Shown piece after piece: positions 1 through 64,000 of a stretch of 64,000 nt of DNA. The position numbers and the translations under genes were made by a program. The stretch is from Ruthenibacterium lactatiformans. Lineage in GTDB: Bacteria; Bacillota; Clostridia; Oscillospirales; Ruminococcaceae. The stretch spans positions 70,831 through 134,830 of the forward strand of contig NZ_JXXK01000003.1 of the NCBI RefSeq assembly GCF_000949455.1. The letters run 5' to 3'. The notes beneath the pieces were generated by a model, which ran no database searches, was not told where the DNA came from, and saw only the letters and a program-made list of their open reading frames with translations. How positions within the stretch are numbered: position 1 is the first letter of the stretch; each line of letters starts with the position of its first letter.

Positions 1-84
1 AATACCGCAGCAAAATGGGGGAGCTTGGCTCCCCCATTTTATAAGTAAGCAAAAGAAAAAGGAAAGGAAGGGACCGCAGCCGCT

Positions 85-936
85 ATGGAAAAGACGCTCA
101 AAAAATATTTCCCGCTGTTTGTGCTGCCGACGCTGGCCGCGTTCATCATCGGGTTCATCGTCCCCTTTGCAGAGGGCATCTATCTCTCCTTCTGCAAATT
201 CACCACGGTGGGCAACGCCTCTTGGGTGGGCGTTTCCAATTATGTCAAAGCGTTTTCGGACGCCACGTTCCGCAGCGCGTTCTGGTTCACACTGGGCTTC
301 ACAGCCGTGTCCACCATTCTCATCAACGTGCTGGCCTTTGCCATCGCGCTGCTGCTCACGCGGGGCATCAAGGGCACCAATGTATTCCGCACCGTGTTCT
401 TTATGCCGAATCTCATCGGCGGCATCGTGCTGGGCTACATCTGGCAGATCCTCATCAACTGCGTGCTGTCGCTGGTCAAACAGCCGCTGCTGCAGCTCAA
501 CACGGCGGCCGGCTACTGGGGGCTCATCATCCTGATGTGCTGGCAGCAGGTGGGTTATATGATGATCATTTATATCGCCGGGCTTCAGAACGTGCCCGGG
601 GACCTTATCGAGGCTGCGCAGATCGACGGCGCGAACCCCTGGCAGGCGCTGGTGCGCATCAAGCTGCCGATGGTCATGTCCTCCGTCACCATATGCCTGT
701 TCCTGTCGCTGACGAACTCATTCAAGCTGTTCGACCAGAACCTTTCGCTGACAGGCGGCGAACCCAATCACGCCTCCGAGATGCTGGCCCTGAACATCTA
801 TAACACGTTCTATACCCGCTCCGGCCCGCAGTGGAAGGGCATCGGCCAGGCAAAGGCCGTCATTTTCTTCGTGCTCGTGGTAGCCATAGCCCTTGTTCAG
901 CTCAGGGCAACACGTTCCAGGGAGGTGCAGCAGTAA
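85..936 (+). CDS. carbohydrate ABC transporter permease (MalF/UgpA-like, CUT1 family)
   Basis: 283 aa, 6 TM segments, EAA-loop-like motif; RBS AAGGAAGGGA 8 nt upstream of ATG; stop overlaps next permease start. Confidence 0.8.
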   Translation: MEKTLKKYFPLFVLPTLAAFIIGFIVPFAEGIYLSFCKFTTVGNASWVGVSNYVKAFSDATFRSAFWFTLGFTAVSTILINVLAFAIALLLTRGIKGTNVFRTVFFMPNLIGGIVLGYIWQILINCVLSLVKQPLLQLNTAAGYWGLIILMCWQQVGYMMIIYIAGLQNVPGDLIEAAQIDGANPWQALVRIKLPMVMSSVTICLFLSLTNSFKLFDQNLSLTGGEPNHASEMLALNIYNTFYTRSGPQWKGIGQAKAVIFFVLVVAIALVQLRATRSREVQQ

Positions 937-1778
937 TGGTCAAGGCAAAAAAAGGCTTCAATCTGTTCTGGACGGTGCTGCTCTCCGTAGCATCTGTCCT
1001 GTATGTGTACCCAATCCTCATGATACTGCTGAACTCCTTTAAAAAGGAGACCTCCATCAGTACTTCTACGGCGTTCCTGCCGCCCACGGCAGATACCTTT
1101 GCCGGCGCGGCAAACTACGTCAACGCCATTTCTTCCAAGGGCTTTTTACAGAGTTTCTGGTACAGCACGCTCATCACCGTCACCAGCGTGGCACTCATCC
1201 TGCTGTGCTGTTCCATGTGCGCGTGGTACATCACCCGCGTCAATTCTCTGATGAGCAAGGCCATGTACTATCTGTGTGTGTTCAGCATGGTGGTGCCGTT
1301 CCAGATGGTGATGTTTACACTTTCCCAGACGGCGGACAGTCTGGGCCTGAACAAGCCCTCCAACATTGCCATCATCTACCTGGGCTTCGGCGCGGGGCTG
1401 GCGGTGTTCATGTTCTGCGGTTTTGTCAAAAGCATCCCGCTGGAGATCGAAGAGGCTGCCATGATCGACGGCTGCAACCCCATCCAGACGTATTTCCGCA
1501 TCGTATTTCCCATTTTCAAGCCCACCATGATCTCCGTCGCCATTCTGGAGGCCATGTGGGTGTGGAACGACTATCTGCTGCCCACGCTGGTGCTGGACAT
1601 CAAAAAATACCGCACCATCCCCATGCTCATCCAGTACTTCCGCGGCAGCTACGGCCGCGTGGAGATGGGCCCCATGATGGCCTGCATCATGCTCACGGTG
1701 CTGCCCATCATCATTCTGTACCTGGCGTGCCAGAAGTATATCATTGAGGGCGTCGTGGCCGGGGCGGTGAAAGGCTGA
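936..1778 (+). CDS. carbohydrate ABC transporter permease (MalG/UgpE-like)
   Basis: ATG at 936 overlaps TAA of upstream permease (TAATG); in frame with ORF 831..1778; polytopic membrane protein with permease signature; stop overlaps malQ start (TGATG). Confidence 0.8.
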   Translation: MVKAKKGFNLFWTVLLSVASVLYVYPILMILLNSFKKETSISTSTAFLPPTADTFAGAANYVNAISSKGFLQSFWYSTLITVTSVALILLCCSMCAWYITRVNSLMSKAMYYLCVFSMVVPFQMVMFTLSQTADSLGLNKPSNIAIIYLGFGAGLAVFMFCGFVKSIPLEIEEAAMIDGCNPIQTYFRIVFPIFKPTMISVAILEAMWVWNDYLLPTLVLDIKKYRTIPMLIQYFRGSYGRVEMGPMMACIMLTVLPIIILYLACQKYIIEGVVAGAVKG

Positions 1779-3253
1779 TGCGCACCAGCGGCATCCTGAT
1801 GCCTGTCTCCTCTCTGCCCTCGCCCTACGGCATCGGCAGCCTGGGGGCGGAAGCCTACCGTTTTGTGGATTTTCTGGCGGCGGCCGGGCAGCGGTACTGG
1901 CAGATCCTGCCCATCGGGCCCACGGGCTACGGCGACAGCCCGTACCAGAGCTTTTCGGCCTTTGCGGCCAACCCCTATTTCATCGACCTCGACGCGCTGG
2001 AGCAGCGCGGCCTGCTGACGCACGACGAGATCGCACGCTTTGATTTCGGCCCTGAAGCGCCCGAAGGCATCGACTACGGCGCCCTGTTCCGCACGCGCTT
2101 TGCCGTGCTGGAGCTGGCCGTGCGCCGCTTTGATGCCGGGGAGGACGCATTCCGCGATTTCTGCGCCGCCAACGCGTTCTGGCTGGACGATTACGCGCTG
2201 TTCATGGCTTTGAAGGCGGAAAACGGCATGCGCGCCTTTTCGCTGTGGCCCAAAGACGTACGCGCGCGCAGACCCGCGGCGCTGGCCGCAGCACGGGCGC
2301 GTCTGGCAGGGCAGGTCCGCTTCTGGCAGGTGGTGCAATACCTGTTTTACGAGCAGTGGGCCGCTCTGAAGGCCTACGCCAACGCAAAGGGCGTGGAGTT
2401 CATCGGTGACATTCCTATCTACGTTTCGCCGGATTCCTCCGACCTCTGGGCCGACCCTTCGCTGTTCCAGGTAGACGCGGACGGCGCGCTGACGGAGGTG
2501 GCGGGCTGCCCGCCGGACGCTTTCGCGGCGGACGGGCAGCTTTGGGGCAACCCGCTGTACAACTGGGATGTACACTTAAAGACCGGGTGCGCCTGGTGGA
2601 TACGACGGCTGCGCCATGCAAGCGCCGTGTACGATGTGGTCCGTATCGACCACTTTCGCGGCTTTGAAAGCTATTACGCCATTCCCGCCCGGGACAAAAC
2701 CGCAGTGAACGGCGTGTGGCGCAAGGGGCCCGGCACGGCGTTCATCGACGTCATACGCCGAAAGCTGCCGGACGTGCGCATCATTGCCGAGGATCTGGGC
2801 TATCTGACGGACGATGTAAAGGCACTGCTGCGCGCCAGCGGCTTTCCCGGTATGAAGGTGCTGCAGTTCGCCTTCGATTCCCGGGAGGAAAGCGACTATC
2901 TGCCCCACAACTACACACAGAATTCTGTTGTGTACACAGGCACCCACGACAACACCACCACGGCGGACTGGGAGCTTTCGGCTCCGGCCGGGGACGTGGC
3001 GTTCGCCAGGCGTTATCTGGATGTGGACGGCGGCGCCGATTTCACGCGGCGTTTTATCCGCGCAGCGCTGGCAAGCGTTTCGGTCACCGCCGTTATTCCC
3101 ATGCCGGACTGGCTGGGCCTTGGCGCCGAGGCGCGCATCAACACGCCCTCCACGCTGGGCGGCAACTGGCTGTGGCGCATGGACCCCGCCGCGCTGACGG
3201 ACGCTTTGGCGGCCGATATTCTGGCTTTGACGAAGCTGTACGGCCGCTGCTGA
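1778..3253 (+). CDS. malQ: 4-alpha-glucanotransferase (amylomaltase, GH77)
   Basis: N-terminal MRTSGILMPVSSLPSPYGIGSLG... and downstream GH77 catalytic motifs; 491 aa typical length. Confidence 0.85.
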   Translation: MRTSGILMPVSSLPSPYGIGSLGAEAYRFVDFLAAAGQRYWQILPIGPTGYGDSPYQSFSAFAANPYFIDLDALEQRGLLTHDEIARFDFGPEAPEGIDYGALFRTRFAVLELAVRRFDAGEDAFRDFCAANAFWLDDYALFMALKAENGMRAFSLWPKDVRARRPAALAAARARLAGQVRFWQVVQYLFYEQWAALKAYANAKGVEFIGDIPIYVSPDSSDLWADPSLFQVDADGALTEVAGCPPDAFAADGQLWGNPLYNWDVHLKTGCAWWIRRLRHASAVYDVVRIDHFRGFESYYAIPARDKTAVNGVWRKGPGTAFIDVIRRKLPDVRIIAEDLGYLTDDVKALLRASGFPGMKVLQFAFDSREESDYLPHNYTQNSVVYTGTHDNTTTADWELSAPAGDVAFARRYLDVDGGADFTRRFIRAALASVSVTAVIPMPDWLGLGAEARINTPSTLGGNWLWRMDPAALTDALAADILALTKLYGRC

Positions 3254-3284
3254 TCCGCACCTTCCCCTTTTCCTTTTTCTTAAA

Positions 3285-3350
3285 ACGAAAGCGCGTCCCG
3301 CACGGCTGAACAGCCGGCTGGGCGCGCTTTCGCTTTGTGTTTTTCTTTTT
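3285..3350 (+). terminator. compound GC-rich hairpin followed by T-rich tract downstream of malQ
   Basis: AAAGCGCG...CAGCCGGCTG...CGCGCTTT then tgtgtttttcttttt. Confidence 0.5.
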
Positions 3351-3423
3351 CCGAATGCCTGTATACTTTTCCCTGTATTAACAGATAATAGTATCATGCA
3401 TCAGAAATTGGGAGGCAGCAATT

Positions 3424-3948
3424 ATGAAAGCAACCGGCATCGTGCGCCGTATCGACGACCTTGGGCGTGTGGTCATCCCCAAGGAAATACGCCGAACCCA
3501 GCTCATCCGCGTGGGCGACCCGCTGGAGATCTTCGTCTCCGGCGCGGGCGAGGTGATCTTCAAGAAATACAGCCCCATCGGGGAACTTTCGGCCTTTGCC
3601 GCAAGCTATGCGGAGGTGCTCTACAAAGCGGCGGGCGCGTCCGTCGCCATTGCGGACCGGGACCGCGTGGTGGCTGCGGCCGGAGCAGCGCGGGACGCCG
3701 TTGAAAGATCTCTCGCTCCCGTTTATACCCGCGCGGTAGAGCAGCGCCGTCTGTTCACGGCGGCGGACGCCGCCAGCGCCCTGCCCCTGTGCGAGGGCGT
3801 GGACACAAGCGCCACAGCCCTGATGCCCATTTTGTGCAACGGAGACCTCATCGGCAGCGTGGCGCTGACGGGCAGCATGCCCGACGAAGCCATGGTGCTG
3901 CTGGTAAAGGTAGCCGCCGCATTTCTGGGCAAGCAGATGGAAGAATAG
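3424..3948 (+). CDS. spoVT: stage V sporulation protein T (AbrB-type DNA-binding domain + GAF domain)
   Basis: MKATGIVRRIDDLGRVVIPKEIRRT...GDPLEIF...KKYSPIGEL is nearly identical to the B. subtilis SpoVT N-terminus; 174 aa; RBS GGGAGG. Confidence 0.85.
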   Translation: MKATGIVRRIDDLGRVVIPKEIRRTQLIRVGDPLEIFVSGAGEVIFKKYSPIGELSAFAASYAEVLYKAAGASVAIADRDRVVAAAGAARDAVERSLAPVYTRAVEQRRLFTAADAASALPLCEGVDTSATALMPILCNGDLIGSVALTGSMPDEAMVLLVKVAAAFLGKQMEE

Positions 3949-4019
3949 CGGACGTCCTATGCAGCCCCTGTAAGCTTCTTTCCGCCGCCTTCGTGTTTTG
4001 CGTTTTTTCACAGCGATCG

Positions 4020-5402
4020 TCAATTGAAAACTTGGACAAACGTATTTTCGCTCAGCTGCTCCGGCAGCAGGGCCGGCACATAGGCGTAGGTCACGCTCTT
4101 GTAGCCTTCCGGGTCTCCGTCGTCAAAAAAAGGCGCTTCGCCGTCCGGGCTGTCGATCAAAAAGCAGTAAACGGGCTGGATGGTATCCATCAGGCGGCTC
4201 CGGTAATAGGTGATCTCCCAATGCAGGATATTCACCGCACCGCCGTCGTAACCGCCCTGCGTGCCGCCGATCCAGGCCTCACCGGCCATCAGCGCGCCCT
4301 TTGCGTCGTCCAGCGTGCGCAGGGCATAGGTGCCCAGCACCTGTGGTTCCAGCGGGAACGTCACAGCGGTCAGGTCCCCTTCCGGCGCGGAAAGCTGGAT
4401 GCGCCGGAAGCTGTAATTGTACAGCTTTTGCGCCAGCGTGTCCGAAGCGCTCCCCGCTTCATAAAACGCACTGATGGCCGTACTGTACTCTTTGTAGATA
4501 TTATAATCGCCCGTGGATTCAAACGCAGGATTTTCCAGCGTCACAAACTTCGCGCCGAAATGATCGTAGAAATAGCGGTACAGCGCTTCGCCAGACAGCC
4601 CTTTCGGCGCAGCCAATAAGTTATCCCCCTGTTCATACCGGTAAAAACGTACCTCCTGCCCGTTTAGGGAATAGCTTACGCCGTCCGCCTTGCCGCTGGC
4701 ATAGGGGCTGTAATACGCCGTGTCCAGCGGGCCGGAGGTATCGTATGAAAACGCCTCCAGCGTGCCGCCCAGTTTGGCCGCCGTGTCCTCCAGCGCCGCG
4801 CGCATCTCTGCTTCTCCGTCCGGCACCGCATACACAGGCAGCTCTGTGGGCAGTTCCCCGGCAGGCAGGTCATAGGTGGGGTTCGCGCCCGCCAGGTCCG
4901 CATCCGTCCGGACGGTAATATCTCCCATGCCCATACCGCCGCCTTCCGCGGCGAACAGCAGCCTGCCCTCCTTGCGCGCGCCGGCCTGCGCGTCCTCCGT
5001 TGTCTCCGGCGCTGCCGCCGCAGAGCTTGCCGTGCCCGCTGTGTCCTGCGCTGCGGCGACGCGGGGCGCCTGTTCCGTCTCCTGGCCCTCGTCCGCCGCG
5101 CCCCCGGCGCTCTGCAGGCTGTACTGCGCGGGGGCGGCGCTGCCCGCCGGGCGCATCGCCACGCCCCAGAACCAGGCCGCCGGCACCGCCAGCAGCGCCA
5201 CCGCCGCCGCGACGGGCAGTGCCGCGCGGCGCAGGCGCGGATGTTTTTTGCCCGAAACGCGCAGTGCCGGCCGCCCGGCCGCGCCCGGCGCTTCCTGCTC
5301 CGCCTCGGCGGCGCGCATTTTGGCCAGCGTGTCGGTCATCCATTCCTCGCTGGGGGCCAGCTTGCCGAACGCGGAGATATAATCGTCTTTATACATCGTC
5401 AA
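4020..5402 (-). CDS. putative anti-sigma factor (single TM, large extracytoplasmic domain)
   Basis: start overlaps stop of ECF sigma gene; cytoplasmic N-terminus, one TM helix (AALPVAAAVALLAVPAAWFWGV), Ala/Gly-rich linker, ~300 aa C-terminal domain. Confidence 0.5.
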   Translation of the reverse strand: MTMYKDDYISAFGKLAPSEEWMTDTLAKMRAAEAEQEAPGAAGRPALRVSGKKHPRLRRAALPVAAAVALLAVPAAWFWGVAMRPAGSAAPAQYSLQSAGGAADEGQETEQAPRVAAAQDTAGTASSAAAAPETTEDAQAGARKEGRLLFAAEGGGMGMGDITVRTDADLAGANPTYDLPAGELPTELPVYAVPDGEAEMRAALEDTAAKLGGTLEAFSYDTSGPLDTAYYSPYASGKADGVSYSLNGQEVRFYRYEQGDNLLAAPKGLSGEALYRYFYDHFGAKFVTLENPAFESTGDYNIYKEYSTAISAFYEAGSASDTLAQKLYNYSFRRIQLSAPEGDLTAVTFPLEPQVLGTYALRTLDDAKGALMAGEAWIGGTQGGYDGGAVNILHWEITYYRSRLMDTIQPVYCFLIDSPDGEAPFFDDGDPEGYKSVTYAYVPALLPEQLSENTFVQVFN

Positions 5403-5880
5403 ACTCCCCCTTCAAAGCAGTTTTCAATAATTTGCGCGCCCGCGCAAGCTGCGAGAGCACCGTGTTCTGCGGCATTTCCAGAATGGCCGCGATCTCACCG
5501 GTGGCATAACCCTCAATATAATATAAGTAGATGACCTGCCTGTATTTTTTCGGCAGGCGGTTCACCGCCTCCACTACGGCGGTCTCGTCGGGGGTGAAGG
5601 GCGTGTCCGGGAAATCATCCTCCAGGCCGGTCGTTTTGCGCTGCCAGGCACTGCGAAAAAAGCTCTTGCAGCGGTTGATGGTCACCCGCAGCAGCCAGGC
5701 CTTTTCATGCTCGGCGCTCTCAAACGCAGGTTTTGCCTTTACATAGCTGATGAACACCTCCTGGGCGATGTCCTCCGCGTCCTCTTTGTTTTTCACCATG
5801 GCATACGCCGCGGCAAATACCGTGGCGGCGTAGCGCTCCAAAACTTCCTCGGCGCCGGCGCATACGGCAGCGTCGCTCAT
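5389..5880 (-). CDS. RNA polymerase ECF-type sigma-70 factor
   Basis: 164 aa with sigma-70 region 2 (ERYAATVFAAAYAMV...DIAQEVFI) and region 4 (YRQVIYLYYIEGYATGEIAAILEMPQNTVLSQLARARKLL); start ATG at 5878-5880 with RBS GGAAGGGG; the ORF track N-terminal extension lacks an RBS. Confidence 0.75.
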   Translation of the reverse strand: MSDAAVCAGAEEVLERYAATVFAAAYAMVKNKEDAEDIAQEVFISYVKAKPAFESAEHEKAWLLRVTINRCKSFFRSAWQRKTTGLEDDFPDTPFTPDETAVVEAVNRLPKKYRQVIYLYYIEGYATGEIAAILEMPQNTVLSQLARARKLLKTALKGEFDDV

Positions 5881-6047
5881 ACCCCTTCCCCCTTTCACCA
5901 AAGGATCCTCACATTTTTCATACGAATGAGCCGCGCGGATTATTGCACGGCTCTTTCGGTTCATTGTAACACAAAAGCATTCGAACGCAAAGAAGCGGCG
6001 GAGCCCCAACGCGCCCCGCCGCTTTATTCAAAACCCCTCCGGAATGC

Positions 6048-6617
6048 TCAGCTCTTTGAAAATGTGAAGCTCGCGGGCAGCTTTGCCGCGCGGGACACCG
6101 GCTGCCAGATCAGCAGCGCCAGGTAATAGTCCACCATGCTGTGCACCACTGTGCCCACGCCCACAAGACCCAGCACCGTGGAGACGAACGTCCCCTCCAT
6201 CGTCATGCCCGAAAACCAAAACGCCGTCACCACAACGGCTTCCAGAACGCCATGGATCACGCCCATCACCAGCCCGAACAGGAAAATACTCAGGCCGTTT
6301 TTCATCACAGCGGGTTTTTTCGCCAGCAGGAACGCGCCTATGGCCACAAACACCACCTGGCTGAGCGCCCGCAGCACCACCACGGGCGGAAAGCCCGCCA
6401 GCAGGAAGCCCAGTGTCGCGCCCAGCTCCACCGTGAGCGCCACCGCAGGCGAGATGAACATGGCAATGAAAATCGCCACATGGCTGCCCAGCGTGAAACT
6501 CATGGGCCCCAGCTGTATCTTTACAGGCGAGATCATCGGGATCAATATGGCGATGGCGCACAGCAGCGCGGCCACGCACATTCTCTGAATGCGTACAGTA
6601 TTTTTGGCTGCGGACAT
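6048..6617 (-). CDS. small polytopic membrane protein; candidate ECF-type S-component-like / NiaX-like niacin transporter
   Basis: 189 aa, 5-6 TM helices; start ATG at 6615-6617 preceded by GGAGGAAC; located two genes from the NiaR repressor; assignment by context only. Confidence 0.4.
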   Translation of the reverse strand: MSAAKNTVRIQRMCVAALLCAIAILIPMISPVKIQLGPMSFTLGSHVAIFIAMFISPAVALTVELGATLGFLLAGFPPVVVLRALSQVVFVAIGAFLLAKKPAVMKNGLSIFLFGLVMGVIHGVLEAVVVTAFWFSGMTMEGTFVSTVLGLVGVGTVVHSMVDYYLALLIWQPVSRAAKLPASFTFSKS

Positions 6618-6690
6618 AAACAGGTTCCTCCCCAACATCCACTGTGCAGACACCATGCACGACACGTGTCTTGACACATATTTTTTCTAT

Positions 6691-6719
6691 ACTATACGCG
6701 CTTGGGGCCCCTGCGTCAA
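6691..6719 (-). promoter_or_regulatory. sigma-A-like promoter for the 6048..6617 gene (-35 TTGACG, 17-bp spacer, -10 TATAGT)
   Basis: reverse complement reads TTGACG-N17-TATAGT; TSS ~65 nt upstream of the start codon; the downstream inverted repeat GTGTC-TT-GACAC (6665-6676) lies between TSS and RBS. Confidence 0.35.
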
Positions 6720-6816
6720 CCGCAGGCAGCAAATTCCCCTTTTTCCACCAAAAATAATGCCGCCGGAAACACTGTGTTTGGGCAACACGCCTTGCCGTTC
6801 CTGCGGCGGGGCGGCC

Positions 6817-7653
6817 CTATACGCCGCCCTGCGTCTGCGCGGCACACCGCGCGTGCGCGTCTAACCACCGGGCGACGCCGTCCTCGTCGTTTGCGCCGAT
6901 GACGCCCGTGGCTACGGCCTTCAGCACATCTGCGGCGTTCGCCACAGCATATGCCTCGTCGGCGGCCTCAAACAGGTCCACATCATTTTCTCCGTCCCCG
7001 AACACGACCAGCCGCCCGCATCCGAGGCTGCTTTTCAGCCACAGGGCCGCACTGGCCTTGGAGGCCGCTTTCGGCATGATCTCCAGCCACTGCTCCCGGG
7101 TGTACAGATCCACCTGGAACACACAATGATATTGCTCCCGGTATTTTTCATAAAGAGGCAGCAGCTTTTCCCTCTCGTCAATACAGGTGAAGTAAAAAAT
7201 ATCCCCCGCACGCAGTGTGCGCCGCGTTGCGACGGGGTTCGCCCTTCTGTCGTTTTTCCGCGTCTCAAGGAACGCCCGCATTCCCCGCGTACACCGGGCA
7301 GGCAGATAGGAAAACATCTCTCTGCCCCCGGCCACCGCATAGACGATGGGGAACACGCCGCACGCCTCCAGTTCGTCCAGGATCTCCGCCGCTTCCCCGC
7401 CGAAAAAATTCATCTGTAAAAACGAGCCGTCCCGGTGGTCCGCCACTGCTGCGCCGTTGTAAACGATCAGCGGTATTTCAGCTTCCAGCCCGGCCGTCAC
7501 CTTCCGCGCCGTCTGGAACGACCGCGCCGTGGCATAGGAAAACAGCATGCCTTCCCCCACCAGCCGGTTGACCGTCCGGTTGGTATACCCGGATGTCCTT
7601 TCGTCGCTGCGCAGCAGGGTACCGTCCAGATCGGATACATACAAAGTCCTCAT
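6817..7653 (-). CDS. Cof-type HAD-IIB family hydrolase
   Basis: MRTLYVSDLDGTLL (motif I DxDGT), ...VVFGDGENDVDLF (motif IV), 278 aa. Confidence 0.75.
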   Translation of the reverse strand: MRTLYVSDLDGTLLRSDERTSGYTNRTVNRLVGEGMLFSYATARSFQTARKVTAGLEAEIPLIVYNGAAVADHRDGSFLQMNFFGGEAAEILDELEACGVFPIVYAVAGGREMFSYLPARCTRGMRAFLETRKNDRRANPVATRRTLRAGDIFYFTCIDEREKLLPLYEKYREQYHCVFQVDLYTREQWLEIMPKAASKASAALWLKSSLGCGRLVVFGDGENDVDLFEAADEAYAVANAADVLKAVATGVIGANDEDGVARWLDAHARCAAQTQGGV

Positions 7654-7729
7654 CGCGTCCTCCCGTCCGAGGGCTCCCGCAAAACCGCAGGCGCGCCGGG
7701 CATCCTACCGCCCGGCGCAGCAAGCCTCG

Positions 7730-8254
7730 TCATTTTTCCAGGCCCATCAGATATCCCTTCTCCTCCAGTGCGGCCAGCACCCGCGCTTTGCGCGCCTCGT
7801 CCGGGCACACGAGCGTGTGCAGATGGATGTCTCCCGTCAGGCTGCACAGGGGCTGCGCGCCGTTTTTCTGCAGGGCATCCCAAAAAACGTCCGCATCATA
7901 ACGGCTGAATACCTGCAGCTGGCCCGAAAGCTGGCCGTACACCGGGTGCTCCACGGTCACATCCAGCACGCCGCACCCGCAGTCCGCCACGGTATACAGC
8001 TCGTCCAGCAGGCCGTCCAGGCCGTGGCGGCATGCCACGGTGCAGCGCACGCCGCCGCCCTCCTGTCCGCCGCCCAGCACATAGCCGCGCGGCGTAGCTA
8101 CAATGGGCGAGCCCGCCGCCCGCAGCAGCGCCACATCCCCCACCACGACCTGCCGGCTCACGCCAAGGCGCGCCGCCAGCGCGGCCGCGCTCACCGGGCC
8201 GGACGCCCCGGCCAATGCCTGCAATATCTCATCTCTGCGCCGGGCCGCCGTCAT
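7730..8254 (-). CDS. niaR: niacin-responsive transcriptional repressor NiaR/NadR (HTH + 3H domain)
   Basis: 174 aa; N-terminal HTH (RRRDEILQALAGASGPVSAAALAARLGVSRQVV) and C-terminal 3H-type domain with conserved His (HLHTL); start ATG at 8252-8254; the ORF track N-terminal extension was rejected. Confidence 0.7.
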   Translation of the reverse strand: MTAARRRDEILQALAGASGPVSAAALAARLGVSRQVVVGDVALLRAAGSPIVATPRGYVLGGGQEGGGVRCTVACRHGLDGLLDELYTVADCGCGVLDVTVEHPVYGQLSGQLQVFSRYDADVFWDALQKNGAQPLCSLTGDIHLHTLVCPDEARKARVLAALEEKGYLMGLEK

Positions 8255-8380
8255 GGGCCGCGCCTCCCTCCGTGCTTCTCCGCAAGGCGGCACACGCCGC
8301 CGTTTGAGGCCAGTATAGCATGTTTCCGGCAAAAAAACAAAACGAAAATGCCGGTATTCACAGCACGTTTACAAACGCGC

Positions 8381-8410
8381 TTGAATTTTGTCATATTCCG
8401 GCGTTACAAT
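8381..8410 (+). promoter_or_regulatory. candidate ftsH promoter (-35 TTGAAT, 18-bp spacer, -10 TACAAT)
   Basis: TTGAATtttgtcatattccggcgtTACAAT ~28 nt upstream of the ftsH RBS GAGGAG. Confidence 0.4.
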
Positions 8411-8437
8411 AGAAGATACAGTGAGGAGTTGAAGCAT

Positions 8438-10273
8438 ATGAACGAGCAACCCAAACCCAATAAAAAGCCATTCTTTTACTATGCGATGATCGCGATGCTC
8501 ATCCTGATGCTGCTGAACGCGTTTGTGTTCCCCAGCCTGATGACCCCGCGCGTGACGGAAGTAAGCTATGACAAGTTCCTGGACATGCTTTCGGGCGGCC
8601 AGGTGACCGTGGTGGAGCTGCAGGAAAACGAGCGTGAGCTTTATTTCAAAGCTGCAGATGAAAACGGGGCGGAACGGATCTACTCCACGGGCGTGTTCCC
8701 GGACGCGGACCTGCAAAAGCGCCTGTCCGAGAGCGGCGTCACCTTTTCCGCCGTGGCTCCGCAGGAAAACAGCACCCTGATGAATTTCCTGTTCACCTGG
8801 ATCTTCCCCACGCTCATCCTGATCCTTCCCATGGTGCTGTTGTGGCGTATGATGCAAAAGCGCATGGGCGACGGCAGCAATATGATGTCCTTCGGCATGG
8901 GCAAGAGCAACGCCAAGATGTACGTGGCCGCTCAGACGGGCAAGACCTTTGCCGACGTGGCCGGGCAGGAGGAGGCCAAGGAAGCGCTGGAGGAGATCGT
9001 GGATTTCCTGCACAATCCGGATAAATACCGCAGCGTGGGCGCCGTAATGCCCAAGGGCGTTCTGCTTGTCGGCCCTCCGGGCACCGGCAAGACGCTGCTG
9101 GCCAAGGCTGTGGCCGGCGAGGCCAATGTGCCGTTTTTCTCCATCGCGGGCAGCGAGTTTGTGGAGATGTTCGTGGGACAGGGCGCGGCCCGTGTGCGCG
9201 ACCTGTTCAAACAGGCGAAAGAAAAGGCCCCCTGCATCGTGTTCATCGACGAGATCGACACCATCGGCAAAAAGCGTGACGGCAGCGGCATCGCGGGCAA
9301 CGACGAACGCGAGCAGACGCTCAACCAGCTGCTCAGCGAGATGGACGGCTTCGACGGCTCGTCCGGCGTCGTCATTCTGGCGGCAACCAACCGTCCCGAA
9401 ACGCTGGACAAAGCGCTTCTGCGCCCCGGCCGTTTCGACCGCCGTGTGCCCGTCGAACTGCCGGACCTGCAGGGCCGCGAGGCCATTCTGCGTGTCCATG
9501 CCAAGGACGTGATGATGGCCGACGACATTGATTATAAGGCCGTGGCGCGGGCTACCTCCGGCGCGTCCGGCGCAGAGCTTGCCAACCTTATCAACGAAGC
9601 CGCGCTGCGCGCCGTCAAGTGCAACCGCCGCATCGTCACACAGGAAGACCTGACGGAATCCGTAGACGTGGTGGTGGCGGGCTACCAGCGCAAGAACGCA
9701 GTGCTTTCGCCCCATGAAAAAGAGATCGTCGCCTATCACGAAATCGGCCATGCTCTGGTTGCCGCGCTGCAGTCCAATTCCGCGCCCGTGACCAAGATCA
9801 CCATCGTGCCGCGCACCTCGGGTGCGCTGGGCTATACGATGCAGACGCCGGAGGCCGACACGGTGCTGCTCTCCAAGGAAGAGGCGCTGGCGAAGATCGC
9901 CACGCTGACGGGCGGGCGCAGCGCCGAGGAGCTGATCTTCGGCAGCGTCACCAGCGGCGCGTCCAACGACATCGAGCAGGCCACCAAGCTGGCCCGCAGC
10001 ATGGTAACGCGCCTGGGCATGAGCGAAACATTCGATATGACGGCGCTGGAGACCGTGAGCAACCAGTATCTGGGCGGCGACGCAGCCCTGGCGTGCAGTG
10101 CCGAGACCGCCACCAAGATCGACAAAGAGGTGGTGGAGATCATCCGCACAGCCCACGAAAAGGCCATCGGCATTTTGAAAGACAACATGGATAAGCTGCA
10201 CGAGCTTGCCAAATATCTGCTGGAAAAAGAGACCATCACCGGCGATGAATTCATGGCGATCCTGAATCGGTAA
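8438..10273 (+). CDS. ftsH: ATP-dependent zinc metalloprotease FtsH
   Basis: [15 protein letters not shown] start with RBS GAGGAG; N-terminal TM, Walker A GPPGTGKT, Walker [12 protein letters not shown], zinc motif HEIGHA; 611 aa; the long upstream ORF extension (7547-) is unsupported. Confidence 0.9.
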
Positions 10274-10283
10274 AAAATAAGCG

Positions 10284-10322
10284 GCAGGCCTACGTCCCAT
10301 ATGGGACGTAGGCCTGCCGTAA
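10284..10322 (+). other. 17-bp perfect stem-loop between ftsH and the MATE gene, without U-tract
   Basis: GCGGCAGGCCTACGTCCC-atat-GGGACGTAGGCCTGCCG, immediately followed by the MATE RBS AAGGAG. Confidence 0.4.
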
Positions 10323-10335
10323 GGAGTTTTGCGGC

Positions 10336-11701
10336 ATGAACAGCACTTCGGAACAGCAGGATGCACAGCACCTGCGTATGACGACCGCACCGGTGCCGGG
10401 GCTTATCCTCTCTCTCCGTCCCCAGCATCATCACCTGCATCATCACTTCGGTCTACAACATGGCCGACACGTTCTTTGTGGCGCAGCTGGGCACGGCCGC
10501 CGTAGCAGCGGTGGGCGTTGTGTTTTCCATATCCTCGGTGCTCTCTGCACTGGGCTTCTGGATGGGTACAGGCGGCAGCAGCCTTGTCAGCCTGTATCTG
10601 GGCGCACGGGAAAAGGAAAAGGCGCACTGCGCCGCCAGCACGGGCTTTTTTCTTACTTTGGGGCTGGGCGGCGTGATCGCTGCGGGCGGGCTGCTGGCGC
10701 TGCAGCCGCTGATGCGCCTGCTGGGCAGTACCGATACCATCCTGCCCGAAGCCGAGGCTTACGCCGTTCCCATCCTGCTGGCTGCGCCTTTCCAATGCTC
10801 CAGCCTGGCGCTGGCGCAGTGCCTGCGCGCCGAGGGAAAAAGCAAGGAGAGCATGGCCGGGCAGCTTGCAGGCGGGCTTTTGAACATTGTGCTGGACCCT
10901 CTGTTCATTTACACGCTGGGCATGGGCATCCGGGGTGCGGGCGCGGCCACGGCGCTCAGCCAGGTGATGGTGTGGGCCGCGCTGCTGTGGTTCTATGTGC
11001 GCGGCAAAACATCCGTGCGCATTTCGGTGCGGCAGGTGGCCCGCACCCCGCAGATGGTGAAGCTGATTTTCACCACAGGCTTTCCCAGCCTGTGCCGTCA
11101 CTGCGGCAACGCGCTGGCCACCATCGTGCTCAACCGCGCAGCGGGCGGCTTTGGAGACGCTGCCATCGCCGCGTTCAGCATCGCATCCCGCGTCTCGGGG
11201 CTGGCGCTCTCCGTGTCCATCGGCTTTGTGCAGGGGCTTCAGCCCGTGGCCGGCTACGCCCACGGCAGCAAAGACCACGCGCGGCTGAAAAGCGCGTTCC
11301 GCTTCTGCTGCGCCGCCAGTATGTCCGCTCTGACGGCGCTGGCCGTGATCATTGCCGCAGCCGCGCCATGGATCGTGCGCATGCTCAGCCCCAGCGACGG
11401 CGGCCTTGTGGAAACCGGTGCGGCCGTGCTGCGCGCCACCTGCATCGCACTGCCGTTCACCACGTTCATCAACTGCACGGGCACGCTGTTCCAGGCCATA
11501 CGGGAAAGCGCGCGCAGCAGCGCGCTGGTTCTTGGCAAACAGGTGTGCGTCTACATCCCGCTGCTGCTGGCCCTGCCCCGCGTCTGGGGCATGAACGGCC
11601 TGATGGCCGCAATGCCGCTGGCCGACGCTCTTGGCTTCGTTGCCGCGCTGTGGATGGCCCGCAGCTATTTTGCATATACAGCTACCGTTGCAGAACTATA
11701 A
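10336..11701 (+). pseudogene. MATE family efflux transporter with an apparent +1 frameshift in a (CT)4 tract at 10408-10417 (5' 24 codons in one frame, remaining 413 codons in the next)
   Basis: AAGGAG-N9-ATG at 10336 opens MNSTSEQQDAQHLRMTTAPVPGLILSL; frame +1 continues SVPSIITCIITSVYNMADTFFVAQLG... through 12 TM helices; the joined sequence gives the canonical MATE TM1 (PVPGLILSLSVPSII...SVYNMADTFFV); the downstream frame has no start codon before M at 10460, which would lack TM1. Confidence 0.55.
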
Positions 11702-11718
11702 AAGCTCTTACTAATAAA

Positions 11719-12564
11719 TTAATTATCGTTCATACCAAATTTAAAGCTCAATAACTTTCTCTTATAAAGAGTCTCCAAATCAATAATTTCATTACTCGTC
11801 AACGTTTTGGGTAAAATTTGTAAAATCGAAAACTGAAAATCCTGATACCGCTCCGGATAGCAGCAAATCAATTCTTTCATCAGCTTATTACCGCCATGCA
11901 GAGTAGATACATAGTAGGACCAGCGCCCCAACAAACCGCCTTCCCCGTACGCTGACCCGACATACTGTTTTCCCGTTGTCCGGTCTACAATTAAATAAAT
12001 CGCATTTACGGATGAAAGCGCCGTATGCCATTCGCTGTATACGGATTGGTTCTCTACAATTTCTTTTAGTTCCCTGTAAGATAAAATCAGATTTTCATAT
12101 CCCGAAAAAACCATGTTGGGCGCAGAGGAAATCGACACAATCGGTTTTTCTGTACTCCCTTTTTGATGCCACGCGCGTGCCGCCGTTCCCCAGTCGATGA
12201 CCAATCGATTTTCATACTCTGACAGAGATTCTACCCGCGATAAATCGTAATACTCATTTTCGCCCTGAAACCATTCTTTCCTCGGGAAACCATCCGGCGC
12301 GACATCCGGTGTATCCGGCACGGAATCTCCCACCCTATAACATGCATAGAATTTTGCTTTGGTCCCTTTGTCGCTGATAAATACCGCCCAATAGTCATAT
12401 CCCCGGCTGAAACCCCTTTTTTGCTGCCTGGTATATTCCAAAACCATTTTTTTATTATAACAGGCTTTAAAGCCCGGGTCAGTCAGCGCGTGACGAATCA
12501 GTTTCACCTTGGCAGGATCTAACCCCACTCGGCATAGCACGTCTGAAAAATATAAAATAGCCAT
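11719..12564 (-). CDS. GIY-YIG nuclease family protein with ~180-aa N-terminal domain of unknown function (low-GC, likely horizontally acquired)
   Basis: C-terminal AIYLIVDRTTGKQYVGSAYGEGGLLGRWSYY...ILQILPKT matches the GIY-YIG motif set; start MAILYFSD with RBS GGAGGGG; GC clearly below flanking genes. Confidence 0.6.
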   Translation of the reverse strand: MAILYFSDVLCRVGLDPAKVKLIRHALTDPGFKACYNKKMVLEYTRQQKRGFSRGYDYWAVFISDKGTKAKFYACYRVGDSVPDTPDVAPDGFPRKEWFQGENEYYDLSRVESLSEYENRLVIDWGTAARAWHQKGSTEKPIVSISSAPNMVFSGYENLILSYRELKEIVENQSVYSEWHTALSSVNAIYLIVDRTTGKQYVGSAYGEGGLLGRWSYYVSTLHGGNKLMKELICCYPERYQDFQFSILQILPKTLTSNEIIDLETLYKRKLLSFKFGMNDN

Positions 12565-12643
12565 TTTTCCCCTCCAAAAACCGCCTGTTTTCAGCACAGT
12601 GAAAGCAGGTGGTTTGTTCATTTTATTCGTGCATGCCGCAAAA

Positions 12644-13228
12644 TCATTTCGGCTGTTCCGTCGCAGCCTCTGCCGCGGTTCCCTTCTCCGGCTTCTCCTC
12701 CGCCTGTGCGGCGGCTTCGGCCTGCTCCGTCGCTTCCTCCGCGGCAGCCGCCTGCGCGGCGTCCGCGGCCTCCTCCACCGCCTGCGCGCCGGCGGCCACG
12801 GTCTCCTTTACGCGCTCCAGCAGGTCCTCCGCGCCGTCGCGCAGACGGCCCGCAACGGCGGGAGCCTCCTCAGCCACATATCCGGCAAACGCCGAGCCAG
12901 CGTCCGCCACCGCGTCGCCCGCTTCATACAGCGCGTCTCCGGCGTCGTGCAGCGCCCCTTTCAGCTCCACGGTATCCACGCCCGCTTTCTCGGCAGTGCC
13001 TGTCACCACTTCTTTTACCTTTGCGCCCGCGTCGCTCAGCACGCCGCCCGCCGCGCGGGCAATATCCTCCAGCACGCTGCCCGCGGGTACGTCCTGCGGC
13101 TCGGCCCCGGCGGCTGCCGCCGCAGCGTCGGCCACTTTGTTTTCCTCATATTTTTGGGCCACCTTCAATGCGGCGAAAGCGGCGCCCGCCGTTACGCCAA
13201 GGCCCAGCAAGCCTTTTAAAAATCCCAT
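12644..13228 (-). CDS. YtxH-like (DUF948) Ala/Glu-rich membrane-associated protein
   Basis: N-terminal MGFLKGLLGLGVTAGAAFAAL typical of YtxH family; remainder low-complexity Ala/Glu/Gly-rich; RBS AAGGAG. Confidence 0.5.
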   Translation of the reverse strand: MGFLKGLLGLGVTAGAAFAALKVAQKYEENKVADAAAAAAGAEPQDVPAGSVLEDIARAAGGVLSDAGAKVKEVVTGTAEKAGVDTVELKGALHDAGDALYEAGDAVADAGSAFAGYVAEEAPAVAGRLRDGAEDLLERVKETVAAGAQAVEEAADAAQAAAAEEATEQAEAAAQAEEKPEKGTAAEAATEQPK

Positions 13229-13405
13229 AACTCTACGCTCCTTTACAGCAAAATGGGCAACCGCCCGCCCTGCGTCACCGCCCGGCGGGCTTCCTTGCTT
13301 TCATTATAGATTCCCCGCGCCGGTTTGCCAAGCATTTCGCGGCATGTCACAAAAAGTTTGCAATTCGTTCCCGGTTTGGCCGCAAATGCGCCGTTTCGCG
13401 GCGGC

Positions 13406-13876
13406 TTATGCCTGCGTGCGCTCGATCTCCCGGATGCGCGCAAAGCCTTCGTGTACCATACCGGCTTTGTCCGGCGTCATGCCGTCGCACCAGCCGCTGT
13501 CCACAAATGCCAGTGCCATACGCCCGGCCACCGCGGGGGTCACGACTTTTTCGCCCATGGCCATCACGTTCGCGTTTGTGATGCGCCGCAGCTCGGCGGC
13601 AGTATATTCGCTTTCACAGGCCACGGCGTATACGCCGCGAAACTTGCCGGCCGTCATGCATACGCCGGCGCCGCTTCCGCACATCACAAAACCGCGCTCA
13701 TACGCGCCGCTCTGAATGGCGCGCGCCAAAAGCTCGCCCGCCTCGTAATAGCGCACGGTCTCATCCTCCCGCTGCTGGCCAACGTCCGTAACGTCGTGGC
13801 CCGCCTCCCGCAGCACCTGCTTGACATGCTCTTTCAAACGGAATCCCGACGCATCGGATGCAATGGCGATTTTCAT
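13406..13876 (-). CDS. rpiB: ribose-5-phosphate isomerase B (RpiB/LacAB family)
   Basis: MKIAIASDASGFRLKEHV... 156 aa, conserved catalytic Cys in CGSGAG context; RBS AAAGGAG. Confidence 0.8.
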   Translation of the reverse strand: MKIAIASDASGFRLKEHVKQVLREAGHDVTDVGQQREDETVRYYEAGELLARAIQSGAYERGFVMCGSGAGVCMTAGKFRGVYAVACESEYTAAELRRITNANVMAMGEKVVTPAVAGRMALAFVDSGWCDGMTPDKAGMVHEGFARIREIERTQA

Positions 13877-13942
13877 ACAAAAACTCCTTTCGACGGTGTG
13901 CCGCCGTTTGTTTTCAGCAATTTCGCACAGCCGTGCCGCTTT

Positions 13943-14932
13943 TTATCTTATCTTAAAAAACCGCATGATGCGGTAGCCGATGTAGCGGAACACATCCGCC
14001 ACCAGCCACAGCTCGATGAGCGCGTAATGGGGCAGATTGCGCCACCGGAATTTCGGCTTTTTCACTTTCGGGATGGCCCGGAACGCCTCCCGCGCGCCTT
14101 TGATGTACGGCGTCCAGAATCCCCGCAGCCCGAACACCAGAATTTTGAGCAGATAGCCCAGCGCAAGCGGGATAAAATTCAGAAGGAGCATGCCCAGCGG
14201 CATATTTTTGTAGGGCAGCAGAATGCTGTTGCGCCCGCTCTGCACGCTTTTGAATTCGTTGTACCGCACTGCGCCCGTCGTCGCACCGCAGATGTGGTAG
14301 CACTTGGCCGCCGGGCAATACAGGTTTTTATAACCCAGACTGTTGGCCCGCCAGCTGATGTCCACATCCTCGAAATAAGCAAAAAACAGCTCGTCGAACA
14401 GACCTATCTCATCCAAAATGCTTTTGCGGTACAGGCTGGCCCCTCCGCAGGCGGAAAAAATGCGCCCCGGCTTTGTATAACGCCGCCAGTACATGCCGTC
14501 GCCCCGCTTGCACGCCCACCCGAACAGCGTGACATAATCCCCCGCATCGTCACAGATGTCCCGTTCAAAATGCCGGATCATCAGGCTTTGCACCGCAAAA
14601 GCGCGCGGCTCGGCATCCGCCATGGCAATGAGCTGTGCCAGCCAGTCCGGCTGTGCAAAGGCGTCGTTGTTGAACAGCACCACATATTCGCCTTTTGCCA
14701 GGCCGATGCCCGTGTTCACCGCTGCGGAAAAGCCGGTGTTTGTCTGGTTCTCCACCAGCGTGTAGCCCGGGCGGCCCACATAGCTGCGGGCAATGGCCAG
14801 GCTCTCGTCTGTGGAGCCGTTGTCGATGATGATAAGCTCGAAGTCCTGCTCCGTCTGCGCCCAGATCGATTCAATGGAATCGCGCAGCCAGCCCGCGCCG
14901 TTCAGATTCGGTATTACAATACTTGCTTTCAA
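13943..14932 (-). CDS. family 2 glycosyltransferase
   Basis: MKASIVIPNLNGAGWL...IIIDNGSTDES (GT-A fold, DxD); TTG start at 14930-14932 supported by RBS AAAGGAGA 8 nt upstream. Confidence 0.75.
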   Translation of the reverse strand: MKASIVIPNLNGAGWLRDSIESIWAQTEQDFELIIIDNGSTDESLAIARSYVGRPGYTLVENQTNTGFSAAVNTGIGLAKGEYVVLFNNDAFAQPDWLAQLIAMADAEPRAFAVQSLMIRHFERDICDDAGDYVTLFGWACKRGDGMYWRRYTKPGRIFSACGGASLYRKSILDEIGLFDELFFAYFEDVDISWRANSLGYKNLYCPAAKCYHICGATTGAVRYNEFKSVQSGRNSILLPYKNMPLGMLLLNFIPLALGYLLKILVFGLRGFWTPYIKGAREAFRAIPKVKKPKFRWRNLPHYALIELWLVADVFRYIGYRIMRFFKIR

Positions 14933-15002
14933 AAGCGTGGTCTCCTTTGATGAAACGTGCTATACTGTTGTTGACGCATGTTTTGGGTTGTACACGCGGT
15001 GC

Positions 15003-15185
15003 ACAGCCGCAGCAGCGGCGGGCCTGAGATTATTATAACATGACGCCGCGAAGCGGCCTCGGCAAAACCGCACTTGCTGCGGTTTTGCATGTTTCAATGT
15101 CCCCAGGCCCATGCGCGCCAGCGCATCCGCGTGTGCTGCGCACACGCGCAGCCGCGGCAGCGGCGAGCCTGAGATTATTATGCCA
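15003..15185. repeat. pair of imperfect ~36-bp direct repeats (CAGCCGC[A/G]GCAGCGGCG[G/A]GCCTGAGATTATTAT...) 143 bp apart, enclosing an 11-bp-stem hairpin (GCAAAACCGCA-cttgc-TGCGGTTTTGC)
   Basis: seen directly at 15003-15040 and 15146-15185 in the divergent intergenic region between the GT2 gene and the HAD-IIA gene. Confidence 0.4.
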
Positions 15186-15248
15186 CAAGCGTCACGTTTT
15201 CGCAACGCCGAACTGCGGTTCTATTTTTATAGAAAAGGAGCCTGTCCC

Positions 15249-16028
15249 ATGTACGATGTAACGACCGCGAAGCTGTTCCTGCTGGATATGGACGGCACGT
15301 TTTATCTGGATGATACGCTGCTGCCCGGCGCGCTGGAGTTTCTGGCACTGTGCCGCGCCACCGGACGGCAGTTTGCGTTTTTAACGAACAATTCCTCCAA
15401 AAGCAAGGCAGACTATCTTGCGAAGCTCACGCGCCTGGGCGCGGACGTTACCGAACATGACATTTTCACTTCCGGTGATGCAACGCTGCTGTATTTGGCG
15501 GAAAACGGGTTTTCCAAAGATATCCTGCTCATCGGCACGCCCAGTCTGGAGGCGCAGTTCGCGGCGGAAGGCTACACAGTGCGGGCTGCGAAGCCCCGCG
15601 CCGTGGTGCTGGGCTTCGACACCACCATCACCTATGATAAACTGAGGCTGCTGTGTGACGCTGTGCGCGCCGGCCTGCCCTACATTGCGACACACCCGGA
15701 TTACAACTGCCCGGTCGCAGGAGGCTTTATCCCGGACATCGGTGCGGTGATCGCCTTTGTAAAAGCAAGCACCGGGCGGGACCCGGATGCCGTCATCGGG
15801 AAGCCAAATGCCTACATCGCCCGCGCCGCTGCACACAAATACGGCGTTTCTCTGGAAGACGTATGCATGGTGGGCGACCGCCTTTACACCGATATTGCAC
15901 TGGGCGCCTGCGGCTGCGGCACCGCGCTGGTGCTGTGCGGTGAAACAACGCCGGAGGCGCTGGCCGCAGGCAGCGTCACGCCCGGCGTCGTGTGCGCCGA
16001 TTTGGCCGCGTTGGGCAGACTGCTGTAG
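15249..16028 (+). CDS. HAD-IIA family hydrolase (NagD/UmpH-like sugar-phosphate phosphatase)
   Basis: MYDVTTAKLFLLDMDGTFYLDD (DxDGT), ...FLTNNSS..., ...GKPNAY..., ...MVGDRLYTDI; start ATG 15249 with RBS AAAGGAG; the ORF track upstream extension was rejected. Confidence 0.7.
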   Translation: MYDVTTAKLFLLDMDGTFYLDDTLLPGALEFLALCRATGRQFAFLTNNSSKSKADYLAKLTRLGADVTEHDIFTSGDATLLYLAENGFSKDILLIGTPSLEAQFAAEGYTVRAAKPRAVVLGFDTTITYDKLRLLCDAVRAGLPYIATHPDYNCPVAGGFIPDIGAVIAFVKASTGRDPDAVIGKPNAYIARAAAHKYGVSLEDVCMVGDRLYTDIALGACGCGTALVLCGETTPEALAAGSVTPGVVCADLAALGRLL

Positions 16029-16066
16029 CCGGTGCGGTCCAATATACCACCGGGAGGACTGCTGTC

Positions 16067-17656
16067 ATGGAATACGCGCAGCGCATCGGCGCACGCATCG
16101 CGCGCCTGCGCACGGAAAAGCATCTTACACAGGGACAGCTTGCCCAGGCCGCAGGCGTGCCGCGCGACGCGCTCGCCCGCTGGGAAGCCGGCGGCGGGCT
16201 GCCGGGCAGAGCTGAGCTGACGGCTCTGGCCCGGCCGCTCGGCACGACGGCGGCGGCACTTCTGAACGCGGACGAAGACGAACCGGACGAAGCGCCCGTC
16301 GGCTTCCTTACATTTCCGCGTACCGAGCAGGCATGGCGCGCCCAAGCCCGCTGTATGCGCGGCAGCGGGCCGCGCACGGCCTATGCGCTGGCGGCGCTGT
16401 GCTGTACCGTCTGCGCTGCTTTGAGCCGCGCCTGGCTGTTCGGCTCCGTGCGTATGGCCTGCACCGGCTTTTTTCTGGCCGCGGCTGCATTTTGTCTGTG
16501 GGGCTGTGCGGACGGCCCGCTGCGGCTGCGGCTGCGGGCCGCCTGCAAAGGAGATTTTGCGGCCGTTCAGGCAGCCGTATACCCCACCCACTGCCGCTGG
16601 CATCAAAACGGAGAGCCTTACCGGCTGGAGCACGCCGACTTGATGGGTGCCTGGGAACTGCCCGACGGGTTCGTGCTTCAATGGGAAGGCCCTCCCCTCT
16701 TTGTCCACCATAGCGACGCACAAGCTGTGCGGTATATCCTTTCCCGCTCCTACGGCGTGCCGTACCGCGTCCTCAGGCCCCGGCGGGAGCCGTTTTGGGC
16801 ACTGTGTGCCTGTACGGCGGGCCTGGCAATCTCCCTCTGGCTGAGCGGCGGCGGTCTGCGGCTCCTGCGGCAGAGCTTCGCCCCCTCCGCACCGCTGCCG
16901 GATGCTCCGCAGTCTGCCGCCGTACCGGATTTTTCCAGCACAAACGGCCCTTGCTTTGCCGCCGCGGACGGAGGCGTTTGGTTCACGGCGGGGCACGGCT
17001 CCGCTGTTTCGCCGGAAACGACCCGTGCTCTCTTTACCGGGGCAGGCCGCATTTTGGCCGCTGAAACCGGCTCCAAGGTGCAGGCTGTACTGTATGCGTC
17101 CGGCCCGCTGGATTGCAGTGTCCGTGTCACGCCGGACGAAGGCGTCACATGGTTCGGTCAGTCCCTCACCGCGCTGGACCGTCCTGTCGAATACGCAAAG
17201 CTGGAGTTTCTGACACCGGAGCTGGGCTTTGCAGCGGTGGGCACGCAGCATTCCCCGGGCGGCGGCGAGGAAAAATATGCTTTTTTCACCCATAACGGCG
17301 GGCAAAGCTGGACGGCATTCGGCGTCCTGCCGCACTTCGGCACCTCCCACATCCTCAGCGGTTTTTCCATGACGCCGAACGGCACGGCGTTTCTCACTCT
17401 TGCCACAGGTCCAGAGGAAAACTGGCCCCTGCTCTACTGCAGTGCAGACAGCGGAGTCTCCTGGCAGACGGCGGAGCTGCCCTGGGATGACTGCGCGCTT
17501 GCATACCTGAACCACCTGTCCCGCGCAGAGCAGCGGCCCGAGGGCTTTTATGTTCTTCTGACGCAGCTGCCGTACAGCGGCGGGAACGCCGCCTTTTTCG
17601 CCCCAACGGCGCAAGGGCCGTGGAGCTATGCCGGAGATGCCATCCCAGATGCATGA
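16067..17656 (+). CDS. membrane-anchored XRE-family HTH regulator with extracytoplasmic BNR/Asp-box repeat domain
   Basis: N-terminal HTH_XRE (IGARIARLRTEKHLTQGQLAQAAGV), 2-3 TM segments, C-terminal repeats SxDxGxxW (TPDEGVTWF, THNGGQSWT, SADSGVSWQ); start ATG 16067 with RBS GGGAGGA. Confidence 0.55.
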   Translation: MEYAQRIGARIARLRTEKHLTQGQLAQAAGVPRDALARWEAGGGLPGRAELTALARPLGTTAAALLNADEDEPDEAPVGFLTFPRTEQAWRAQARCMRGSGPRTAYALAALCCTVCAALSRAWLFGSVRMACTGFFLAAAAFCLWGCADGPLRLRLRAACKGDFAAVQAAVYPTHCRWHQNGEPYRLEHADLMGAWELPDGFVLQWEGPPLFVHHSDAQAVRYILSRSYGVPYRVLRPRREPFWALCACTAGLAISLWLSGGGLRLLRQSFAPSAPLPDAPQSAAVPDFSSTNGPCFAAADGGVWFTAGHGSAVSPETTRALFTGAGRILAAETGSKVQAVLYASGPLDCSVRVTPDEGVTWFGQSLTALDRPVEYAKLEFLTPELGFAAVGTQHSPGGGEEKYAFFTHNGGQSWTAFGVLPHFGTSHILSGFSMTPNGTAFLTLATGPEENWPLLYCSADSGVSWQTAELPWDDCALAYLNHLSRAEQRPEGFYVLLTQLPYSGGNAAFFAPTAQGPWSYAGDAIPDA

Positions 17657-17673
17657 TCCACGCCTGCAAAGGG

Positions 17674-17724
17674 ACGGGCCTCGTGCCGGATGCATCAACC
17701 GCATCAGCACGAGGCCCTTTTTTC
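17674..17724 (+). terminator. rho-independent terminator after the XRE/BNR gene
   Basis: GGGCCTCGTGC-N20-GCACGAGGCCC followed by TTTTTTC. Confidence 0.5.
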
Positions 17725-17742
17725 AGGCAATGCTCCCGCCTG

Positions 17743-18399
17743 TTATTTCAGTGTTTTTTCCAGATTGGCCATGATGTCTGCCGCACCCTCGCTCATCACA
17801 AGTACGATTTCTCCGCCGGGCAGCGTTTTGATCAGCGCGCCCTTGGCAACCTCGTACTGGTCGGCCAGATAGTTTTCAAACGACTTGCGCTGCAGCGAAA
17901 CATAGCTTTCCACCGCAGCCTGCACGGCTTCGGCCTGGCCTTCGGCAGGCTTGAACACACCGATGGCGTAGGCCCGCACATTCATCATCGACATGCTGAA
18001 GGCGTACGCGTCCAGCGTTGCGGGATCGATGCCCATGGTGTCCAGCATCATCTGGATGCTGGACGCCGCATCCTCGGCGGACACATCGTTGGGATTCACG
18101 GCCAGCATTGGCTCACCGCCCGCGTCGCCGCAGGCGATCTCGGAATACTCATTGTCCTCGGCCGGACGCGCGTCACGGATGGCATAGGCGTAGCGCTGGC
18201 CCTCGCTCATCGTGTCCCCGGCCCCGCCGGACGAAACGGACGCGGAACCCGAAACGGAACCCGAGCCGGAGGCGGCAGGCGTAGATACGGCAGAGGAACT
18301 GCCGGAATTCGTGCCCGGCAGCTTTGGCCCGCAGGCGGCAAGGGCAAGGCAGAGCGCGGCGGCAAGCGCCAGCGCGGAAATACGGTACAGTCGGTTCAT
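17743..18399 (-). CDS. lipoprotein (signal peptide + lipobox LAAC), DUF4358-like
   Basis: MNRLYRISALALAAALCLALAACG lipobox; Ser/Gly-rich linker then globular domain; RBS AAGGAGAA. Confidence 0.55.
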   Translation of the reverse strand: MNRLYRISALALAAALCLALAACGPKLPGTNSGSSSAVSTPAASGSGSVSGSASVSSGGAGDTMSEGQRYAYAIRDARPAEDNEYSEIACGDAGGEPMLAVNPNDVSAEDAASSIQMMLDTMGIDPATLDAYAFSMSMMNVRAYAIGVFKPAEGQAEAVQAAVESYVSLQRKSFENYLADQYEVAKGALIKTLPGGEIVLVMSEGAADIMANLEKTLK

Positions 18400-18516
18400 G
18401 TTTGTTTCTCCTTACAGTTTGTAATACTGGCAAAGGCGGCCGCACACCAGGCGGCCTTTGCTATGAAGTATACCCCGCAGCCCTGCCAAAAATTGCACGC
18501 GGGGCAAAATTTCTCT

Positions 18517-18549
18517 AAAAAAGGCAAAAAAGGGGCGCAAAAGCGCCCC
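18517..18549 (-). terminator. rho-independent terminator downstream of the GDPD gene
   Basis: minus strand GGGGCGC-tttt-GCGCCCC followed by TTTTTTGCCTTTTTT. Confidence 0.5.
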
Positions 18550-18573
18550 ATACCGGCCAGGCCGCGGGTTCTT

Positions 18574-19392
18574 TCACTTATACTTCGGCGCGGGGTGATA
18601 AAATTCGAAAATCACCGCGTCGTTTTCCGCTTCTTTCGCGTTTATATCGTCTTCGGGGCGCACGGTCCAGCATACGCGGATGGCGCCCATTGCCTCCGCC
18701 AGACGGGCGGTCCATGGCTTTTTGCCGGGGCCATAAGCGATAAACTGCGGGCGCGCCAGCACGTTGGTGAACAGGCAGCCCAATGCGAATGCCAGCGGCT
18801 TCGGCTCATCCCGAAACGAGGCGGGCGCGTCGGAAAGCTGTCCCCGCAGCACATCCTTCGCATTTTTCCGGAACCAGCGCACGATGCGCGGGTCAAAGCT
18901 CTCGATGCAGTAGGGGCCGTTGTACGCGCGCATCAGCGCCAGCCCCTTTTCGCAAAGCTCGTCGTTGCGCCGCCCCGTCTTGAGTTCAATGATCATGGGC
19001 GTTCTGCCGCCCATCACTTCAAACACCTCCGTCAGCAGGGGGATCGTCTCCTGTGTGCCGCACAGACGCATCCCGCGCAGCTCCTCGAATGTAAATTCGT
19101 CCACACGGCCGTGCACGCCGCACACACGGTCCAGCGTGTCGTCGTGGAACACCACGACCTGCCCGTCCCTGGAGAGCTGGATATCCAGCTCCACGCCGTA
19201 GCCGGCCTCCGCCGCCGTGCGGAACGCGGGCAGGCTGTTCTCCGGCACCGTCTTATCCTTCGTATGCAAGCCCCGGTGCGCGTGATTTACGCCGTACACC
19301 AGCTGCTTTTGCGCCTCGCCGTAGCGGCCCGGCCGCAGAAAAAGCCACAGCAGAACGATGCACACGGCCAGAACCCACAAAAATACCGCCAT
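18574..19392 (-). CDS. glycerophosphodiester phosphodiesterase family protein (N-terminal TM anchor)
   Basis: AHRGLHTKDKTVPENSLPAF...GVELDIQLSRDGQVVVFHDDTLDR GDPD motifs; N-terminal hydrophobic helix. Confidence 0.75.
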   Translation of the reverse strand: MAVFLWVLAVCIVLLWLFLRPGRYGEAQKQLVYGVNHAHRGLHTKDKTVPENSLPAFRTAAEAGYGVELDIQLSRDGQVVVFHDDTLDRVCGVHGRVDEFTFEELRGMRLCGTQETIPLLTEVFEVMGGRTPMIIELKTGRRNDELCEKGLALMRAYNGPYCIESFDPRIVRWFRKNAKDVLRGQLSDAPASFRDEPKPLAFALGCLFTNVLARPQFIAYGPGKKPWTARLAEAMGAIRVCWTVRPEDDINAKEAENDAVIFEFYHPAPKYK

Positions 19393-19625
19393 TCAAGATC
19401 ATCCCATTTCCCGGCGCATACGCGCCGCGTGATCCGGCCCTGCAGGCAGGGGCCTCCGGGGAGGCGCACCGGTCCTATCTGCCATTTTACCGCGCTCCGC
19501 CCGCGCCGTCAATCGGCAGGGACGCATGCGTAAAACATTTTCACAAATTTGACATATCGGCGCTGTAATATGCTACTATAAGAAAAACGAAAAAACCATC
19601 TGCTGCCGAAAACGAGGTGTTTGTT

Positions 19626-20318
19626 ATGGCAAAAATTTTGATCGTAGACGACGAGCCGCGCATCCGCGAGCTGATCCGCGAGCATTTGGAGCACGAAGGC
19701 TTCCAGTGCGAAGAGGCCACCGACGGCTCCGCCGCGCTGGCGGCGCTGGCCGCCTCCGGAGCGGACCTTGTGATATTGGACATCATGATGCCGTTTGTGG
19801 ACGGTATGACCTGCCTGCGCGAGATGCGCAAGCGCAAAATCGACACGCCCGTCATCATGCTGACGGCACGCGGCGAGGAATACGACAAGCTTGCGGGCCT
19901 GGAGGGCGGCGCGGACGATTATGTGGTAAAGCCGTTCAGCCCGCGGGAGCTGGTGGCCCGCGTAAAGGTGGTCCTGGCGCGCACCATGCCCAAAACGCAG
20001 GAGGGCGGCGAAAGCTTTGTATTCGGGGACCTTGTCATAGACACTGCCTCCCACAGCGTGAAGATCGCCGGGGAGGAAGCTCCCCTTACGCCCAAGGAAT
20101 TCGATCTTCTGGTGTTCCTTGTATCCAATAAGGGCTTGGCGCTTTCCCGGGAAAAGATTTTGCAAAAGGTGTGGAACTACGACTATTACGGCGAGGACCG
20201 CACCGTGGATACCCATGTCAAAATGCTGCGCAGCCACCTGGGCAAATACCGCGACAACATCGTGACGGTATGGGGCATCGGCTATAAATTTGACCCCGAT
20301 GTGAGGCCCGGAAAATGA
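19626..20318 (+). CDS. OmpR-family response regulator (REC + winged-helix)
   Basis: MAKILIVDDEPRIRELI...DLVILDIMMP...YVVKPFSPRELVARV; RBS GAGGTG; stop overlaps kinase start (ATGA). Confidence 0.85.
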   Translation: MAKILIVDDEPRIRELIREHLEHEGFQCEEATDGSAALAALAASGADLVILDIMMPFVDGMTCLREMRKRKIDTPVIMLTARGEEYDKLAGLEGGADDYVVKPFSPRELVARVKVVLARTMPKTQEGGESFVFGDLVIDTASHSVKIAGEEAPLTPKEFDLLVFLVSNKGLALSREKILQKVWNYDYYGEDRTVDTHVKMLRSHLGKYRDNIVTVWGIGYKFDPDVRPGK

Positions 20319-21853
20319 AGCAGGACAAGCGCCCCGCGGGCGCGGCCGTAAAAAAGCGGCGTTTTTTCAACAGGATCAGCCGCAAGCTGATGCTGTTTGT
20401 TGTGCTGATGAGCATGGTGCTGCTGGCGCTGGTGTGGCTGCTGAGCGTAAAGCTGCTGGAGCCCATGTACAACCGGCGCGTGCTCGCGGATCTGAACCAT
20501 GCGGCGGACGTCTATTCCGCCATCATTGAAAAATACGGCAAATTCGAGAGCTTCGACAAGAGCGGCGGCGTTCATATTCCCTCAGACATGATGGAGGAGA
20601 TCATGGACAACCGGGGGCTGCTGGCCGGAAAATGCTTTGAGGTAGCCGGAACAGACTGCAAGGTCCTGCTGCATCTTCACCAGCTGCAGTCCGACCAGTG
20701 CCTGCTGCATCCCAATCCGCTGAGCCAGCTTATGGAATATTCAGAGCCGCAGTGGAACAGCACCGCAGCCGTCAACCTGCGGGCCACGACCTTCGTACTG
20801 GGAGACCTGAACTTTACTCTGCCGGACTCCCGCATCCTGCCCGGCCTGGAAAGCACCTCCGGCACCCGGCAGATGGTGGTGTGCCGCAACATCAACAACC
20901 AGTATTCTCTCATCCTCTCCACAGACCTGGAGCGTGTGGGCCAGGCCGCCGACGTCATCAGTGCGCAAATGCCCATCATTGCCGCCGTGCTGCTCATCGT
21001 CAGTATTGCGGGTGCTTATGTATTCAGCCGCTGGTTCACAAAACCCATCTCGGCCATTTCCCGCGCCGCGCGGGAGATGGCACGCGGCAATTACAAGGTG
21101 CGCGTCACGCCCCAGGCGGATGACGAGCTGGGCGCGTTGGCCGGGGATTTCAACACCATGGCCCGGGAGGTGGGCCGCACCTCGGAGCTGCAGCGGGACC
21201 TCATCGCCAATGTCAGCCACGACCTGCGCACGCCGCTGACGCTCATCAAGGGCTATGCCGAGACGGTACGCGACCTGACGGGCGACAACAAGGAAAAGCG
21301 GGACGAACAGCTCTCGGTCATCGTGGACGAGACCGACCGCCTCTCCGGCCTTGTGAACAGCGTGATGGAGCTTTCCAAATATTCCTCCGGCACCGAAAAG
21401 CTCAATCCCGTCCAGTTCGACCTGGCACAGCTGTGCGACGAAGTGGCCTACCGCTACCAGAATATCTGTGAGCAGAGCGGCTACACCCTCACGGTAGATG
21501 CTGCCGGCCCCTGTACCGTAACGGCAGACCCGGACATGATGAGCCGTGTGGTGCACAATCTGCTGGCGAACGCCATCCATCATATCGGGCCGGACGGCTG
21601 TGTGGCGCTGCGCGTAAAATCGCAGCCGGACGCCGCCGTGCGGGTAGAGATTGAGGACCACGGCGCGGGCATTGCCCGGGAAGATCTTCCCTATATCTTT
21701 GACAAATACTACCGCTCCCGCGCGGACGCCGGCAAGGTCGGCACAGGGCTGGGGCTTTCCATCACAAAGGCCATCCTCATCAACCACGGCTTTCCCTTCG
21801 GTGTGGACAGCGAACCCGGCAAGGGCAGCATTTTCTGGTTCGTCGCTCATTGA
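20315..21853 (+). CDS. sensor histidine kinase (2 TM, HAMP, HisKA, HATPase_c)
   Basis: H-box LIANVSHDLRTPLT, N/G1/G2 boxes (HNLLANAIHH, IEDHGAGI, GTGLGLSI); 512 aa. Confidence 0.8.
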   Translation: MKQDKRPAGAAVKKRRFFNRISRKLMLFVVLMSMVLLALVWLLSVKLLEPMYNRRVLADLNHAADVYSAIIEKYGKFESFDKSGGVHIPSDMMEEIMDNRGLLAGKCFEVAGTDCKVLLHLHQLQSDQCLLHPNPLSQLMEYSEPQWNSTAAVNLRATTFVLGDLNFTLPDSRILPGLESTSGTRQMVVCRNINNQYSLILSTDLERVGQAADVISAQMPIIAAVLLIVSIAGAYVFSRWFTKPISAISRAAREMARGNYKVRVTPQADDELGALAGDFNTMAREVGRTSELQRDLIANVSHDLRTPLTLIKGYAETVRDLTGDNKEKRDEQLSVIVDETDRLSGLVNSVMELSKYSSGTEKLNPVQFDLAQLCDEVAYRYQNICEQSGYTLTVDAAGPCTVTADPDMMSRVVHNLLANAIHHIGPDGCVALRVKSQPDAAVRVEIEDHGAGIAREDLPYIFDKYYRSRADAGKVGTGLGLSITKAILINHGFPFGVDSEPGKGSIFWFVAH

Positions 21854-21873
21854 GCCGGATATTTTTCTCTGTA

Positions 21874-21914
21874 AAAAAGGGACCTCCCGCACCTGCGGGA
21901 GGTCCCTTTTATTT
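21874..21914. terminator. bidirectional rho-independent terminator
   Basis: AAAAAGGGACCTCCCGCA-cctgc-GGGAGGTCCCTTTTATTT. Confidence 0.7.
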
Positions 21915-22035
21915 GTAGAAAAACCACCGGCTATGCCGGTGGTACGGAAAAGCTTAAGCTATGAAAAGAAACTCCTTCCAGTAAAATGGCAGTGCGGTCT
22001 GGCAACTGCACGAACCAACAGAAGGAGGCCATTCA

Positions 22036-22068
22036 GTGAATGACAATAATAGTTTAGCGCATACAAAA
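22036..22068 (+). pseudogene. tnpA: 5' stub of IS200-family tnpA (GTG start, codons 1-11: VNDNNSLAHTK)
   Basis: RBS GAAGGAGG 7 nt upstream of GTG; NSLAHTK is the conserved N-terminal motif of IS200/IS1541 transposases and is continued by WNCKYHIV at 23654. Confidence 0.5.
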
Positions 22069-22124
22069 GTACAGTTTACAAGGGTCTACACAGGGTAGGT
22101 ATCTGACGGGAGGGGTTCCGCCCG

Positions 22125-22268
22125 TCAGATTTTCCATGTGATGTTCAAACTGTCGCTTGTGGCGGCTATGATGGTAATCATCAAGTCCATCACCCGCCGC
22201 TTGTCGTCAAAGGATACATTCTCCCAGGTGTCGAGGTAGCCGTAAATCTGGCTGACCTGTTCCAGCAG
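22125..22268 (-). pseudogene. 47-codon C-terminal remnant resembling the end of a large serine recombinase
   Basis: LLEQVSQIYGYLDTWENVSFDDKRRVMDLMITIIAATSDSLNITWKI*, with an in-frame stop immediately upstream; followed by a 10-bp perfect hairpin ATCTGACGGG/CCCGTCAGAT. Confidence 0.3.
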
Positions 22269-22343
22269 TTAGCGAAGAAGATGATTAAGCAGGTGGGAAA
22301 GTAATCATAAAGAGTAAAGAGAAAAAAGGAAATAAAATTCACG

Positions 22344-22372
22344 TTGTCCGCAAAAAGAGAGTGTGATATAAT
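22344..22372 (+). promoter_or_regulatory. strong sigma-A-type promoter for the methyltransferase gene (-35 TTGTCC, 17 bp, extended -10 TGtGaTATAAT)
   Basis: TTGTCCgcaaaaagagagtgtgaTATAAT ~38 nt upstream of RBS AAAGGAG. Confidence 0.6.
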
Positions 22373-22410
22373 GTGGTTAGCTAAAGATAACTATGAAAGG
22401 AGCATTGTGT

Positions 22411-23034
22411 ATGTCTTTTTTTCAAAATACTTGTAAGCCCAAAGGGATTGGCGGCAAAATTATGGTTAATATGATGAATACCGGACATTCATCTATGGCT
22501 GAATGGGGATTTACGCATATAGAAATTAGAAATAATTACATATGTCTGGATATTGGGTGTGGCGGTGGAGCAAATGTAAAAAAGCTATTGGCAAAAACTC
22601 CATACGGCAAAGTGACAGGTATTGATTATTCAGAAATTAGTGTAATAAAATCCCAAAAAATCAATAAGGCAGAAATAGAAAATAGGCGTTGCGAAATCTT
22701 GCAAGGTAATGTAATGAAACTTCCTTTCGGAAATGAAACTTTTGATATAATTACTGCGTTTGAAACAATATATTTTTGGCCTGATATTAATGAGGCATTT
22801 AAGCAAGTATATCGAGTTTTGAAAGGCAGCGGAACTTTTATGATTTGCAACGAATCAAATGGCGAAAATTCCAAAGAAGAAAAGTGGACTAAGATTATAC
22901 AAGGAATGAAAATATACAATTCTGGACAAGTCAAAAAATCTTTAGAGGGTGCTGGTTTTACAGACATAAAAATACACAAAAATGAAAAAGGCTGGCTCTG
23001 CGTAGTTTGTAAAAAAGATAAAGATGTAAATTAA
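22411..23034 (+). CDS. class I SAM-dependent methyltransferase (Methyltransf_11/25-like), low GC
   Basis: motif I LDIGCGGGANVKKLL, motif post-I VTGIDYSE, motif II FDIITAFETIYFWPD; start ATG 22411 (MSFFQ...) with RBS AAAGGAG; substrate not inferable. Confidence 0.7.
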   Translation: MSFFQNTCKPKGIGGKIMVNMMNTGHSSMAEWGFTHIEIRNNYICLDIGCGGGANVKKLLAKTPYGKVTGIDYSEISVIKSQKINKAEIENRRCEILQGNVMKLPFGNETFDIITAFETIYFWPDINEAFKQVYRVLKGSGTFMICNESNGENSKEEKWTKIIQGMKIYNSGQVKKSLEGAGFTDIKIHKNEKGWLCVVCKKDKDVN

Positions 23035-23650
23035 CTATTGTTTTCTCAATAGCAAAGACAGCCGGGAAAGCCCTAAAATGGCTTCCCGCCCATTTCAATT
23101 TTGAAAAAAGAAACGCTCCAAAATCAGAAAGAGGGCGGCCAAGTACTTCGGAGGATTGGCCGCCTTGTCCACCCATTCAGCGGGACGGTGGGCGGCGGTC
23201 AAGGCCGGGTGTAAACTCGTTCATTTCAGCCCTGACGCTTGCCCGCTGTCCTGCTACTTTTCTGGGAATGTGGCCACACTTCGGGACACTTTGTCCACAA
23301 GTCGGAGCGTAGGTCGAGGGACAGGGGCTTTCATATACGCCCTGTCTGCTGATGAAACCAGACCTGCGCTTGCGGCTCCACGCCACGCAAGCACAGCCCT
23401 GTTTTCCTGCCGCTTCAAATGCCCTTGCCCTCCCCGGCGGCAACGGCATTTTCACGGCAACGCCGACAGAGCGTATAACACACTACACTTTGCTACGCAA
23501 AGTCGTGTGCCAAAGGGGTACCCTTTGGAAACCCCAAACAACAAAACAGGCTGAATATCTCGCACTTTCCCGGTGCTTGATACTCAGCCTGTATTTGTTG
23601 TCAGCAGCCTCCGTTTCGTGGTCTGCGTGTAGTTCTTTGTAAACTGACCT

Positions 23651-24079
23651 AAATGGAATTGCAAATACCACATTGTGTTTGCGCCGAAATATCGGCGCAA
23701 ACTGTTCTACGGAGAAAATCGAAAAGAGATAGGAGGGATTTTGAGACAGCTCAGTGAATGGAAAGGAGTAAAAATAGTAGAAGCAGAAGTGTGCCCGGAT
23801 CACATCCACATGCTGGTAGAAATCCCACCGAAAATGAGTGTGGCGGGATACATAGGATTTCTCAAGGGGAAAAGCAGTTTGATGATTTTTCAACGACACG
23901 GGAATCTGAAGTACAAATATGGGAATCGATCATTCTGGTGCAGAGGGTACTACGTGGACACCGCAGGAAAGAATACGAAAAAGATCGCGGAATACATTCA
24001 AAATCAGTTGAAAGAAGATCAACTTACAGATCAGATGACGTTAAAGGAATACATGGACCCGCTTGCGGGTAACAAGTAA
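23651..24079 (+). pseudogene. tnpA: IS200-family transposase TnpA body (codons 12-152), lacking its own start because of the upstream insertion
   Basis: KWNCKYHIVFAPKYRRKLFYG...PDHIHMLVEIPPKMSVAGYIGFLKGKSSLMIF...RGYYVDTAGKN: HuH motif and catalytic Tyr of Y1 transposases; an in-frame TGA lies 2 codons upstream of K. Confidence 0.6.
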
Positions 24080-24154
24080 CAATCCTATGCAAGTGTCAGA
24101 CCGTTATGCGCCTTGAGGCGCTGCCTGTATCATAGGGCTTTGCCCGCATCTGAA

Positions 24155-24188
24155 ATACCCCCGGCTTCGCCGGGGGATATTTATTTCC
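24155..24188. terminator. bidirectional rho-independent terminator / IS right-end hairpin
   Basis: CCCCCGGC-ttc-GCCGGGGG followed by ATATTTATTTCC; T-run also present on the opposite strand. Confidence 0.6.
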
Positions 24189-24189
24189 A

Positions 24190-25425
24190 TTAAAATGCCC
24201 ATTCTCCGTTTTCAAAGATCTTCACGTTCTCTCCCGTTCTGGTGGTACCCGTAATGGTCATATCCGGCGCGCCCACCATCACGTCCTCGTGGATGATGCT
24301 GTCGTTCACACCGTGGGCCAACAGTTCCTGCTTCGTCATGGCCGTACCGCCCTTTACAGTGCCGGGGTAACCCTTACCGAAGGCGATGTGGCAGGCCGCG
24401 TTCTCGTCGAACAGCGTATTGTAGAACAAAATGCCCCGCCGGTTGATGGGGCTGGACGCCGGCACCAGCGCGATCTCGCCGATGCGGCGGGAGCCTTCAT
24501 CGGTGTCCAGCAGCTGGCCCAGCAGCGCCTCGCCGCTTTGGGCCGAATGCTCCACCACTTCGCCGTCCTTGAAGGTGACGGAAAAGCCCTCAATGAGGTT
24601 GCCGTTGTACACATAGGGCTTGGTGCCCTTTACAACGCCGTTTACGCGCAGACGGTGCGGCGCGGTGAACACTTCCTCGGTGGGGATATTTGCGATGAAT
24701 GTGTAGCCCTCGGGCGTACGGCTTTGAGCGCCCTCCCACACATGCCCGTCCGCAAGGCCGATGGTGAGGTCTGTGCCGTTGGCGCTCTGCAGCCGGATGC
24801 TGTCCAGATCCAGCGCATTCATGCGGTCGCGCCAGGCGGTCATTTTTTTCACATGCGCCTGCCACTCGGACACCACATTGCCGTTTTTCACGCGGCACAC
24901 GTCGAAGATAGCGTCCCAAAGCATTTCCTGAGCCTCATCCTCCGCCGCGCCGGGAAATACCTTTCCCGCCCACGCGGCGCTTGGGATCGCCACGATGCTC
25001 CACTGCACCTTGTCGCTCATGGTATAGCTGCGCCACTCCTCCTGCGCCTTCATAGCCGCCTGGTTTGCGCGGTCGATCTTTTCCATATCAAGCCCCTTGT
25101 AGATCTCCGGGTCCCGCGCGGAAATGGACAGCATGCACGCGCCTCCCTCACTCTCCACATAATCGAGATAGCTGCGCTGGAGCCAGGGCTTCACATCCTC
25201 CAATACCTCCACGGCGGTATTCTCCATTTTAATGCGGGACAGCTTTTCGTCCGAATAGTGCACCACCACTTCCTTCGCGCCCGCAGCGTAGGCCGCCTCG
25301 GCACAGGCCCGGGCGAAAAACGCCCCCTCGATGGGCGCACGGATGATGAGCGTCTGCCCCGGCTGGGGGTTGACGCCGATCTTTACGGCAAATTCCGCAT
25401 ACTGCTTCACCAAATTTATATCCAT
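24190..25425 (-). CDS. M29-family aminopeptidase (AmpS/PepS-like)
   Basis: MDINLVKQYAEFAVKIGVNPQPGQTLIIRAP... and conserved metal-binding His/Glu/Asp; start chosen at 25425 (RBS GGAGA 8 nt upstream); the ORF track 5' extension was rejected. Confidence 0.75.
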   Translation of the reverse strand: MDINLVKQYAEFAVKIGVNPQPGQTLIIRAPIEGAFFARACAEAAYAAGAKEVVVHYSDEKLSRIKMENTAVEVLEDVKPWLQRSYLDYVESEGGACMLSISARDPEIYKGLDMEKIDRANQAAMKAQEEWRSYTMSDKVQWSIVAIPSAAWAGKVFPGAAEDEAQEMLWDAIFDVCRVKNGNVVSEWQAHVKKMTAWRDRMNALDLDSIRLQSANGTDLTIGLADGHVWEGAQSRTPEGYTFIANIPTEEVFTAPHRLRVNGVVKGTKPYVYNGNLIEGFSVTFKDGEVVEHSAQSGEALLGQLLDTDEGSRRIGEIALVPASSPINRRGILFYNTLFDENAACHIAFGKGYPGTVKGGTAMTKQELLAHGVNDSIIHEDVMVGAPDMTITGTTRTGENVKIFENGEWAF

Positions 25426-25480
25426 TTTCATTTTCTCCAAATCATCAGGATTTCCGCGCGCCGCGCGGCGGTCTGCTTCG

Positions 25481-26914
25481 TTATATGCTTTGCTCCAGCC
25501 GGGTGAAAAATTCCACCGTCTTGGCAATCTCACGCACCGGGATACGCTCGTCGTTGTTGTGGATCAGCCCCCGCTGCTCCTTGGAGAGCGCCATGGCGCT
25601 GAACTTGTATACGTCCCGGCAGATGGCGCTGAAATGACGGCTGTCGGAGCAGGCCATCATCAGGTACGGTGAGACGATGCTGCCCTGCCATGTGTCGCCC
25701 ACTGCCTTGGCCAGCGTCTCCCAGTTCGCATCCTCCGCGGAGGCATACGGGCTGGCATTCTGAGCGTATGTTACCTTGACCTCCACCTTATCGTTGCGAA
25801 TGACGTCTTTCAGGTGCTGCGCCGCACTTTCCGGCGTATCCAGATTGACAAGCCGCAGGTTGACGCCCGCCGACGCCTCTGTGGGCAGCACGTTGATCTG
25901 CTTGGACCCCTGCGCCGTGGTGAACGCCATGGTGGTGCGCATCATCGCGCCCAGCTCGCCGCCCAGCCTGCCCGCCAGAAGCGGCAGCAGAGGCCCAAAC
26001 AGCCACAGATTCGCAAATACCAGCCGCAGGCCGAAAGGCGCATACGGCCCCACGTTTTGGAACAGCGCGCGCACGGGCGCCGTCAGATGCGCCTTGAACT
26101 GGTGTTTTTCGCAATCGGCCACGGCCCGGCACAGCATGCCCAGCGTGGAGGGCACGGCCGGCGTGCTGGCATGGCCGCCGGCGGCACGCGCCGTCAGCTC
26201 CACATTCATAAAGCCTTTTTCTCCGATGCCCACCACCGCGATGGGCTGCTTGACGCCGGGGAATACGCCGTCTACAACGGCGCCGCCTTCATCCACCACC
26301 ATTGCGGGCCTGACGCCCCGCTCCTTCAAATATTCCACGATGGCCGGTGCGCTCGGCCCGCTCACTTCCTCGTCGCCTGAGAAAGAAAAGTACACGTCGT
26401 TCCGGGGCACAAAGCCCTCGCTCATCAGCCGTTCGGCCGCCTCCAGAATGCCCAGCAGCGTGATTTTCGTGTCCAGCGTACCGCGCCCCCACAGCTCGCC
26501 GTCAAACACCTCGCCGCAGAAAGGCGGATGCTTCCACCCCGCTTCGTCTACAGGCACCACGTCATAGTGCGCCATCAGGACAACGGGAGCGGCGCTGCTT
26601 TTTCCTTTCCAGTGAAACAGCATGCCCGTATGGGCGATGCGCACGGGCGGGCACATCTCATGTACGCGGGGGTACAATTCCCGCAGCTTCTCACGGAAGC
26701 CTTCAAACTGTGTTTCATCAAACTTTTCCGCATCATAATTGGACACCGTCGGGATGCGCACCAGCTGCGCCAGGCGCTGTACAGCCCCCTCTGTGTCCAC
26801 GGCGACGGGCGTGGGCGCCGCCCCAGCCCCCGCCTCCGGTTTGAACCGGGCCGCACGGATGCACAACACGGCGCACAACGCCAGCACAGCCGCAAGTATG
26901 AGCCAGCCGATCAT
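25481..26914 (-). CDS. M20-family metallopeptidase (dipeptidase / acyl-amino acid hydrolase-like) with N-terminal TM anchor
   Basis: MAHYDVVPV...GRGTLDTK...FSGDEE... M20 metal-binding motifs; start MIGWLILAAV with RBS GGAGGAG. Confidence 0.75.
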   Translation of the reverse strand: MIGWLILAAVLALCAVLCIRAARFKPEAGAGAAPTPVAVDTEGAVQRLAQLVRIPTVSNYDAEKFDETQFEGFREKLRELYPRVHEMCPPVRIAHTGMLFHWKGKSSAAPVVLMAHYDVVPVDEAGWKHPPFCGEVFDGELWGRGTLDTKITLLGILEAAERLMSEGFVPRNDVYFSFSGDEEVSGPSAPAIVEYLKERGVRPAMVVDEGGAVVDGVFPGVKQPIAVVGIGEKGFMNVELTARAAGGHASTPAVPSTLGMLCRAVADCEKHQFKAHLTAPVRALFQNVGPYAPFGLRLVFANLWLFGPLLPLLAGRLGGELGAMMRTTMAFTTAQGSKQINVLPTEASAGVNLRLVNLDTPESAAQHLKDVIRNDKVEVKVTYAQNASPYASAEDANWETLAKAVGDTWQGSIVSPYLMMACSDSRHFSAICRDVYKFSAMALSKEQRGLIHNNDERIPVREIAKTVEFFTRLEQSI

Positions 26915-27017
26915 AAAAACTCCTCCGTTCTGTTGGATATGGCTTGTTTTCATCATACCACAAGCAGGCAAAAAAAGGAAGCGGACGCCCCCTGGGACGT
27001 CCGCTTTGCATGTGGTT

Positions 27018-28415
27018 TTAAAACTCGATCTTTTTCTCGATATAAGCGCGCAGATCCTCGATCTTCACACGCTCCTGCTGCATGGTGTCGCGGTCGCGCA
27101 CGGTCACACAGCCGTCGGCGGCCGTCTTGTCGTCGCCCACGGTCTCAAAGTCGATGGTGATGCACAGCGGCGTGCCGATCTCATCCTGGCGGCGGTAACG
27201 CTTTCCGATGGAGCCGGTCTCATCATAATCCACCATGAAATACTTCGCCAGCTCGGCGCGCACTTCCTCGGCCTTGGGGGCCAGCTTTTTCGAAAGCGGA
27301 AGCACGCACGCTTTGAAGGGCGCCAGCGCCGGATGCAGGCGCATCACCACGCGGGTGTCGTTTTTCCCGGCGTCCACCACTTCCTCGTCGTAGGCCTCGC
27401 AAAGGAACGCCAGCGCCACACGGTCCGCGCCCAGGGACGGCTCCACAACATAGGGGATATAGCGTTCATTGGTCTCCGGGTCAAAGTATTCAAGACTCTT
27501 GCCGCTGGCCTCCTGATGACGGCCCAGATCGTAATTGGTGCGGTCGGCAATGCCCCACAGCTCGCCCCAGCCAAACGGGAACAGATACTCAATGTCCGTC
27601 GTAGCCTTGGAATAGAAGGACAGCTCCTCCTTCTCATGGTCGCGCAGGCGCATGTTTTCCTCTTTCATGCCCAGGCTCAGCAGGAAGTTCTTGCAGTAAT
27701 CCTTCCAATAGTAGAACCAGTCCAGATCGGTGTCCGGCTTGCAGAAGAACTCGCACTCCATCTGCTCGAACTCCCGGATGCGGAAAATAAAGTTGCCCGG
27801 CGTGATCTCGTTGCGGAAGGATTTGCCGATCTGGCACACGCCGAACGGCAGCTTGCGGCGCGTGGTGCGCTGGATATTGGCGTAGTTGACAAAGATGCCC
27901 TGCGCCGTTTCAGGCCGCAGATAGACCTCATTCTTGGCGTCTTCGGTAACGCCCATAAACGTCTTGAACATCAGGTTGAACTTGCGGATGTCGGTAAAAT
28001 TTTTGCTGCCGCATTCCGGGCAGGCGATGCCATGCTCGCGGATATATTCCGTCATCTCGTCGAAGCTCATGCCTTCGGCGTGTCCGCCCGCGTCCTCGAT
28101 GAGCTTGTCCGCGCGGTGACGGGCATGACAGTCCCGGCAGTCCATCAGCGGGTCGGAAAAGCCGCCCACATGGCCGGAGGTGACCCAGGTCTGCGGGTTC
28201 ATCAGAATGGCGGAATCCAAGCCAACATTGTATTTGGATTCCTGCACGAACTTCTTCCACCAGGCCTTTTTGACATTGTTTTTAAACTCGACGCCAAGAG
28301 GGCCGTAATCCCAGCTGTTGGCCAGGCCGCCGTAGATCTCGCTGCCCGGATATACAAAGCCCCGGTTTTTGCACAGGGCGACGATCTGGTCCATGGTCTT
28401 TGCGCTGTTTTCCAT
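27018..28415 (-). CDS. glyQS: glycine--tRNA ligase (dimeric class II type)
   Basis: [41 protein letters not shown], class II motifs 2/3 and C-terminal anticodon-binding domain; 465 aa; RBS AAAAGGTG. Confidence 0.85.
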
Positions 28416-28464
28416 CGTGACACACCTTTTCTTATAAATGATAGGAACAATAAGACATGGGTTT

Positions 28465-28493
28465 ATTGTACGGCAGGCGGCGCGGTTCGTCAA
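28465..28493 (-). promoter_or_regulatory. candidate glyQS promoter (-35 TTGACG, 17 bp, -10 TACAAT)
   Basis: reverse complement TTGACGaaccgcgccgcctgccgTACAAT; leaves a ~45-nt leader, so no room for a T-box. Confidence 0.45.
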
Positions 28494-28502
28494 GGGTTTG
28501 GC

Positions 28503-28531
28503 TTGACTTCGCGCGCATTGTGTCATATAAT
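28503..28531 (+). promoter_or_regulatory. consensus sigma-A promoter for tRNA-Pro (-35 TTGACT, 17 bp, -10 TATAAT)
   Basis: TTGACTtcgcgcgcattgtgtcaTATAAT, ~75 nt upstream of the tRNA 5' end; divergent from the glyQS promoter. Confidence 0.55.
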
Positions 28532-28607
28532 ATTTTAGCTTGGATTCCTCGTGTAAGCGCCGTATCCGCCGCGCTGGCACGCAGACATCCGTGCCAAAAC
28601 CGCATAC

Positions 28608-28683
28608 CGGGGTGTAGCGCAGTTGGTAGCGCGCCTGCTTTGGGAGCAGGATGCCGGGAGTTCGAGTCTCCCCACTCCGACCA
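28608..28683 (+). tRNA. tRNA-Pro (anticodon TGG)
   Basis: hand-folded cloverleaf: acceptor CGGGGTG/CACTCCG with bacterial-Pro-specific C1:G72, D-arm GCGC/GCGC, anticodon stem CCTGC/GCAGG with loop TTTGGGA, T-arm GGGAG-TTCGAGT-CTCCC, discriminator A, encoded CCA. Confidence 0.85.
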
Positions 28684-28684
28684 A

Positions 28685-28720
28685 AACACCACTAAAATCA
28701 TAGATTTTAGTGGTGTTTTT
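28685..28720 (+). terminator. rho-independent terminator after tRNA-Pro
   Basis: ACACCACTAAAATC-atag-GATTTTAGTGGTGT followed by TTTTTC. Confidence 0.7.
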
Positions 28721-28798
28721 CATAAAAAAGCGCAAAAGCTTTATGGTAAGGTCAAAAAACTTGCGGCGCGCCAAAGCACGATGAAAGGAGACGAACGT

Positions 28799-30040
28799 AT
28801 GGCCTACAGCGAGCTGATCAAAAACTTTGAACGCATTCGGGACTATATGCGCGAATTCTATGTGTACGGTTTTAAAAGCCGCGATGAGTTCACGAAGAAA
28901 AGCGCCCGCTCCTATGATGACGAGCGCCGCCGCGTTGAAAGCTGGCTGGGTGATTATATGCGTTTTCGGCAGACCGCTGACGGCAAAAAGGTCTTTCTCT
29001 CCATCGACAGCCGCATTTCTCATCACAATCCGTTCTACAAGGCATGGAAAGCGAAAAGTTTTACCGATGGGGATATCACGCTTCATTTTCTGATCTTCGA
29101 TGTTTTATCCGGTCCGGATATCGCGCTGCCGCTCAACGGCATCATGGATGAAATTGACCGGCGGCTTTCGTGCTTTGACGAGCCGAAAACATTCGATGCA
29201 TCCACCGTCCGCAAAAAACTGAAGGAATACGCCGAGCAGGGCCTTATCTGTACAGATCGGTCCGCAAAAACATTGCTGTACCGCCGTGCGGCCACGGCTC
29301 AGCCTGCCTGTACAGATGCGCTTGACTTTTTTTCCGAGGTCGCCCCCTGCGGCGTGATCGGTTCTTTTTTGCTGGATAAAGCCGATTCCCATGAGGAACA
29401 CTTTGTGTTCAAGCATCACTATATCACCGGGGCGCTGGACAGTGAGATTTTGTACAGATTGTTTGAGGCGATGCACAGAAAACAGTCCGTCCAAATCGAA
29501 ACCGTCAACCGGCGCAGGGAGCGCACCGCCGCGCAGAAGGTTGTTCCCCTGCGCATTTTTATCAGTGTGCAGAACGGCCGCCAGTATCTGATGGCTTATG
29601 CTCCGCGGAACAAACGGATCGGCTCCATCCGGCTTGATAATATTCTGTCGATCCAGACGGCGGGAAATTGCGAAAGCTACGATACATACCGGCAGAAGCT
29701 TGACCAAATGCAGAAGCATATTTGGGGCGTCAGTACCGAAGGGGGATGCGCGCGGCTGGAGCAGGTGGAGTTTACCGTGCGGTATGATGACGGTGAAGCG
29801 TATATCCACCGCCGTCTGGAACGGGAAAAGCGCTGCGGACAGGTCGAGCGTGTCGACGCTCACACCAGCCGCTTTTCCGCCGACGTCTATGACGCGGGCG
29901 AGCTGGTGCCGTGGATCCGTACCTTTATCTGCCGCATTGTCAGCATTCATTTTTCCAATCAGGAGCTGGCGGCGCAGTTCAAAAGGGACATCGACGCAAT
30001 GGCTCGCTTGTACGGGCTGAACGGAGGCGATGAAGCATGA
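28799..30040 (+). CDS. WYL-domain-containing protein (putative ligand-sensing regulator), island gene 1
   Basis: WYL-like core VVPLRIFISVQNGRQYLMAYAPRNKRIGSIRLDNILSI (xYLxAY...R.FRLDxI pattern); start ATG 28799 with RBS AAAGGAG; lower GC than core genome. Confidence 0.5.
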   Translation: MAYSELIKNFERIRDYMREFYVYGFKSRDEFTKKSARSYDDERRRVESWLGDYMRFRQTADGKKVFLSIDSRISHHNPFYKAWKAKSFTDGDITLHFLIFDVLSGPDIALPLNGIMDEIDRRLSCFDEPKTFDASTVRKKLKEYAEQGLICTDRSAKTLLYRRAATAQPACTDALDFFSEVAPCGVIGSFLLDKADSHEEHFVFKHHYITGALDSEILYRLFEAMHRKQSVQIETVNRRRERTAAQKVVPLRIFISVQNGRQYLMAYAPRNKRIGSIRLDNILSIQTAGNCESYDTYRQKLDQMQKHIWGVSTEGGCARLEQVEFTVRYDDGEAYIHRRLEREKRCGQVERVDAHTSRFSADVYDAGELVPWIRTFICRIVSIHFSNQELAAQFKRDIDAMARLYGLNGGDEA

Positions 30041-30948
30041 TTTTCAGCGAGCTTTACGGCGCTTACTACAACACAGTCGCGGCCGTTCTGCGCAAAGCGG
30101 TTCAGCGCCCGCTCACGAAGGAAGATCTGCGAACGGTTATCGAGCGCTGTGCGTTTTCAGAGAGCGTTTTATCCATCGAACCGGCGCTCACGAGCGAAAA
30201 ATGGCAGCTGCTCCGGCCGGACGGCACAACGCCCCTCCTCCATCCGCCGACCATGCCGCTTACGGTGCTGCAAAAGCGGTGGCTGAAGGCGATTTCTCTT
30301 GACCCGCGCATCCGCCTGTTTGATTTTGACAGTTCCGGCCTTGAGGATGTGCCGCCGCTGTTCACGCCGGACGACATTTACATTTTTGACCGGTATGCGG
30401 ACGGCGACCCATTTGAAGATGAGGTATACATACAAATCTTCCATCGGATACTGGACGCGATCAAAAAGCGGTATCCGCTCAGTATTGATGTAAAAAACCG
30501 CCGGGAGGCCCGCACACATCTGAACGTCATGCCGGAATATCTGGAGTATTCCGAAAAGGACGACAAGTTCCGCCTGGTCGCCTCCGGCTGCCGGTACGGA
30601 AAAACCATCAATCTTGGGCGGATTTTGTCCTGTAAGCCCTTTCGGGGAGAACGGTACGGGCGCCAAAGCATCTGTGCCGCCGCAAACAAACGCGTTGTGA
30701 TCGAGCTGTATGACGGACGCAATGCCCTGGAACGGGTGCTGCTTCACTTTGCGCACTTTGAAAAAGAGGCGCAGCGGCTGGACGAAAAGCACTACCGCGT
30801 CACGATCAACTACCGGCAGGACGACGAGACAGAACTGGTGATTCGGGTGCTTTCTTTCGGCCCGTTTATTAAGGTAACTGAGCCGGAACGCTTTGTGGGA
30901 CTGATCAAAAAACGGCTGGAAATGCAAAAAAGCTGCGGACTCTTTTGA
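30037..30948 (+). CDS. WYL-domain-containing protein with C-terminal WCX-like extension, island gene 2
   Basis: FRLVASGCRYGKTINLGRILSCKPF WYL-like core; C-terminal ...FIKVTEPERFVGLIKKRLE resembles the WYL C-terminal extension; start overlaps upstream stop (ATGA). Confidence 0.5.
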   Translation: MIFSELYGAYYNTVAAVLRKAVQRPLTKEDLRTVIERCAFSESVLSIEPALTSEKWQLLRPDGTTPLLHPPTMPLTVLQKRWLKAISLDPRIRLFDFDSSGLEDVPPLFTPDDIYIFDRYADGDPFEDEVYIQIFHRILDAIKKRYPLSIDVKNRREARTHLNVMPEYLEYSEKDDKFRLVASGCRYGKTINLGRILSCKPFRGERYGRQSICAAANKRVVIELYDGRNALERVLLHFAHFEKEAQRLDEKHYRVTINYRQDDETELVIRVLSFGPFIKVTEPERFVGLIKKRLEMQKSCGLF

Positions 30949-30964
30949 GTTCGCAGCTTTTTTT
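30930..30964 (+). terminator. rho-independent terminator overlapping the stop codon of WYL gene 2
   Basis: AGCTGCGGAC-tcttttga-GTTCGCAGCT followed by TTTTTTT. Confidence 0.55.
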
Positions 30965-31440
30965 CCGTGATAAGGCAGGAAAATTTTAGTATTCTATGGA
31001 TGCAAGATGACCTTTGCGGGTGTTTGAATGTTCTTTCACCGCGGTGCGCGAGGAGGTTCCAAAGCGTATGCCGGTCAGGCTTGCGCGTGGCAGCCGCGAA
31101 AGCGGCGGGGTTCAACTCCCCTTTATATCGCAGGTTCGAATCCTGCCTTACATCCGTCAGGATGTATGCCAGTTGGTTTGGTCGCCGCGGGAAGCGGCAA
31201 GCAGGCGTACCTTCGGGTACGGATGAAAACAGGATTCGTTATCCGGCCAGAAATGCGCAGTGCATCTTTGGATGCAGCAAGCATTGCGGGCAATGCTTAC
31301 CGGGCCCTGTCTGAAAACGGATACCGTGCAAAGGGCCAAACGGCCAGGAAGCAATTCTCCGCCGGTTGGCGCCATGCGCTGAAGGGTTCAGCCGCCGGGC
31401 AGGCATGGATGACGAATCACGAATTTAGACCCGAGGAGGT
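30965..31440 (+). ncRNA. ~480-nt highly structured non-coding leader / candidate ncRNA with two tRNA T-arm-like hairpins
   Basis: no supported ORF; hairpins include GGGG-TTCAACT-CCCC, GCAGG-TTCGAAT-CCTGC (canonical T-arm), GNRA (CCGC-GAAA-GCGG) and UUCG (GTACC-TTCG-GGTAC) tetraloops, AAGCATTGC-ggg-GCAATGCTT, GCTGAA-ggg-TTCAGC; lies immediately upstream of the SPFH-rtcB operon. Confidence 0.35.
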
Positions 31441-31447
31441 TTTTTAT

Positions 31448-32554
31448 ATGAAAAAGGTTATTATCAATGAGAATCAGAAGGGTTTCCTGTTTCATAACGG
31501 ACGGTTTGTAAAGCTTCTGGGCGCAGGAAAGTATCCGTTGTTCGGCGCCCGGGAAATTGAGATCGTCTCTTTGAAGGAGCCTCTCATATCTGCAAAATGC
31601 GAACTGGACACCCTTCTCGCAAACAGCGAGGTCGCAAAACTGACCTCTGTCTGCGAAGTTGCGGACCAGCAGCTGGCGCTTCACTACACAAGCGGAAAAT
31701 TCGACGGAGTGCTCCGCCGCGGCAAATACGCCTTCTGGTCTGTGCTGGAGCGTCACGAGTACCAGCTTGTGGATATCTCCACGCCCGAGGTTGCGGAGGA
31801 TGTGCCGCAGTACATATTCGCAAAGCTTCCCACCACGGTTTATACAAAAGTGGAGGTGGCCCAGTATCAGAAAGCACGGCTGTACTTTGACCAGAAGTTG
31901 ATCCGCATTTTGGACGCCGGCACCTATTACTTCTGGAAAAACAATATCCGGGTAGACGTGAACCTTGTGGACACGCGGCTCACCCGGATGGAGATCACCG
32001 GGCAGGAGATCATGACGCAGGATAAGGTCGGCCTTCGCATCAATTTTGTGTGCAATTACCGCATCACGGATTATGTGAAGATACTCACCGAAATCGACGA
32101 CTATGCCGGGCAAATGCACGTTGCGGCGCAGCTCGCTCTTCGGGACTTTGTAGGGAAGCAGAAGCTGGACGACATTCTGGCGAATAAAGACGAGCTGTCA
32201 AGGTATGCCTTTGAGCGCCTTAAGGCAAAAGAGAACGAGTTCTTCGTGGAAATTATCGACGCGGGCGTGAAGGATATCATTCTTCCCGGCGAGATCCGCG
32301 ACATCATGAATACAGTGCTGATCGCGGAAAAGCGGGCGCAGGCCAACGTCATCACCCGCCGGGAAGAGGTCGCCTCCACCCGCTCGCTGCTCAACACCGC
32401 AAAGCTGATGGAGGAAAACCCGACGCTCTACAGGCTCAAGGAGCTGGAGCACATTGAGCGCATCTGCGAGAATGTGGGCAATATCAACTTAAACGGAAAC
32501 GGAGACGTTCTCTCTCAGCTTATGGGCCTGATGCATCCGGGAACAGCCTCCTGA
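31448..32554 (+). CDS. SPFH/Band-7 (stomatin/prohibitin-like) domain protein without TM anchor, N-terminal domain of unknown function
   Basis: C-terminal half ...IIDAGVKDIILPGEIRDIMNTVLIAEKRAQANVITRREEVASTRSL matches SPFH core; start MKKVIINENQ with RBS GAGGAGG; the ORF track upstream extension (31028-) runs through non-coding structured RNA. Confidence 0.6.
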   Translation: MKKVIINENQKGFLFHNGRFVKLLGAGKYPLFGAREIEIVSLKEPLISAKCELDTLLANSEVAKLTSVCEVADQQLALHYTSGKFDGVLRRGKYAFWSVLERHEYQLVDISTPEVAEDVPQYIFAKLPTTVYTKVEVAQYQKARLYFDQKLIRILDAGTYYFWKNNIRVDVNLVDTRLTRMEITGQEIMTQDKVGLRINFVCNYRITDYVKILTEIDDYAGQMHVAAQLALRDFVGKQKLDDILANKDELSRYAFERLKAKENEFFVEIIDAGVKDIILPGEIRDIMNTVLIAEKRAQANVITRREEVASTRSLLNTAKLMEENPTLYRLKELEHIERICENVGNINLNGNGDVLSQLMGLMHPGTAS

Positions 32555-32616
32555 TATCCGGAGCCGGAGCGGTGAAAGCCGCATGTTCCGGCCCCGTCGG
32601 AAAGGGGATCACCATT

Positions 32617-33819
32617 GTGATCGAAGTAAAGGGAAAATTCAATACCGCGCTGTGCTATACGCCGGCGCTGGACGGAAAAGCAGAGGAGCAGATCCGCCTG
32701 GTCTGCGACGAAGAAGCGTTTCGGGACAGCAAAATCCGCATCATGCCGGACGTTCACGCGGGAAAAGGCTGTACCATCGGAACGACCATGACCATTACGG
32801 ATAAGGTGGTTCCCGGTATGGTGGGTGTGGATATCGGCTGCGGCATGGAAACCGTCAGGATCGCACAACGGGAGATCGATTCTGAAAAGCTGGATGCGCT
32901 GATCCGCAGCGCGATCCCCTGCGGACGGGAAGTGCGCATGGCCTCCCACGAATACTGCTCGTCCATCGACTTGAGCGCGCTTCGCTGCGCGCCTTACGTC
33001 AATCTGGAGCGGGCGAAAAAAAGCATCGGCACGCTGGGCGGCGGCAACCATTTTATCGAGGCGGATCGTTCCGATACGGGCGATATTTATATCGTCGTTC
33101 ATTCCGGCAGCCGCCATCTGGGCGTTGAGGTCGCCGATTACTATCAGGAACAGGGCCGAATGGCATTGTGGGGCGGCGCACGCTACCAGATCGGGCAGCT
33201 CATCGAAACGCTCAAGTCGGAGGGGCGCTTTCAGGAGATCCAGCCCGCAGTAACCGCCCTCAAAAAAGAGCATAAAATCAGCATACCGAAAGACCTGGCC
33301 TATGTGGAGGGCAAGCTTTTCGAGGATTATATCCATGATATGCGCATTGTGCAGCGCTTCGCTGTGTTGAACCGCAAAGCGATGATGGATGTGATCCTTT
33401 CCGGTATGGGCTTTACAAAAGCAGACGAATTCACGACCATTCACAACTATATCGACACGGACGCGATGATCCTGCGCAAAGGCTCGGTTTCTGCCAAGAA
33501 GGGCGAAAAGCTGCTCATTCCCATCAATATGCGGGACGGCAGCCTTATCTGTATCGGAAAAGGAAACCCGGAGTGGAACTGCTCCGCCCCTCATGGGGCC
33601 GGGCGGCTCATGAGCCGGAGAGCGGCGTTTTCCACGCTTTCCATGGAACAGTACCGGGAGGAAATGAAGGGCATTTACTCCACCTGTGTTGTTCCGGATA
33701 CGTTGGATGAATCCCCTATGGCCTATAAGAGCATGGAGGAAATCATTGCGCAGATCGAACCCACGACGCAAATCGCAGAGCGTGTCAAACCTGTTTATAA
33801 CTTTAAGGCGGCAGAATGA
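32617..33819 (+). CDS. rtcB: RtcB-family RNA 3'-phosphate/2',3'-cyclic phosphate ligase
   Basis: RtcB signature motifs MPDVHAGKGCTIG, GVDIGCGM, GGGNHFIE, HNYI, RKGSV, NCSAPHGAGR; GTG start at 32617 (MIEVKGKFNTALCYT, typical RtcB N-terminus) with RBS GGAAAGGGGA. Confidence 0.85.
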   Translation: MIEVKGKFNTALCYTPALDGKAEEQIRLVCDEEAFRDSKIRIMPDVHAGKGCTIGTTMTITDKVVPGMVGVDIGCGMETVRIAQREIDSEKLDALIRSAIPCGREVRMASHEYCSSIDLSALRCAPYVNLERAKKSIGTLGGGNHFIEADRSDTGDIYIVVHSGSRHLGVEVADYYQEQGRMALWGGARYQIGQLIETLKSEGRFQEIQPAVTALKKEHKISIPKDLAYVEGKLFEDYIHDMRIVQRFAVLNRKAMMDVILSGMGFTKADEFTTIHNYIDTDAMILRKGSVSAKKGEKLLIPINMRDGSLICIGKGNPEWNCSAPHGAGRLMSRRAAFSTLSMEQYREEMKGIYSTCVVPDTLDESPMAYKSMEEIIAQIEPTTQIAERVKPVYNFKAAE

Positions 33820-33858
33820 TGAAAACACCTGTTTGTTTGACTTTCCCTGTAAAGACAG

Positions 33859-33902
33859 GCAGCCTGTAAGAAAGCGGTGCCCTGACGGTTCTTACAGGCT
33901 GC
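33859..33902. promoter_or_regulatory. perfect 14-bp inverted repeat separated by 16 bp downstream of rtcB
   Basis: GCAGCCTGTAAGAA-N16-TTCTTACAGGCTGC; no U-tract, so not a canonical terminator. Confidence 0.3.
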
Positions 33903-33926
33903 CCGAACTGTCGGGGAGTGATTTAA

Positions 33927-34169
33927 TTGAAAAGAACGCGGGCTTATTACCGGCGGCAGAGAAACCGGGCCATTGAAAGAAAGCTGGGGATCCTGCGCAG
34001 GCTTGGCGGAGAGGAGTATGTATATGCCTGGACGCGGGGTGCATACGGCCGTCTCGCCAAAGGAAAAATCCACTGTTCCTGCCCCATGTGCCGGGCAAAA
34101 TCCCGTGATGAGCACAGCCATAGGGACAAAAAGGCTTTTTTATCCGCCAAGCAGCAAATGGATGCGTGA
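33927..34169 (+). CDS. small basic Cys/His-containing protein (80 aa), possible zinc-binding nucleic-acid-binding protein
   Basis: TTG start with RBS GGGGAG 7 nt upstream; Arg/Lys-rich, HCSCPMC...HSH cluster; sits between rtcB and the nucleotidyltransferase gene. Confidence 0.35.
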   Translation: MKRTRAYYRRQRNRAIERKLGILRRLGGEEYVYAWTRGAYGRLAKGKIHCSCPMCRAKSRDEHSHRDKKAFLSAKQQMDA

Positions 34170-34196
34170 CACACACGCCGAAAGGAGGAGCACCTT

Positions 34197-34949
34197 ATGA
34201 AAGATACAATACAAAAAGAACTGGCTCAAATTGAACAAACACAAAATGTGCGGATCTTGCTGGCGGTCGAATCCGGCAGCCGGGCATGGGGCTTTGCCTC
34301 TCCGGACAGCGACTATGATGTACGGTTCATCTACGTCCGCCCGAAAGATGCGTATTTGCGGCTTCAAAAACACCGTGATGTGATCGAATTGCCGATCAAC
34401 GACGCGCTGGATATCAACGGGTGGGACCTCACCAAGACGCTGCGGCTTCTGCATAAGTCCAACCCAACGCTGTTTGAATGGGGTGCCTCCCCCATTGTAT
34501 ATTTAGAAACAGATTTTGCGGCACGGTTTAAATCTGTTATGGGGCGATATTTTTCTTCGAAGAGAGGGCTGTATCACTATATCCATATGGCGGCCGGCAA
34601 CTACCGCGAATACATCAAAGGCGATATGATAAAGGCAAAGAAATATTTTTATGTCCTGCGCCCGGTCCTCGCCTGCCGGTGGATCCTTGACAAAGGCTCC
34701 CCGCCGCCCATGCTGTTTTCCGAACTGATGGAGAGCGGGCTTGCACCGGAATTGAAACCGGAAGTCGAGCGTCTGCTCGAACTCAAGGTGAATTCCCCTG
34801 AAATCAGGATGATTCCGCAGATCAGGACGCTCAACGAATATCTCAGTTCCAGCATAGCGGAAATCGAACAAAAAATCGCGCGTCCTCCCAATGAGCGGGA
34901 AATCGGCTGGGAAGAGCTGAACGAACTGTTCCTGTCGCAGCTTATATAG
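34197..34949 (+). CDS. Pol-beta-superfamily nucleotidyltransferase (PF10127-like predicted nucleotidyltransferase)
   Basis: LLAVESGSRAWGFASPDSDYDVRFIYV = GS-x(n)-DxD minimal nucleotidyltransferase motif; RBS AAAGGAGGAG. Confidence 0.65.
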   Translation: MKDTIQKELAQIEQTQNVRILLAVESGSRAWGFASPDSDYDVRFIYVRPKDAYLRLQKHRDVIELPINDALDINGWDLTKTLRLLHKSNPTLFEWGASPIVYLETDFAARFKSVMGRYFSSKRGLYHYIHMAAGNYREYIKGDMIKAKKYFYVLRPVLACRWILDKGSPPPMLFSELMESGLAPELKPEVERLLELKVNSPEIRMIPQIRTLNEYLSSSIAEIEQKIARPPNEREIGWEELNELFLSQLI

Positions 34950-35007
34950 TTTGCAGCAGCGCTTTCTTTGGCCTAAGCCAATTTGTTTTCAATGCGGCGG
35001 GCAAAAC

Positions 35008-35047
35008 ATGTACCGTTATTCCAATTAAAACAGCGGCCGGAGCAAAA
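35008..35047. terminator. bidirectional rho-independent terminator closing the island operon
   Basis: AAACAGCGGCCGGAGC-aaaat-GCTCCGGCCGCTGTTTTT. Confidence 0.65.
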
Positions 35048-35240
35048 TGCTCCGGCCGCTGTTTTTGCAATATCAAGCAGTATTTTCCGTCATCCAACGG
35101 CCTATTCCCGGCCCTCCTGTAATGCTGGCCGTATTCGAGGCCCTGCGGGTTTGCGCCCATGCAGACGGCCATGGCCTTTTTCTTCCTGCTGACGCCGCCC
35201 GGAATTTCAAAGCATTTTTTGCTCCACCGAATGGAGCCGT

Positions 35241-37190
35241 TCAGCCTACGTTCCCTGTCTCACGGTATTCGCGCCAGACATTTTCAAAGAAATCATCATC
35301 CTTCGGAATGGGGCGGACGGGACGCCATTCAAACACACATGCGCCGTCCCGGTACAGCATCTCCTGCACCCGGCCGCCCCGGCTTCCGTCATCCAGCACA
35401 AAGGTAAAGGCGTCAGGCAGCTGTGCATAAGGCTTTTTGCCCGCAGGGTCTGTATACAGGGCGCTGCCCCGGCTTTTTCCTCCCTGCTGCATATAATCCA
35501 GCATAGCCGCCAGATAGGCATACTGGCTGATGAGCATATCGCGCAGACGGTAGACCCAGCGCAGCTCTGCGGCCTCCGAGGCCGTGACGTTCCGCTCAAA
35601 GGAGGCAAGCTGAGCCTTCACCTCCGCCAGATAAACGGCAATCGCCCCGCCGTCACGAATGGCCGCGCCGCATTCGCTCATGCGCCGGGCCGCCTGTGCC
35701 CATAATGCACGCACATTGCCCTGCGGCTGCAGGGCGCGACGCGCCAGCGCGCCCATCTGCTCCAGCGCCTGTGCCGCTGCCTGCTCGAATCCCTCTTCCG
35801 GCGCGCCGCCGCGCTTTGCGGCAATATACTGCGCCGCGCGGGTGCTTCCCACCTGGCCCGCGTTCAGCGCCGTGCCTCCGGGCCGGTACACGCCATGGCT
35901 GGCACTCGCTTCGCCCACGGCAAAAAGCCCTGCTACATTCGTCTGCCACCAGCAGTCGATGGCGAGGCCGCCGTTATTGTGTTGCGCGCACAGCGAGATC
36001 TCAAGAGGCTCACGGGCAAGGTCCACGCCTTTGTCCCGGTAAAATTCCACGGCCGGAGCGTTCATGTGGCCAAGACGCTCGACGGGCGTGCCGAAGCACG
36101 CACCCGCCCGGGTCAGATAATCGCGCGCCTCCGGCTCCAGTTCATCATAAGAAAACGCGCCGCCCACAGGGTTCCGGCGGTAATCCAGATACACCCGCCG
36201 CCCCTTGCAGCGTTCCAGATAGACCAGAACGTCGATGATGGAGCTTCCCCCCGCCACCTTCCGCACATCGAACGGCCACTGATACCCCTTCAGAAACAGT
36301 TTGCTGAGCATCTCGGCAGGTGTTTTAAAAAAGTCCATCAGGAATTCCCGCTCGTCCGAGCCGTCTTCCGCGGCGGAATAGACGCGGGGAAGCACCTGCA
36401 TGTAGGTCCCCGATACGTTCCACCGCGGCTTTACCGACGCCAGGCCATATTGCCACTCGGTCAGGTTTTTTCCTTTCACCCCGGCCTCCAGCGCAAGGCC
36501 TGTGGCCCCGTAGTGTCCGGCGGGATACACACTGTCAGCGTACATACCGGCCGGGCCTCCGGTAGCGTATACAATGTTTTTGCATTGTATCAGGACGAAA
36601 CGGTCTGTTTCCTCCCGCGCGGCGGTATCCAGGCAGAGCAGGCCGTACGCCGTATGGCCGTCGCTGAGGATGCGGATGACCTGAAGATGGTCCAGCATAG
36701 GAATCCCCTTGGCCTGCACGGCCTGCTCCAAGCACTCGGTCATCTGCCTGCTGGTGTATGGGCCTACGCTGGTGGCACGCCTGCGCGGGTCGTGATCTGT
36801 TTTGTAGCCGATGTATTCTCCGTAACGGTTGCGCGGGAACGGAACGCCCAGTTCCACAAGCTTCAGAAAGCTCTGGGCAGAAAGCGCAGCCTCGCACAAA
36901 GCGATATCGCCGTCCACACACTGCCCTGAGAACAGCGTTTCAGCCATTTCCCGCACACTGTCGCCCTCCGGGCCGGAAAGTGTAAGCTTATAATAGGTCT
37001 GCTTGTCGCTGCCTGTATTCCGACTGGTTCCGGCAAGGCGGTTCTCCGTCACAATGAGGATATCCCGCTGGCCCAGCTGCCACAGCCGGTCAGCAGCATT
37101 GTAGCCTGCGGCGCCTGTTCCCACGACGGCCGTGTTGCATCGGCAGAGCCGGGCCGAGAAGCCCCCGGCGGAAAAGCGTTCCTCCAACAT
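35241..37190 (-). CDS. FAD-dependent oxidoreductase (fumarate reductase / succinate dehydrogenase flavoprotein-like, FAD_binding_2)
   Basis: Rossmann motif AVVGTGAAGYNAADRL, 649 aa; RBS AAGGAGG. Confidence 0.65.
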   Translation of the reverse strand: MLEERFSAGGFSARLCRCNTAVVGTGAAGYNAADRLWQLGQRDILIVTENRLAGTSRNTGSDKQTYYKLTLSGPEGDSVREMAETLFSGQCVDGDIALCEAALSAQSFLKLVELGVPFPRNRYGEYIGYKTDHDPRRRATSVGPYTSRQMTECLEQAVQAKGIPMLDHLQVIRILSDGHTAYGLLCLDTAAREETDRFVLIQCKNIVYATGGPAGMYADSVYPAGHYGATGLALEAGVKGKNLTEWQYGLASVKPRWNVSGTYMQVLPRVYSAAEDGSDEREFLMDFFKTPAEMLSKLFLKGYQWPFDVRKVAGGSSIIDVLVYLERCKGRRVYLDYRRNPVGGAFSYDELEPEARDYLTRAGACFGTPVERLGHMNAPAVEFYRDKGVDLAREPLEISLCAQHNNGGLAIDCWWQTNVAGLFAVGEASASHGVYRPGGTALNAGQVGSTRAAQYIAAKRGGAPEEGFEQAAAQALEQMGALARRALQPQGNVRALWAQAARRMSECGAAIRDGGAIAVYLAEVKAQLASFERNVTASEAAELRWVYRLRDMLISQYAYLAAMLDYMQQGGKSRGSALYTDPAGKKPYAQLPDAFTFVLDDGSRGGRVQEMLYRDGACVFEWRPVRPIPKDDDFFENVWREYRETGNVG

Positions 37191-37202
37191 GGCGCATCCT
37201 CC

Positions 37203-37970
37203 TTACAGGCGTTTGATGTGAAAACCGCCGTCCACATCGATATAGTTGCCCGTTGTATACAGGAATTTATCGCTGCACAGCGCGCTCACGGCATTGGCCA
37301 CATCCTGCGGAGTGCCCCAGCGGGCGATGGGAAACATTCCGTCCCCGATCATCTTATCATATTTGTCCTGCACGGCGCTCGTCATATCGGTGGCGATGAC
37401 GCCCGGGCGCACTTCGTGTACCAGAATGCCCTCCTGTGCCAGGCGGTCGGCGTACAGGGTCGTCAGCATGGAGACGCCTGCCTTTGATACACAATACTCG
37501 CCGCGATTGACGGAGGATACCACCGAACTGCAGCTGGAGACGTTCACAATAACGCCCTTCCGGCCATCCAGCGGCGCCTGACGGATCATCTGCTTCGCTA
37601 CGGCCTGCGTCAGGAACATGTTCCCCTTGGTGTTGACGCCCAAAACATAATCAAAGCTCTCCTCCGACATTTCCAGCAGGTCCGCGCGTACACGGGGCGC
37701 CACACCGGCGTTGTTCACCAAGGCGTCCACACGGCCGAAGGCAGTGAGCGCCGCATCAAGTATCCTGAGCCTGTCGTCGTGGTCGCCGATATTCGCCTGT
37801 ACATAAGCGCAGCAGACGCCCTGTTTTTGCAGCGCATCCACGGCCGCCTGGTTTTTCTCCTGCGGGCCGGTGGCCACCATCACGATATTGTAGCCGTCCA
37901 GGCCCAGCTGCCGGGCGATTGCAAACCCGATGCCCCGGCTGGAGCCTGTCACGATCGCTGTCTTTTTCAT
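37203..37970 (-). CDS. SDR-family oxidoreductase (3-oxoacyl-ACP reductase-like)
   Basis: MKKTAIVTGSSRGIGFAIA (TGxxxGIG), NNAG, catalytic YxxxK (YCVSKAG). Confidence 0.8.
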   Translation of the reverse strand: MKKTAIVTGSSRGIGFAIARQLGLDGYNIVMVATGPQEKNQAAVDALQKQGVCCAYVQANIGDHDDRLRILDAALTAFGRVDALVNNAGVAPRVRADLLEMSEESFDYVLGVNTKGNMFLTQAVAKQMIRQAPLDGRKGVIVNVSSCSSVVSSVNRGEYCVSKAGVSMLTTLYADRLAQEGILVHEVRPGVIATDMTSAVQDKYDKMIGDGMFPIARWGTPQDVANAVSALCSDKFLYTTGNYIDVDGGFHIKRL

Positions 37971-38002
37971 CTTTTCTTCTCCTTTTCCCCTGCCCGGGCC
38001 GC

Positions 38003-39031
38003 TCACGGTTTTACAATAACCTTAATGCTGTTGCTGCCGCGGTCCAGCGCAGTATTCAACGCCTGCTGCAGCTGCTCGAGCGGGAAAGTATGTGTGACGA
38101 ATTTTTCCAAGGGCAGATCCCGCGCCGCCGCAATGGCGATGGGGAAATCCCAGCAGTAGCCCTGGGCGCCCTGAATGCGTATTTCATGCGTTACCAGGCG
38201 GCTCGCCGGGAACGTGACCTGAGGTTTTTCGTAGATTCCCACGACCGTGGCCGTACCGTTGCGCCGCAGTGTCATAATCGCCTGCAAAAAGCAGCTTTCG
38301 CGGCCCACACATTCAAAACTTTTATCCACACCTTTTCCGCCCGTCAGACGGGCCACTTCCTGCTCCAAGTCCGCTCTGCCGCTGTTTATTGCAATGGTGG
38401 CTCCCACCTGCAGGGCCATCTCCAAACGGCTGTCGGAAAAATCTGCGATGATGACTTGCGCCGCACCGCTGCGGCGGCACATTGCCGCCACCATCATGCC
38501 GATGGCGCCCGCGCCGATGATAAGCACCGTCTCCCCAAGCGCTACCTGCGCCCGGCGTACCGCGTGAGTCGCTACGGACAGCGGTTCGATCAGCGCCCCT
38601 GTCTCGTAAGTGAGATATTCGGGCAGCTCATAAACATAAGGAGCTTTTGCCACCACATAATCCGCCATCGCTCCATCGCCGTTGCGGTAGGTGAAGCTGA
38701 TATGCTCACAGTAGCCGTAGTCTCCGTGGCGGCAGGCATCGCACTTGCCGCACACAATACACGGCTCCACCGTGACACGCTGTCCCACGCGCACATTGTC
38801 CACACCGCCGCCTACGGCCGTGACGTCGCCGGAAAATTCATGCCCGATGGTCACCGGAAGCGGAGCGGAAGGATGCAGCCCTCTTGCGATGTGCAGATCG
38901 CTGCCGCAGATGGCGCTGGCACGCACTCTCACAAGCACTTCGTCATCAGCCAATGCGTGGATCTCCCGTTCCAGAAAACGCACTTTAAAGGGTTCGTAAA
39001 CCTCCCCCACTCGGTTGCGGATGGTATCCAT
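38003..39031 (-). CDS. zinc-dependent medium-chain alcohol/polyol dehydrogenase
   Basis: ICGSDLH, GHEFSG, C-x2-C-x2-C-x7-C structural zinc site, GxGxxG (IIGAGAIG); RBS GGAGGA. Confidence 0.8.
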   Translation of the reverse strand: MDTIRNRVGEVYEPFKVRFLEREIHALADDEVLVRVRASAICGSDLHIARGLHPSAPLPVTIGHEFSGDVTAVGGGVDNVRVGQRVTVEPCIVCGKCDACRHGDYGYCEHISFTYRNGDGAMADYVVAKAPYVYELPEYLTYETGALIEPLSVATHAVRRAQVALGETVLIIGAGAIGMMVAAMCRRSGAAQVIIADFSDSRLEMALQVGATIAINSGRADLEQEVARLTGGKGVDKSFECVGRESCFLQAIMTLRRNGTATVVGIYEKPQVTFPASRLVTHEIRIQGAQGYCWDFPIAIAAARDLPLEKFVTHTFPLEQLQQALNTALDRGSNSIKVIVKP

Positions 39032-39058
39032 GTCAAATCCTCCTTCAGCAGGCGGGGC

Positions 39059-40417
39059 TTATTTGCGGTGCTCGCGCGCCACTGCCTCTGCATTGTACTT
39101 CTTAAACATTGGCCCGTACAGGGCGCTGTCCTTGATGACACAGCCCGTACGGCCGTGATCCCGCATGATCTGGGTGCACATACTGCATGTAACACAGCAT
39201 TTTCCGGGGTCCATGGCCCCGGTGGTCATCAGGTCATGAGGCGCATCGGGATAGGCAAAACTTTCCCGTCCAAGCCCCACAAAGCTGCAGCTTCCGTCGG
39301 CCAGGTTGGCCGCGCCTGCATAGGGCAGGAACTGGCGCAGCCAGGTGTAGCCGTTGCCCACCACGGGCACGCTGCCCGCGGCCTGCTGGACCGTGCGGGT
39401 GAACGCAAACAGCCGCGCCATACTCTCCAGCGGATGCTCTTCCGGCGTGGGGATGCCATAGCTGGATTTGTCAAACGGCCGCGTCACCTGCGGGTAGATA
39501 TAATAAGGGTTTCCGCCGCTGTTGGACAGAAGGTCCACACCGTTTTCCACCATCATCTTCACCAACGCCACCGGCTCCGTGGGGTCGAATTTCCACATGT
39601 CCTCGCGGTCGCACCCGAAGCCATAGGGGTACGGGTGCGCGTCGAACACATTGAAGCGGCAGGCCACGATGAAGTCATCACCCACAGCTTCGCGCACAGC
39701 CCGGATGGTCTGGCGCAAAAAACGGGTGCGGTTCTCAAAGCTTCCGCCGTATTTTCCCCCGCGGGTATGGCTCGCCAGCAGTTCACTCAGCAGATAACGG
39801 TGACAGCTTTTGATGTCCACACCGTCAAAGCCGACCTCCCGTGCCAGCAGCGCGCTCTGTACATACCGCTCCGTGAGCGCGTCGAGGTACATGTCTGTGA
39901 CCACAACTTCCCCGCCTTTATCCAGAAGCGGGTCATGCTGCGGAACCAGCGGACGGGCAATGTGTCCTTCCGGGCGGCTGTAACGGCCCGAATGGGTCAG
40001 CTGCAGGATATTCACCGGCTTGTGCTCCGCACCATTCTTCTGCGCCGCCGCAGCGTTGGTCTTTTGCAGAAGCGCCGCAAACTTGCTGCGGTTGGACGCC
40101 GTGAGCATCATCTGCAGTTCGTTGGCGCGCCCCTCCGGCACCACGGCGCAGGCTTCCCACCAAAGCAGGCCCGCGCCGCCCGACGCAAAACGCAGATAGC
40201 GCCGCTCAACAAGCTCGCTTGGCGAGCCGTCGGTATTGGAATCGCAGCCTTCCATCGGCAGGACGGCCATGGAATTGGGCGCGGTGCGTCCGCCTACCTT
40301 TCTGGGCTGGAACAGCGGGCTCAGATCATCCCGGAACGAGAGGCCGGCCCCAAGTTCCTGCGCTTTGGCCTTTACCGCTTCCAGCGTTTTAAAATCAAAT
40401 TTTTCATGTGCTGCCAT
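39059..40417 (-). CDS. Old Yellow Enzyme-family NADH:flavin oxidoreductase with C-terminal Cys-rich extension
   Basis: OYE-like TIM-barrel motifs (...LQLTHSGRYS..., ...GFDGVDIKSCHRYLLSELL...); C-terminal CCVTCSMCTQ...GCV cysteine cluster. Confidence 0.7.
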   Translation of the reverse strand: MAAHEKFDFKTLEAVKAKAQELGAGLSFRDDLSPLFQPRKVGGRTAPNSMAVLPMEGCDSNTDGSPSELVERRYLRFASGGAGLLWWEACAVVPEGRANELQMMLTASNRSKFAALLQKTNAAAAQKNGAEHKPVNILQLTHSGRYSRPEGHIARPLVPQHDPLLDKGGEVVVTDMYLDALTERYVQSALLAREVGFDGVDIKSCHRYLLSELLASHTRGGKYGGSFENRTRFLRQTIRAVREAVGDDFIVACRFNVFDAHPYPYGFGCDREDMWKFDPTEPVALVKMMVENGVDLLSNSGGNPYYIYPQVTRPFDKSSYGIPTPEEHPLESMARLFAFTRTVQQAAGSVPVVGNGYTWLRQFLPYAGAANLADGSCSFVGLGRESFAYPDAPHDLMTTGAMDPGKCCVTCSMCTQIMRDHGRTGCVIKDSALYGPMFKKYNAEAVAREHRK

Positions 40418-40455
40418 ATTGTATGGTTAGCCCCTTTCACAATAGGGCGGGGCCG

Positions 40456-41304
40456 TTACAGCCCCGCCTTCGTCTTAAAAAATGCTTGCAGATAAAACAG
40501 TCCCTCCCGCGCCAATTCGTCCGGCTCCGAGTGCACCTGCACCCAACTGGAATCCAGACCGCCCAGCGCAAAGGTCTCCATCGTGATATGCCCTCCGTAG
40601 CCGTAACGCACCAACAAACCTAATAAGTCCTCCCAGGGGATTACTCCCTGTCCGGGCGCGCCGCGGTTGTTCGCGCAGGCATGAAAATGGTTCACTTTGC
40701 CCGCCTGCAGCACCTGCTCCAGCGCTGCGCAGAGGTCCCGTTCCTCCAAGCAGGCGTGATATGTGTCGAAGTGGACGCCCACATTGGGCGCGTCCACTTC
40801 TTCCACCATGCGCAGCACCTGCCCGGCAGTATTGGCAACGCTGGTGCGGTAGCGATTCAGCGGCTCAACAGAGAGTACCACGCCGTAATGTTCCGCACGG
40901 CGGGCCAATTCCCGCAGCCCATCGACAGCCAGCATCCACTCCCGTTTCTTCTCGTCGGGTGAAAGCCAGTGGCGCTTTCCGCCGCCAGTGTACAGCGGGC
41001 CCGCCAGAATGCCTGCGCCCAGCTGCCCGGCTGTTTCAAGACAGGTCGTCAGATAATCCATTGTGGATGCGCGCACGGCGGAGTCAAAGCTGGAAAGATC
41101 CCGGCCCGGGCCCAGAGCCGCACACAATGAAACAGCCAGCCCTGTGTTCCGGATCTCATCCGCCAGCGCGGACGGCACCTGTGGCTGCGTCATGGGCAGC
41201 TCCACTGCCGTAAAGCCCATGCGGGCAACCTTTTCGGGCAGACCCAGGCATTCCTCGGACAAACCTGCGCACCAGTTCCACAAATTGATTCCCAGCGGGT
41301 TCAC
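40456..41304 (-). CDS. sugar phosphate isomerase/epimerase (xylose isomerase-like TIM barrel)
   Basis: 282 aa AP-endonuclease-2/TIM-barrel family signature; GTG start supported by RBS AGGAGGA 7 nt upstream. Confidence 0.7.
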   Translation of the reverse strand: MNPLGINLWNWCAGLSEECLGLPEKVARMGFTAVELPMTQPQVPSALADEIRNTGLAVSLCAALGPGRDLSSFDSAVRASTMDYLTTCLETAGQLGAGILAGPLYTGGGKRHWLSPDEKKREWMLAVDGLRELARRAEHYGVVLSVEPLNRYRTSVANTAGQVLRMVEEVDAPNVGVHFDTYHACLEERDLCAALEQVLQAGKVNHFHACANNRGAPGQGVIPWEDLLGLLVRYGYGGHITMETFALGGLDSSWVQVHSEPDELAREGLFYLQAFFKTKAGL

Positions 41305-41316
41305 GCAAATGTCCTC

Positions 41317-42330
41317 CTATCGGGTGGAACGGCGCACAATCAGATCCACACCCAGTACATTTCGCACGGGCGGAGGCAGTTCGCCGTTCTTTTCTTTATA
41401 ACGAATCTGATGGATCAGGTTTTTTGCGGCCACAGCCCCCATGTCATACAAAGGCTGTGCTACCGTGGACAGCGGCGGTTCCACCATCGACGAAAGGCTT
41501 ACATTGTCAAAACCCAGCACCGAAACATCTTCCGGAATGCGCACTCCCATATCGTGAAGCGCATGCATCACCACAAAGGCCTTCGGGTCACTGGTGGTAA
41601 AAATGGCGTCCGGCGGCTGCGGCAGGCGCATCACTTCCTGCGTAAGACGGTAAAAACTGTCCACGCCGCTGGATTCCCGCATCACCAGAGCCTCCTCATA
41701 GGGGAGCCCTGCGTCGGAAAGCGCCTGGCAGTATCCGCGATAACGTTCACGGTAAAAATAAAGTTCTTCCCTGCCATAGGCCAAGGCAATGCGCCTGTGC
41801 CCAGTGCGTACCAGGTACTGCACCGCATCGTAGGCGGCCTGGAAACTGTCTACGGCTACAGTGTCAAGCACATTGATATCCCGCTCCTCAAAACGGTTCA
41901 CCAGTACCAGCGGGAATCCTTCGACCCGCAAAGCGCGGATGTGATCGGCCTCCCCAATGTTGGAACACACAACGAAGCCGTCGATCCAGCGTGTTTTCAT
42001 CTTGTCTATGTATGCTTTTTCCACTGCCGCATCCTCATCGGTGTTGCACAGCACCACCGTGAAACCGTTACGGCGCGCCACATCCTCCACGCCCCGGGCG
42101 ATCTCCGGAAAAATCAGGTTCTGTATTGAAGGCACCATGAGGCATATCGTATTGCTGCGGCCCATTTTCAGGCTTTTGGCCAGTACATTGGGACGGTAAT
42201 TGGTCTTTTGCACCGCCTCCATCACTTTCTGCCGGGTAGTCTCATTCACATAGCTTTTGCCATTGAGTACCCGAGACACCGTGCTGGCGGAAACTCCCGC
42301 CAATGTTGCCACATGCTTGATATTCGTCAT
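41317..42330 (-). CDS. LacI-family transcriptional regulator
   Basis: MTNIKHVATLAGVSASTVSRVLNGKSYV HTH_LacI + periplasmic-binding-protein-like sugar-binding domain; RBS AAGGAGGG. Confidence 0.85.
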   Translation of the reverse strand: MTNIKHVATLAGVSASTVSRVLNGKSYVNETTRQKVMEAVQKTNYRPNVLAKSLKMGRSNTICLMVPSIQNLIFPEIARGVEDVARRNGFTVVLCNTDEDAAVEKAYIDKMKTRWIDGFVVCSNIGEADHIRALRVEGFPLVLVNRFEERDINVLDTVAVDSFQAAYDAVQYLVRTGHRRIALAYGREELYFYRERYRGYCQALSDAGLPYEEALVMRESSGVDSFYRLTQEVMRLPQPPDAIFTTSDPKAFVVMHALHDMGVRIPEDVSVLGFDNVSLSSMVEPPLSTVAQPLYDMGAVAAKNLIHQIRYKEKNGELPPPVRNVLGVDLIVRRSTR

Positions 42331-42380
42331 AGTACGCCCTCCTTGTGGTATGCCGTGATTCCTCTATCCCGGCAGCGGAT

Positions 42381-44042
42381 TCAGTCCCGCTCCCAATACA
42401 CAGTAGCGCCGCGGTGGGCGGAGGTGCATTCCTTACGGTACAGCCTCAGCCAGCCGGTGGCGGGTTTCACCACAGGCTTCCACAGGGCCTTGCGGGCGTT
42501 GAATTCCTCGTCGCTTACTTCCACAGTCAGCGTGCGCGCCTCGATATCGATATGCACCATATCACCGTTGCGGAGCAGAGCGAGGTTCCCTCCTTCGTAG
42601 GCCTCCGGGCTGACGTGGCCGATGGCCAGGCCGCCAGTCGCACCAGAAAAACGCCCGTCGGACACAAGAGCGATCCTGCTGCCCAAGCCCTTGCCCAGCA
42701 CAGCCGCCATGAATGTCTCCATATGTGGCATGCCCGGGCTGCCTTTAGGGCCTTCGTAACGAATGACGACTACGTCACCCGCCACGATCTCATCGCGCAG
42801 GATAGCATGCCAGGCGTCGTCCTGCGAATCGTAGCACTTGGCCGGGCCGCTGAATTTCCAGGCAGCAGGGTCTACTGCGCTGAACTTTACGATGGCGCTG
42901 TCCGTACCGATGTTCCCGTGCAGGACGGCAAGGCCGCCCTGCTCGTGGATCGGGTTCTCTACCGTGTGGATAACCTCGGTATTTTTATTCTCAGCCAAAG
43001 CCGCTTTGTCGGCGATGGTGCCGAACATGCCCTTGGCAGAGGCATCAATTTTGCCGGCCTTCGCCAGCTCCTTCACCACGGCACCCAGGCCGCCTGCGGT
43101 CTCAAACTCCTCCATGGTATAGGTGGGGTGGTTCGGATAAATGGTGCTGATGACCGGCACCTGACGGCTGATGGCATCAAAGGTCTCCGGTGTGATATCA
43201 CAGCCCACCTGACGTGCCAGCGCAGGGATGTGCAGCACACTGTTGGTGCTTCCGCCCGTGGCCATCATATAGCGCACCACATTTTCAAAGCTTTCCTGCC
43301 CGATGATGTCGCTGGGGCGCACTTTATTCTTCCACGCCTCCATCACCTGACGCGCTGCAGCGCGGGCCAACTCGTGCCAACGGGGCGTCTGGCTCCGGCA
43401 GCTTGCCGTGCCATGGGGGGTAAAGCCCAGCACTTCGGCCATGGCACACATCGTGTTAGCTGTGCCCATAAAGGGGCAGGCGCCCGGTGTGGGGCAAGCG
43501 TTCCGCACGATTCCCTTATAGTCCTCTTCGCTCATATCGCCCGCAATGTAGGCGGCATATGCCTGCTTGGTGTGTGTGAGTGTGAGCATGCGGCCTTTGT
43601 AACGGCCCGCAGCCATATAACCGCCGGTAAACATCACTGTCGGGATATTGACGCGCAGCGCACCCATAAGCATACCGGGTACAACCTTGTCACAGGTGGC
43701 CATAATGACCATACCTTCCAGCATGTTCAGCTCCGCAACCGTCTCCACCTCTGTGGAGACCATGTCCCGGGCAGGCAGTGTATAGCGGTCGCCCGGGGTA
43801 TTGCTGCAGATACCGTCGCAGATACCCGTGATGGGCAGTTCCAACGCAAGACCCCCGGCCCGATAGATTTCTTCCTTCATCTCAGCGATAACGTCCTTGA
43901 ACGGAAAATGGCCGGGATTCATCTCGTTCCATGAATTCACAAGGCCGATGATGGGGCGTTTGGCGTCTTCTTCCGCTATTCCCATAGCATATAGCAGCGT
44001 ATTGCGGTGGTCCAGTGATTCTTCATTCCACTCTCGAATCAT
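42381..44042 (-). CDS. IlvD/EDD-family dehydratase (dihydroxy-acid / sugar-acid dehydratase)
   Basis: 553 aa; ...[10 protein letters not shown]..., ...[10 protein letters not shown]..., ...[11 protein letters not shown]... family motifs; context (LacI, isomerase, dehydrogenases) favours sugar-acid dehydratase over IlvD proper. Confidence 0.8.
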
Positions 44043-44090
44043 GGTAGATCCTTCCTTTATTATATCACATTGAAAAGCGTCCGTAAGGGG

Positions 44091-44453
44091 TCACTTCTGC
44101 ATTAAATGAATGGCGAAGCCGCCGATCTGCTCCTTTGCATAGATTACCAGCACCCGTCCATCCGAAAAATGCTTTATGCTCTCCTCGTCAAAGGAAAAGC
44201 CCTTTTCTTCCAGGTAGCGGCGGGCCGCGGGCAGGTCGGCCGTGGCCAGTGCAAGATGTCCGTGCTCGCCCCGCCCGGGTTTTTTCATCCATTCGATCTG
44301 TGTACCTGTAAACCGTGCATCCGCACTTTCCTTGGCCGGGTTCACAGCCAATTGAAACAAAAGCTCAAATTTGTGTGCGCATTCAGCAGCCTGTGCCTCA
44401 TCCGCACAGTTCACACCTATGTGCACCAGTTCAAAATCAGGAGTATATGCCAT
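44091..44453 (-). CDS. VOC/glyoxalase-family protein
   Basis: 120 aa, paired beta-alpha-beta-beta-beta modules (...HIGVNC..., ...HLALATAD...). Confidence 0.55.
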   Translation of the reverse strand: MAYTPDFELVHIGVNCADEAQAAECAHKFELLFQLAVNPAKESADARFTGTQIEWMKKPGRGEHGHLALATADLPAARRYLEEKGFSFDEESIKHFSDGRVLVIYAKEQIGGFAIHLMQK

Positions 44454-44456
44454 TTC

Positions 44457-45164
44457 TCAGCCTCCCAGATACGCTTTGCGCACCGCGTCCGAACGCAGGA
44501 GTTCATCGCCCGCGCCAGAGAGATTGATCTTCCCGTTCTCCAGAACATAAGCGTAATCGCAAATCCCCAGCGCCTTGCGCGCGTTCTGTTCCACCAGCAG
44601 CACTGTAATGCCTGAGTCGCGGATCTGCCGGATCAAATCGTAGATCTGGTTTACAATGATAGGCGCAAGGCCCATGGATGGCTCATCCAGCAGAAGGATC
44701 TTAGGCCGGCTCATCAAACCGCGTGCCACCGCCAGCATCTGCTGTTCGCCGCCGGAGAGCGTGCCCGCATACTGGTTTTTGCGTTCTTCCAGAATGGGAA
44801 ACAGCTTATACTGATCCTGCAGATCTTTTTCCAATTCCTTGCCTTTAAACAGATATCCGCCCACCAGCAGATTATCCCGGATGGTCAGGCCGGAAAAAGT
44901 CTTGCGGCCCTCCGGCACATGCACAATCCCTTTTGCCACGATTTTGTTCGGTTTTTTCGGCAGCGGTTCGCCCAAAAACTCCACCCTGCCGTTCAACGGC
45001 TTCACAAGGCCGGAAATGGTGCGCAGCAGCGTACTCTTTCCGGCGCCGTTCGCGCCGATGATGGAGACGATCTGCCCCTGCTCGACCTGAATGCTTACGC
45101 CGCGCAGCGCTTCCACATGCCCATAGCTAACCGAAAGGTCCGTCACTTTCAGCATCGGTTCCAT
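44457..45164 (-). CDS. ABC transporter ATP-binding protein (LivF-like)
   Basis: Walker A GANGAGKST, signature LSGGEQQML, Walker B ILLLDEPS; start moved to 45164 (MEPMLK) for RBS spacing. Confidence 0.8.
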   Translation of the reverse strand: MEPMLKVTDLSVSYGHVEALRGVSIQVEQGQIVSIIGANGAGKSTLLRTISGLVKPLNGRVEFLGEPLPKKPNKIVAKGIVHVPEGRKTFSGLTIRDNLLVGGYLFKGKELEKDLQDQYKLFPILEERKNQYAGTLSGGEQQMLAVARGLMSRPKILLLDEPSMGLAPIIVNQIYDLIRQIRDSGITVLLVEQNARKALGICDYAYVLENGKINLSGAGDELLRSDAVRKAYLGG

Positions 45165-45166
45165 TG

Positions 45167-45931
45167 TCATTCCTCCTTGCCCAGATAGGCCTCGATGACC
45201 TCGGGGTTATGCTGCACCTCGGCAGGGGTGCCCACCGCGATGGTCTTGCCGAAATTCTGCACGTGGATGATGTCTGAAATGCTCATGACCAGCTCCAGGC
45301 GGTGTTCGATCAGCAGGATACCAAAACCGATCTCCTTGGAAATGCGCTGAATAAGTTCCGTCAGCTCGCTGACTTCGGTGGGGTTCAGGCCTGCGGCGGG
45401 TTCGTCCAGAAGCAGTACCTTTGGTTCGCACATCAGCGCGCGGGCGATCTCGATCCTGCGCTGCATACCGTAGGAAAGGTTCTCTGGACGCTCGTTCAGG
45501 AAATCAGCCATACCCACAATCTCCAGATATTTTCTGCACAGCTCGCGGCCGCGCTTTTCCTCGGCGCGGCGTCTGGGCGTCGGCACAAGGCCGCCCAGAA
45601 TGGAATACCGGCTTTGCGGGTCAAAGGCGCACATCACGTTTTCCTCTACGGTCAGGCCCTTGAACAAGCGGATATTCTGGAATGTCCGGCCCATCCCCAG
45701 GCGGGTAATCTTGTACTGCTCGATCTTCGTGATGTCTTGTCCGTTCAGCGTCACAGAACCCTGGTCGGCCGGATACACGCCGGAAATCACGTTGAAGATC
45801 GTCGTCTTGCCCGCGCCGTTGGGACCGATGATGCCGTGGATCTGGCCCGCGTCCGCTGCCAGCGAGAAATCCTGAATGGCTTTCACACCGCCAAAGCTCT
45901 TATAAATGTTTTTTACTTCCAGCAGCGCCAT
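45167..45931 (-). CDS. ABC transporter ATP-binding protein (LivG-like)
   Basis: Walker A GPNGAGKTT, signature LSYGMQRRIEIA, Walker B LLLDEPAAG; RBS AAGGAGGAA. Confidence 0.8.
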   Translation of the reverse strand: MALLEVKNIYKSFGGVKAIQDFSLAADAGQIHGIIGPNGAGKTTIFNVISGVYPADQGSVTLNGQDITKIEQYKITRLGMGRTFQNIRLFKGLTVEENVMCAFDPQSRYSILGGLVPTPRRRAEEKRGRELCRKYLEIVGMADFLNERPENLSYGMQRRIEIARALMCEPKVLLLDEPAAGLNPTEVSELTELIQRISKEIGFGILLIEHRLELVMSISDIIHVQNFGKTIAVGTPAEVQHNPEVIEAYLGKEE

Positions 45932-46812
45932 CAGTTTTCCTCCTTTTTCAAGCCCAGCTTCCGTTTCAGCTTACGTGCAGAACGGGCAATGTCACGCGGG
46001 GTAAATTCCCATTCGCCCAGCAGGCCCGAGGGCTTGAAGTTGATGATAAGCAGCACCAACACCGCATAAATGACATAGCGGTAGTTCTGCAATCCGCGCA
46101 GGACCTGCGGCAACGCACTAAGGATGAACGCCCCCAGCGTGGAACCTGTAAGGCTGTTGACGCCGCCGAAAAACACCATGATGACCCAGTCGGCACTTTT
46201 TTTCCAGCCGAATCCAGTGGGATCCACATAAGACATATAAAACGCATACAGACAGCCGGAATATGCCGTCAGCGCAACACTCAGCAGGAACGCAGTCATC
46301 TTGATGCGGATGACGTTGATGCCCATAGCCTTTGCAGCCAGCTCGTCCCCTCTAAGCGCGATGCACTGTCGCCCGTATTTGCTTGATTTGAAAAAAGCCA
46401 CCAGCGCGATAGCCAAAACAGCCGACACGGCGGCTATGGTGAGTGTGGTCTTGCGCGGAATTCCCGTAAAGCCCGAAGCACCGCCTGTCAGGCTGGTCAT
46501 ACGGTTGAGCAGCGCGGCGATGGCCTCGCCGAACCCAAGCGTTACAAGCGAGATATAATCGCGGCGCAGGCGCACCACCGGGTAGCCGATGAGATATCCC
46601 ACCAGCGTGGCCAGCGCCACGGCGATGATGATAGCCGGGACAAGCGGCATATGCGCCTTGACCACCAAAAGCCCCGAAGCATAGGAGCCGATAGCCATAA
46701 AGGCTGCCTGCCCCAGGCTGAACATCCCCGTAAGGCCAGTAAGTACATAGACCCCGGCCACGGCGATAAGCGTGATGAACACCTGCGTAAGGATGTTGGA
46801 TACCAATGCCAT
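45931..46812 (-). CDS. branched-chain-amino-acid-type ABC transporter permease (LivM-like)
   Basis: 293 aa polytopic membrane protein, BPD_transp_2 pattern; translationally coupled to neighbours. Confidence 0.75.
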   Translation of the reverse strand: MALVSNILTQVFITLIAVAGVYVLTGLTGMFSLGQAAFMAIGSYASGLLVVKAHMPLVPAIIIAVALATLVGYLIGYPVVRLRRDYISLVTLGFGEAIAALLNRMTSLTGGASGFTGIPRKTTLTIAAVSAVLAIALVAFFKSSKYGRQCIALRGDELAAKAMGINVIRIKMTAFLLSVALTAYSGCLYAFYMSYVDPTGFGWKKSADWVIMVFFGGVNSLTGSTLGAFILSALPQVLRGLQNYRYVIYAVLVLLIINFKPSGLLGEWEFTPRDIARSARKLKRKLGLKKEEN

Positions 46813-46827
46813 AATCTGTTTTCCCCC

Positions 46828-47700
46828 TTACGCCTTTTCCTGGATGTTGCTGCCTGCGATGCCCTGAGGCCGCACCAGCAGAAACACAAGCATGATGGCG
46901 AATGTTGCAATCGTGGAATAGCCCGATCCCAACATACTCAAAAGTATTGTCTCAGTAAGGCCCAGCAGCACCGCGCCGATGATGGCGCCCGTCAGGCTGC
47001 CCAGACCACCGATGACCGAGGCGATGAAGCCCTTGACGACCAGGCTTCCCAGCGTGGGATACAATGTATATTTGATGCCCAGGAACACGCCTGCCACACC
47101 GGCCAACAAGCCGGAGATGACAAATGTGAGCTGGATGATCCGGGTCGAATCGATCCCCATAAGCTGAGCCGTGTCCCGGTCGAAAGAAACAGCGCGCAGT
47201 GCGCGGCCCAGACGTGTTTTCTGAATCACATAGCCAAGGATGACCAGCGCCGCCAAGCTGATGATGCACATCATGGCATCGCTGGCAGAGATGACCAGGC
47301 TGCCCACCTTGATGGTGGAATTTTTGAAAAAGCCCGGAAAGTTGTAAAAGTTTGAACCCACCTTGATGGTCACAAGGCCCTCATAGAGCGTGCCCAGCGT
47401 AATGGAGGACACAAAAAAATAAGTAGGAGAAGAATGGTTCAAAGTGATACGGCGGAACCCGAAAAATTCGCCGAAGAGCGCAATGACGGCGCCCGCGGCC
47501 GCAGCGGCAACCAGGGTAGCGGTGAGTCCCATCCCCTTGGATGATACCAGAAAATAGGCAACGAACGCTGCGGCCGTCATGGTCGCGCCGTGTGAAAAGT
47601 TGGAAAATTTCAAAACATTAAAGATGAGCGCAAAACCGGTAGCAATCAGCGCATAGACAGAGCCCGTCGCCAGGCCGTTAATCAAAATCTGCAGCGACAT
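46828..47700 (-). CDS. branched-chain-amino-acid-type ABC transporter permease (LivH-like)
   Basis: start MSLQILINGLATGSVYALIATGFALIFNV (typical LivH N-terminus) with RBS GGGGGAGG; the ORF track extension was rejected. Confidence 0.75.
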   Translation of the reverse strand: MSLQILINGLATGSVYALIATGFALIFNVLKFSNFSHGATMTAAAFVAYFLVSSKGMGLTATLVAAAAAGAVIALFGEFFGFRRITLNHSSPTYFFVSSITLGTLYEGLVTIKVGSNFYNFPGFFKNSTIKVGSLVISASDAMMCIISLAALVILGYVIQKTRLGRALRAVSFDRDTAQLMGIDSTRIIQLTFVISGLLAGVAGVFLGIKYTLYPTLGSLVVKGFIASVIGGLGSLTGAIIGAVLLGLTETILLSMLGSGYSTIATFAIMLVFLLVRPQGIAGSNIQEKA

Positions 47701-47793
47701 GTAGTAGCCTCCCCCAAAAACATGGAACGGGCCCCATCGCAGGGGATTCCGCAATGAGGGCCCGTTCCGTCAAGACCGATCCGGAACACCCGA

Positions 47794-48990
47794 TCAGCCG
47801 GCAAATTCCTCCAGCATGACCGGAGTCTGGTTGTCATAGGTGTACATAAACATACCCATGCCGTCGGGCATGTGGGTCTCGGGGTCGATGGTAACGGTAC
47901 CCGTCAGGCCCTTGAAATCCTTCACATTCTCAATTGCAGACAGCAGAGCCGCCGCGTCATCCAAGCCTGCTTCTTCGATGCACTGTTTGGCGATCATCAC
48001 AACGTCATAGCCCAGGAAATACTTGTTGACAGCGCTCACCTTATCCTCTACGGCCGCAGCCATCTCAGCCGTAGTGGGGTCATCGGTATTGATGTTGTTG
48101 ATGTAATAGATATTGGAACAGTCTCCACCGTACGTGGTGTTAAAAGAGGGTGCCGCATCAAGGCCGCAAACAATTTTGCCTTCATAGCCCAGTTCTGTCG
48201 CAGCCGTCACGATGGCCACCAGCTGCTGGGTATAGTTCGGGCAGTAGATCGCGTCCACTCCCGCCGATACAATGGGCTGCAGCAGAGTTTTGTAATCGGT
48301 GTCAGCGGCGCCGTAGGCCACGACAAGGCTGTCATCGACCGTGATGCCGTCGGCGGCGAGCTGTTCAATAAACGGATCCAGCAGAGACACGGAATAGCTG
48401 TTTTCCTGATTGTAAATGATGCCGAAAGTCTTCAGGTCATTTTTCACGGCGAAAGAAGCCATGATCTGGCCCTGGGTCGTGGCACTGGGCTGGAAGCAGA
48501 ACATATTCTTATAGGGGGTTCCGTCCTCTTTCAACTGGCAGTTGGGGTCAAGTGCAAAGCCCATAACGGGGACGTCATAATCCTCAGAGGTCTCCTTGAT
48601 GGCATTGGCGATGTTGGCGACCGGGGGACCGACGATTAACGAAACGTTGTCCACCGTGACGGCGGTGATGTATGCGTTGACCGCTTCCGTCACGTCGCCT
48701 TTGGTGTCATAGGTCTTCATCACGACCGTCTTGCCGCCAATACCGCCTGCAGCGTTAATCTCGTCAACAGCTGCCTGGGCGCCTGCCTGAACGGACATGC
48801 CGAGCGCCGAAGTGGCGCCGGTGATATCCTGCAGGCAGCCGATTACGATCTCTCCGCCCTCCGCAGCGGGTTCGGCCGCGCCGGTACCGGACGCCGGGGT
48901 GCTGGCAGGGGTACTGCTGGAGGTGCCGCCGCAGGCGACCATTGCAAAAGTCATAACGAGCGCAAGAGTAATTGCAAGGAACTTTTTCAT
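47794..48990 (-). CDS. ABC transporter substrate-binding lipoprotein (LivJ/K-like, Peripla_BP_6)
   Basis: MKKFLAITLALVMTFAMVACGG lipobox, Thr/Ser/Pro-rich linker, type I PBP fold; RBS AAAAGGAGAA. Confidence 0.75.
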   Translation of the reverse strand: MKKFLAITLALVMTFAMVACGGTSSSTPASTPASGTGAAEPAAEGGEIVIGCLQDITGATSALGMSVQAGAQAAVDEINAAGGIGGKTVVMKTYDTKGDVTEAVNAYITAVTVDNVSLIVGPPVANIANAIKETSEDYDVPVMGFALDPNCQLKEDGTPYKNMFCFQPSATTQGQIMASFAVKNDLKTFGIIYNQENSYSVSLLDPFIEQLAADGITVDDSLVVAYGAADTDYKTLLQPIVSAGVDAIYCPNYTQQLVAIVTAATELGYEGKIVCGLDAAPSFNTTYGGDCSNIYYINNINTDDPTTAEMAAAVEDKVSAVNKYFLGYDVVMIAKQCIEEAGLDDAAALLSAIENVKDFKGLTGTVTIDPETHMPDGMGMFMYTYDNQTPVMLEEFAG

Positions 48991-49416
48991 GGTGCTATTC
49001 TCCTTTTAAAATTATTTATTGCGGAACCGCAATAATGGCTGGTTCAAAAGGGTTTCCACCCGTTTCCTATTTTCTGCAATCGTTTGCAGAATTTAAAATT
49101 AAAAAAATCCAAGCAGTATGCGCAAACATAATGGCAAAACTCACTTAAATTCTGAGCATATTTTATACTTGATTTTTCACATGTGTCAATACTCTTCTGT
49201 TTTTTTCGGAAATTCGACCAAAACTAAGTATGAAAAGGTTTGCATATCGCCAAATAATATTTCAAATGGTTACAAAATTATCAAACTTATCACCCGCTTT
49301 TGGGAAGCACGCCGCGAACCAGATTCCAAGAAACGAGAGTGGTTCTGTATGCAGTGCCGCAATATTTTCAGAAACGTCCGCTCCTTTCCTGATGCGGGGA
49401 GTCTTTTCCATCCCTC

Positions 49417-49458
49417 AAAAAAACCGGGCCGTTTTTACGGCCCGGCTTAAATATTTTC
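49417..49458. terminator. bidirectional rho-independent terminator
   Basis: AAAAAAACCGGGCCG-ttttta-CGGCCCGG followed by CTTAAATATTTT. Confidence 0.6.
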
Positions 49459-49497
49459 AGCATCAAAAATCGGTCGTTCCTCCCCCCAAAAACAGCC

Positions 49498-50844
49498 CTA
49501 TGCCCCGAGGAGCGAGAGACATTGCGCCAGCGCGCACACGGCTGCCGTACAACCGAACACCCGCCACGGCATCCGTTTCTCCGGCAGCGCGCGCAGCACC
49601 AGCGCGCCCGCGGCCACCAAAGCGAAGGCAAAGAAGAAACCCGAACGCGCGCCCGACGCCCAGATGGACGGCGAAAAGCCCATGGCGCCGTAAGACGCGA
49701 ACCCCGACAGATAGACCGCAACGCCCGCGTAAGCCGCCGCCCCATGCCCCAGCGCCAGGTACAGCTCCAGCGCGCAGGCGAACAGCACAGCGCACAACAG
49801 TAAAAACGGCAGCCAGCGTTTCAGCGTCCACGCGTTGAGCGGTGTGAGCGTCCCCTTTTCCGTCACCGCATCGGCAAAAAACGATAGACGCGGCGCCAGC
49901 GCACGCAGCGGCCCGCCCAGCACACCCAGCACCAGCGCGGCACTTACCGGGAACAGGCTGAACAGCCGGTAAAGCGGCTGGCGGTACCGTGCCCAGACGG
50001 CGCACGCCAGAAGCACGAAGAATACAAAGAACAGAAGATGCGGCTCCAGCACCATCCGGGACATGGCAGCAGAGATCCCCAGCTCAAAATTCTGCCACAG
50101 GGAACGCATGCCGTAATCCTGAAACCAGGATGTCACCTCATTGCCGTACCGCAGCGCTGTGCCCGGACAGGTGAGTGCATAAACGATATTGGCCGCGCAC
50201 AGCCCAAGCTGCGCCCACGCCAGCCAATGGGGCCGCCGATGCGCCCACAGGCACCAGGCCAGGTATGCCAGCAGCAGAAGCGTCAGCAGACCCGCCAGCA
50301 GCTCCATGTTGGCGGCGTACAGGGTAAGCGGCAGCGCCGCGGCACACTGCCATGCCCGCGGCCTGTTTCCCCGCAGAGATTTCCCCAGCGGCAGCAGCGC
50401 CGCCAATGCCGCCAGCAAAGGCCACACGAACACCAGCGTGGTACACACCCAGCCTGCGCTGCTCATATCCTGCCACGGATAGCACAGCGTCAGCCCGCAA
50501 ACGGCCCAGCGGCCCGCAGGGCGGTCTTCCAACCGCGCAAGGCGCACGATGCACGCGGCGCACAGCGTGATGCACAGAGGGTCCGCCAGGCGCCACACTA
50601 TTGCGGGCAGCGCCTCCACGATGCACACCACCGCCTCGATCAGCGTCCGGGCCGACCAGGTATAGTAATGCCACAGCGAAAAATACGCCAGCGAGTATTG
50701 GTCCAGCATGGCGGCATACATAGGATCGTCACCGGTGCCCAGCGTAAATTGCAGGTGCAGTGCCAGCAATACCGCATACAGCGCCACATACGGAACGATT
50801 CGGCTGCGCACAGCGCGGCCCACCGACCGCCGAAGCATGTTCAT
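49498..50844 (-). CDS. large polytopic membrane protein of unknown function (~12 TM)
   Basis: 448 aa, almost entirely hydrophobic helices, Trp/Leu/Ala-rich; first gene of alpha-galactosidase operon tail. Confidence 0.45.
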   Translation of the reverse strand: MNMLRRSVGRAVRSRIVPYVALYAVLLALHLQFTLGTGDDPMYAAMLDQYSLAYFSLWHYYTWSARTLIEAVVCIVEALPAIVWRLADPLCITLCAACIVRLARLEDRPAGRWAVCGLTLCYPWQDMSSAGWVCTTLVFVWPLLAALAALLPLGKSLRGNRPRAWQCAAALPLTLYAANMELLAGLLTLLLLAYLAWCLWAHRRPHWLAWAQLGLCAANIVYALTCPGTALRYGNEVTSWFQDYGMRSLWQNFELGISAAMSRMVLEPHLLFFVFFVLLACAVWARYRQPLYRLFSLFPVSAALVLGVLGGPLRALAPRLSFFADAVTEKGTLTPLNAWTLKRWLPFLLLCAVLFACALELYLALGHGAAAYAGVAVYLSGFASYGAMGFSPSIWASGARSGFFFAFALVAAGALVLRALPEKRMPWRVFGCTAAVCALAQCLSLLGA

Positions 50845-51386
50845 CCCGTCACCTCCGCTGTTTTGCCCGTGGAGGCCAAAAAGTCAAAGCCGCCGACGCG
50901 GTAGGCGATACAGATCTCATATTCCGCAAGCGGATGTGCCAGCACCTTTTCCGGAACGACCGCCGTGAAACCGCCCAGGGCATAGCCGCGCCCGTCCGCC
51001 ACTGCCGCGGTGGCCGCTTCATCCGGCGTCATCTGCGTGGGAATACTGTAATAAGCGCCGTCTTCCGCATGATACAGTACCACACGGATATCCACATCTG
51101 GAAACGGCTCTCCCTCCACACAGGCCCAGCCTGTGAACACGGCGCGGCCATCCTCCCGCGACACCGCCGCTTCCCAGCGGAACCCCTCCGGCGCCGCGCC
51201 TGGATAATCCGCCGGGTCCACCGGCCTCACCGCCGTCAGCGAATGGTACAGCGCCAGACAAAAGCCCGCCATGCCCGCCAGCACCAGAACAGCCAGTGCC
51301 AGAACCACACGCGGGCGTGCGGGTACAAAGCCGTCGGGGCCCGGCGCAGGCGCACGGCATGTTTCCTTTTGCGCGTTCCCGTCCAT
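50841..51386 (-). CDS. membrane-anchored hypothetical protein
   Basis: single TM (VLALAVLVLAGMAGFCLALY) then ~120-aa extracytoplasmic domain; start overlaps upstream stop. Confidence 0.4.
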   Translation of the reverse strand: MDGNAQKETCRAPAPGPDGFVPARPRVVLALAVLVLAGMAGFCLALYHSLTAVRPVDPADYPGAAPEGFRWEAAVSREDGRAVFTGWACVEGEPFPDVDIRVVLYHAEDGAYYSIPTQMTPDEAATAAVADGRGYALGGFTAVVPEKVLAHPLAEYEICIAYRVGGFDFLASTGKTAEVTG

Positions 51387-51440
51387 CGGGACACTCCTTT
51401 TTTCACAGTATGGATGCGGCCATCCAGCCGCGCCGCCGCT

Positions 51441-51845
51441 CTATTTCCGGCCGCCGAACAGATTTTTGAAGAAATTCACCGGGCCGCCATAGCCGTTGGC
51501 CTTATCGTTTTTCAGCTTGTCCACACACTCCCAGCGCGCGGGCCTGCCGTCAAACACAAGCCCCCCCTGCCCCGCGCCCGTCAGCTGGTGCGGCACCTCG
51601 TCCCGGGCGTTGGTGACATTGCATTTTGAAAAATCCCATTGAGGCACGCCGGTATCGTCCGCGCCCGGCGCCCACAGCTTGAACACCAGGCCCGCTGCTT
51701 CGCCATAACAGAAGCGCTCGAACAGCAGGCGGCCGTCCCGGTATACCGTGACGCGGTCGCGGTAGCGCTGGTGCCCGGCGCGCTGGTACCGGAAGCCCGC
51801 GCACTTCGCGGCCTTCACATCGGCGATGATGGGTGCAAAATCCAT
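51441..51845 (-). CDS. hypothetical protein (134 aa)
   Basis: start MDFAPIIADVKAAK with RBS GGAAGGGGAAA; no recognisable motifs. Confidence 0.35.
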   Translation of the reverse strand: MDFAPIIADVKAAKCAGFRYQRAGHQRYRDRVTVYRDGRLLFERFCYGEAAGLVFKLWAPGADDTGVPQWDFSKCNVTNARDEVPHQLTGAGQGGLVFDGRPARWECVDKLKNDKANGYGGPVNFFKNLFGGRK

Positions 51846-51846
51846 A

Positions 51847-52287
51847 CTATATTTCCCCTTCCTGTTGCCGCCCCTGCGGGGGTGCGTTTTCAAAACGGCG
51901 CGTGGCTTCGCGCTCGCGCTGCAGCTCTTCCAGCAGTGCCAGCACGCTCCATGTCTTGTTGTGCTTCGTCACAACGGCTTTCAGCGGAACGTGCACGCCC
52001 GCTTCCCGCAGTGCGTCCAGCACCGCATTGAGCTGAGGGCTGGTAAAATTGCTCATGAGAAGGAGCTGCGCATCCGGCGCTTCCCCACTGTAAAGCGGAG
52101 CGGCTTTCCCGCCCAGGCCCGCCAAAGCGCCCACCGGCTGGAGCAGCTGCTCCGGCGCGATCTCCTTGGATGAAAAGCCCTGTTCCTCCAACGCCGCGCG
52201 CACGCCCCGGCCCGTTTCCGTGGATTCGGGCAGACCGTACAGCAGCGCCAGCGGCCGGGCCGCCTGTTGGTTGATGTGTGCTTTCAT
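51847..52287 (-). CDS. hypothetical protein (146 aa, DUF3783-like)
   Basis: operon position between YaiI and downstream genes; weak resemblance only. Confidence 0.3.
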   Translation of the reverse strand: MKAHINQQAARPLALLYGLPESTETGRGVRAALEEQGFSSKEIAPEQLLQPVGALAGLGGKAAPLYSGEAPDAQLLLMSNFTSPQLNAVLDALREAGVHVPLKAVVTKHNKTWSVLALLEELQREREATRRFENAPPQGRQQEGEI

Positions 52288-52727
52288 TCGTTTTTCTTCC
52301 CTTCGTCCAGCATTGCGCTCAACGCGCGGCGGAAAGCTTCGTCGTCGGCCAGCGTACGCTTTGGCACGGGCGTATAATGCCCGCGCCGCCGCGCTTTTCC
52401 GTTTTCATGCCGTGTGTATAACAGTTGTTCTATATTACCGTTTGTATAAAGAAGGCCGTTCTGATTCAAGCATCGCGCGCCGCGGCCCAGAGCCATGGCC
52501 GCCACGCCGTAGTCCTGCGTTACCACCACATCCCCGGCCCCGCACAGCGTTACAAGCTTGAAGTCCACGCTGTCCCGGCCTTTTTCCACCGTGACCACAG
52601 CGGCGTAATCCTCGCGCAGCACATGGCTCGTGTCGGTGAGCATGGTCACCGGCACGCCGCGCCGCCTGGCCTCCTCCACGATGATCCGCTTCACCGGGCA
52701 GGCGTCCGCATCCACCAGCACCGTCAC
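52284..52727 (-). CDS. YaiI/YqgV-family protein (UPF0178)
   Basis: MTVLVDADACPVKRIIVEEARRRG characteristic UPF0178 N-terminus; 147 aa. Confidence 0.7.
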   Translation of the reverse strand: MTVLVDADACPVKRIIVEEARRRGVPVTMLTDTSHVLREDYAAVVTVEKGRDSVDFKLVTLCGAGDVVVTQDYGVAAMALGRGARCLNQNGLLYTNGNIEQLLYTRHENGKARRRGHYTPVPKRTLADDEAFRRALSAMLDEGKKNE

Positions 52728-55084
52728 AGCGCGCCCTCCTCCCCGTTCGTCCGCAGCGCGGCGTCCACCCGGCGCAAATAATAAACGCGGGATGAGAAAT
52801 CCGGCATCAGGCGCACGTTTTCATTGTAGCCCGTGCCGGTGAACGCCTGCTTCTGCCGGATGCCCGCGTACATGAGCAGATCGCCGTAAGCAGCATAGCG
52901 TTCCGTCTCGCAGGGCATCATGTAGCGGTCGGCCACCGCGTGCATCAAATGGCCGCCCGCATTCACCTTCACGGGCAGTATCTGGTTGATAAGGCTGCCG
53001 AAGGTACGCACGTCGACGACCTGCGGCCGAACCTCCAGTTCGTACAGAGCATCCTGCGCAAGGCCTGCCAGCCGCAGGGGCGGCTTTTCCGCGTTGGGCC
53101 GCAGCAGACGCAGGTACTCGCCCACCACGGCCTCGCTTCCATCCGGCGCAAGCATCATCCACTCGCATTTGTTTTTTCCGAACGGCGGGCACAGCCGCAA
53201 AAAACGGCCGTACTGGAACAGGCGGCGGTGCGCCTTATAATAAGCGATCTGCGCCGCCACGGCCTTCTGCTCGGCCGGTGTGAGCCGGCCAAGATCCAGC
53301 TCATAGCCCAGCACACCGAAAGCCGCCACATTAAACCGGCTCTCGATGGGGCTGGTGCGCGCCGTCTGGTGGTTGGGCGAAGCCGAGACATGACAGCCCA
53401 TCACGCTGGGTGGGTAGCCATAACTGGTGCCCGCCTGAATGAGCTGCCGCTCGTAAGCGTCTGTATCGTCGCTGGTCCAGATCTGCGGCATATAACACAG
53501 GATGCCCAGATCGAACCGGTTGCCGCCCGAGGAGCAGCCCTCGAACAGCGCATCCGGGTTTTGCTCCACGATGCTTTGCAGCACGCGGTAAAGCCCCAGG
53601 ATATAGCTGTGGGAAAAGCGTCCCTGCTCCGCCAGAGCGGGGCTGTAATTGTCAGAGATATGACGGTTCATATCCCATTTGACATAGTCGATGGGCGCGC
53701 TTGCCAGCGTGGCGTTCACGTTCGCAATGATATAGTCCTGCACCTCGGCGCGGCACAGATCCAGCACATACTGGTTGCGGCCCGTGGCGGGAACATTGCC
53801 CGGCGTTTGGACGATCCAGTCCGGATGGGCGCGGAACAGGCCGGAATCTGCGTTCACCATCTCCGGCTCGAACCACAAACCAAACAGCAGCCCCAGAGCG
53901 TGTACCTTTTCCGCCAGGCCTGCAAGGCCGCCGGGCAGCTTTTTGCGGTTGACGGTGTAATCGCCCAGGCCCTTTGCGTCATTGTCCCGTGCGCCAAACC
54001 ATCCGTCGTCCAGCACGAACAGCTCCGCCCCCAGCTTCGCCGCGTCCTTTGCCAGTGAGAGCAGTTTGCGCTCGTTAAAATCGAAATAGGTGGCCTCCCA
54101 GTTGTTCAGCAGCACGGGGCGGTCTTTTTTTGCCCATTTGCCGCGCACGATGTGCTCCTGCACAAAAGCATGCAGGTTTGCGCTCATGCCGTTTTTGCCC
54201 GCCCGGCTGAAGGTGAGCACGGCTTCGGGCGTTTCAAACCGTTCACCGGGCGCCAGCGTCCATGCAAAGCCTTCGGGCTGAATGCCCGCGGCCACGCGCG
54301 TTTTCCCCCAGGGGCTCACCTCCACACAGCCCATATGGCTCCCGGAATAAACAAGGTTGAAGCCATATGCGTCGCCGTTGAATTCCGTCGCGTCCGGCGC
54401 GCACAGCATGAAAAACGGGTTGCAAAATGCCGACGACGCACCGGTGGTGCTGCCGAACACATGCGCTCCGGGCGTAAGCGGAACGCACGCTTCGTGGCGC
54501 TCCCGCGCCCACGCGCCCGGAAATGTGGAGAGCACATAATCGCAGCCGGGCAGGTCCAGCTGATAGCTGAGCGCCTTTTCCAGCGTGACAGGCGCGTCTG
54601 CGCCGTTTTTTATACAAAGGCGCCGCGTGATGACGTCGCAGTCCGGGTACACGGTATAAAACAACGTGACAGCCACGCCCTCCGGCGTGGAAAAGTCCAG
54701 CGCCAGCGTCTCTGCTCCGCCCCGGGCCGCAGGCATGCCCTCCGGCGGGACACTTCCCTCCAGCCTGCGGGCGCATACAAAGGAAAAATCCGCCGTACGC
54801 GCGCCGCCCGGCATCACGAGCGAAAGGCTCTGGGCACGATAATCTCCCTTTTGCAGCGGCGACAGCTCCAGACACAGATGCTCCAGCGAAAGCGGTGCGC
54901 TCTCAGCCCGGTACACCACGTCGCCACCATATCCGATATCCGTTTTTTCCCGCAGGGGCACGGAATTTTCCACGCGTACCCGCGCGCCGTAATGCAGGTT
55001 TTCCACAAGGCCACCGCGCACGCCCAGATAATAGCCCGTGTTGGCCGTTTCCAGCGCGAACCAGTCCCCGTTTACTGTGATCAT
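52724..55084 (-). CDS. alpha-galactosidase (GH36)
   Basis: 786 aa; GH36 motifs LFVLDDGWFG, KWDMNR, catalytic region CSSGGNRFD. Confidence 0.85.
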   Translation of the reverse strand: MITVNGDWFALETANTGYYLGVRGGLVENLHYGARVRVENSVPLREKTDIGYGGDVVYRAESAPLSLEHLCLELSPLQKGDYRAQSLSLVMPGGARTADFSFVCARRLEGSVPPEGMPAARGGAETLALDFSTPEGVAVTLFYTVYPDCDVITRRLCIKNGADAPVTLEKALSYQLDLPGCDYVLSTFPGAWARERHEACVPLTPGAHVFGSTTGASSAFCNPFFMLCAPDATEFNGDAYGFNLVYSGSHMGCVEVSPWGKTRVAAGIQPEGFAWTLAPGERFETPEAVLTFSRAGKNGMSANLHAFVQEHIVRGKWAKKDRPVLLNNWEATYFDFNERKLLSLAKDAAKLGAELFVLDDGWFGARDNDAKGLGDYTVNRKKLPGGLAGLAEKVHALGLLFGLWFEPEMVNADSGLFRAHPDWIVQTPGNVPATGRNQYVLDLCRAEVQDYIIANVNATLASAPIDYVKWDMNRHISDNYSPALAEQGRFSHSYILGLYRVLQSIVEQNPDALFEGCSSGGNRFDLGILCYMPQIWTSDDTDAYERQLIQAGTSYGYPPSVMGCHVSASPNHQTARTSPIESRFNVAAFGVLGYELDLGRLTPAEQKAVAAQIAYYKAHRRLFQYGRFLRLCPPFGKNKCEWMMLAPDGSEAVVGEYLRLLRPNAEKPPLRLAGLAQDALYELEVRPQVVDVRTFGSLINQILPVKVNAGGHLMHAVADRYMMPCETERYAAYGDLLMYAGIRQKQAFTGTGYNENVRLMPDFSSRVYYLRRVDAALRTNGEEGAL

Positions 55085-55274
55085 CTTCCCGCCTCCGCCG
55101 TTTATTTTGTTTCTTTTCTTTCTTATTATCTATTATGCTGGTTTTCTTTGCCTTCGTCAATGTCTATTTTGAGCGATTTGTCAATAAAGCAGCACAAAAC
55201 TCCATGCACTTTGCCAATAGAAAAACACGGTGCAAGCGGTTATAATAAAGACAGAAGGAAAGGAGTGAGTCCCA

Positions 55275-55319
55275 TGTACTCGACTGAAGAACCCGTGCAG
55301 TCGGTGCAGGGCGTGTAAC
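55275..55319 (+). CDS. 14-codon ORF (MYSTEEPVQSVQGV) with near-perfect RBS at the 5' end of an orphan plus-strand transcription unit
   Basis: AAGGAAAGGAG 7 nt upstream of ATG; TATAAT -10 element ~25 nt further upstream; unit ends at terminator 55844-55878. Confidence 0.25.
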
Positions 55320-55843
55320 TCGGACGAACCGCTAAAGTCAGATTCGATTAGATGCAGTTTGGTGCCCGGTGTTGCGGGACGAGAAACCGCAGGAGATGCG
55401 GCAGCCAAACGTTTTTAGCAAGGTTTCGTCTCAAGAGGATATGCGCCTTGCACGGATAAAAAGCACAGCCAGTGGCTTTGCGCAAAGCGGCTTTGTAAAG
55501 AAAGAGCTCTATGCAGGTTTTGAGATCCCGGCAAAAGAAACAGCAATGATCCTACGAAAGGCGCCTTTTAAAAAGACGGCATTCCGGAAGCAAAGCGAAT
55601 TCTTTCCAAGGAATACGGTTTCAACCAAGCAAACGATCTGGTAAAACAAAATAAATACGACGAAAGGTATTGGAACCAATGCACTAAGCAAGTGTTCTCG
55701 GGAACTTTTTCAAAAGTAAGAGATACAGAAGCCTGTGTTTCGGAAATACGGGAAAGGAACCAAGACCCATGCAGTTTTAAAGCGGGGTGTATACCCCAAA
55801 TGCTTCCAAAAACGTAAGTTGCATTGAGAACACAACAAAACAT

Positions 55844-55878
55844 GGAGCCGCAGCGCCTGTTGGCGCTGCGGTTTTTTC
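55844..55878. terminator. bidirectional rho-independent terminator
   Basis: GAGCCGCAGCGCC-tgtt-GGCGCTGCGG followed by TTTTTTC. Confidence 0.6.
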
Positions 55879-55906
55879 ATGCCCGGATAACGCGGGCACG
55901 GCGGCT

Positions 55907-56413
55907 CTACCGCTTTGCCCGTTTCCTTTTGGCAGCCCGCACTGCCGCACCCACCGCCATACCGGCAACCGCGCACAGCAATCCGGGCAGAAAGGCGGAC
56001 AGCTCCGGCAGATTGAATTTTTGAAACGAGGCCATATTGCTCAGGCTGAACGTCACATAAGGCCCCAGCATGCTCATCGCTCCAAAAAAGAACAGCATTG
56101 TCCGTTTGCAGCCGTCCCACGCCCGGCCGCATCCGATGAAAAAGGACAGCACCAGCGTGCTCAACGGGAGAACGGCATAAAACACCACCAGCGAGTACCC
56201 CATTGCATCCGTTCTGCCGCCCATCCAAAACGCAAGAACAGACACCCCCCAGACCACAAGATACACCGTAACCAAAACAAACCGTAAAAACGCCCGGCGG
56301 CTTTTCACCGCATCCTTGCTTTCCTCCCGGTGCGCCAGCAAAGACGCGTCGTCTCTTTCCTGTGTCTGGCCCGCCTCCAGCCGCGCGCCCTTCAGTTTCT
56401 GTGCAGGCTTCAT
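55907..56413 (-). CDS. small membrane protein (4 TM)
   Basis: 168 aa, RBS GGGAGG; hydrophobic core FLRFVLVTVYLVVWGVSVLAFW... Confidence 0.45.
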   Translation of the reverse strand: MKPAQKLKGARLEAGQTQERDDASLLAHREESKDAVKSRRAFLRFVLVTVYLVVWGVSVLAFWMGGRTDAMGYSLVVFYAVLPLSTLVLSFFIGCGRAWDGCKRTMLFFFGAMSMLGPYVTFSLSNMASFQKFNLPELSAFLPGLLCAVAGMAVGAAVRAAKRKRAKR

Positions 56414-56510
56414 TTTACCGCCTCCCTACCCCTTTTAAGGTACGGCAAAAGCATTTCAAATACAAGCAAATCCCTATTCCATTCCATCGGGACAGGTGTC
56501 AAATCCCACG

Positions 56511-57197
56511 TTACAGCAGCCTGCGCAGCACAGAATCCGCCGCCAGCGCATGCAGGCTGCACGCCACATCCTCCATGCGGTGCGCGTCCGACGAGGACAG
56601 CACCTCCAGCCCAGCGGGCAGCAGCCCTTTCTCCACCAGGCCGCCCAAACGGGAAGCGTCGTGCAGCTCAACGGCTGCAAAGGGCAGATCCTCCGGCAAA
56701 AAACCAAGTACTGAAAGCAGCGCGTAGCTGTCCTTTTCCACATGCGCGGGCACAGCAACGCCCCCAAGTGCCTCGCAGGCGGCCTTTACCTCGTAAATAT
56801 CCATCGACACCGCGCCCGTCAGCAGTTTGTCCACAGTGCGCAGCACTTCGTCGTTTTCATCCATCACCAGCTGACGGCCCCATACGGCGGGATCATACGG
56901 GAACTCCGGCAGCGCGGCATACAGCAAGCGGCCGAATTCCAGCGCTGTATCCACGGTTTTGAAGTAACACAAAACATGAATTTCTTCGGCGGTATTTACC
57001 TCGACGCCCGGCAGCAGGCGCAGGCCGTATGCGTTGCAGCAGCACTGTACCGCCGGCAGATTGTCCGCGGCGTTGTGGTCTGTCACAGCAATCAGCTCCG
57101 CGCCCGCCAGCTTGGCCAGCCCGGCGATGTTCGCGGGCGTCATATCGTCCTCGGCGCAGGGCGAAAGACAGGAATGCATATGCAGGTCATACAGCAA
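56511..57197 (-). CDS. PHP-domain phosphoesterase
   Basis: (TTG)LYDLHMHSCLSPCAEDD... PHP motif I HxH, later His clusters; TTG start inferred from frame and RBS GGGGGA. Confidence 0.65.
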   Translation of the reverse strand: MLYDLHMHSCLSPCAEDDMTPANIAGLAKLAGAELIAVTDHNAADNLPAVQCCCNAYGLRLLPGVEVNTAEEIHVLCYFKTVDTALEFGRLLYAALPEFPYDPAVWGRQLVMDENDEVLRTVDKLLTGAVSMDIYEVKAACEALGGVAVPAHVEKDSYALLSVLGFLPEDLPFAAVELHDASRLGGLVEKGLLPAGLEVLSSSDAHRMEDVACSLHALAADSVLRRLL

Positions 57198-57241
57198 AAC
57201 CCCATCCCCCGCTTTCTTTCACAGTCGGAGTAAAAGCGCTG

Positions 57242-57448
57242 TCAGCCTTCTCCGTCCTCCACGAAAAACATTCCCGCCGCCAGTGCGATCACGCCGGCCG
57301 CCACTGCCGCAATGGGCAGATGATGGACGACAAATTCACTGTATACATAGCTGATGCTCCAAAGGCGGAAAAATATCCCCACCAGGATGAGACCGATGCC
57401 CAGCAGCATCACTTTGACCGAGCGCATGCTTTTTCCTTCTTTCTTCAC
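57242..57448 (-). CDS. small membrane protein (68 aa, 2 TM)
   Basis: hydrophobic, positioned and coupled within operon. Confidence 0.3.
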   Translation of the reverse strand: MKKEGKSMRSVKVMLLGIGLILVGIFFRLWSISYVYSEFVVHHLPIAAVAAGVIALAAGMFFVEDGEG

Positions 57449-57774
57449 AGCTTCATTGCCCTGGCCAGCGCAAAGCCGGCCTCAAACTCGGGCAGATCTG
57501 TGGTGAAAATATTGATTCCCTGTTCTTCCGCCCGCGTTTTCGCCACCGCGTCCAGCGCCGCGCCATGGCATAGAACGATGCAGGCGCAGTCCGCCAGGGC
57601 AGCCACGGCAACCGCATTTACATTGCCCATCACCGTGAACCAAGCGTCGCCTTCCTTGGCCCGGCCCATCGCCCAGCTCAGCAGGTCGCCCGTAAAAATG
57701 CCCGCGATCTCCCGCGTCTCTGCCTCCACAGCGGGCGCGAAGCCGCACGCAGCGGAAAGCTCTTTTGTCGTCAT
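57445..57774 (-). CDS. DRTGG-domain protein
   Basis: 109 aa; ...GDLLSWAMGRAKEGDAWFTVMGNVNAVAVA... DRTGG-like; typical companion of hydrogenase-sensor modules. Confidence 0.55.
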   Translation of the reverse strand: MTTKELSAACGFAPAVEAETREIAGIFTGDLLSWAMGRAKEGDAWFTVMGNVNAVAVAALADCACIVLCHGAALDAVAKTRAEEQGINIFTTDLPEFEAGFALARAMKL

Positions 57775-57778
57775 CCCG

Positions 57779-59053
57779 TCACTCCCCTTTTCCCAGCGCC
57801 TTGAGCACGGCCTCCATGCGGCGGCGCATCAAAACAGTGCAGTCGTTTACGGCAGCCTTGCCCCGCACTACGTCCTCGGCCAGCGCGGCACAGGTGGGCG
57901 CCCCGCAGCTGCCGCAGTCCAGCCCCGGCAGCTCGGCCAGGATCTCCTCCATCTGGTTGTAGCGCTCAAACCGTTCGGTACGCGTACCGCCCAGCTCCAG
58001 TACGGGAGCATAGGTAAGGTCTGTGTCCCACAGCATCTCCGTGGGAATGCTGCCCGAAAGATGGTTCTTGCTCACAGGCACGTAACGCCGCAGGCGTTTG
58101 ATCTTCGCTTTTGCAATGTACGGGTTTTCCACCTGCAGCACGCCGCCCACGCAGCCGCCCGCACAGGCGTCCAGCTCTACAAAGTCCAGGTCCCGGTATT
58201 TTTCATCCTCCAGGTCCTCCAGCACGCGGATGACGTTCTCGATGCCGTCCGCCGCAAGATAGCTGTCGGTGGAGATCAGGCCCGCGGCCTCGCCGCCGCT
58301 CTCGGCCCAACCCAGGCCGATGCGTCCGGCGCTGGCCAGATAATCCATCTGCGAGATACGCTTCATGGACGCCAGCAGACGCGGGTACACCTCCTTGATG
58401 GCCACCGCGCCATCCACCTCGCTGCGGGACGAGCCGATGGGCGAATGGATGGCCGTCACCTTGGCCGGGCACGGCGTGATGAAAATGCAGCCAATGTCCT
58501 CCTTCGGCAGGCCGGTTCTGCGCACGGCCTCTTTTTTGGCCAGGCGCGCGGCCAGCTCGATGGGCGCGACCAGCGGCAGCACATGGTCGATGAGCTGTGG
58601 AAAGCGCACGCGGATGAGCCGCGTCACCGCCGGACAGGCCGAACTGATCACAGGCCGTTCGATGCTGCCTGTCTGCAGAATGCGTCGTGTGGCGTCGCTG
58701 ACAAGCTCCGCGGCCTTTGCCACCTCGTACACATCGTCGAAGCCCATATCCAAAAGTGCTGCCAGCACCACATCCTGCTCCTCCAAATTGTTATACTGTC
58801 CGTATAAACTCGGTGGAGGTAAAGCAATTGTATATTTGAAATCATCCAAAATCGTCAACGGGTCATACAGCGGCTTCTTTGCATGATGCGGACAGATGCG
58901 GATGCACTCGCCGCAGTCGATGCAGCGCTCGGCCAGGATATGCGCCTTGCCGTCGCGCACGCGGATGGCCTCGGTGGGGCAGCGCTTGATGCAGTTGATG
59001 CACCCTTTGCACAGGTCCTTGTCCAGGGTGACCGAGTGAATGAATTTTTCCAA
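57779..59053 (-). CDS. [FeFe]-hydrogenase-like protein with two 4Fe-4S ferredoxin motifs and degenerate H-cluster motifs (putative sensory/regulatory hydrogenase)
   Basis: CKGCINCIKRCP and CIDCGECIRICP ferredoxin motifs; H-domain motifs L1 SSACPA (one Cys), L2 ITPCPAK, L3 ELDACAGGCVGG; C-terminal Cys cluster DCGSCGAPTC; TTG start with RBS AAAGGAGG. Confidence 0.65.
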   Translation of the reverse strand: MEKFIHSVTLDKDLCKGCINCIKRCPTEAIRVRDGKAHILAERCIDCGECIRICPHHAKKPLYDPLTILDDFKYTIALPPPSLYGQYNNLEEQDVVLAALLDMGFDDVYEVAKAAELVSDATRRILQTGSIERPVISSACPAVTRLIRVRFPQLIDHVLPLVAPIELAARLAKKEAVRRTGLPKEDIGCIFITPCPAKVTAIHSPIGSSRSEVDGAVAIKEVYPRLLASMKRISQMDYLASAGRIGLGWAESGGEAAGLISTDSYLAADGIENVIRVLEDLEDEKYRDLDFVELDACAGGCVGGVLQVENPYIAKAKIKRLRRYVPVSKNHLSGSIPTEMLWDTDLTYAPVLELGGTRTERFERYNQMEEILAELPGLDCGSCGAPTCAALAEDVVRGKAAVNDCTVLMRRRMEAVLKALGKGE

Positions 59054-59102
59054 GCATGCCGCCTCCTTTCCTCAGATGCTCCGCCGCGCGCGGCGGCGGG
59101 CC

Positions 59103-59618
59103 TCAAATAAAATACAACGCCAGCAGCGCGGCGCCTGCCGCGGTAAGCACCACAGCCCATATGAAATCGGCACGCACAGCGTGCATCGGAGCGGCGTCTC
59201 CGTCCAGCGCATATTCGCCGGGGCGCGCAGGGTCATACAGCACCTGCACACGCTGGCCGATGCGCCACGCTCCTTCCCGGCTGCCTCCGGTGGCGATCCA
59301 TTCAGTCTCCCCGCCGTTCACGGTGAACCGGACGCAGGGGTACCAGTTCCACTGCGTCATCGCCTGCGGGATACTGAGAAAGCCATGTGCACCGTTGGCT
59401 GTAGTGCGGCCCCAGTACTGGTACGCCACTTTGGGAACATCGCCCTGCTTTTCATAACGCATCGGCAGGCGGTGGCGCACAAGGCCGCACACCACGCCCT
59501 CCGCTTTGGCCGGCGCCCGGCGGGCGCGGCGAAGCATCAGCGCCTCCACAAAGCCCCAGACGGCATTGAATATGCCAAGTACAACGCACGCGGCTCCCAA
59601 TACCATGATCCACAACAT
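59103..59618 (-). CDS. DUF3592-like membrane-anchored protein
   Basis: start MLWIMVLGAACVVLGIF with RBS AAAGGAGGA; TM + beta-rich domain + C-terminal TM. Confidence 0.45.
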   Translation of the reverse strand: MLWIMVLGAACVVLGIFNAVWGFVEALMLRRARRAPAKAEGVVCGLVRHRLPMRYEKQGDVPKVAYQYWGRTTANGAHGFLSIPQAMTQWNWYPCVRFTVNGGETEWIATGGSREGAWRIGQRVQVLYDPARPGEYALDGDAAPMHAVRADFIWAVVLTAAGAALLALYFI

Positions 59619-59811
59619 AAGGCATCCTCCTTTCGGCCGGGCCGTATCATACGGCCGTCCGCTTTGAAACGTTTCTTTCCCGCGTCTTCGCACAGAGCGC
59701 CGCATCAAGGCACGGCTGCTCCCGCAGCAGCGGCCGGCAGCACCGCAGCCCCACACACAGAATAACGCCTGGAGACACGGCTGCGTTTCACCCCGCAACG
59801 AAAAACGTCCC

Positions 59812-60234
59812 TCAGTCGATGTTCACAAGCATCTTCACCGTGGTGCCCACGCCTACGGTGGACTGGATGTCAAATTCATCTGAATATTTTTTCATATTGG
59901 GCAGGCCCATGCCCGCGCCGAAGCCGAGGCTTCGCACCTCGTCGGGCGCGGTGCTCCACCCTTCGCTCATGGCCAGGGCAATGTCCGGGATGCCTGGGCC
60001 CTGATCCGTCAGCGTCATATCCACTCTCTCATCGGTAACGGCCACGTCGATCTCGCCGCCGCCCGCGTGGATGGCCAGGTTGATCTCTCCCTCATACAGT
60101 GCGATGGCAACCTTACGCACAGCGTCCGCAGGGATCCCCAGTTTCTTCAGCCGTGCCTTCAAATCGGCGCTGGCCTCCCCCGCACGGGTGAAATCGTCCC
60201 CGGGCACGGTATAATGCAGGCGGATCGCGTCCAT
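59812..60234 (-). CDS. histidine-kinase-like ATPase (anti-sigma regulatory factor type)
   Basis: ...DERVDMTLTDQGPGIPD...GFGAGMGLPNMKKYSDEFDI... N and G boxes; start overlaps DRTGG stop (ATGA). Confidence 0.6.
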   Translation of the reverse strand: MDAIRLHYTVPGDDFTRAGEASADLKARLKKLGIPADAVRKVAIALYEGEINLAIHAGGGEIDVAVTDERVDMTLTDQGPGIPDIALAMSEGWSTAPDEVRSLGFGAGMGLPNMKKYSDEFDIQSTVGVGTTVKMLVNID

Positions 60235-60581
60235 CACGCCATCCCCCCGCGCAGCCCTTTTTCGTACAGCAGGCCGCACGCCGCGAACATGGGCAGCTTT
60301 GTAGCCAACACGGCGATGCCCCGGTCCACCGCCAGCTGCAGGATGGCGCCGTCCGGCTTTTTGCCGCGCACAAACACGATGCAGATCATGTCCATCATGT
60401 CCGCGGTGCGCACCACCTGCGGGTTGTTCAGGCCTGTGACAAGCACGGCCTGGTCTTTCACATAGGCCAGCACGTCGCTCATCATGTCGCTGCCGCAGGC
60501 CGCGTGCACCTCACGGGTGAGGTCCGCCTCCGGCGTCAGCAGCTCGGCGTCCAGCGTTTCCATTACTTGCTTGATGGTCAT
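60234..60581 (-). CDS. DRTGG-domain protein
   Basis: MTIKQVMETLDAELLTPEADL...VLVTGLNNPQVVRTADMMDMICIVFVRGKKPD. Confidence 0.6.
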   Translation of the reverse strand: MTIKQVMETLDAELLTPEADLTREVHAACGSDMMSDVLAYVKDQAVLVTGLNNPQVVRTADMMDMICIVFVRGKKPDGAILQLAVDRGIAVLATKLPMFAACGLLYEKGLRGGMA

Positions 60582-60874
60582 TGCGCTTCCACTCCATTTC
60601 TGCCCGCGCGGCTGCGCGGCGGCATAAGCAGCCCCGGTGACAGGGGCTCACCTTAAGTATACGGGAAACCCGTTCCGAAAACAAGCGCGCCGGGCCGCTT
60701 TGCCGTTGTGTTTCTGCACAGTTTTTTACGCATAAATTCTACATCTGTGCTATAAAGTAGCAGCCGCTAACTTGTCGTTTTTTTAACAAATTTCTGTTAT
60801 AATCAAATACAACTGGGCCAAAGCACGGTTTGTTTGCCCGTACCTGGCCCAACTTACAAACGGGAGGACTATAT

Positions 60875-61363
60875 ATGAGGCGCTTTTCCACTGTGCCCTT
60901 CAAGGGCACAAAAGAGCAGGAAGCCGAACTGGTGGCCTGGCTCGAGGAGCACAAAGCGACGCCCGGCGTGGCCATGCCGGCGCTGCAGAAGGCTCAGGAG
61001 ATCTATGGGTATCTACCCATCGAGGTGCAGCGTATCGTGGCCAATACGCTGGGCAAACCTCTGGCGGAAATTTATGGAATTTCCACGTTTTATTCGCAGT
61101 TCAGCCTTTGTCCGAAGGGTGAATACAAAATCAGCGTTTGCCTGGGCACGGCGTGCTATGTAAAGGGCAGCGGCAAGATCTACGAGAAGCTGCAGGAAAA
61201 ACTGCATATTTCGGGCGGCGAATGCACGGAAGACGGCAAGTTCAGCCTGGACGCATGCCGCTGCATCGGCGCGTGCGGCCTGGCCCCTGTCATGACGATC
61301 AACGACGATGTATACGGCCGCCTGACGGGCGACGAACTCGACGAGATCCTGGCAAAATATTGA
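60875..61363 (+). CDS. NuoE-like [2Fe-2S] thioredoxin-fold subunit (HydC-type, bifurcating hydrogenase)
   Basis: ...LCPKGEYKISVCLGTACYVKGSG...CRCIGACGLAPV 2Fe-2S motif; start ATG 60875 with RBS GGGAGGA. Confidence 0.8.
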   Translation: MRRFSTVPFKGTKEQEAELVAWLEEHKATPGVAMPALQKAQEIYGYLPIEVQRIVANTLGKPLAEIYGISTFYSQFSLCPKGEYKISVCLGTACYVKGSGKIYEKLQEKLHISGGECTEDGKFSLDACRCIGACGLAPVMTINDDVYGRLTGDELDEILAKY

Positions 61364-61437
61364 GCTTATACTTATGTTAGGATGAGGTAAGCACACCATT
61401 TACCGCACCACACCGGACACGAAAGGCGGGCGCCGAT

Positions 61438-61995
61438 ATGCAGGAACTTTCAATGAACGTTCTGGACGTGGCGGAAAATTCCGTCGCAGCCGGGGCTACG
61501 CTGGTCGCCATCACGCTTTCCATTGATACCGCAGCAAAACGCATGACGCTGGCCATCACGGACAACGGCAAGGGTATGCCGCCGGAGATGGCGGCCCGTG
61601 TGACAGACCCGTTCTGCACCACGCGCAAAACGCGCAAGGTCGGGCTGGGCCTGCCGCTTTTGAAAATGGCGGCCGAGATGACGGGAGGCGCGCTTTCCAT
61701 CGAAAGCACAGTTGGAAAAGGTACCTGTGTAACGGCCTGGTTCACACTGGGCCACATCGACCTTGCTCCGTTGGGCGATATGTCCGCCACGGTGGCGGGG
61801 CTCATCCAGTGCAGCCCGGACATCGACTTTGTGTACACCGTGCAGGCCGACGGCGAGCAGTTCGCCGCAGACACGCGCGAGCTGCGTGCGGTGCTGGACG
61901 GCGTGCCCCTGAGCGAGCCGTCCGTAGCGCTTTGGCTGCGGGAATATCTTGCCGAGAACACCGAACAACTTTTACAAAAGGAGAACGCTGTATGA
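61438..61995 (+). CDS. histidine-kinase-like ATPase domain protein
   Basis: MQELSMNVLDVAENSVAAGAT...ITDNGKGMPPE...GLGLPLLKMAAEMTGG. Confidence 0.6.
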   Translation: MQELSMNVLDVAENSVAAGATLVAITLSIDTAAKRMTLAITDNGKGMPPEMAARVTDPFCTTRKTRKVGLGLPLLKMAAEMTGGALSIESTVGKGTCVTAWFTLGHIDLAPLGDMSATVAGLIQCSPDIDFVYTVQADGEQFAADTRELRAVLDGVPLSEPSVALWLREYLAENTEQLLQKENAV

Positions 61996-62360
61996 AAAGC
62001 TTAGAAGAACTTGCCGCCATCCGCGACAAGATGAAACAGACCGTGAATACGCGGGAAGCGGCGCACGATTCCACGCGCGTCGTGGTCGGCATGGCCACCT
62101 GCGGCATCGCCGCAGGCGCGCGCCCTGTGCTGAACGCCTTTACCGAAGAGGTCGCCCGGCGCGACCTGCACGGCGTGCTCGTCACCCAGACGGGCTGCAT
62201 CGGCATCTGCCAGTACGAGCCGGTGGTGGAGATCACCTGCCCCGGCCAGGAAAAGGTCACCTATGTAAAAATGACGCCCGAGAAAGTCGCGCGCGTCGTG
62301 TCCGAGCATCTTGTGGGCGGGCATCCCGTCACCGAGTACACCATCGGCAACGTACGGTAA
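61992..62360 (+). CDS. thioredoxin-like [2Fe-2S] ferredoxin domain protein
   Basis: ...VVVGMATCGIAAGARPV...TGCIGICQYEP...; start ATG 61992 overlapping upstream stop (ATGA), RBS AAGGAGAA. Confidence 0.65.
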   Translation: MKSLEELAAIRDKMKQTVNTREAAHDSTRVVVGMATCGIAAGARPVLNAFTEEVARRDLHGVLVTQTGCIGICQYEPVVEITCPGQEKVTYVKMTPEKVARVVSEHLVGGHPVTEYTIGNVR

Positions 62361-62372
62361 GGAGGAGAAGCA

Positions 62373-64000
62373 ATGTTTAGAAGCCATGTAATGGTCTGCG
62401 GCGGCACCGGCTGCACCTCCTCCGGCAGCGATAAGATCGCGAAGGCCTTCGAGGACGAGATTCTTGCCACCGGCCTGGAAAATGAAGTCAAGGTCATCCG
62501 CACGGGCTGCTTCGGCCTGTGCGCGCTGGGCCCCATCGTCGTCATCTATCCCGAGGGCAGCTTTTACAGCATGGTCAAGGAAGAGGACGTCAAGGAAATC
62601 GTGGACGAGCACCTGCTGAAGGGCCGCCCCGTCACACGCCTCCTGTACGACGAGACTGTCGCTGAGGACAACACCGTCAAAAGCCTGGACGACACCGCGT
62701 TCTACAAAAAGCAGAAGCGCATCGCGCTGCGCAACTGCGGCGTTATCAACCCCGAGAACATCGACGAATACATCGCCTTCGACGGCTATCAGGCGCTGGG
62801 CAAGGTGCTCACTGAAATGACGCCGGACGACGTCATCCAGACGATCCTGGACTCCGGCCTGCGCGGCCGCGGCGGCGCAGGTTTCCCCACCGGCCGCAAA
62901 TGGCAGCTTGCCTCGGGCAACCGCGGCAATGTGCAGAAATATGTATGCTGCAACGCCGACGAGGGCGACCCCGGCGCATTTATGGACCGCAGCGTGCTGG
63001 AGGGCGACCCCCACGTTGTCATCGAAGCCATGGCCATCGCGGGCTATGCCATCGGCGCCTCGCAGGGTTATGTGTACATCCGCGCCGAGTACCCCATCGC
63101 CGTGCACCGTCTGCAGGTCGCCATCGACCAGGCGCGCGAATACGGCCTGCTGGGCAACAACATCTTTGGCACCGATTTCTGCTTTGACCTGGACATCAAG
63201 CTGGGCGCCGGCGCCTTTGTGTGCGGCGAGGAGACCGCTTTGATGACCTCCATCGAGGGCAAGCGCGGCGAGCCGCGTCCCCGTCCCCCGTTCCCGGCCG
63301 TCAAGGGCCTGTTCGGCAAGCCCACCATCCTGAACAACGTGGAGACCTATGCCAACGTGCCGCAGATCATCCTGAAGGGCGCGGACTGGTTCGCCAGCAT
63401 GGGCACCGAGAAGAGCAAGGGCACCAAGGTGTTCGCGCTGGGCGGCAAGATCAAGAATACCGGCCTTGTAGAGATTCCCATGGGCACCACGCTGCGCACC
63501 ATCGTCGAGGAGATCGGCGGCGGCATCCCGGGCGGCAAAAAGTTCAAAGCCGCGCAGACGGGCGGCCCCTCCGGCGGCTGCATCCCGGCCAGTCTCATCG
63601 ACACACCCATCGACTACGACAACCTGCTTGCCATCGGCAGCATGATGGGCTCTGGCGGCCTCATCGTCATGGACGAGGACACCTGCATGGTGGATATCGC
63701 CAAGTTCTTCCTGGAATTCACCGTAGACGAAAGCTGCGGCAAGTGCACGCCGTGCCGCGTGGGCACCAAGCGTCTGCTGGAGCTGCTGAACAAGATCACG
63801 GACGGCAAGGGCACCATGGAGGATCTGGACAAGATCACAGAGCTGGCCGAATTCATCAAATCCAACAGCCTGTGCGGCCTGGGCCAGACAGCCCCGAACC
63901 CCGTCCTCTCCACACTGCGCTACTTCCGCGACGAATATGTGGAGCACATCGTCAACAAGCGCTGCCCGGCGGGCGTGTGCAAGGCGCTGCTGAACTACAA
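62373..64000 (+). CDS. NuoF-like NADH-binding/FMN/4Fe-4S subunit (HydB-type), 3'-truncated by window end
   Basis: N-terminal thioredoxin-like 2Fe-2S domain, GRGGAGFPTGRKW FMN/NADH site, C-x2-C-x2-C-x4-C cluster near 63730; RBS GGAGGAGAAG; the antisense ORF 62001..63947 was rejected. Confidence 0.85.
   Translation, partial: MFRSHVMVCGGTGCTSSGSDKIAKAFEDEILATGLENEVKVIRTGCFGLCALGPIVVIYPEGSFYSMVKEEDVKEIVDEHLLKGRPVTRLLYDETVAEDNTVKSLDDTAFYKKQKRIALRNCGVINPENIDEYIAFDGYQALGKVLTEMTPDDVIQTILDSGLRGRGGAGFPTGRKWQLASGNRGNVQKYVCCNADEGDPGAFMDRSVLEGDPHVVIEAMAIAGYAIGASQGYVYIRAEYPIAVHRLQVAIDQAREYGLLGNNIFGTDFCFDLDIKLGAGAFVCGEETALMTSIEGKRGEPRPRPPFPAVKGLFGKPTILNNVETYANVPQIILKGADWFASMGTEKSKGTKVFALGGKIKNTGLVEIPMGTTLRTIVEEIGGGIPGGKKFKAAQTGGPSGGCIPASLIDTPIDYDNLLAIGSMMGSGGLIVMDEDTCMVDIAKFFLEFTVDESCGKCTPCRVGTKRLLELLNKITDGKGTMEDLDKITELAEFIKSNSLCGLGQTAPNPVLSTLRYFRDEYVEHIVNKRCPAGVCKALLNY

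What the first reader, a model, noticed from the sequence alone, without database searches (positions are those of the whole stretch)
10336..10470. MATE efflux gene with +1 frameshift inside a (CT)4 dinucleotide tract near its 5' end
An ATG at 10336 with AAGGAG-N9 spacing opens a frame encoding MNSTSEQQDAQHLRMTTAPVPGLILSL. The canonical continuation of MATE TM1 (SVPSIITCIITSVYNMADTFFVAQLG) is in the +1 frame, which is closed by TGA at 10379-81 and has no start before M at 10460. The frames cross at CCTCTCTCTCC (10407-10417). One extra CT unit, (CT)5, or loss of one nucleotide would give a continuous 455-aa transporter. This is either a phase-variable simple-sequence contingency locus switching an efflux pump ON/OFF, a recent pseudogenisation, or an assembly error. 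A 10460 start would lack TM1.
Basis: seen in the sequence. Interest (0 to 1): 0.5.

Follow-up and report, generated by a model that had tools for sequence, protein, structure and literature searches.

The report
Two-base deletion inactivating a MATE efflux gene
A drug/metabolite efflux pump gene of the gut bacterium Ruthenibacterium lactatiformans is switched off in this strain by loss of one CT unit from a short CTCTCTCTCT run; the lesion is real and inherited by a widespread clone, with one apparent reversal, but it is an ordinary slippage mutation, not a dedicated genetic switch.

Summary
AAGGAG-N9-ATG at 10336 opens 27 codons of a MATE transporter. The rest of the protein (PF01554) continues in the +1 frame, and the frames cross at (CT)4, 10408-10415.

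- **Intact form:** intact orthologues carry (CT)5. Adding one CT gives a 455-aa protein identical to WP_443722108.1 of Ruthenibacterium lactatiformans.
- **Not an assembly error:** the same (CT)4 allele, with no nucleotide difference across the MATE gene, occurs on 14 indexed contigs. The ten read came from at least eight projects and three assemblers.
- **Confined to one clone:** members of that clone differ by at most 4 SNPs per 21 kb. All 43 contigs of other lineages have (CT)5. The one exception is a (CT)4 contig that is chimeric and has 1x coverage.
- **One reversal:** one clone member (L115) has (CT)5 and sits phylogenetically inside the (CT)4 group. The likeliest history is one deletion followed by one reversion.
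- **Not a maintained repeat:** sister species encode the same Leu-Ser-Leu-Ser with non-repetitive codons. The tract is short and no other lengths were seen.

Best reading: a recent slipped-strand null allele fixed in one clone, occasionally reversible. It is not a classical contingency locus. Interest is low to moderate.

The parts
10282..10319 (.). Perfect 17-bp-stem hairpin between ftsH (stop codon at 10271-10273) and the MATE gene. It is probably the ftsH terminator. It ends 2 nt before the MATE ribosome-binding site, so there is no room for a separate promoter.
   Evidence: (17 pairs, 13 G-C) and the sequence. Many metagenome contigs break here.
10321..10326 (+). Shine-Dalgarno AAGGAG, 9 nt upstream of the ATG at 10336.
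   Evidence: Conserved in all orthologous loci aligned.
10336..10416 (+). 5' segment of the MATE gene, frame 0, codons 1-27 (MNSTSEQQDAQHLRMTTAPVPGLILSL).
   Evidence: tblastn of the repaired protein matches residues 1-27 here at 100%. The N-terminus is identical to intact orthologues P0001-P0011.
10408..10415 (+). (CT)4 tract and site of the 2-bp deletion. Intact alleles have (CT)5, codons CTC TCT CTC TCC for L-S-L-S.
10379..10381 (+). TGA that closes the +1 (MATE body) frame upstream of the tract.
10415..11701 (+). Body of the MATE gene in the +1 frame (S28/V29 to the stop codon). It holds both MatE domains and has no further lesions.
   Evidence: residues 26-454 at 100%. There is no nucleotide difference across it among clone members.
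10460..10462 (+). First start codon of the +1 frame. Gene callers start the 413-aa truncated product here. It has no Shine-Dalgarno sequence and lies within TM1.
   Evidence: The upstream sequence CACTTCGGTCTACAAC has no purine-rich motif.

Best explanation
The gene is the ftsH-adjacent MATE-family efflux transporter of Ruthenibacterium lactatiformans.

**What happened.** In the ancestor of one near-clonal, widely distributed lineage, replication slippage removed one CT unit from a (CT)5 run. That run exists only because Leu-Ser-Leu-Ser of TM1 happens to be encoded as CTC TCT CTC TCC.

**Consequence.** Ribosomes starting at the strong RBS/ATG at 10336 read 27 correct codons and then run out of frame. 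The wrong frame stays open to 11754, so no in-frame stop is met that could permit re-initiation. The only in-frame start for the body, 10460, has no RBS and lacks the first half of TM1. The pump is therefore very probably not made: a null allele or young pseudogene.

**Persistence and reversal.** The allele is stably inherited through the clone. It can revert by regaining a CT unit, and this seems to have happened once (L115). The rate is that of a short incidental repeat, not that of an evolved contingency locus.

**Shown:** the lesion, its reality, its clonal distribution and the nested intact relative.

**Inferred:** slippage as the mechanism, absence of protein, and the direction of the L115 change.
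For: - **Frames and repair:**
- **Intact orthologues:** they read LILSLSVPSII and carry (CT)5 in the DNA.
- **Repaired protein:** it is identical to WP_443722108.1 of R. lactatiformans.
- **Recurrence of (CT)4:** the same allele, with no nucleotide difference in the MATE gene, is on 14 indexed contigs (10 read) from different projects and assemblers.
- **Other lineages:** all 43 distinct non-clone contigs have (CT)5. They differ from the window at 18-32 sites in the 1.3-kb gene, or by about 0.6-1.9% over longer flanks.
- **L115:** it differs from the window by 4 SNPs in 21.3 kb plus the CT unit.
- **Clone haplotypes** (positions 4202/8923/9383/tract/19285): outgroups G/C/G/5/G, window G/C/G/4/A, L138 G/C/G/4/G, L140 T/C/G/4, L139 T/T/C/4, L002 -/T/C/4, L115 T/T/C/5/G. 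L115 is therefore nested inside the (CT)4 group: one deletion plus one reversion explains the data, against at least 3 independent deletions.
- **Sister taxa:** they encode the same residues without a repeat, CTT TCC CTC TCC and CTC TCG CTG TGT.
- **Repeat content of the window:** no enrichment of dinucleotide repeats.
Against: - No read-level, transcript or protein data exist here, so loss of function is inferred.
- The nested (CT)5 member, and a second (CT)4 in another haplotype (L095, 1x coverage, chimeric), could mean the tract mutates faster than a one-off mutation would suggest.
- L115 is a scaffolded MAG. A recombination patch shorter than 451 bp, lying between the clone-specific SNPs at 10204 and 10655, could also have restored (CT)5.
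- The body of the gene shows no decay, so a functional reversible OFF state cannot be told apart from a very young pseudogene.
Confidence: 0.75

Rival explanations
1. A true simple-sequence contingency locus. The CT tract would be a selected, hypermutable ON/OFF switch for the efflux pump, flipping reversibly at high frequency, as H. pylori oipA does with its 5' CT repeats.
For: - The tract is in the 5' coding region, and a change of one unit toggles the frame.
- Both states occur within a clone that differs by 4 SNPs per 21 kb or fewer, and the (CT)5 member is nested among (CT)4 members.
- A possible independent (CT)4 occurs in another haplotype (L095).
- Two scaffolds break exactly at the tract with a 55-nt graph overlap.
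Against: - All 43 non-clone contigs are (CT)5, and only two lengths occur. oipA by contrast shows 29 patterns, with 386 ON and 150 OFF among 536 sequences (PMC10564699).
- Within the clone the census is 14 OFF to 1 ON.
- The tract has at most 5 units. From my own knowledge, this is shorter than known phase-variable dinucleotide tracts.
- Sister species do not keep the repeat, and the window has no enrichment of such repeats.
- L095 is a chimeric contig at 1x coverage.
Confidence: 0.13
2. A sequencing or assembly error in the window's genome. The real sequence would be (CT)5 and the gene intact.
For: Dinucleotide runs can be miscalled, and a near-identical MAG (L115) has (CT)5.
Against: The identical (CT)4 is present on 14 indexed contigs (10 read) from at least 8 projects. 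These were assembled with SPAdes, MEGAHIT and Logan from Illumina data, and L138 matches the window at 21,240 of 21,242 positions.
Confidence: 0.02
3. The gene is still expressed despite the frameshift. This could happen through programmed +1 ribosomal frameshifting or transcriptional slippage at CUCUCUCU, or as a functional N-terminally truncated 413-aa transporter starting at M10460.
For: The +1 frame is fully intact downstream with no further lesions, and the conserved TM1 Asp (YNMAD) lies just after M10460.
Against: - Orthologues are in-frame, so the shift is not a conserved recoding site.
- There is no stop or rare-codon pause and no homopolymer at the site.
- There is no RBS before 10460.
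- The truncated product loses MatE profile positions 1-13 and the N-terminal half of TM1.
- The frame-0 ORF stays open to 11754, so termination followed by re-initiation is impossible.
Confidence: 0.04
4. The (CT)5 in L115 is not a slippage reversion. Either a short homologous-recombination patch was imported from a (CT)5 strain, or L115 kept the ancestral state while several independent deletions occurred in the clone.
For: The flanks from 10204 to 10655 are identical between the clone and many other strains, so a patch shorter than 451 bp would leave no other trace. Different strains of this species may share a gut, which would allow exchange (my inference; co-occurrence within one sample was not tested here).
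Against: A patch that short must fall exactly on the tract. Independent deletions would need at least 3 events, against 2 for the reversion history.
Confidence: 0.2

Closest known systems
MATE (multidrug and toxic compound extrusion) family transporters, Pfam PF01554; orthologue WP_443722108.1 of Ruthenibacterium lactatiformans
   Same: The repaired ORF is 455 aa with two MatE stretches covering the profile end to end. It carries the TM1 motif ...PSIITCIITSVYNMADTFFV and is identical to the NCBI protein.
   Different: In the window the ORF is split by a 2-bp deletion after codon 27, so no full-length transporter is encoded.
Helicobacter pylori oipA (hopH) and related hop genes: CT-dinucleotide phase variation in the 5' signal-peptide coding region
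   Same: A CT dinucleotide run sits within the first ~30 codons and encodes Leu/Ser of a hydrophobic N-terminal segment. A change of one unit toggles the reading frame by slipped-strand mispairing (PMC10564699).
   Different: oipA tracts are longer and highly polymorphic among strains: 29 patterns, with both ON and OFF common. Here only (CT)5 occurs outside one clone, only 4 or 5 units are seen, and relatives do not conserve the repeat.
Strain-specific frameshift pseudogenes arising at short incidental repeats (ordinary slippage indels)
   Same: A single indel in a short repeat, inherited clonally, in an otherwise intact gene with intact orthologues in sister strains.
   Different: There is one apparent exact reversal inside the clone, which is less usual for a plain pseudogene.

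Membership tests
MATE transporter (PF01554) | Two MatE domains covering a ~450-aa, 12-TM protein | tested here: met
   The repaired protein scores 161 bits (cutoff 24.9) with 2 stretches. The first covers profile positions 1-161 at residues 30-190.
MATE transporter (PF01554) | One continuous ORF from the RBS-linked start through TM1 to TM12 in this genome | tested here: not met
   Frame 0 (10336-10416) and frame +1 (10415-11701) are joined only if one CT is added.
Simple-sequence contingency locus (phase-variable gene) | A repeat tract in the coding region where unit gain or loss toggles the frame | tested here: met
   (CT)4 is out of frame. (CT)5 gives a 455-aa product identical to WP_443722108.1.
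Simple-sequence contingency locus (phase-variable gene) | Tract length polymorphic across strains and lineages, with several lengths and both ON and OFF states common | tested here: not met
   All 43 non-clone contigs have (CT)5. (CT)4 occurs only in one clone plus one chimeric contig at 1x coverage. No other lengths were found, although the pattern allowed 0-14 extra bases.
Simple-sequence contingency locus (phase-variable gene) | Reversibility (OFF to ON as well as ON to OFF) | tested here: inconclusive
   L115 (CT)5 shares three derived SNPs with L139 (CT)4 and is nested in the (CT)4 group. This rests on a single MAG, and a short recombination patch is not excluded.
Simple-sequence contingency locus (phase-variable gene) | The repeat is maintained or expanded beyond what coding requires, and conserved as a repeat in relatives | tested here: not met
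   Sister taxa use CTT TCC CTC TCC and CTC TCG CTG TGT for the same residues. The window has no dinucleotide run of 5 or more units.
Simple-sequence contingency locus (phase-variable gene) | Length heterogeneity within a single population or colony | not testable with these tools
   No reads are available. The only indirect hint is the scaffold breaks at the tract in L116 and L117.
Recent pseudogene / null allele | The ORF is disrupted relative to intact orthologues, and the disruption is vertically inherited | tested here: met
   14 indexed contigs of one clone share it (10 read), and close and distant relatives are intact.
Recent pseudogene / null allele | Absence of functional product | not testable with these tools
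   Inferred from the frame structure, the missing RBS at 10460 and the truncated TM1.
Programmed +1 ribosomal frameshift (prfB-like recoding) | The frameshift is conserved among orthologues, with a slippery or pause site | tested here: not met
   All orthologues are in-frame. There is no in-frame stop or known shifty motif at 10408-10419.

The most novel reading that the evidence does not exclude
A (CT)4/(CT)5 tract of only five units in the TM1-coding region acts as a genuine, selectable and reversible ON/OFF switch for a MATE efflux pump in a strictly anaerobic gut commensal. On this reading the OFF state swept through a globally distributed clone and the ON state was regained at least once. 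That would be phase variation operating at an unusually short, non-conserved repeat in Oscillospiraceae.
Probability: 0.13. Interest if true: 0.5.

Novelty: new member of a known kind. Interest (0 to 1): 0.28.

Why it matters
For annotation, this gene should be marked as a frameshifted pseudogene or OFF allele. It should be neither a 413-aa protein starting at 10460 nor a sequencing error to be "fixed".

For biology, it gives a clean natural knock-out of one MATE pump in a widespread R. lactatiformans clone, together with a near-isogenic intact relative. That pairing could be used to test what the pump exports. It is also a small documented case of a probable exact reversion of a slippage frameshift in a gut commensal.

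It does not reveal a new mechanism.

Tried and rejected
1. **GTDB genome contigs.** The DNA pattern scan found no match. The protein-based scan returned only relatives at 45% identity or less. Neither helped, so species-level comparison came from ENA, Logan and NCBI contigs instead.
2. **P0132 (a 413-aa member of another haplotype).** It looked like an independent frameshift, but L116 and L117 are scaffolds with N100 gaps and the truncation is a scaffolding artefact. L116 actually carries (CT)5.
3. **L095.** It has (CT)4 in a different haplotype, but coverage is 1.07x and the contig is chimeric after 660 nt. It is kept only as a weak hint.
5. **L115 as a chimeric consensus from co-resident strains.** Rejected as the main explanation, because L115 carries the clone-specific alleles at all flanking sites, including 10204 and 10655.
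6. **Literature search** on R. lactatiformans plus frameshift found nothing relevant.
7. **A MATE paralogue in the window** that could compensate: none found.

Full report
**Observation.**
- A perfect 17-bp-stem hairpin (10282-10319) follows ftsH (8438-10273). AAGGAG (10321-10326) follows 2 nt after the hairpin, then 9 nt and ATG at 10336.
- Frame 0 encodes MNSTSEQQDAQHLRMTTAPVPGLILSL and then becomes Arg/His/Gly-rich nonsense. Because the DNA is G+C-rich, that wrong frame stays open to 11754.
- The +1 frame encodes SVPSIITCIITSVYNMADTFFVAQLG... through to the stop at 11701. It is closed upstream by TGA at 10379-10381, and its first start codon is ATG at 10460.
- The frames cross in C(CT)4CC at 10407-10417.
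- Adding one CT gives a 455-aa protein with two MatE stretches: PF01554 at 161 bits, profile positions 1-161 at residues 30-190.
- The 10460 start loses profile positions 1-13 and everything upstream, that is the first half of TM1. It has no Shine-Dalgarno sequence.

**What the intact gene looks like.**
- The repaired protein hits a 90%-identity cluster of 1333 sequences, whose members read ...PGLILSLSVPSII....
- In DNA these members carry (CT)5, codons CTC TCT CTC TCC for L-S-L-S.
- An exact look-up shows that the (CT)5 repair of the window's own haplotype exists as WP_443722108.1, [quoted passage not shown].
- The alternative repair by deleting one nucleotide (454 aa) is not in the collection.
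- The lesion is therefore a 2-bp (one CT unit) deletion, and the organism is R. lactatiformans.

**Is it an artefact? No.**
- The truncated 413-aa product that gene callers start at M10460 is indexed on 14 contigs. I read ten of them (L138/L001, L139, L140/L003, L141/L004, L142, L002, L005-L008).
- They come from at least eight projects and from SPAdes, MEGAHIT and Logan assemblies.
- All have (CT)4 and show no nucleotide difference from the window across the MATE gene.
- L138 matches the window at all but 2 of 21,242 positions.

**Distribution.**
- A pattern scan that allowed any tract length (0-14 extra bases) found 23 metagenome contigs: 22 with (CT)5 and one with (CT)4 (L095).
- I then sampled contigs without regard to the MATE state, through the neighbouring FtsH protein and through the downstream 281-aa protein. 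This gave 20 loci (19 distinct contigs), all with (CT)5 and an intact 455-aa gene.
- In total, 43 distinct contigs of other lineages carry (CT)5. They differ from the window at 18-32 sites in the 1.3-kb MATE gene, or by about 0.6-1.9% over longer flanks.
- No length other than 4 or 5 was seen.
- L095 has (CT)4 on a different SNP background, but its coverage is 1.07x and it is chimeric after 660 nt. I treat it only as a hint.

**Inside the clone.** L115 (NCBI GCA_052305655.1, contig DAWBJP010000005.1) differs from the window over 21.3 kb by four SNPs, two scaffold N-gaps and the CT unit. It has (CT)5. The table gives allele states at the four SNP positions and the tract. A dash means the contig does not cover that site.

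| Sequence | 4202 | 8923 | 9383 | tract | 19285 |
|---|---|---|---|---|---|
| outgroups | G | C | G | 5 | G |
| window | G | C | G | 4 | A |
| L138 | G | C | G | 4 | G |
| L140 | T | C | G | 4 | - |
| L139 | T | T | C | 4 | - |
| L002 | - | T | C | 4 | - |
| L115 | T | T | C | 5 | G |

- L115 shares three nested derived SNPs with (CT)4 members.
- The most parsimonious history is one CT loss at the base of the clone and one CT regain in L115. Keeping (CT)5 as the ancestral state in L115 would need at least three independent deletions.
- A chimeric consensus is unlikely, because L115 carries the clone's alleles at the nearest clone-specific sites, 10204 and 10655.
- For the same reason, a recombination patch restoring (CT)5 would have to be shorter than 451 bp.
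- This is suggestive evidence for an exact reversal, but it rests on one scaffolded MAG.

**Is the tract an evolved switch?** The evidence says no.
- The closest sister sequences keep the residues but not the repeat. L143 (89% amino-acid identity) has CTT TCC CTC TCC, and L144 (70%) has CTC TCG CTG TGT.
- The window has no dinucleotide run of 5 or more units and no excess of 4-unit runs: 15 observed against about 19 expected.
- The best-known analogue is the 5' CT repeat of H. pylori oipA. It shows 29 repeat patterns and 386 ON / 150 OFF among 536 sequences (PMC10564699).
- Here one state is universal outside a single clone, and within the clone the census is 14 OFF to 1 ON.

**Mechanism (inferred).**
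- Slipped-strand mispairing removed one CT from an incidental (CT)5.
- Translation from the strong RBS at 10336 goes out of frame after codon 27 and cannot terminate and re-initiate before 11754.
- The internal ATG at 10460 lacks an RBS and would give a transporter without a complete TM1.
- The pump is therefore very probably absent: a young pseudogene or null allele.
- The allele has persisted while the clone spread through many human gut samples, which implies the pump is dispensable there.
- Programmed +1 frameshifting is not supported, because orthologues are in-frame and no shifty or pause motif is present.

**Verdict.** Assembly error is excluded. The lesion is a clone-fixed slippage frameshift with one probable reversal. 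A classical contingency locus is not supported, though low-rate reversibility remains possible (about 0.13). It is a new instance of a known kind, of modest interest.

Noticed in passing
window 11671-12653: A 982-bp strain-variable cassette replaces about 570 bp found in other strains. It carries a minus-strand ORF (11719-12564, 281 aa) with a borderline GIY-YIG nuclease domain: PF01541 at 22.0 bits against a cutoff of 22.6. It rewrites the last codons of the MATE gene, so the C-terminus reads ...FAYTATVAEL instead of ...FRRAQHAAAL. The cassette is common, listed in 1204 index blocks, usually next to an intact MATE gene.
   Followed up: partly
window 21914-24180: A segment of about 2.27 kb is absent from eight of the ten related contigs compared (L129-L131 and L133-L137): their alignments jump from 21914 to 24180. 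It contains a class-I SAM methyltransferase ORF (22393-23034; Methyltransf_11, 74.8 bits).
   Followed up: partly
L010 and L011 (positions 1-1340), equivalent to window 10369-10433 and about 10740: Two Logan assemblies of another lineage carry a 65-bp deletion between CACCTGC direct repeats. It removes the CT tract and the start of TM1. They also carry a 33-bp in-frame deletion. This is an independent 5' lesion of the same MATE gene.
   Followed up: partly
window ~13531 (RpiB/LacAB gene, minus strand 13406-13876); L138, L001, L006: A sub-branch of the same clone has a 1-nt deletion here. It shortens the RpiB/LacAB gene call from 156 to 132 aa, a second frameshift polymorphism within the clone.
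   Followed up: no
window 9383 (ftsH codon 316): The G>C change (Ala to Pro) in the AAA+ motif ILAATNRP of FtsH is shared by the L115, L139 and L002 sub-lineage. This is a surprising substitution in a conserved motif.
   Followed up: no
L116 4850-5000 and L117 1940-2095 (equivalent to window 10412-10466): Two scaffolds have an N100 gap whose right-hand contig starts exactly at CTCTCCGTCC. In L116 it overlaps the left contig by exactly 55 nt, so it looks like an assembly-graph branch at the tract. A simple (CT)4/(CT)5 bubble would branch 4 nt further left, so the cause is unexplained. It might reflect in-sample heterogeneity.
   Followed up: partly
window 10282-10319: Many independent metagenome contigs begin or end inside the perfect ftsH-MATE hairpin. 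The hairpin ends 2 nt before the MATE RBS, so the MATE gene probably depends on read-through from ftsH or on a promoter inside ftsH.
   Followed up: no

What the first reader, a model, noticed from the sequence alone, without database searches (positions are those of the whole stretch)
21925..24188. IS200-family tnpA split by a 1.58-kb inverted-repeat-bounded cassette carrying a promoter-driven SAM methyltransferase
The conserved IS200 TnpA N-terminus (V/M)NDNNSLAHTK is encoded at 22036-22068 with a good RBS. Its continuation WNCKYHIVFAPKYRRK...HIHMLVEIPP...RGYYVDTAG resumes at 23654, 1.58 kb downstream. The intervening segment starts GTACAGTTTACAAG and ends CTTTGTAAACTGACC (13-bp imperfect terminal inverted repeats), flanked by AAA on both sides as a possible target duplication. 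Inside are a 47-codon C-terminal remnant of a serine-recombinase-like gene, a low-GC class I SAM methyltransferase with a consensus extended -10 promoter, and ~500 bp of GC-richer non-coding DNA. That non-coding DNA ends in a long imperfect hairpin (AACAACAAAACAGGCTGA...TCAGCCTGTATTTGTTGT). A nested mobile element that has inactivated an IS and delivers a strongly expressed methyltransferase may be a resistance, modification or small-molecule methylation gene on the move.
Basis: seen in the sequence. Interest (0 to 1): 0.6.

Follow-up and report, generated by a model that had tools for sequence, protein, structure and literature searches.

The report
Decayed mobilizable transposon inside an IS200
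An IS200 insertion sequence has had its transposase gene split by a 1.6-kb stripped-down remnant of a very common gut-bacterial mobilizable transposon, one that moves with a serine recombinase. The remnant keeps only its two recombination ends, a transfer origin and one methyltransferase gene of unknown function, so it is a tidy but essentially ordinary case of nested mobile DNA.

Summary
An IS200 (about 21912-24185) has its tnpA split after codon 11 by 1585 bp (22068-23652). A 99.3% identical intact IS200 in the same species reads straight through the junction.

The insert is not a transposon with inverted repeats and a target duplication. It is an internally deleted, non-autonomous derivative of a 6.3-7.6 kb integrative mobilizable element (IME). 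That element family was found in more than 120 species and more than 120 metagenome contigs. Full-length copies encode a large serine recombinase (LSR), a MobV relaxase, a RepA_N protein, a Cys-rich VLP protein, an HTH regulator and variable cargo. They also carry a conserved non-coding right end of about 590 bp.

The window keeps both att arms, the last 45-47 LSR codons, a cargo class I SAM methyltransferase with a strong promoter, and the right-end module. That module contains a pMV158-type oriT.

Every junction examined reads N|AA|AGTACAG...CTGACCT|AA|N. This is a 2-bp AA crossover, not an AAA duplication.

The target motif is TTT-N10-AA-N10-AAA. The conserved SLAHTK/WNCKYH coding sequence of IS200 fits it, ranking 1st-2nd of 6833 AA sites in the window. 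It was hit independently in at least 14 IS200 lineages.

The same deleted derivative sits at two other loci, so it has probably moved in trans. The methyltransferase function is unknown, and nothing supports a resistance role.

The parts
21912..22035 (+). IS200 left end and 5' leader. It includes the left subterminal hairpin ACCACCGGCTATGCCGGTGGT (21923-21943) and an STnc490-like structured 5' UTR.
   Evidence: Similarity to the intact copy L129 begins at 21912. Rfam STnc490 matches 21922-22028 at 46.4 bits, E=2.5e-7, below the gathering score of 56. The hairpin was found.
22036..22067 (+). tnpA 5' stub (V-N-D-N-N-S-L-A-H-T and the first two bases of the K codon). The last 24 bases form the attB left arm, and the AA crossover copy is at 22066-22067.
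   Evidence: The sequence is contiguous with 23653 onward in the intact copy. TTT at 22053-22055 lies at -13..-11 from the crossover, as in the attB logo.
22068..22124 (+). Left att arm of the inserted element (P' arm, AGTACAGTTTACAAGGGTCTACACAGGGTAGG), followed by the hairpin TCTGACGGG...CCCGTCAGA that lies just after the recombinase stop codon.
   Evidence: The first 40 bases after the junction are identical or nearly identical in 120 genome loci at different sites. A more divergent copy, L004, aligns here.
22125..22268 (-). 3' remnant (47 codons plus stop) of the element's large serine recombinase gene.
   Evidence: tblastn of the full-length LSR from L101 matches residues 474-518 to 22262-22128 at 93% identity, E=7.5e-21. 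No other part of the LSR is present in the window. Full-length 503-534 aa ORFs end at the same distance from the left end in about 40 loci.
22269..22410 (+). Deletion scar and cargo leader. 22251-22311 matches DNA upstream of the first cargo gene of a related IME. It also holds the promoter (TTGTCC at 22344-22349, then TG plus TATAAT at 22367-22372) and the RBS GAAAGGAG.
   Evidence: 87% match to L007 8255-8316. Promoter scan gives 10 of 12 consensus positions with TG.
22411..23034 (+). Cargo gene: a 207-aa class I SAM-dependent methyltransferase of unknown substrate, 33% GC.
   Evidence: Pfam Methyltransf_11/25/31. NCBIfam matches are all below their cut-offs. PDB matches are generic small-molecule methyltransferases. 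The identical protein appears in 3359 index blocks and has 4164 homologues.
23060..23652 (+). Conserved non-coding right-end module of the element family, ending with the right att arm (about 23620-23650) and the AA crossover copy (23651-23652).
   Evidence: It matches the right ends of full-length elements L012, L018, L073, L082 and L101 at 77-94%. The last 360 bp are more than 90% conserved across 50 distinct copies. The same end abuts unrelated DNA in L253 and in Campylobacter tet(O).
23473..23510 (-). Candidate MOBV1-type origin of transfer. The predicted nick GTGTG/TT lies between 23479 and 23478 on the minus strand.
   Evidence: The minus strand reads GCACACGACTTTGCGTAGCAAAGTGTAGTGTGTTATAC. 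The pMV158 oriT is GCACACACTTTATGAATATAAAGTATAGTGTG/TTATAC (PMC5863519). Local alignment score is 50, against a maximum of 39 in 2000 random windows. The site occurs once per full-length element, in the same position and strand. Stems are conserved and loops vary.
23538..23601 (.). Long imperfect hairpin between the oriT and the right att arm. Its function is unknown.
   Evidence: MFE is -34.9 kcal/mol. A second family variant (L101, L082) has a different inner sequence but still folds as a long hairpin on the same conserved outer stem ACAACAAA/TTTGTTGT.
23653..24079 (+). tnpA body (third base of the K codon, then WNCKYHIVFAPKYRRK...HIHMLVEIPP...YYVDTAG...). It is cut off from its start codon.
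   Evidence: Pfam Y1_Tnp E=5.3e-33. The reconstituted ORF is 152 aa. It aligns to the intact copy.
24080..24185 (+). IS200 right end with the subterminal hairpin CCCCCGGCTTCGCCGGGGG (24158-24176).
   Evidence: Similarity to the intact copy L129 stops at 24185. The hairpin was found.

Best explanation
The 1585-bp insert (22068-23652) is a non-autonomous deletion derivative of a low-specificity, serine-recombinase-driven integrative mobilizable element (a 'mobilizable transposon' in the Tn4451 sense). This element family is very common in gut Clostridia.

**Shown.**
- Full-length relatives (6.3-7.6 kb) encode, from the left end: an outward-facing large serine recombinase, a MobV relaxase, a RepA_N protein, a Cys-rich VLP protein, an HTH regulator and variable cargo. 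A conserved non-coding right end follows.
- Their junctions always read target|AA|AGTACAG...CTGACCT|AA|target.
- The window copy retains both arms, 45-47 C-terminal recombinase codons, one cargo gene and the right-end module.

**Inferred.**
- A full-length or already deleted element excised as a circle.
- Its recombinase then recombined the attP (…CTGACCT-AA-AGTACAG…) with a chromosomal AA flanked by TTT at -13..-11 and AAA at +11..+13.
- The conserved IS200 sequence AGTTTAGCNCATACN-AA-ATGGAANTGCAAATA, which encodes SLAHTK/WNCKYH, is a near-optimal match to that target. Insertion there splits tnpA after codon 11 and inactivates that IS200 copy.
- An internal deletion from within the recombinase gene to just upstream of the cargo removed all mobility genes. 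It left attL, attR and a pMV158-like oriT.
- Because the identical derivative lies at two further loci, the deletion probably preceded insertion. The mini-element would then have been moved by a recombinase supplied in trans, and it is potentially transferable with a relaxase supplied in trans.

The cargo methyltransferase is transcribed from its own strong sigma-70-type promoter. Its substrate is unknown, and a small-molecule substrate is the more likely guess.
For: - **Contiguity.** An intact IS200 in the same species is contiguous across the junction.
- **Spread of the ends.** The left end was found in 120 or more species at different sites, and about 40 of those loci have an intact 503-534 aa ORF ending ...DDKRRVVDLMITTIAATSDSLNITWKI.
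- **Protein domains.** That ORF has Resolvase + Recombinase + Zn_ribbon_recom. The neighbours are Mob_Pre/MobV, RepA_N, Cys_rich_VLP and HTH_3.
- **Complete elements.** Eight have both ends and range from 1252 to 7624 bp.
- **AA crossover.** AA is invariant at both junctions with a variable adjacent target base.
- **Symmetric attB logo.** It was built from 103 left and 106 right non-IS200 flanks.
- **IS200 as target.** The site ranks 1st-2nd of 6833 AA sites in the repaired window. It was used in 15 of 118 genome loci, representing 14 IS200 lineages, and in 6 of 112 metagenome flanks.
- **Right-end module.** It is shared with full-length elements, and the oriT match is (reference sequence from PMC5863519).
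- **Same derivative elsewhere.** It occurs with the same deletion junction in L253 (both ends intact, different flanks) and in L257.
- **Not an artefact.** The same locus is present at 99.8-99.9% identity in six independent assemblies.
Against: - No excision product, circular form or recombinase activity has been observed. The mechanism is inferred from family membership and junction anatomy.
- A 2-bp AA duplication made by some other enzyme would look the same at the sequence level.
- No intact recombinase of this family was found in the window or in the S. variabile records held in the plasmid collection. A resident helper is therefore not demonstrated, and the copy may now be immobile.
- Each att arm differs from the family consensus at one base.
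- The oriT assignment rests on similarity to one characterised oriT.
- Trans-mobilisation rests on three loci, one of which has lost its right end.
Confidence: 0.88

Rival explanations
1. A DDE-type transposon or MITE bounded by 13-bp terminal inverted repeats that made a 3-bp AAA target-site duplication.
For: Imperfect inverted repeats lie at the ends, and AAA is present on both sides in the window.
Against: Across 118 left junctions and 8 complete elements only AA is invariant on each side. The third A belongs to the element on the left and to the target on the right, and the adjacent target base varies. Examples are L018 TCC|AA|AGTACAG…CCT|AA|ATGG and L101 CGT|AA|…|AA|CTGG. Full-length relatives encode a large serine recombinase and no DDE transposase. 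The target shows a symmetric 28-bp motif typical of a dimeric site-specific recombinase.
Confidence: 0.03
2. An intron-like or programmed interruption of tnpA that is removed to restore the gene, such as a group I or II intron, an IStron or an excisable switch. Under this model its presence at the same codon in many IS200s would reflect shared ancestry or homing.
For: The same codon position is interrupted in at least 14 different IS200 lineages and in the IS200 relic of L004. Precise excision by the recombinase would restore tnpA exactly.
Against: No intron or ribozyme family matches in Rfam, even at permissive thresholds. About 87-95% of insertions of the same element are in unrelated DNA. 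The element ends are at least 95% identical, while the host IS200s share only about 30-45% ungapped identity in their upstream 122 nt. That points to recent independent insertions rather than co-descent. The site is predicted by a target matrix built without any IS200 sites.
Confidence: 0.03
3. The functional unit is the whole 2.27-kb composite. Under this model IS200 has captured cargo and is transposed in trans by TnpA from the intact, 99%-identical copies, so the methyltransferase now rides on IS200 ends.
For: Both IS200 ends and their hairpins are intact, and an intact copy exists in the same species. IS200/IS605 transposition needs only the ends in cis (established knowledge of the family).
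Against: All contigs read that carry the composite have it at the one HisKA/Peptidase_M29 locus. The other two occurrences of the methyltransferase segment use the inner element's own ends, not IS200 ends.
Confidence: 0.05
4. An assembly artefact or chimera joining an IS200 to unrelated mobile DNA.
For: Repeats such as IS200 and this element often break or mis-join short-read assemblies. Many matches lie at contig ends.
Against: The identical structure with the same flanks appears at 99.8-99.9% identity in six independent assemblies from ENA and NCBI, on contigs of 227 kb to 1.78 Mb. Both junctions have the canonical att anatomy.
Confidence: 0.01

Closest known systems
Tn4451/Tn4453 mobilizable transposons of Clostridium perfringens and C. 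difficile (TnpX large resolvase, TnpZ Mob/Pre relaxase)
   Same: A small (about 6-7 kb) integrative mobilizable element of Clostridia. It is moved by a single large serine recombinase acting on 2-bp identical sequences in its att sites. It shows low target specificity, encodes a MobV-family relaxase with an oriT, and carries an accessory or resistance gene as cargo (PMC5704250). 'Tn4451/Tn4453-like' elements carrying ant(6)-Ia or cfr(C) have been reported as common in gut commensals (PMC9765467).
   Different: The recombinase here is 503-534 aa and the crossover is AA. From my own knowledge, not tested here, TnpX is about 700 aa and Tn4451 uses GA. The gene set also differs: RepA_N, Cys-rich VLP and a 268-aa HTH protein here, against tnpV/Y/W in Tn4451. 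The recombinase gene faces outward at the left end. The window copy has lost every mobility gene.
Multi-targeting ('transposable') large serine recombinases, including the TndX-like subfamily (Durrant et al., bioRxiv 10.1101/2021.11.05.467528)
   Same: One closely related recombinase cluster integrates into many unrelated targets. The targets share a conserved central dinucleotide and an AT-rich, roughly symmetric motif.
   Different: [quoted passage not shown] I did not place it on their tree.
Decayed att-flanked remnants of integrative elements: CIMEs, and ccr-less pseudo-SCC elements of staphylococci
   Same: It retains attL and attR but has lost the integrase and transfer genes. It depends on a related autonomous element for excision and integration (the CIME concept, PMC5704250).
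   Different: CIMEs were defined for tyrosine-recombinase ICEs and move in cis by accretion. Here the recombinase is a low-specificity LSR, the remnant also keeps an oriT, and the same remnant is found at separate loci. That suggests trans action rather than accretion.
IS200 (IS200/IS605 family, Y1 HUH transposase)
   Same: The host element is a typical 689-bp IS200 with a single tnpA, subterminal hairpins and a structured 5' leader. It is inserted just after a terminator hairpin.
   Different: This copy's tnpA is interrupted after codon 11 and starts with GTG instead of ATG.

Membership tests
IS200/IS605 family, IS200 group (host element) | Encodes a Y1 (HUH) transposase of the IS200 type | tested here: met
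   Pfam PF01797 Y1_Tnp, E=5.3e-33, covering profile positions 10-121 of 121 for the body. Adding the stub gives a 152-aa ORF.
IS200/IS605 family, IS200 group (host element) | About 700 bp, no terminal inverted repeats, subterminal hairpins at both ends | tested here: met
   689 bp after removing the insert. Hairpins lie at 21923-21943 and 24158-24176. The ends were defined by comparison with an intact copy.
IS200/IS605 family, IS200 group (host element) | Structured 5' leader (Rfam STnc490, the IS200 5' UTR RNA) | tested here: inconclusive
   46.4 bits, E=2.5e-7, full model length, but below the gathering score of 56.
Serine-recombinase integrative mobilizable element (Tn4451-like 'mobilizable transposon') | A large serine recombinase (Resolvase + Recombinase + zinc ribbon) is the element's integrase | tested here: met
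   Met for full-length relatives (Pfam; about 40 intact ORFs). The window copy keeps only residues 474-518. Catalytic activity was not tested.
Serine-recombinase integrative mobilizable element (Tn4451-like 'mobilizable transposon') | Identical 2-bp crossover sequence at both junctions, present once in the empty site | tested here: met
   AA is present at both junctions in the window and in 8 complete elements. It occurs once in the intact IS200 (ACA-AA-ATGG).
Serine-recombinase integrative mobilizable element (Tn4451-like 'mobilizable transposon') | Own relaxase (MobV/Mob_Pre) and a cognate oriT, but no mating-pore genes | tested here: met
   The relaxase is present in full-length relatives (NCBIfam MobV 170 bits against a cut-off of 100; Pfam Mob_Pre). 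An oriT-like site is present in all copies including the window. The relaxase gene is absent from the window copy. Nicking was not tested.
Serine-recombinase integrative mobilizable element (Tn4451-like 'mobilizable transposon') | Low integration specificity (many unrelated target sites) | tested here: met
   More than 100 different left flanks and more than 100 different right flanks.
Tn4451/Tn4453 family in the strict sense | TnpX-type recombinase, GA crossover and the tnpX-tnpV-cat-tnpY-tnpZ-tnpW gene set (features recalled from the literature, not re-derived here) | tested here: not met
   The crossover is AA. The recombinase is 503-534 aa. The accessory genes are RepA_N, Cys_rich_VLP and an HTH protein. 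No direct sequence comparison with TnpX could be made because no TnpX sequence was available in the tools.
Non-autonomous att-flanked remnant (CIME-like or mini-element) | Both att sites retained while integrase and transfer genes are lost | tested here: met
   Both arms are within 1 mismatch of the family consensus. No recombinase, relaxase, RepA_N, VLP or HTH gene is present.
Non-autonomous att-flanked remnant (CIME-like or mini-element) | Moves with help from an autonomous relative | tested here: inconclusive
   The same deletion derivative is found at three loci (window, L253, L257) with different flanks. That fits trans-mobilisation. No experiment was done, and no helper was found in this genome's available records.
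DDE transposon or MITE | Terminal inverted repeats plus a fixed-length target duplication made by a DDE transposase encoded by autonomous copies | tested here: not met
   No DDE transposase is present in autonomous copies. Only a 2-bp invariant AA is shared by the junctions.
Antibiotic-resistance methyltransferases (Erm, Cfr, 16S rRNA methyltransferases such as NpmA/Rmt) | Match to a curated family model above its cut-off | tested here: not met
   None of the 33 NCBIfam matches reaches its cut-off. The best are arsenite methyltransferase (59.6 bits against 263) and UbiE/MenG. No rRNA methyltransferase model appears among the 25 listed. PDB relatives are generic or small-molecule methyltransferases.

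The most novel reading that the evidence does not exclude
This abundant gut IME family uses the most conserved stretch of IS200 tnpA (the DNA encoding SLAHTK/WNCKYH) as a recurrent landing pad, accounting for 5-13% of observed insertions across at least 14 IS200 lineages. In that sense one mobile element habitually parks inside, and disables, another. The family also spawns miniature derivatives that keep only attL, attR, an oriT and one cargo gene. These would be moved in trans by the recombinase, and possibly the relaxase, of full-length relatives, making them a serine-recombinase analogue of MITEs that can carry a gene.
Probability: 0.5. Interest if true: 0.45.

Novelty: new member of a known kind. 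Interest (0 to 1): 0.3.

Why it matters
The result resolves what looked like an odd cassette into a well-understood class: a decayed serine-recombinase mobilizable element nested in an IS.

It has three modest points of value:
1. It defines the ends, the AA crossover and a symmetric TTT-N10-AA-N10-AAA target motif. These belong to an unnamed element family whose recombinase cluster alone has more than 21,000 member sequences in public metagenomes, and which has reached Campylobacter resistance plasmids.
2. It shows that IS200 tnpA is a favoured, harmless landing site for that family. This is relevant to annotating 'split' transposase genes in gut genomes.
3. It gives a concrete candidate for a trans-mobilised mini-element that retains an oriT.

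The finding does not reveal a new resistance gene or a new mechanism.

Tried and rejected
- **Rfam.** A whole-window scan at gathering thresholds and a scan of 21800-24300 at E≤1 found no intron, ribozyme or riboswitch. The only relevant hit was the IS200 leader (STnc490). A scan of the aadE-flanking DNA in L001 gave only chance-level hits.
- **Hypothetical ORFs in the GC-rich non-coding region.** ORFs at 23156-23554, 23352-23642 and 23177-23455 have no Pfam match.
- **Structure of the methyltransferase.** The AlphaFold2 model built on 24 close homologues was poor (mean pLDDT 48), so I ran no fold search because its matches would have been meaningless. The available homologues were all at least 77% identical, too shallow an alignment.
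- **Genomic context of methyltransferase homologues.** The 91% homologue follows an FtsX/ABC transporter. The 81% homologue sits near another LSR/Mob element and a P-type ATPase. Neither gave a functional clue.
- **Literature search for the end sequences.** It found only unrelated papers. I found no name for this element family, and public sources call the recombinase only 'recombinase family protein'.
- **tet(O)/tet(W) leader idea.** I first suspected the GC-rich segment was a tet(O)/tet(W) upstream leader because it abuts tet(O) in Campylobacter. Comparison with an intact tet(O) showed the junction lies inside the tet(O) coding sequence, so this is an insertion or rearrangement breakpoint.
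- **Relation to a site-specific aadE IME.** I checked whether the element is the aadE IME that sits in an HTH gene (Pusillibacter L007, C. difficile, PMC12271512). That element shares cargo-region DNA but has a different recombinase and different ends.
- **Search for a resident helper.** No intact recombinase of the family was found in the window or in S. variabile plasmid-collection records.


Full report
**1. The observation**

- A GTG-initiated stub VNDNNSLAHTK lies at 22036-22068, behind the RBS GAAGGAGG.
- The continuation WNCKYHIVFAPKYRRK… starts at 23654. It matches Pfam Y1_Tnp at E=5.3e-33.
- The DNA between them begins GTACAGTTTACAAG and ends CTTTGTAAACTGACC.
- Upstream of the stub, Rfam finds the IS200 leader RNA STnc490 at 21922-22028. 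The score is 46.4 bits, E=2.5e-7, just under the gathering score.

Removing 22068-23652 gives a 689-bp element with a 152-aa tnpA. That reconstruction matches a copy in another record of the same species (Subdoligranulum variabile OY725847.1) in one ungapped piece at 99.3% identity. The alignment runs straight through GCGCATACAAAATGGAATTGC.

The comparison sets the IS200 limits at about 21912 and 24185. It also shows that the interrupted copy has GTG where the intact one has ATG. The IS200 sits immediately after the terminator hairpin of a histidine-kinase gene.

**2. What the insert is**

*First clues from annotated plasmids.* BLAST of the 1.58-kb segment against annotated plasmids found the source record itself and partial matches elsewhere. 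The GC-rich non-coding part (23094-23546) follows aadE in plasmids of Lactobacillus, Pediococcus, Pusillibacter and Campylobacter. The last 50 bp, up to and including …CTGACCTAAA, abut an internal fragment of tet(O) in Campylobacter plasmids. The same right-hand end therefore joins unrelated DNA in different genomes, which marks it as a real element terminus.

A plasmid of an Oscillospiraceae isolate (L004) has a diverged copy of both ends. Strikingly, it interrupts a decayed IS200 at the same codon.

- Oriented on the motif, all have …AA-AGTACAGTTTACAAGG… preceded by different DNA.
- In about 40 loci with enough sequence, a 503-534 aa ORF on the opposite strand ends 56 bp inside the end. Its C-terminus reads …DDKRRVVDLMITTIAATSDSLNITWKI.
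- The window's 47-codon remnant is 93% identical to residues 474-518 of that protein, and nothing else of the protein is in the window.
[quoted passage not shown] Its best NCBIfam matches are XisF and the Ccr recombinases. It is a large serine recombinase (LSR).

*Complete elements.* Eight loci contain both ends. The complete elements are 6322-7624 bp, and deleted ones are 1252, 1772 and 2109 bp. The order of parts in complete copies is:

| Position | Part | Strand |
|---|---|---|
| 1 | LSR | − |
| 2 | MobV/Mob_Pre relaxase | − |
| 3 | RepA_N protein | − |
| 4 | Cys-rich VLP protein | − |
| 5 | Small ORF and a 268-aa HTH protein | + |
| 6 | Variable cargo (MFS transporter, GNAT acetyltransferase, others) | varies |
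| 7 | About 590 bp of non-coding DNA, homologous to window 23060-23652 at 77-94% | – |

The window element is therefore such an element with everything deleted between LSR codon ~472 and the cargo leader. 22251-22311 matches DNA just upstream of the first cargo gene of a related IME. The methyltransferase is the only part with no counterpart in the full-length elements fetched.

**3. Junctions and mechanism**

In 118 left junctions, the two bases before AGTACAG are always AA, and the base before them is variable. In the eight complete elements, CTGACCT is always followed by AA and then a variable base. Empty sites contain a single AA. The intact IS200 reads ACA-AA-ATGG, and the window reads ACA-AA-AGTACAG…CTGACCT-AA-ATGG. 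On the right it belongs to IS200.

With AA as the centre, the two arms (…TTGTAAACTGACCT and AGTACAGTTTACAA…) are in register as an imperfect palindrome of about 25 bp. This is the anatomy of an LSR attP. It also matches what is documented for Tn4451-type elements, namely recombination between identical 2-bp sequences and low specificity (PMC5704250). No DDE transposase is present. I therefore read the ends as attL and attR. The recombination itself is inferred, not observed.

**4. Target preference and IS200**

Logos built from flanks that are not IS200 show:

- TTT at -13..-11 (0.8-1.0 bit each) on the left;
- AAA at +11..+13 and A at +15 (0.6-1.2 bit) on the right.

This is a symmetric TTT-N10-AA-N10-AAA motif.

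*IS200 fits the motif.* The IS200 sequence AGTTTAGCGCATACA-AA-ATGGAATTGCAAATA fits it exactly. A position weight matrix scored every AA in the repaired 64-kb window on both strands, 6833 sites in all.

- The IS200 site ranks first when the right-flank matrix had, unintentionally, not been purged of IS200 sites.
- It ranks second when all IS200 sites are excluded from the matrix.

*How often it is used.* Fifteen of the 118 genome loci and 6 of the 112 metagenome flanks lie at this same codon of an IS200-family tnpA. The fifteen fall into 14 lineages at 90% identity. Their stubs differ (MDDQSLSHTK, MNDIRSLSHSK, MANSLAHTK, MKDINSLEHTK and others), while the element ends are nearly identical. These are therefore independent, recent insertions.

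The simplest reading is that protein-level conservation of SLAHTK/WNCKYH keeps a near-optimal attB in every IS200. Insertions there also cost the host nothing. I see no need to invoke intron-like homing.

The tet(O) breakpoint in Campylobacter also scores high (11.5, above the 99.9th percentile). There, however, the element's two ends lie in different genes, so a later rearrangement is likely.

**5. The right-end module**

The last 360 bp are more than 90% conserved across 50 distinct copies. In the two short hairpins at 23492-23508 and 23513-23529, the stems are conserved while the loops vary.

On the minus strand, 23473-23510 reads GCACACGACTTTGCGTAGCAAAGTGTAGTGTGTTATAC. The oriT of pMV158, the prototype MOBV1 system, is GCACACACTTTATGAATATAAAGTATAGTGTG/TTATAC, with the nick after GTGTG (PMC5863519). 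The local alignment scores 50, against a maximum of 39 for 2000 random 70-nt windows. The core AAAGTGTAGTGTGTTATAC occurs once per full-length element, always on the relaxase-gene strand about 170 bp from the right end. I therefore assign this site as the family's oriT. This is an inference from similarity, and nicking was not tested.

A second family variant has a different inner sequence that still pairs on the same outer stem. This suggests a structural role, which I cannot specify.

**6. Has the mini-element moved?**

The exact 207-aa methyltransferase is recorded in 3359 index blocks. Eight places were shown.

- Six are the same HisKA–IS200::insert–Peptidase_M29 locus at 99.8-99.9% identity, so this is not an assembly artefact.
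- L253 is a 3.6-Mb contig of GCA_022835155.1. The insert lies inside a conjugative element and carries the same derivative with the same LSR-remnant/cargo junction and both ends. Its flanks differ: …AACATAAC|AA|AGTACAG … CTGGCCT|AA|TGAACAAG.
- L257 has the same left part at a third site, with its right end truncated.

A shared deletion junction at different insertion sites means the deletion came first and the derivative then moved. That requires a recombinase supplied in trans. The inference rests on three loci.

No intact LSR of the family is present in the window or in the S. variabile records of the plasmid collection. The copy studied here may therefore be stranded.

**7. The cargo**

The methyltransferase (22411-23034) follows an RBS at 22395-22402. 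Its promoter is TTGTCC-17-TG-TATAAT. It is a generic class I SAM enzyme.

- Pfam matches Methyltransf_11, 25 and 31.
- All 33 NCBIfam matches are far below their cut-offs. The best are ArsM, UbiE/MenG and BioC, and no rRNA or resistance methyltransferase appears.
- PDB relatives are uncharacterised or small-molecule methyltransferases such as YcgJ and MitM.
- It has 4164 homologues at E≤1e-10, none with an informative name among the 120 listed.
- Homologue contexts gave no clue to function.
- The structure prediction failed (pLDDT 48).

A small-molecule substrate is the best guess. A resistance role is unsupported.

**8. Comparison with known systems and verdict**

The element works like the Tn4451/Tn4453 mobilizable transposons and other LSR-encoding IMEs (PMC5704250, PMC12084326, PMC9765467). 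Its recombinase behaves like the 'multi-targeting' LSRs of Durrant et al. (bioRxiv 10.1101/2021.11.05.467528).

It is not Tn4451 itself. The crossover is AA, the recombinase is shorter, the accessory genes differ, and DUF4368 is absent. The window copy is a decayed, att-flanked remnant comparable to CIMEs or ccr-less pseudo-SCC elements.

The finding is real and now explained. It is a new member of a known kind. The IS200 landing-pad preference and the oriT-bearing mini-derivative are the only mildly new aspects.

Noticed in passing
L004 5960-8760 (Oscillospiraceae bacterium MB08-C2-2 plasmid CP141730.1): A diverged relative of the same element (ends about 75-80% identical) interrupts a decayed IS200 at the same codon. 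Its recombinase remnant has an in-frame stop, and its cargo is a 469-aa collagen-like Gly-X-Y repeat protein.
   Followed up: partly
L267 8800-14698 and L001/L008 (Campylobacter jejuni plasmids pGMI16-002 and pAR-0413-1): A full-length copy of this Clostridia-type element (LSR 91% identical at DNA level, MobV, RepA_N, VLP, HTH, GNAT) sits in conjugative Campylobacter resistance plasmids. Its right end is fused to an internal fragment of tet(O), and its left end lies in a different gene. This implies cross-phylum spread followed by rearrangement.
   Followed up: partly
window 23060-23099; L001 4930-5045; L002 4044-4083; L253 8656-8736: A roughly 40-bp segment containing the hairpin CGGGAAAGCC…GGCTTCCCG recurs at cargo boundaries. 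It lies downstream of the methyltransferase here and immediately upstream of aadE elsewhere, where it is preceded by a further conserved segment of about 80 bp with its own hairpin. It looks like a shared seam where cargo genes are exchanged, or a leader or terminator. No Rfam family matched.
   Followed up: partly
L254 6416-7501 and 9762-11365 (ENA ERZ1761040 contig_1135): In one metagenome version of the same chromosomal locus, two further insertion sequences have landed directly against both outer ends of the IS200. One has rve/HTH_38 domains and the other DDE_Tnp_1. The spot seems to accumulate IS elements.
   Followed up: no
L007 3140-10640 (Pusillibacter faecalis pMM59_01): A different, site-specific LSR IME splits an XRE/HTH regulator gene. 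Its recombinase ends …EVEIFYRFIGKID. It shares the cargo-region DNA (leader, aadE spacer, 450-bp downstream segment) with the family studied here, showing exchange of cargo modules between IME families with different integrases. This appears to be the aadE IME type described in C. difficile (PMC12271512).
   Followed up: partly
window 22036 versus L129: The interrupted IS200 copy starts with GTG where the intact 99.3% copy has ATG. This is one of only six substitutions between the two copies.
   Followed up: no
cluster P0124: The 90%-identity cluster of this recombinase has 21,769 member sequences, and another related cluster has 2,807. This makes it one of the more abundant integrases in public gut metagenomes, yet the only names sources give are generic ones such as 'recombinase family protein'.
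   Followed up: no

Follow-up and report, generated by a model that had tools for sequence, protein, structure and literature searches.

A conserved SPFH, structured RNA and RtcB cassette of gut Clostridia matches a predicted RNA-repair system

In Ruthenibacterium lactatiformans, two WYL-domain proteins, an SPFH protein, the RNA ligase RtcB, a small basic protein and a nucleotidyltransferase are encoded next to a tRNA-Pro gene, raising the question of whether these genes form one system and what the long intergenic region in their midst contributes to it. We analyzed the locus within a window, i.e., the whole stretch of 64,000 nt of DNA under study. The order is tRNA-Pro, WYL1, WYL2, promoter, ∼410-nt RNA, SPFH, rtcB, small basic protein, and rlaP (Table 1), and all elements listed in a preliminary description of this DNA were found in the window. 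The locus is a real cassette that is widely conserved in gut Clostridia; tRNA-Pro(TGG) is a flanking gene outside its conserved parts. It matches an RNA-repair system that was predicted by comparative genomics in 2016. In that work (Burroughs & Aravind 2016, as cited in bioRxiv 10.1101/312249 and PMC12776372), the combination of SPFH/Band-7 protein, “band-7-associated tRNA” and RtcB was predicted, SPFH plus tRNA-like RNA was proposed as an RtcB cofactor, and RlaP was predicted as an RNA-ligase-associated nucleotidyltransferase. The preliminary description had considered this not to be a textbook system, but the combination had already been predicted there. Possibly new are the size of the RNA and its second domain, a near-invariant motif close to the promoter, a role of the small protein as RlaP partner, and extra beta repeats by which the SPFH protein resembles major vault protein.

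Table 1. Features of the cassette and its borders (window positions)
Feature	Position	Strand	Basis
tRNA-Pro(TGG)	28608-28683	+	ARAGORN; Rfam tRNA 68.9 bits
Perfect 17-bp hairpin, A and T runs at its sides	28683-28719	both	Inverted repeat I3, 100% complementary
WYL1, 413 aa	28799-30040	+	Pfam WYL E 1.5e-5, above cut-off; PADLOC WYL E 1.3e-13 (residues 212-402)
WYL2, 303 aa, HTH-WYL-WCX-type regulator	30037-30948	+	PADLOC WYL 4.3e-8 (residues 125-295)
Inverted repeat/terminator	30926-30963	+	Inverted repeat I6
Candidate operator/activator site	30926-30969		About -55 to -33 of RNA promoter
Near-invariant 20-mer TTCGCAGCTTTTTTTCCGTG	30950-30969	+	Includes right arm of 30926-30963 inverted repeat
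-10-like hexamer TATTCT	30990-30995	+	Invariant columns T42, A43, T47 of alignment A2
Structured RNA, ∼410 nt	31001-31412	+	Fold z = -3.9; covariation
RNA 5' domain	31001-31172	+	Constrained fold; P0 covariation
Helix P0	31002-06/31080-84	+	Covariation; begins right after inferred transcription start
Helix P1	31017-22/31037-41	+	
Helix P2	31043-49/31064-72	+	
5'-domain junction	Closed by GGCA 31089-92 / UGCC 31167-70	+	
Four junction hairpins	31093-31106, 31107-31121, 31130-31146, 31149-31166	+	
T-arm-like hairpin 1, GGGG-UUCAACU-CCCC	31107-31121	+	Predicted, read from sequence; recurs in about 10 relatives
Canonical T-arm, GCAGG-UUCGAAU-CCUGC	31130-31146	+	Motif and compensatory changes
RNA variable middle	31173-31286	+	
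RNA 3' domain	31287-31412	+	Covariance model R1
Soluble SPFH/slipin, 368 aa	31448-32554	+	Band_7 E 3.6e-25
RtcB RNA ligase, 401 aa from GTG 32614	32614-33819	+	Pfam 8.2e-60; PHROG 1075 at 1e-129
Perfect 15-bp hairpin between rtcB and small ORF, without T run	33858-33903	+	Inverted repeat I10
Small basic protein, 80 aa, TTG start	33927-34169	+	96 homologues; alignment A7
RlaP nucleotidyltransferase (PF10127), 250 aa	34197-34949	+	Pfam 1.1e-92; PHROG 14344 at 6.6e-73
Perfect 18-bp bidirectional terminator	35027-35065	both	Inverted repeat I2; ORF map

Searches with the SPFH protein as query yielded at least 579 species-level loci, of which the best 80 were used for locus counts. Among these best 80, the 3' domain of the RNA was found upstream of SPFH in 79, always as a single copy and on the SPFH strand. 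WYL2 or the WYL pair preceded RNA and SPFH in 53 of the 65 assessable loci, and RtcB followed SPFH in about 52 of 69. An RNA-only pattern search of metagenomes recovered 19 loci; SPFH was encoded downstream in 15 of them, and the other 4 ended at a contig edge. These results showed a two-way linkage of RNA and SPFH in hundreds of Clostridia species. The association is conserved rather than fortuitous, bearing out the preliminary description's view of an RNA-repair module that is centred on RtcB and possesses WYL regulators and a structured RNA of its own.

The four proteins encoded downstream of the RNA were largely what had been described. The SPFH/Band-7 protein, comprising three ∼65-aa beta repeats, an alpha/beta domain of the SPFH type and long helices at the C terminus, has no hydrophobic segment (maximum KD19 1.15), in agreement with its reported lack of a transmembrane anchor. 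RtcB is bona fide as claimed: its catalytic motifs MPDVHAGKG, GVDIGCG, GGGNHF, HSGSRHLG, and HGAGR could be aligned with the structure of RtcB from P. horikoshii (PH1602). Since homologues align only from residue 15-16 of the longest ORF (start 32572) onward and the ribosome-binding site AAGGGAGA precedes GTG 32614, rtcB probably starts at the latter position and not at 32572. The Arg/Lys-rich protein (28% K+R) noted for its HCSCPMC motif represents a real family, in which KGKIHCSCxxC is invariant and RxYxRxQRxR is found at the N terminus; the family has no counterpart in Pfam, NCBIfam or PHROG. In a different RtcB cluster (L081-84), a homologue immediately precedes RlaP and overlaps it, and homologues elsewhere adjoin NYN/OST-HTH or HD/Metallophos genes. 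The protein may be a partner of RlaP that binds RNA through a putative zinc knuckle. The minimal nucleotidyltransferase with GS...DxD motif proved to be RlaP, whose homologues from Pseudomonas add 1-2 NMP to damaged RNA 3' ends in biochemical assays (PMC12776372).

Both upstream genes encode WYL+WCX regulators, as indicated by PADLOC WYL matches and the fold matches of WYL2; the preliminary description was right about two tandem WYL proteins and had noted a WCX-like extension in one of them. WYL1, named “WYL domain-containing protein” by NCBI, has a conserved domain at its N terminus, followed by a wHTH-like region, a WYL domain spanning residues 216-286 and a C terminus that resembles WCX; its profile matches the PafB/PafC WYL region (E 0.03) and, weakly, the ArsR/SmtB wHTH (residues 124-186). 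In Pfam, WYL2 gave a sub-threshold WCX match and nothing else. Its AlphaFold (AF2) model (pLDDT 81) matched PafB/PafC, DriD, BrxR and CapW in Foldseek with E values of 1.7e-8 to 4e-4 (PafBC 9fnd, E 1.7e-8). The start of WYL2 overlaps the stop of WYL1 by 4 nt (ATGA), suggesting coupled translation of a PafB/PafC-like pair. Structural matches to the PafBC-RNAP and DriD-ssDNA-RNAP complexes provide a precedent for a WYL activator pair.

A candidate site of action for such a pair lies directly upstream of the RNA. The motif TTCGCAGCTTTTTTTCCGTG, which occurs once in the window, was present exactly in 64 of 80 SPFH loci, including loci without WYL2 and without the left hairpin arm, and is separated from the -10 element by a constant 20 nt in the alignment. 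Within the -10-like hexamer, only positions 1, 2, and 6 (TAnnnT) did not vary among 41 loci; TGnTAAAAT occurs in many relatives. Transcription would start at about 31001, and this conserved promoter region appears to drive an RNA contiguous with the SPFH, RtcB, small protein and RlaP genes, a 35-nt linker joining the RNA to the SPFH ribosome-binding site. The start and 3' end of the RNA, as well as any processing, are placed by conservation.

The hairpin-dense RNA, previously put at ∼480 nt, was confirmed as structured and mapped to ∼410 nt, far larger than a tRNA and without a match in Rfam. RNAalifold and pair counts supported 49 pairs with 93.6% of cells paired, 38 of them with compensatory changes; this level was reached by 0 of 500 shuffles, and slid controls attained 32-51%. 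Hairpin insertions of variable length interrupt the alignment. In the 5' domain, the initial UGCAAG pairs with CUUGC 75 nt downstream, and the junction contains a canonical T-arm with compensatory changes in 4 of 5 helix pairs (e.g., GC 26 / AU 15). Its GGTTCRANTCC motif recurs in about 66 of 78 regions, and it is the only place where the Rfam tRNA model aligns to the RNA (E 5.7). The 3' domain is built of five nested helices that surround a near-invariant single strand, GAAAACGGAUACCG. The covariance model built from it (R1; 125 positions, 30 pairs) scored 94.5 bits in the window and had no matches in unrelated RtcB/RlaP loci.

Position and fold of the RNA might suggest a leader that acts in cis, as a riboswitch-like element or as a sensor of protein or tRNA, and controls SPFH-rtcB transcription or translation by switching between two folds. 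Indeed, the RNA is contiguous with the SPFH ribosome-binding site without an intervening terminator in the window, and some of its single strands, GGAUACCG among them, are highly conserved in the manner of sites that bind a ligand or protein. Moreover, 31147-53 can pair either with the 5' GCGUAUG (31064-70) or with its covariation-supported P5 partner, in a mutually exclusive manner, and the 31147-53/31064-70 helix, when counted together with the T-arm, had 82.6% of cells paired versus 37-53% in slid controls. However, two-sided covariation of this alternative helix was essentially absent (one cell in 1 of 7 pairs), and the RNA has neither a terminator/antiterminator nor a clear SD-sequestering helix, the sole predicted anti-SD pairing involving a T-run that precedes the inferred promoter. 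Nor did the RNA match any T-box or riboswitch family of Rfam. In addition, about 650-700 nt separate the end of the RNA from SPFH in five loci (L019, L051, L053, L054, and L070), with the gap filled by a 205-215-aa ORF in the two that were read (L051 and L054), which argues that the RNA is more than an RBS-proximal leader. We therefore regard a leader function as unlikely.

The tRNA-like module could alternatively be a decoy or damage sensor that is cut by anticodon nucleases, soaking up the toxin or yielding a WYL-sensed fragment, and is resealed by RtcB. Many relatives carry, 5-8 nt upstream of the T-arm, an additional arm with a textbook anticodon loop (Y32-U33-G34-U35-N36-A37-A38), called by ARAGORN as tRNA-Asp(GUC) or tRNA-His(GUG); the loop counts (CUGUCAA 23, CUGUAAA 4, CUGUUAA 3, UUGUGAA 1) are inflated by closely related metagenome loci. 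Colicin E5-type nucleases cleave the set of tRNAs with GUN anticodons. The signal inducing the RtcR-controlled rtcBA operon is tRNA halves (PMC7790460). In contrast, the RNA of the window received no ARAGORN tRNA call and has a second T-arm-like hairpin in place of the anticodon-like arm, the cassette contains no nuclease gene, and the conserved 125-nt 3' domain and the SPFH linkage would be left unexplained. A decoy or sensor thus appears quite improbable.

The preliminary description had suggested a horizontally acquired RNA-repair or anti-ribotoxin/defence module next to a tRNA gene. Read as an anti-phage island acquired at tRNA-Pro, the cassette would be under WYL control in the way of BREX under BrxR and CBASS under CapW. 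The WYL proteins do match BrxR and CapW folds and PADLOC WYL models, RtcB and RlaP are nearest to phage families (PHROG), and the cassette's genomic contexts differ across Clostridia families. A drop in GC content 3' of tRNA-Pro, as described earlier, is real but modest: in 1-kb windows GC was 0.51-0.56 over 28-35 kb versus about 0.58-0.62 on both sides (window mean, 0.585), and GC3 was 0.61-0.70 in the six cassette genes versus 0.71-0.79 in four flanking genes. The proposed terminator-delimited units were likewise recognizable by perfect or near-perfect hairpins, although these are absent from the output of a simple terminator scanner; the first is a predicted bidirectional terminator after tRNA-Pro, and the last closes the cassette against a convergent FAD-oxidoreductase gene. 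However, neither an integrase (window ORF map) nor a direct repeat of the tRNA end or att-like repeat (repeat search) was found, and each of the 25 R. lactatiformans contigs read had the cassette at a constant site, adjoining one and the same FAD-oxidoreductase gene; variation was confined to the region beyond tRNA-Pro, where other elements insert. Adjacency to a tRNA gene is not conserved: just 8 of 52 related loci had a true tRNA gene in the scanned flanks; these genes varied in type and mostly lay several kb from the cassette. Genes for toxins or effectors are missing from the cassette, PADLOC had no matches for SPFH, RtcB, RlaP or the small protein, and no SPFH relatives were present among 2.9 million viral contigs. 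A defence island is thus very unlikely; horizontal acquisition at the tRNA gene is not supported, and a defence role is not indicated. The last alternative, chance neighbours around an unstructured spacer or mis-called coding sequence (ORF callers do run SPFH through the RNA region, as in window ORF 31028-32554 and 638-aa “long SPFH” proteins such as P0002), is refuted by the gene order kept in dozens of species, the strong covariation and variable-length insertions, and the reciprocal covariance-model and SPFH matches, and is hardly credible.

We consider it probable that this chromosomal locus serves the response to RNA damage, as a cassette of the SPFH/Band-7, tRNA-like RNA and RtcB type whose RNA is the RNA subunit of a ribonucleoprotein (RNP). 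The WYL pair would act like PafBC or DriD, binding TTCGCAGCTTTTTTTCCGTG just upstream of the -35 region, and the operon would be turned on once the WYL domains bind a signal of nucleic-acid damage (ssDNA or RNA fragments). A precedent is RtcR-CARF, for which induction of rtcB operons by nucleic-acid fragments (tRNA halves) binding to the sensor domain is described (PMC7790460). Since the known WYL ligands, those of DriD and CapW, are ssDNA, the trigger could be DNA rather than RNA damage. The RNA would not be mainly a leader; it would form an RNP with oligomeric SPFH, by analogy to Y RNA with Ro60. Its T-arm(s), together with the anticodon-like arm in many relatives, would mimic tRNA and thereby position or recruit enzymes that handle tRNA, as well as tRNA-like substrates that are broken. 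Nucleotides lost at 3' ends would be restored by RlaP, probably with the small basic protein as a helper, and RtcB would join 2',3'-cyclic-phosphate or 3'-phosphate ends to 5'-OH ends. 3'-OH ends, as in RlaP products, are not directly sealed by RtcB. About a quarter of the related loci lack an adjacent rtcB, so that the SPFH-RNA core may have a function that is not tied to ligation.

The two WYL genes, the structured RNA, the SPFH gene, rtcB, the 80-aa open reading frame (ORF) and the Pol-beta nucleotidyltransferase gene were all located in the order given in the preliminary description. Five of the cassette proteins were looked up, and each was identical to a protein of R. lactatiformans. The reported GC drop beside tRNA-Pro was real, with a GC content of 0.51 to 0.56 in the cassette compared to ~0.60 in its flanks, and GC3 was lower as well (0.61 to 0.70 versus 0.71 to 0.79 in the flanking genes). 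Simple promoter and terminator scans of the window missed elements that were found by conservation and with a repeat finder.

Features of the cassette and its borders (window positions)
Feature	Position	Strand	Basis or remark
tRNA-Pro(TGG)	28608-28683	+	ARAGORN, Rfam
Perfect hairpin terminator	28683-28719		Repeat finder
WYL1	28799-30040	+	ORF
WYL2	30037-30948	+	ORF overlapping WYL1 by ATGA
Inverted repeat	30926-30963	+	Repeat finder
WYL2-SPFH gap, 499 nt	between 30948 and 31448	+	
SPFH gene	31448-32554	+	
rtcB	ORF from 32572, likely start GTG 32614	+	
Perfect 15-bp hairpin, 16-nt loop, no T run	33858-33903		Between rtcB and 80-aa ORF
80-aa ORF	33927-34169	+	
PF10127 nucleotidyltransferase gene (RlaP)	34197-34949	+	
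Perfect bidirectional terminator	35027-35065		Repeat finder

Pfam profile searches supported the WYL (for WYL1), Band_7, RtcB and RlaP assignments that had been proposed from the sequence. The rtcB product matched PF01139 with 203.6 bits (cut-off, 27; E, 8.2e-60) and PHROG 1075 at 1e-129, and its metal- and GMP-binding motifs MPDVHAGKG, GVDIGCG, GGGNHF, HSGSRHLG and HGAGR, the last containing the guanylylated histidine, aligned to P. horikoshii RtcB (1uc2/4dwr), in line with the bona fide RtcB noted before. The longest rtcB ORF starts at GTG 32572; since homologues align only from residue 15 or 16 and GTG 32614 follows a good ribosome-binding site (AAGGGAGA), the 415-aa RtcB of the annotation probably has 14 residues too many. 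The nucleotidyltransferase gene, which follows rtcB on the + strand after 378 nt, encodes a protein that covered positions 1 to 248 of the 249-position PF10127 (RlaP) profile (E, 1.1e-92), with the previously noted Pol-beta GS...DxD motif contained in GSRAWGFASPDSDYD; a PDB sequence match was not found. Linkage of RlaP to an RNA ligase recurred in five loci fetched from relatives (L009, L012, L015, L029 and L117). The family was named and tied to RNA ligases by Burroughs & Aravind, as related in passages of PMC12776372 and bioRxiv 10.1101/312249. RlaPs from Pseudomonas extend the 3'-OH ends of damaged RNA by one or two NMPs (PMC12776372); this addition is attributable to the Pseudomonas homologues only, and activity of the RlaP in the window is putative. 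The basic, Cys-rich 80-aa ORF represents a genuine family of 96 homologues, in which the KGKIHCSCxxC motif is invariant and the N-terminal helix is basic. One unrelated cluster (DUF2828-DUF7788-RtcB-AAA-x-small-RlaP) has it directly upstream of RlaP, which it overlaps, and elsewhere the family adjoins NYN/OST-HTH or HD/Metallophos genes; these neighbours point to an RNA-related role of the protein.

Searching one genome per species with an SPFH alignment yielded at least 579 relatives, the best 80 of which were examined by scoring their neighbours with tblastn and a covariance model. Among these best 80, WYL2 was present upstream of SPFH in 53 of the 65 loci with enough sequence and RtcB downstream in about 52 of 69, so that the gene neighbourhood is indeed conserved across Clostridia; RlaP was present in 5 loci and the 80-aa ORF in none. 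The WYL2-SPFH gap measured about 440 to 570 nt throughout. Hosts belonged to Oscillospiraceae, Lachnospiraceae, Acutalibacteraceae and other Clostridia, and included the isolates Oscillibacter valericigenes and Robinsoniella peoriensis. Some loci had the order WYL-WYL-RNA-SPFH without rtcB nearby, which indicates that the invariant core consists of the RNA and SPFH, usually together with the WYL pair.

An alignment of 41 of these gaps revealed near-invariant blocks split by hairpins of variable length. Upstream, invariance in a TAnnnT hexamer at 30990-30995 is confined to three positions, as expected of a -10 box, and the transcript therefore probably starts at ~31001. RNAalifold combined with explicit pair counting gave 49 pairs in 10 helices across the 41 sequences, with 93.6% of cells paired and compensatory changes in 38 of the 49 pairs (315 cells). 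None of 500 shuffles reached the observed level of pairing, which fell to 32 to 51% when the partner was slid by 1 to 3 columns. A further helix between UGCAAG (31001-31006) and CUUGC (31080-31084) was perfect in ~33 of the 41 sequences and covaried, e.g., as TGCAG/CTGCA and ACAAG/CTTGT. Covariation thus bears out the hairpin-dense RNA noted before, but with a size of ~410 nt from ~31001 instead of ~480 nt. RNAalifold also joined the T-run at 30957-30962 to the SPFH Shine-Dalgarno sequence; this pairing was dropped because the invariant -10 element lies downstream of the T-run, which is probably outside the transcript.

A covariance model of the 3' domain (31287-31412; 125 positions, 30 pairs) found exactly one match per locus upstream of SPFH, both for the window and for 79 of the 80 loci, and no match in seven loci from other RtcB/RlaP contexts. 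A pattern made from the RNA only recovered 19 metagenome contigs, 15 of which encode SPFH downstream, while the remaining 4 end before SPFH could be read. With Rfam 15, only tRNA-Pro passed the gathering score in the whole window, and permissive E-values added merely a T-arm fragment. The best match to the RNA body (31001-31447) had an E-value of about 1.7 to 6 (12 to 18 bits); lower values, down to 0.13, all fell on the terminator hairpin upstream of the transcript. Gene callers run the SPFH ORF upstream through the RNA (31028-32554 in the window, 508 aa), as in "long SPFH" database entries of 496 to 639 aa (e.g., protein entry P0002/L117:7001-8917), and thereby hide the RNA as a false N-terminal extension.

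Within the RNA, a canonical T-arm (GCAGG-UUCGAAU-CCUGC) is located at 31130-31146, with 4 of its 5 pairs covarying, and a second T-arm-like hairpin is present in R. lactatiformans at 31107-31121. Only these arms are tRNA-like in the window: the Rfam tRNA model aligned positions 46 to 63 only, and ARAGORN at default settings called nothing tRNA-like in the intergenic region. Among relatives, default settings yielded a tRNA call for 4 loci, and relaxing the threshold yielded one for many. In many relatives, an arm that closely precedes the T-arm has a textbook anticodon loop (CUGUCAA and variants, U33-G34-U35-N36), for which ARAGORN calls tRNA-Asp or tRNA-His. This arm is found 5 to 8 nt upstream of the T-arm, e.g., in loci L007, L019, L021, L025, L033, L037, L039, L040, L043, L044, L073 and L096-L111; the lineage of the window is without it. 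Loop counts were 23 for CUGUCAA, 4 for CUGUAAA, 3 each for CUGUUAA and CUGACAA, and 1 for UUGUGAA, so that most are U33-G34-U35-N36 "anticodons" of the Asp/Tyr/Asn/His (GUN, queuosine) family. An acceptor-stem cloverleaf closed by 31064-31070/31147-31153 was also considered. It was compatible with 83% of cells, showed essentially no two-sided covariation and conflicts with the covarying helices P2 and P5; covariation favours the latter, leaving the acceptor stem as at most an alternative conformer. A Band-7-associated RNA had been likened strongly to an authentic tRNA with a cloverleaf (Burroughs & Aravind 2016, as conveyed in part by bioRxiv 10.1101/312249). [quoted passage not shown]

The protein encoded next to the RNA carries an SPFH domain (PF01145) by sequence and by fold. 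No hydrophobic 19-mer was found that could provide a membrane anchor as in stomatin, HflK/C, flotillin or prohibitin (maximum Kyte-Doolittle value, 1.15), in keeping with the earlier description of an SPFH/Band-7 protein without a transmembrane segment, and the protein is predicted to be soluble. In the AlphaFold model (pLDDT 76; C-terminal 70 residues poorly modelled), three five-stranded beta repeats of ~65 aa, detectable in sequence too, are followed by the SPFH domain and long helices. The best-matching solved SPFH proteins are recorded as multi-subunit complexes or cages, of which the vault is presumably the soluble one. As in the vault (MVP, vault RNA and TEP1), the modelled scaffold would be soluble, without a transmembrane segment, and would start with N-terminal five-stranded beta repeats; MVP and the SPFH protein also share an SPFH-like shoulder and a long helix, and in both systems the scaffold is genetically tied to a dedicated structured noncoding RNA. 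In contrast, the SPFH protein has three repeats in 368 aa versus nine in about 860 aa for MVP, and vault RNAs are unrelated to the cassette RNA; a vault-like cage is putative here. An RNA-associated soluble SPFH assembly is a reasonable hypothesis.

We favour a reading of the RNA as a ribonucleoprotein (RNP) partner of SPFH, within an overall model that we consider moderately probable. If it were a cis-regulatory leader of the SPFH gene, the terminator-free RNA-SPFH stretch of the window would be in line with this role, but in L019, L051, L053, L054 and L070 the RNA ends ~650 to 700 nt upstream of SPFH, and in L051 and L054, the two loci read, a 205- to 215-aa ORF fills the gap. The distant RNA ends and the intervening ORF argue against a purely RBS-proximal regulatory role and favour the RNP-partner reading; a cis-regulatory function appears unlikely. 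That the RNA is a tRNA decoy or sensor seems more improbable still. The extra ORF (L054:5366-5983, L051:2802-3449) matched no Pfam family and contains ...IYHCIFSRSYDGY[IV]RQKHIEA...ISYWNEFYR...; RNA-SPFH gaps of similar size occur in L019, L053 and L070.

That two WYL proteins are encoded in tandem was supported by Pfam, which placed WYL1 above the cut-off, and by the PADLOC WYL model, which matched WYL1 at 1.3e-13 and WYL2 at 4.3e-8. For WYL2, Pfam gave only a sub-threshold WCX match, and profile comparisons with WYL1 (hhalign E, 0.021) and with PDB sequences (E, 0.71) were weak and marginal, respectively; its identity was decided by structure prediction. The best PDB matches of its AlphaFold model (pLDDT 81) were PafB/PafC, DriD, BrxR and CapW (E, 1.7e-8 to 4e-4; probability 1.00). 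A WYL domain followed by a WCX domain, the extension suspected previously, was found with Pfam for WYL1, PADLOC for both and the fold of WYL2. Pfam detected no helix-turn-helix (HTH) profile above threshold in either protein; WYL1 residues 124 to 186 weakly matched an ArsR/SmtB winged HTH (E, 0.08 to 0.7), and the helical N terminus of the WYL2 model falls within full-length PafBC/DriD alignments. The PADLOC matches of both proteins and the predicted WYL2 fold suggest a PafB/PafC-like pair of putative HTH-WYL-WCX regulators. Such an architecture would be shared with the WYL-domain transcription activators PafBC (Actinobacteria) and DriD (Caulobacter), which were the top structural matches at a sequence identity of only 12 to 18%, and PafB/PafC likewise are two paralogous chains in tandem. 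WYL1 differs by an extra N-terminal domain of ~120 aa, and the genes under control are apparently those of an RNA-repair operon, whereas the regulon of PafBC/DriD comprises DNA-damage genes.

A candidate binding site just upstream of or overlapping the -35 region is a further feature in common with PafBC/DriD. The right arm of the inverted repeat at the end of WYL2 is part of a 20-mer, TTCGCAGCTTTTTTTCCGTG, which was exact in 64 of the 80 SPFH loci, lies at a constant 20 nt from the -10 box and is retained in loci without WYL2 and without the left arm. It covers about -55 to -33, a location suited to an activator or operator site. The WYL pair is the obvious candidate to bind it, as suggested by the analogous PafBC-RNAP and DriD-RNAP structures at the top of the fold search. 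TTCGCAGC and the left arm lie within 30920-31000, of which 30926-30969 is a candidate operator as judged from conservation.

A more elaborate reading holds that the RNA represents a class of large structured bacterial noncoding RNA not yet catalogued and that a soluble SPFH assembly has it as its own RNA subunit. In the cytoplasm, SPFH and RNA would form a vault-like or Ro/Y-like RNP cage, which a PafBC-like WYL heterodimer would turn on and which would trap broken tRNA-like RNAs on behalf of RlaP and RtcB. Such a cage is conceivable given the MVP-like beta repeats, the SPFH shoulder and the long helix of the SPFH protein, which also lacks a membrane anchor; taken jointly, however, these proposals are tentative and somewhat unlikely to hold in full.

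The cassette shares with the system of Burroughs & Aravind (2016) a Band-7 protein beside RtcB, a tRNA-like noncoding element just upstream of the Band-7 gene, and RlaP as a ligase-associated nucleotidyltransferase; in the window, the Band-7 gene lies beside rtcB with the conserved noncoding element immediately upstream. The association of Band-7, b7a-tRNA and RtcB had been suggested to serve RNA ligation as a cofactor made of a scaffold and an RNA (passages in bioRxiv 10.1101/312249 and PMC12776372), and was described in the relevant passage of bioRxiv 10.1101/312249 as lacking experimental validation. The literature searched contained no later work on b7a-tRNA, SPFH with RtcB or WYL with RtcB, and the locus is thus a member of a predicted, uncharacterised kind. 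The preliminary description called it a non-textbook system, but the SPFH/RtcB/RlaP kind had already been predicted in 2016. Compared to the predicted b7a-tRNA, the cassette RNA is about 410 nt long, comprises 10 or more covarying helices and has a 3' domain of its own of 125 nt; the R. lactatiformans version shows two T-arm-like hairpins but lacks an anticodon arm. We found no description of an RNA of ~410 nt with several domains, of the promoter motif, of a WYL pair as the regulator usually present, of the small Cys-cluster protein partnering RlaP or of the MVP-like repeats, a list that may overstate newness since the 2016 proposal is known to us through citing papers.

The Salmonella rsr-yrlBA-rtcBA operon (Ro60/Rsr, YrlA/YrlB, RtcB and RtcA, controlled by RtcR) likewise co-encodes RtcB with a ring- or cage-forming RNA-binding scaffold and a structured noncoding RNA with a tRNA-like domain. 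Its divergent sensor-regulator answers nucleic-acid fragments, according to sections of bioRxiv 10.1101/312249 and PMC7790460. The scaffold is SPFH here versus Ro60/Rsr in Salmonella, the regulator is the WYL pair versus RtcR, and the cassette RNA is about 3 to 4 times longer than YrlA. Pfam detected no TROVE/Ro60 match among the six cassette proteins, which also included no RtcA or sigma54/CARF RtcR, and Rfam gave no Y_RNA/YrlA match in the window. Unlike the window, a few relatives encode a DUF2828-DUF7788 (vWA-like) protein in place of the WYL pair upstream of the RNA (L050:12-1475, L051:570-2171, L076:426-1889). In L081-L084:1-1422, DUF2828-DUF7788 heads a different cluster of RtcB, AAA, small protein and RlaP without SPFH and without the RNA. 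DUF2828-DUF7788 may be a Ro/TROVE-like alternative scaffold.

The cassette is not a tRNA-targeted island in the R. lactatiformans genome, despite its placement beside tRNA-Pro. No integrase or recombinase ORF was present at the locus, and a repeat search found no repeat of the tRNA end and no att-like repeats. The cassette, flanked in the window by GlyRS and FAD oxidoreductase genes, was present in all 25 conspecific contigs read and always abutted the same FAD-oxidoreductase gene; the variable part was the far side of tRNA-Pro, with GlyRS, flavodoxins or a phage-integrase element. Few of the other loci had any tRNA gene nearby, and no SPFH relatives were found in viral contigs. The patchy distribution across Clostridia and the somewhat AT-richer composition make an ancient transfer plausible. 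Strain variants (L090:18010-19684, L092:14774-16255, L089:17869-19212) include a phage-type integrase element or flavodoxin genes beyond tRNA-Pro in some strains, and a serine-recombinase element that in one strain takes the place of the WYL pair and the RNA and shortens SPFH to 338 aa. Elsewhere in the window, a much sharper low-GC patch (22393-24079; GC, 0.38) encodes, by eye from the translation, a class-I SAM methyltransferase-like protein (22393-23034) and an adjoining IS200/IS605-type TnpA-like ORF (23675-24079). As a candidate for recent horizontal acquisition, this patch ranks above the cassette.

[quoted passage not shown] It provides a complete example in a culturable human-gut species, with a promoter motif, a WYL pair, a covariation-backed RNA fold and a predicted soluble SPFH protein as tractable handles, and it corrects the annotation of an RNA that gene callers wrongly add to the N terminus of SPFH. 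Should the SPFH-RNA particle exist, RNA repair in bacteria would be linked to the eukaryotic vault and Ro RNPs, which are themselves unexplained.
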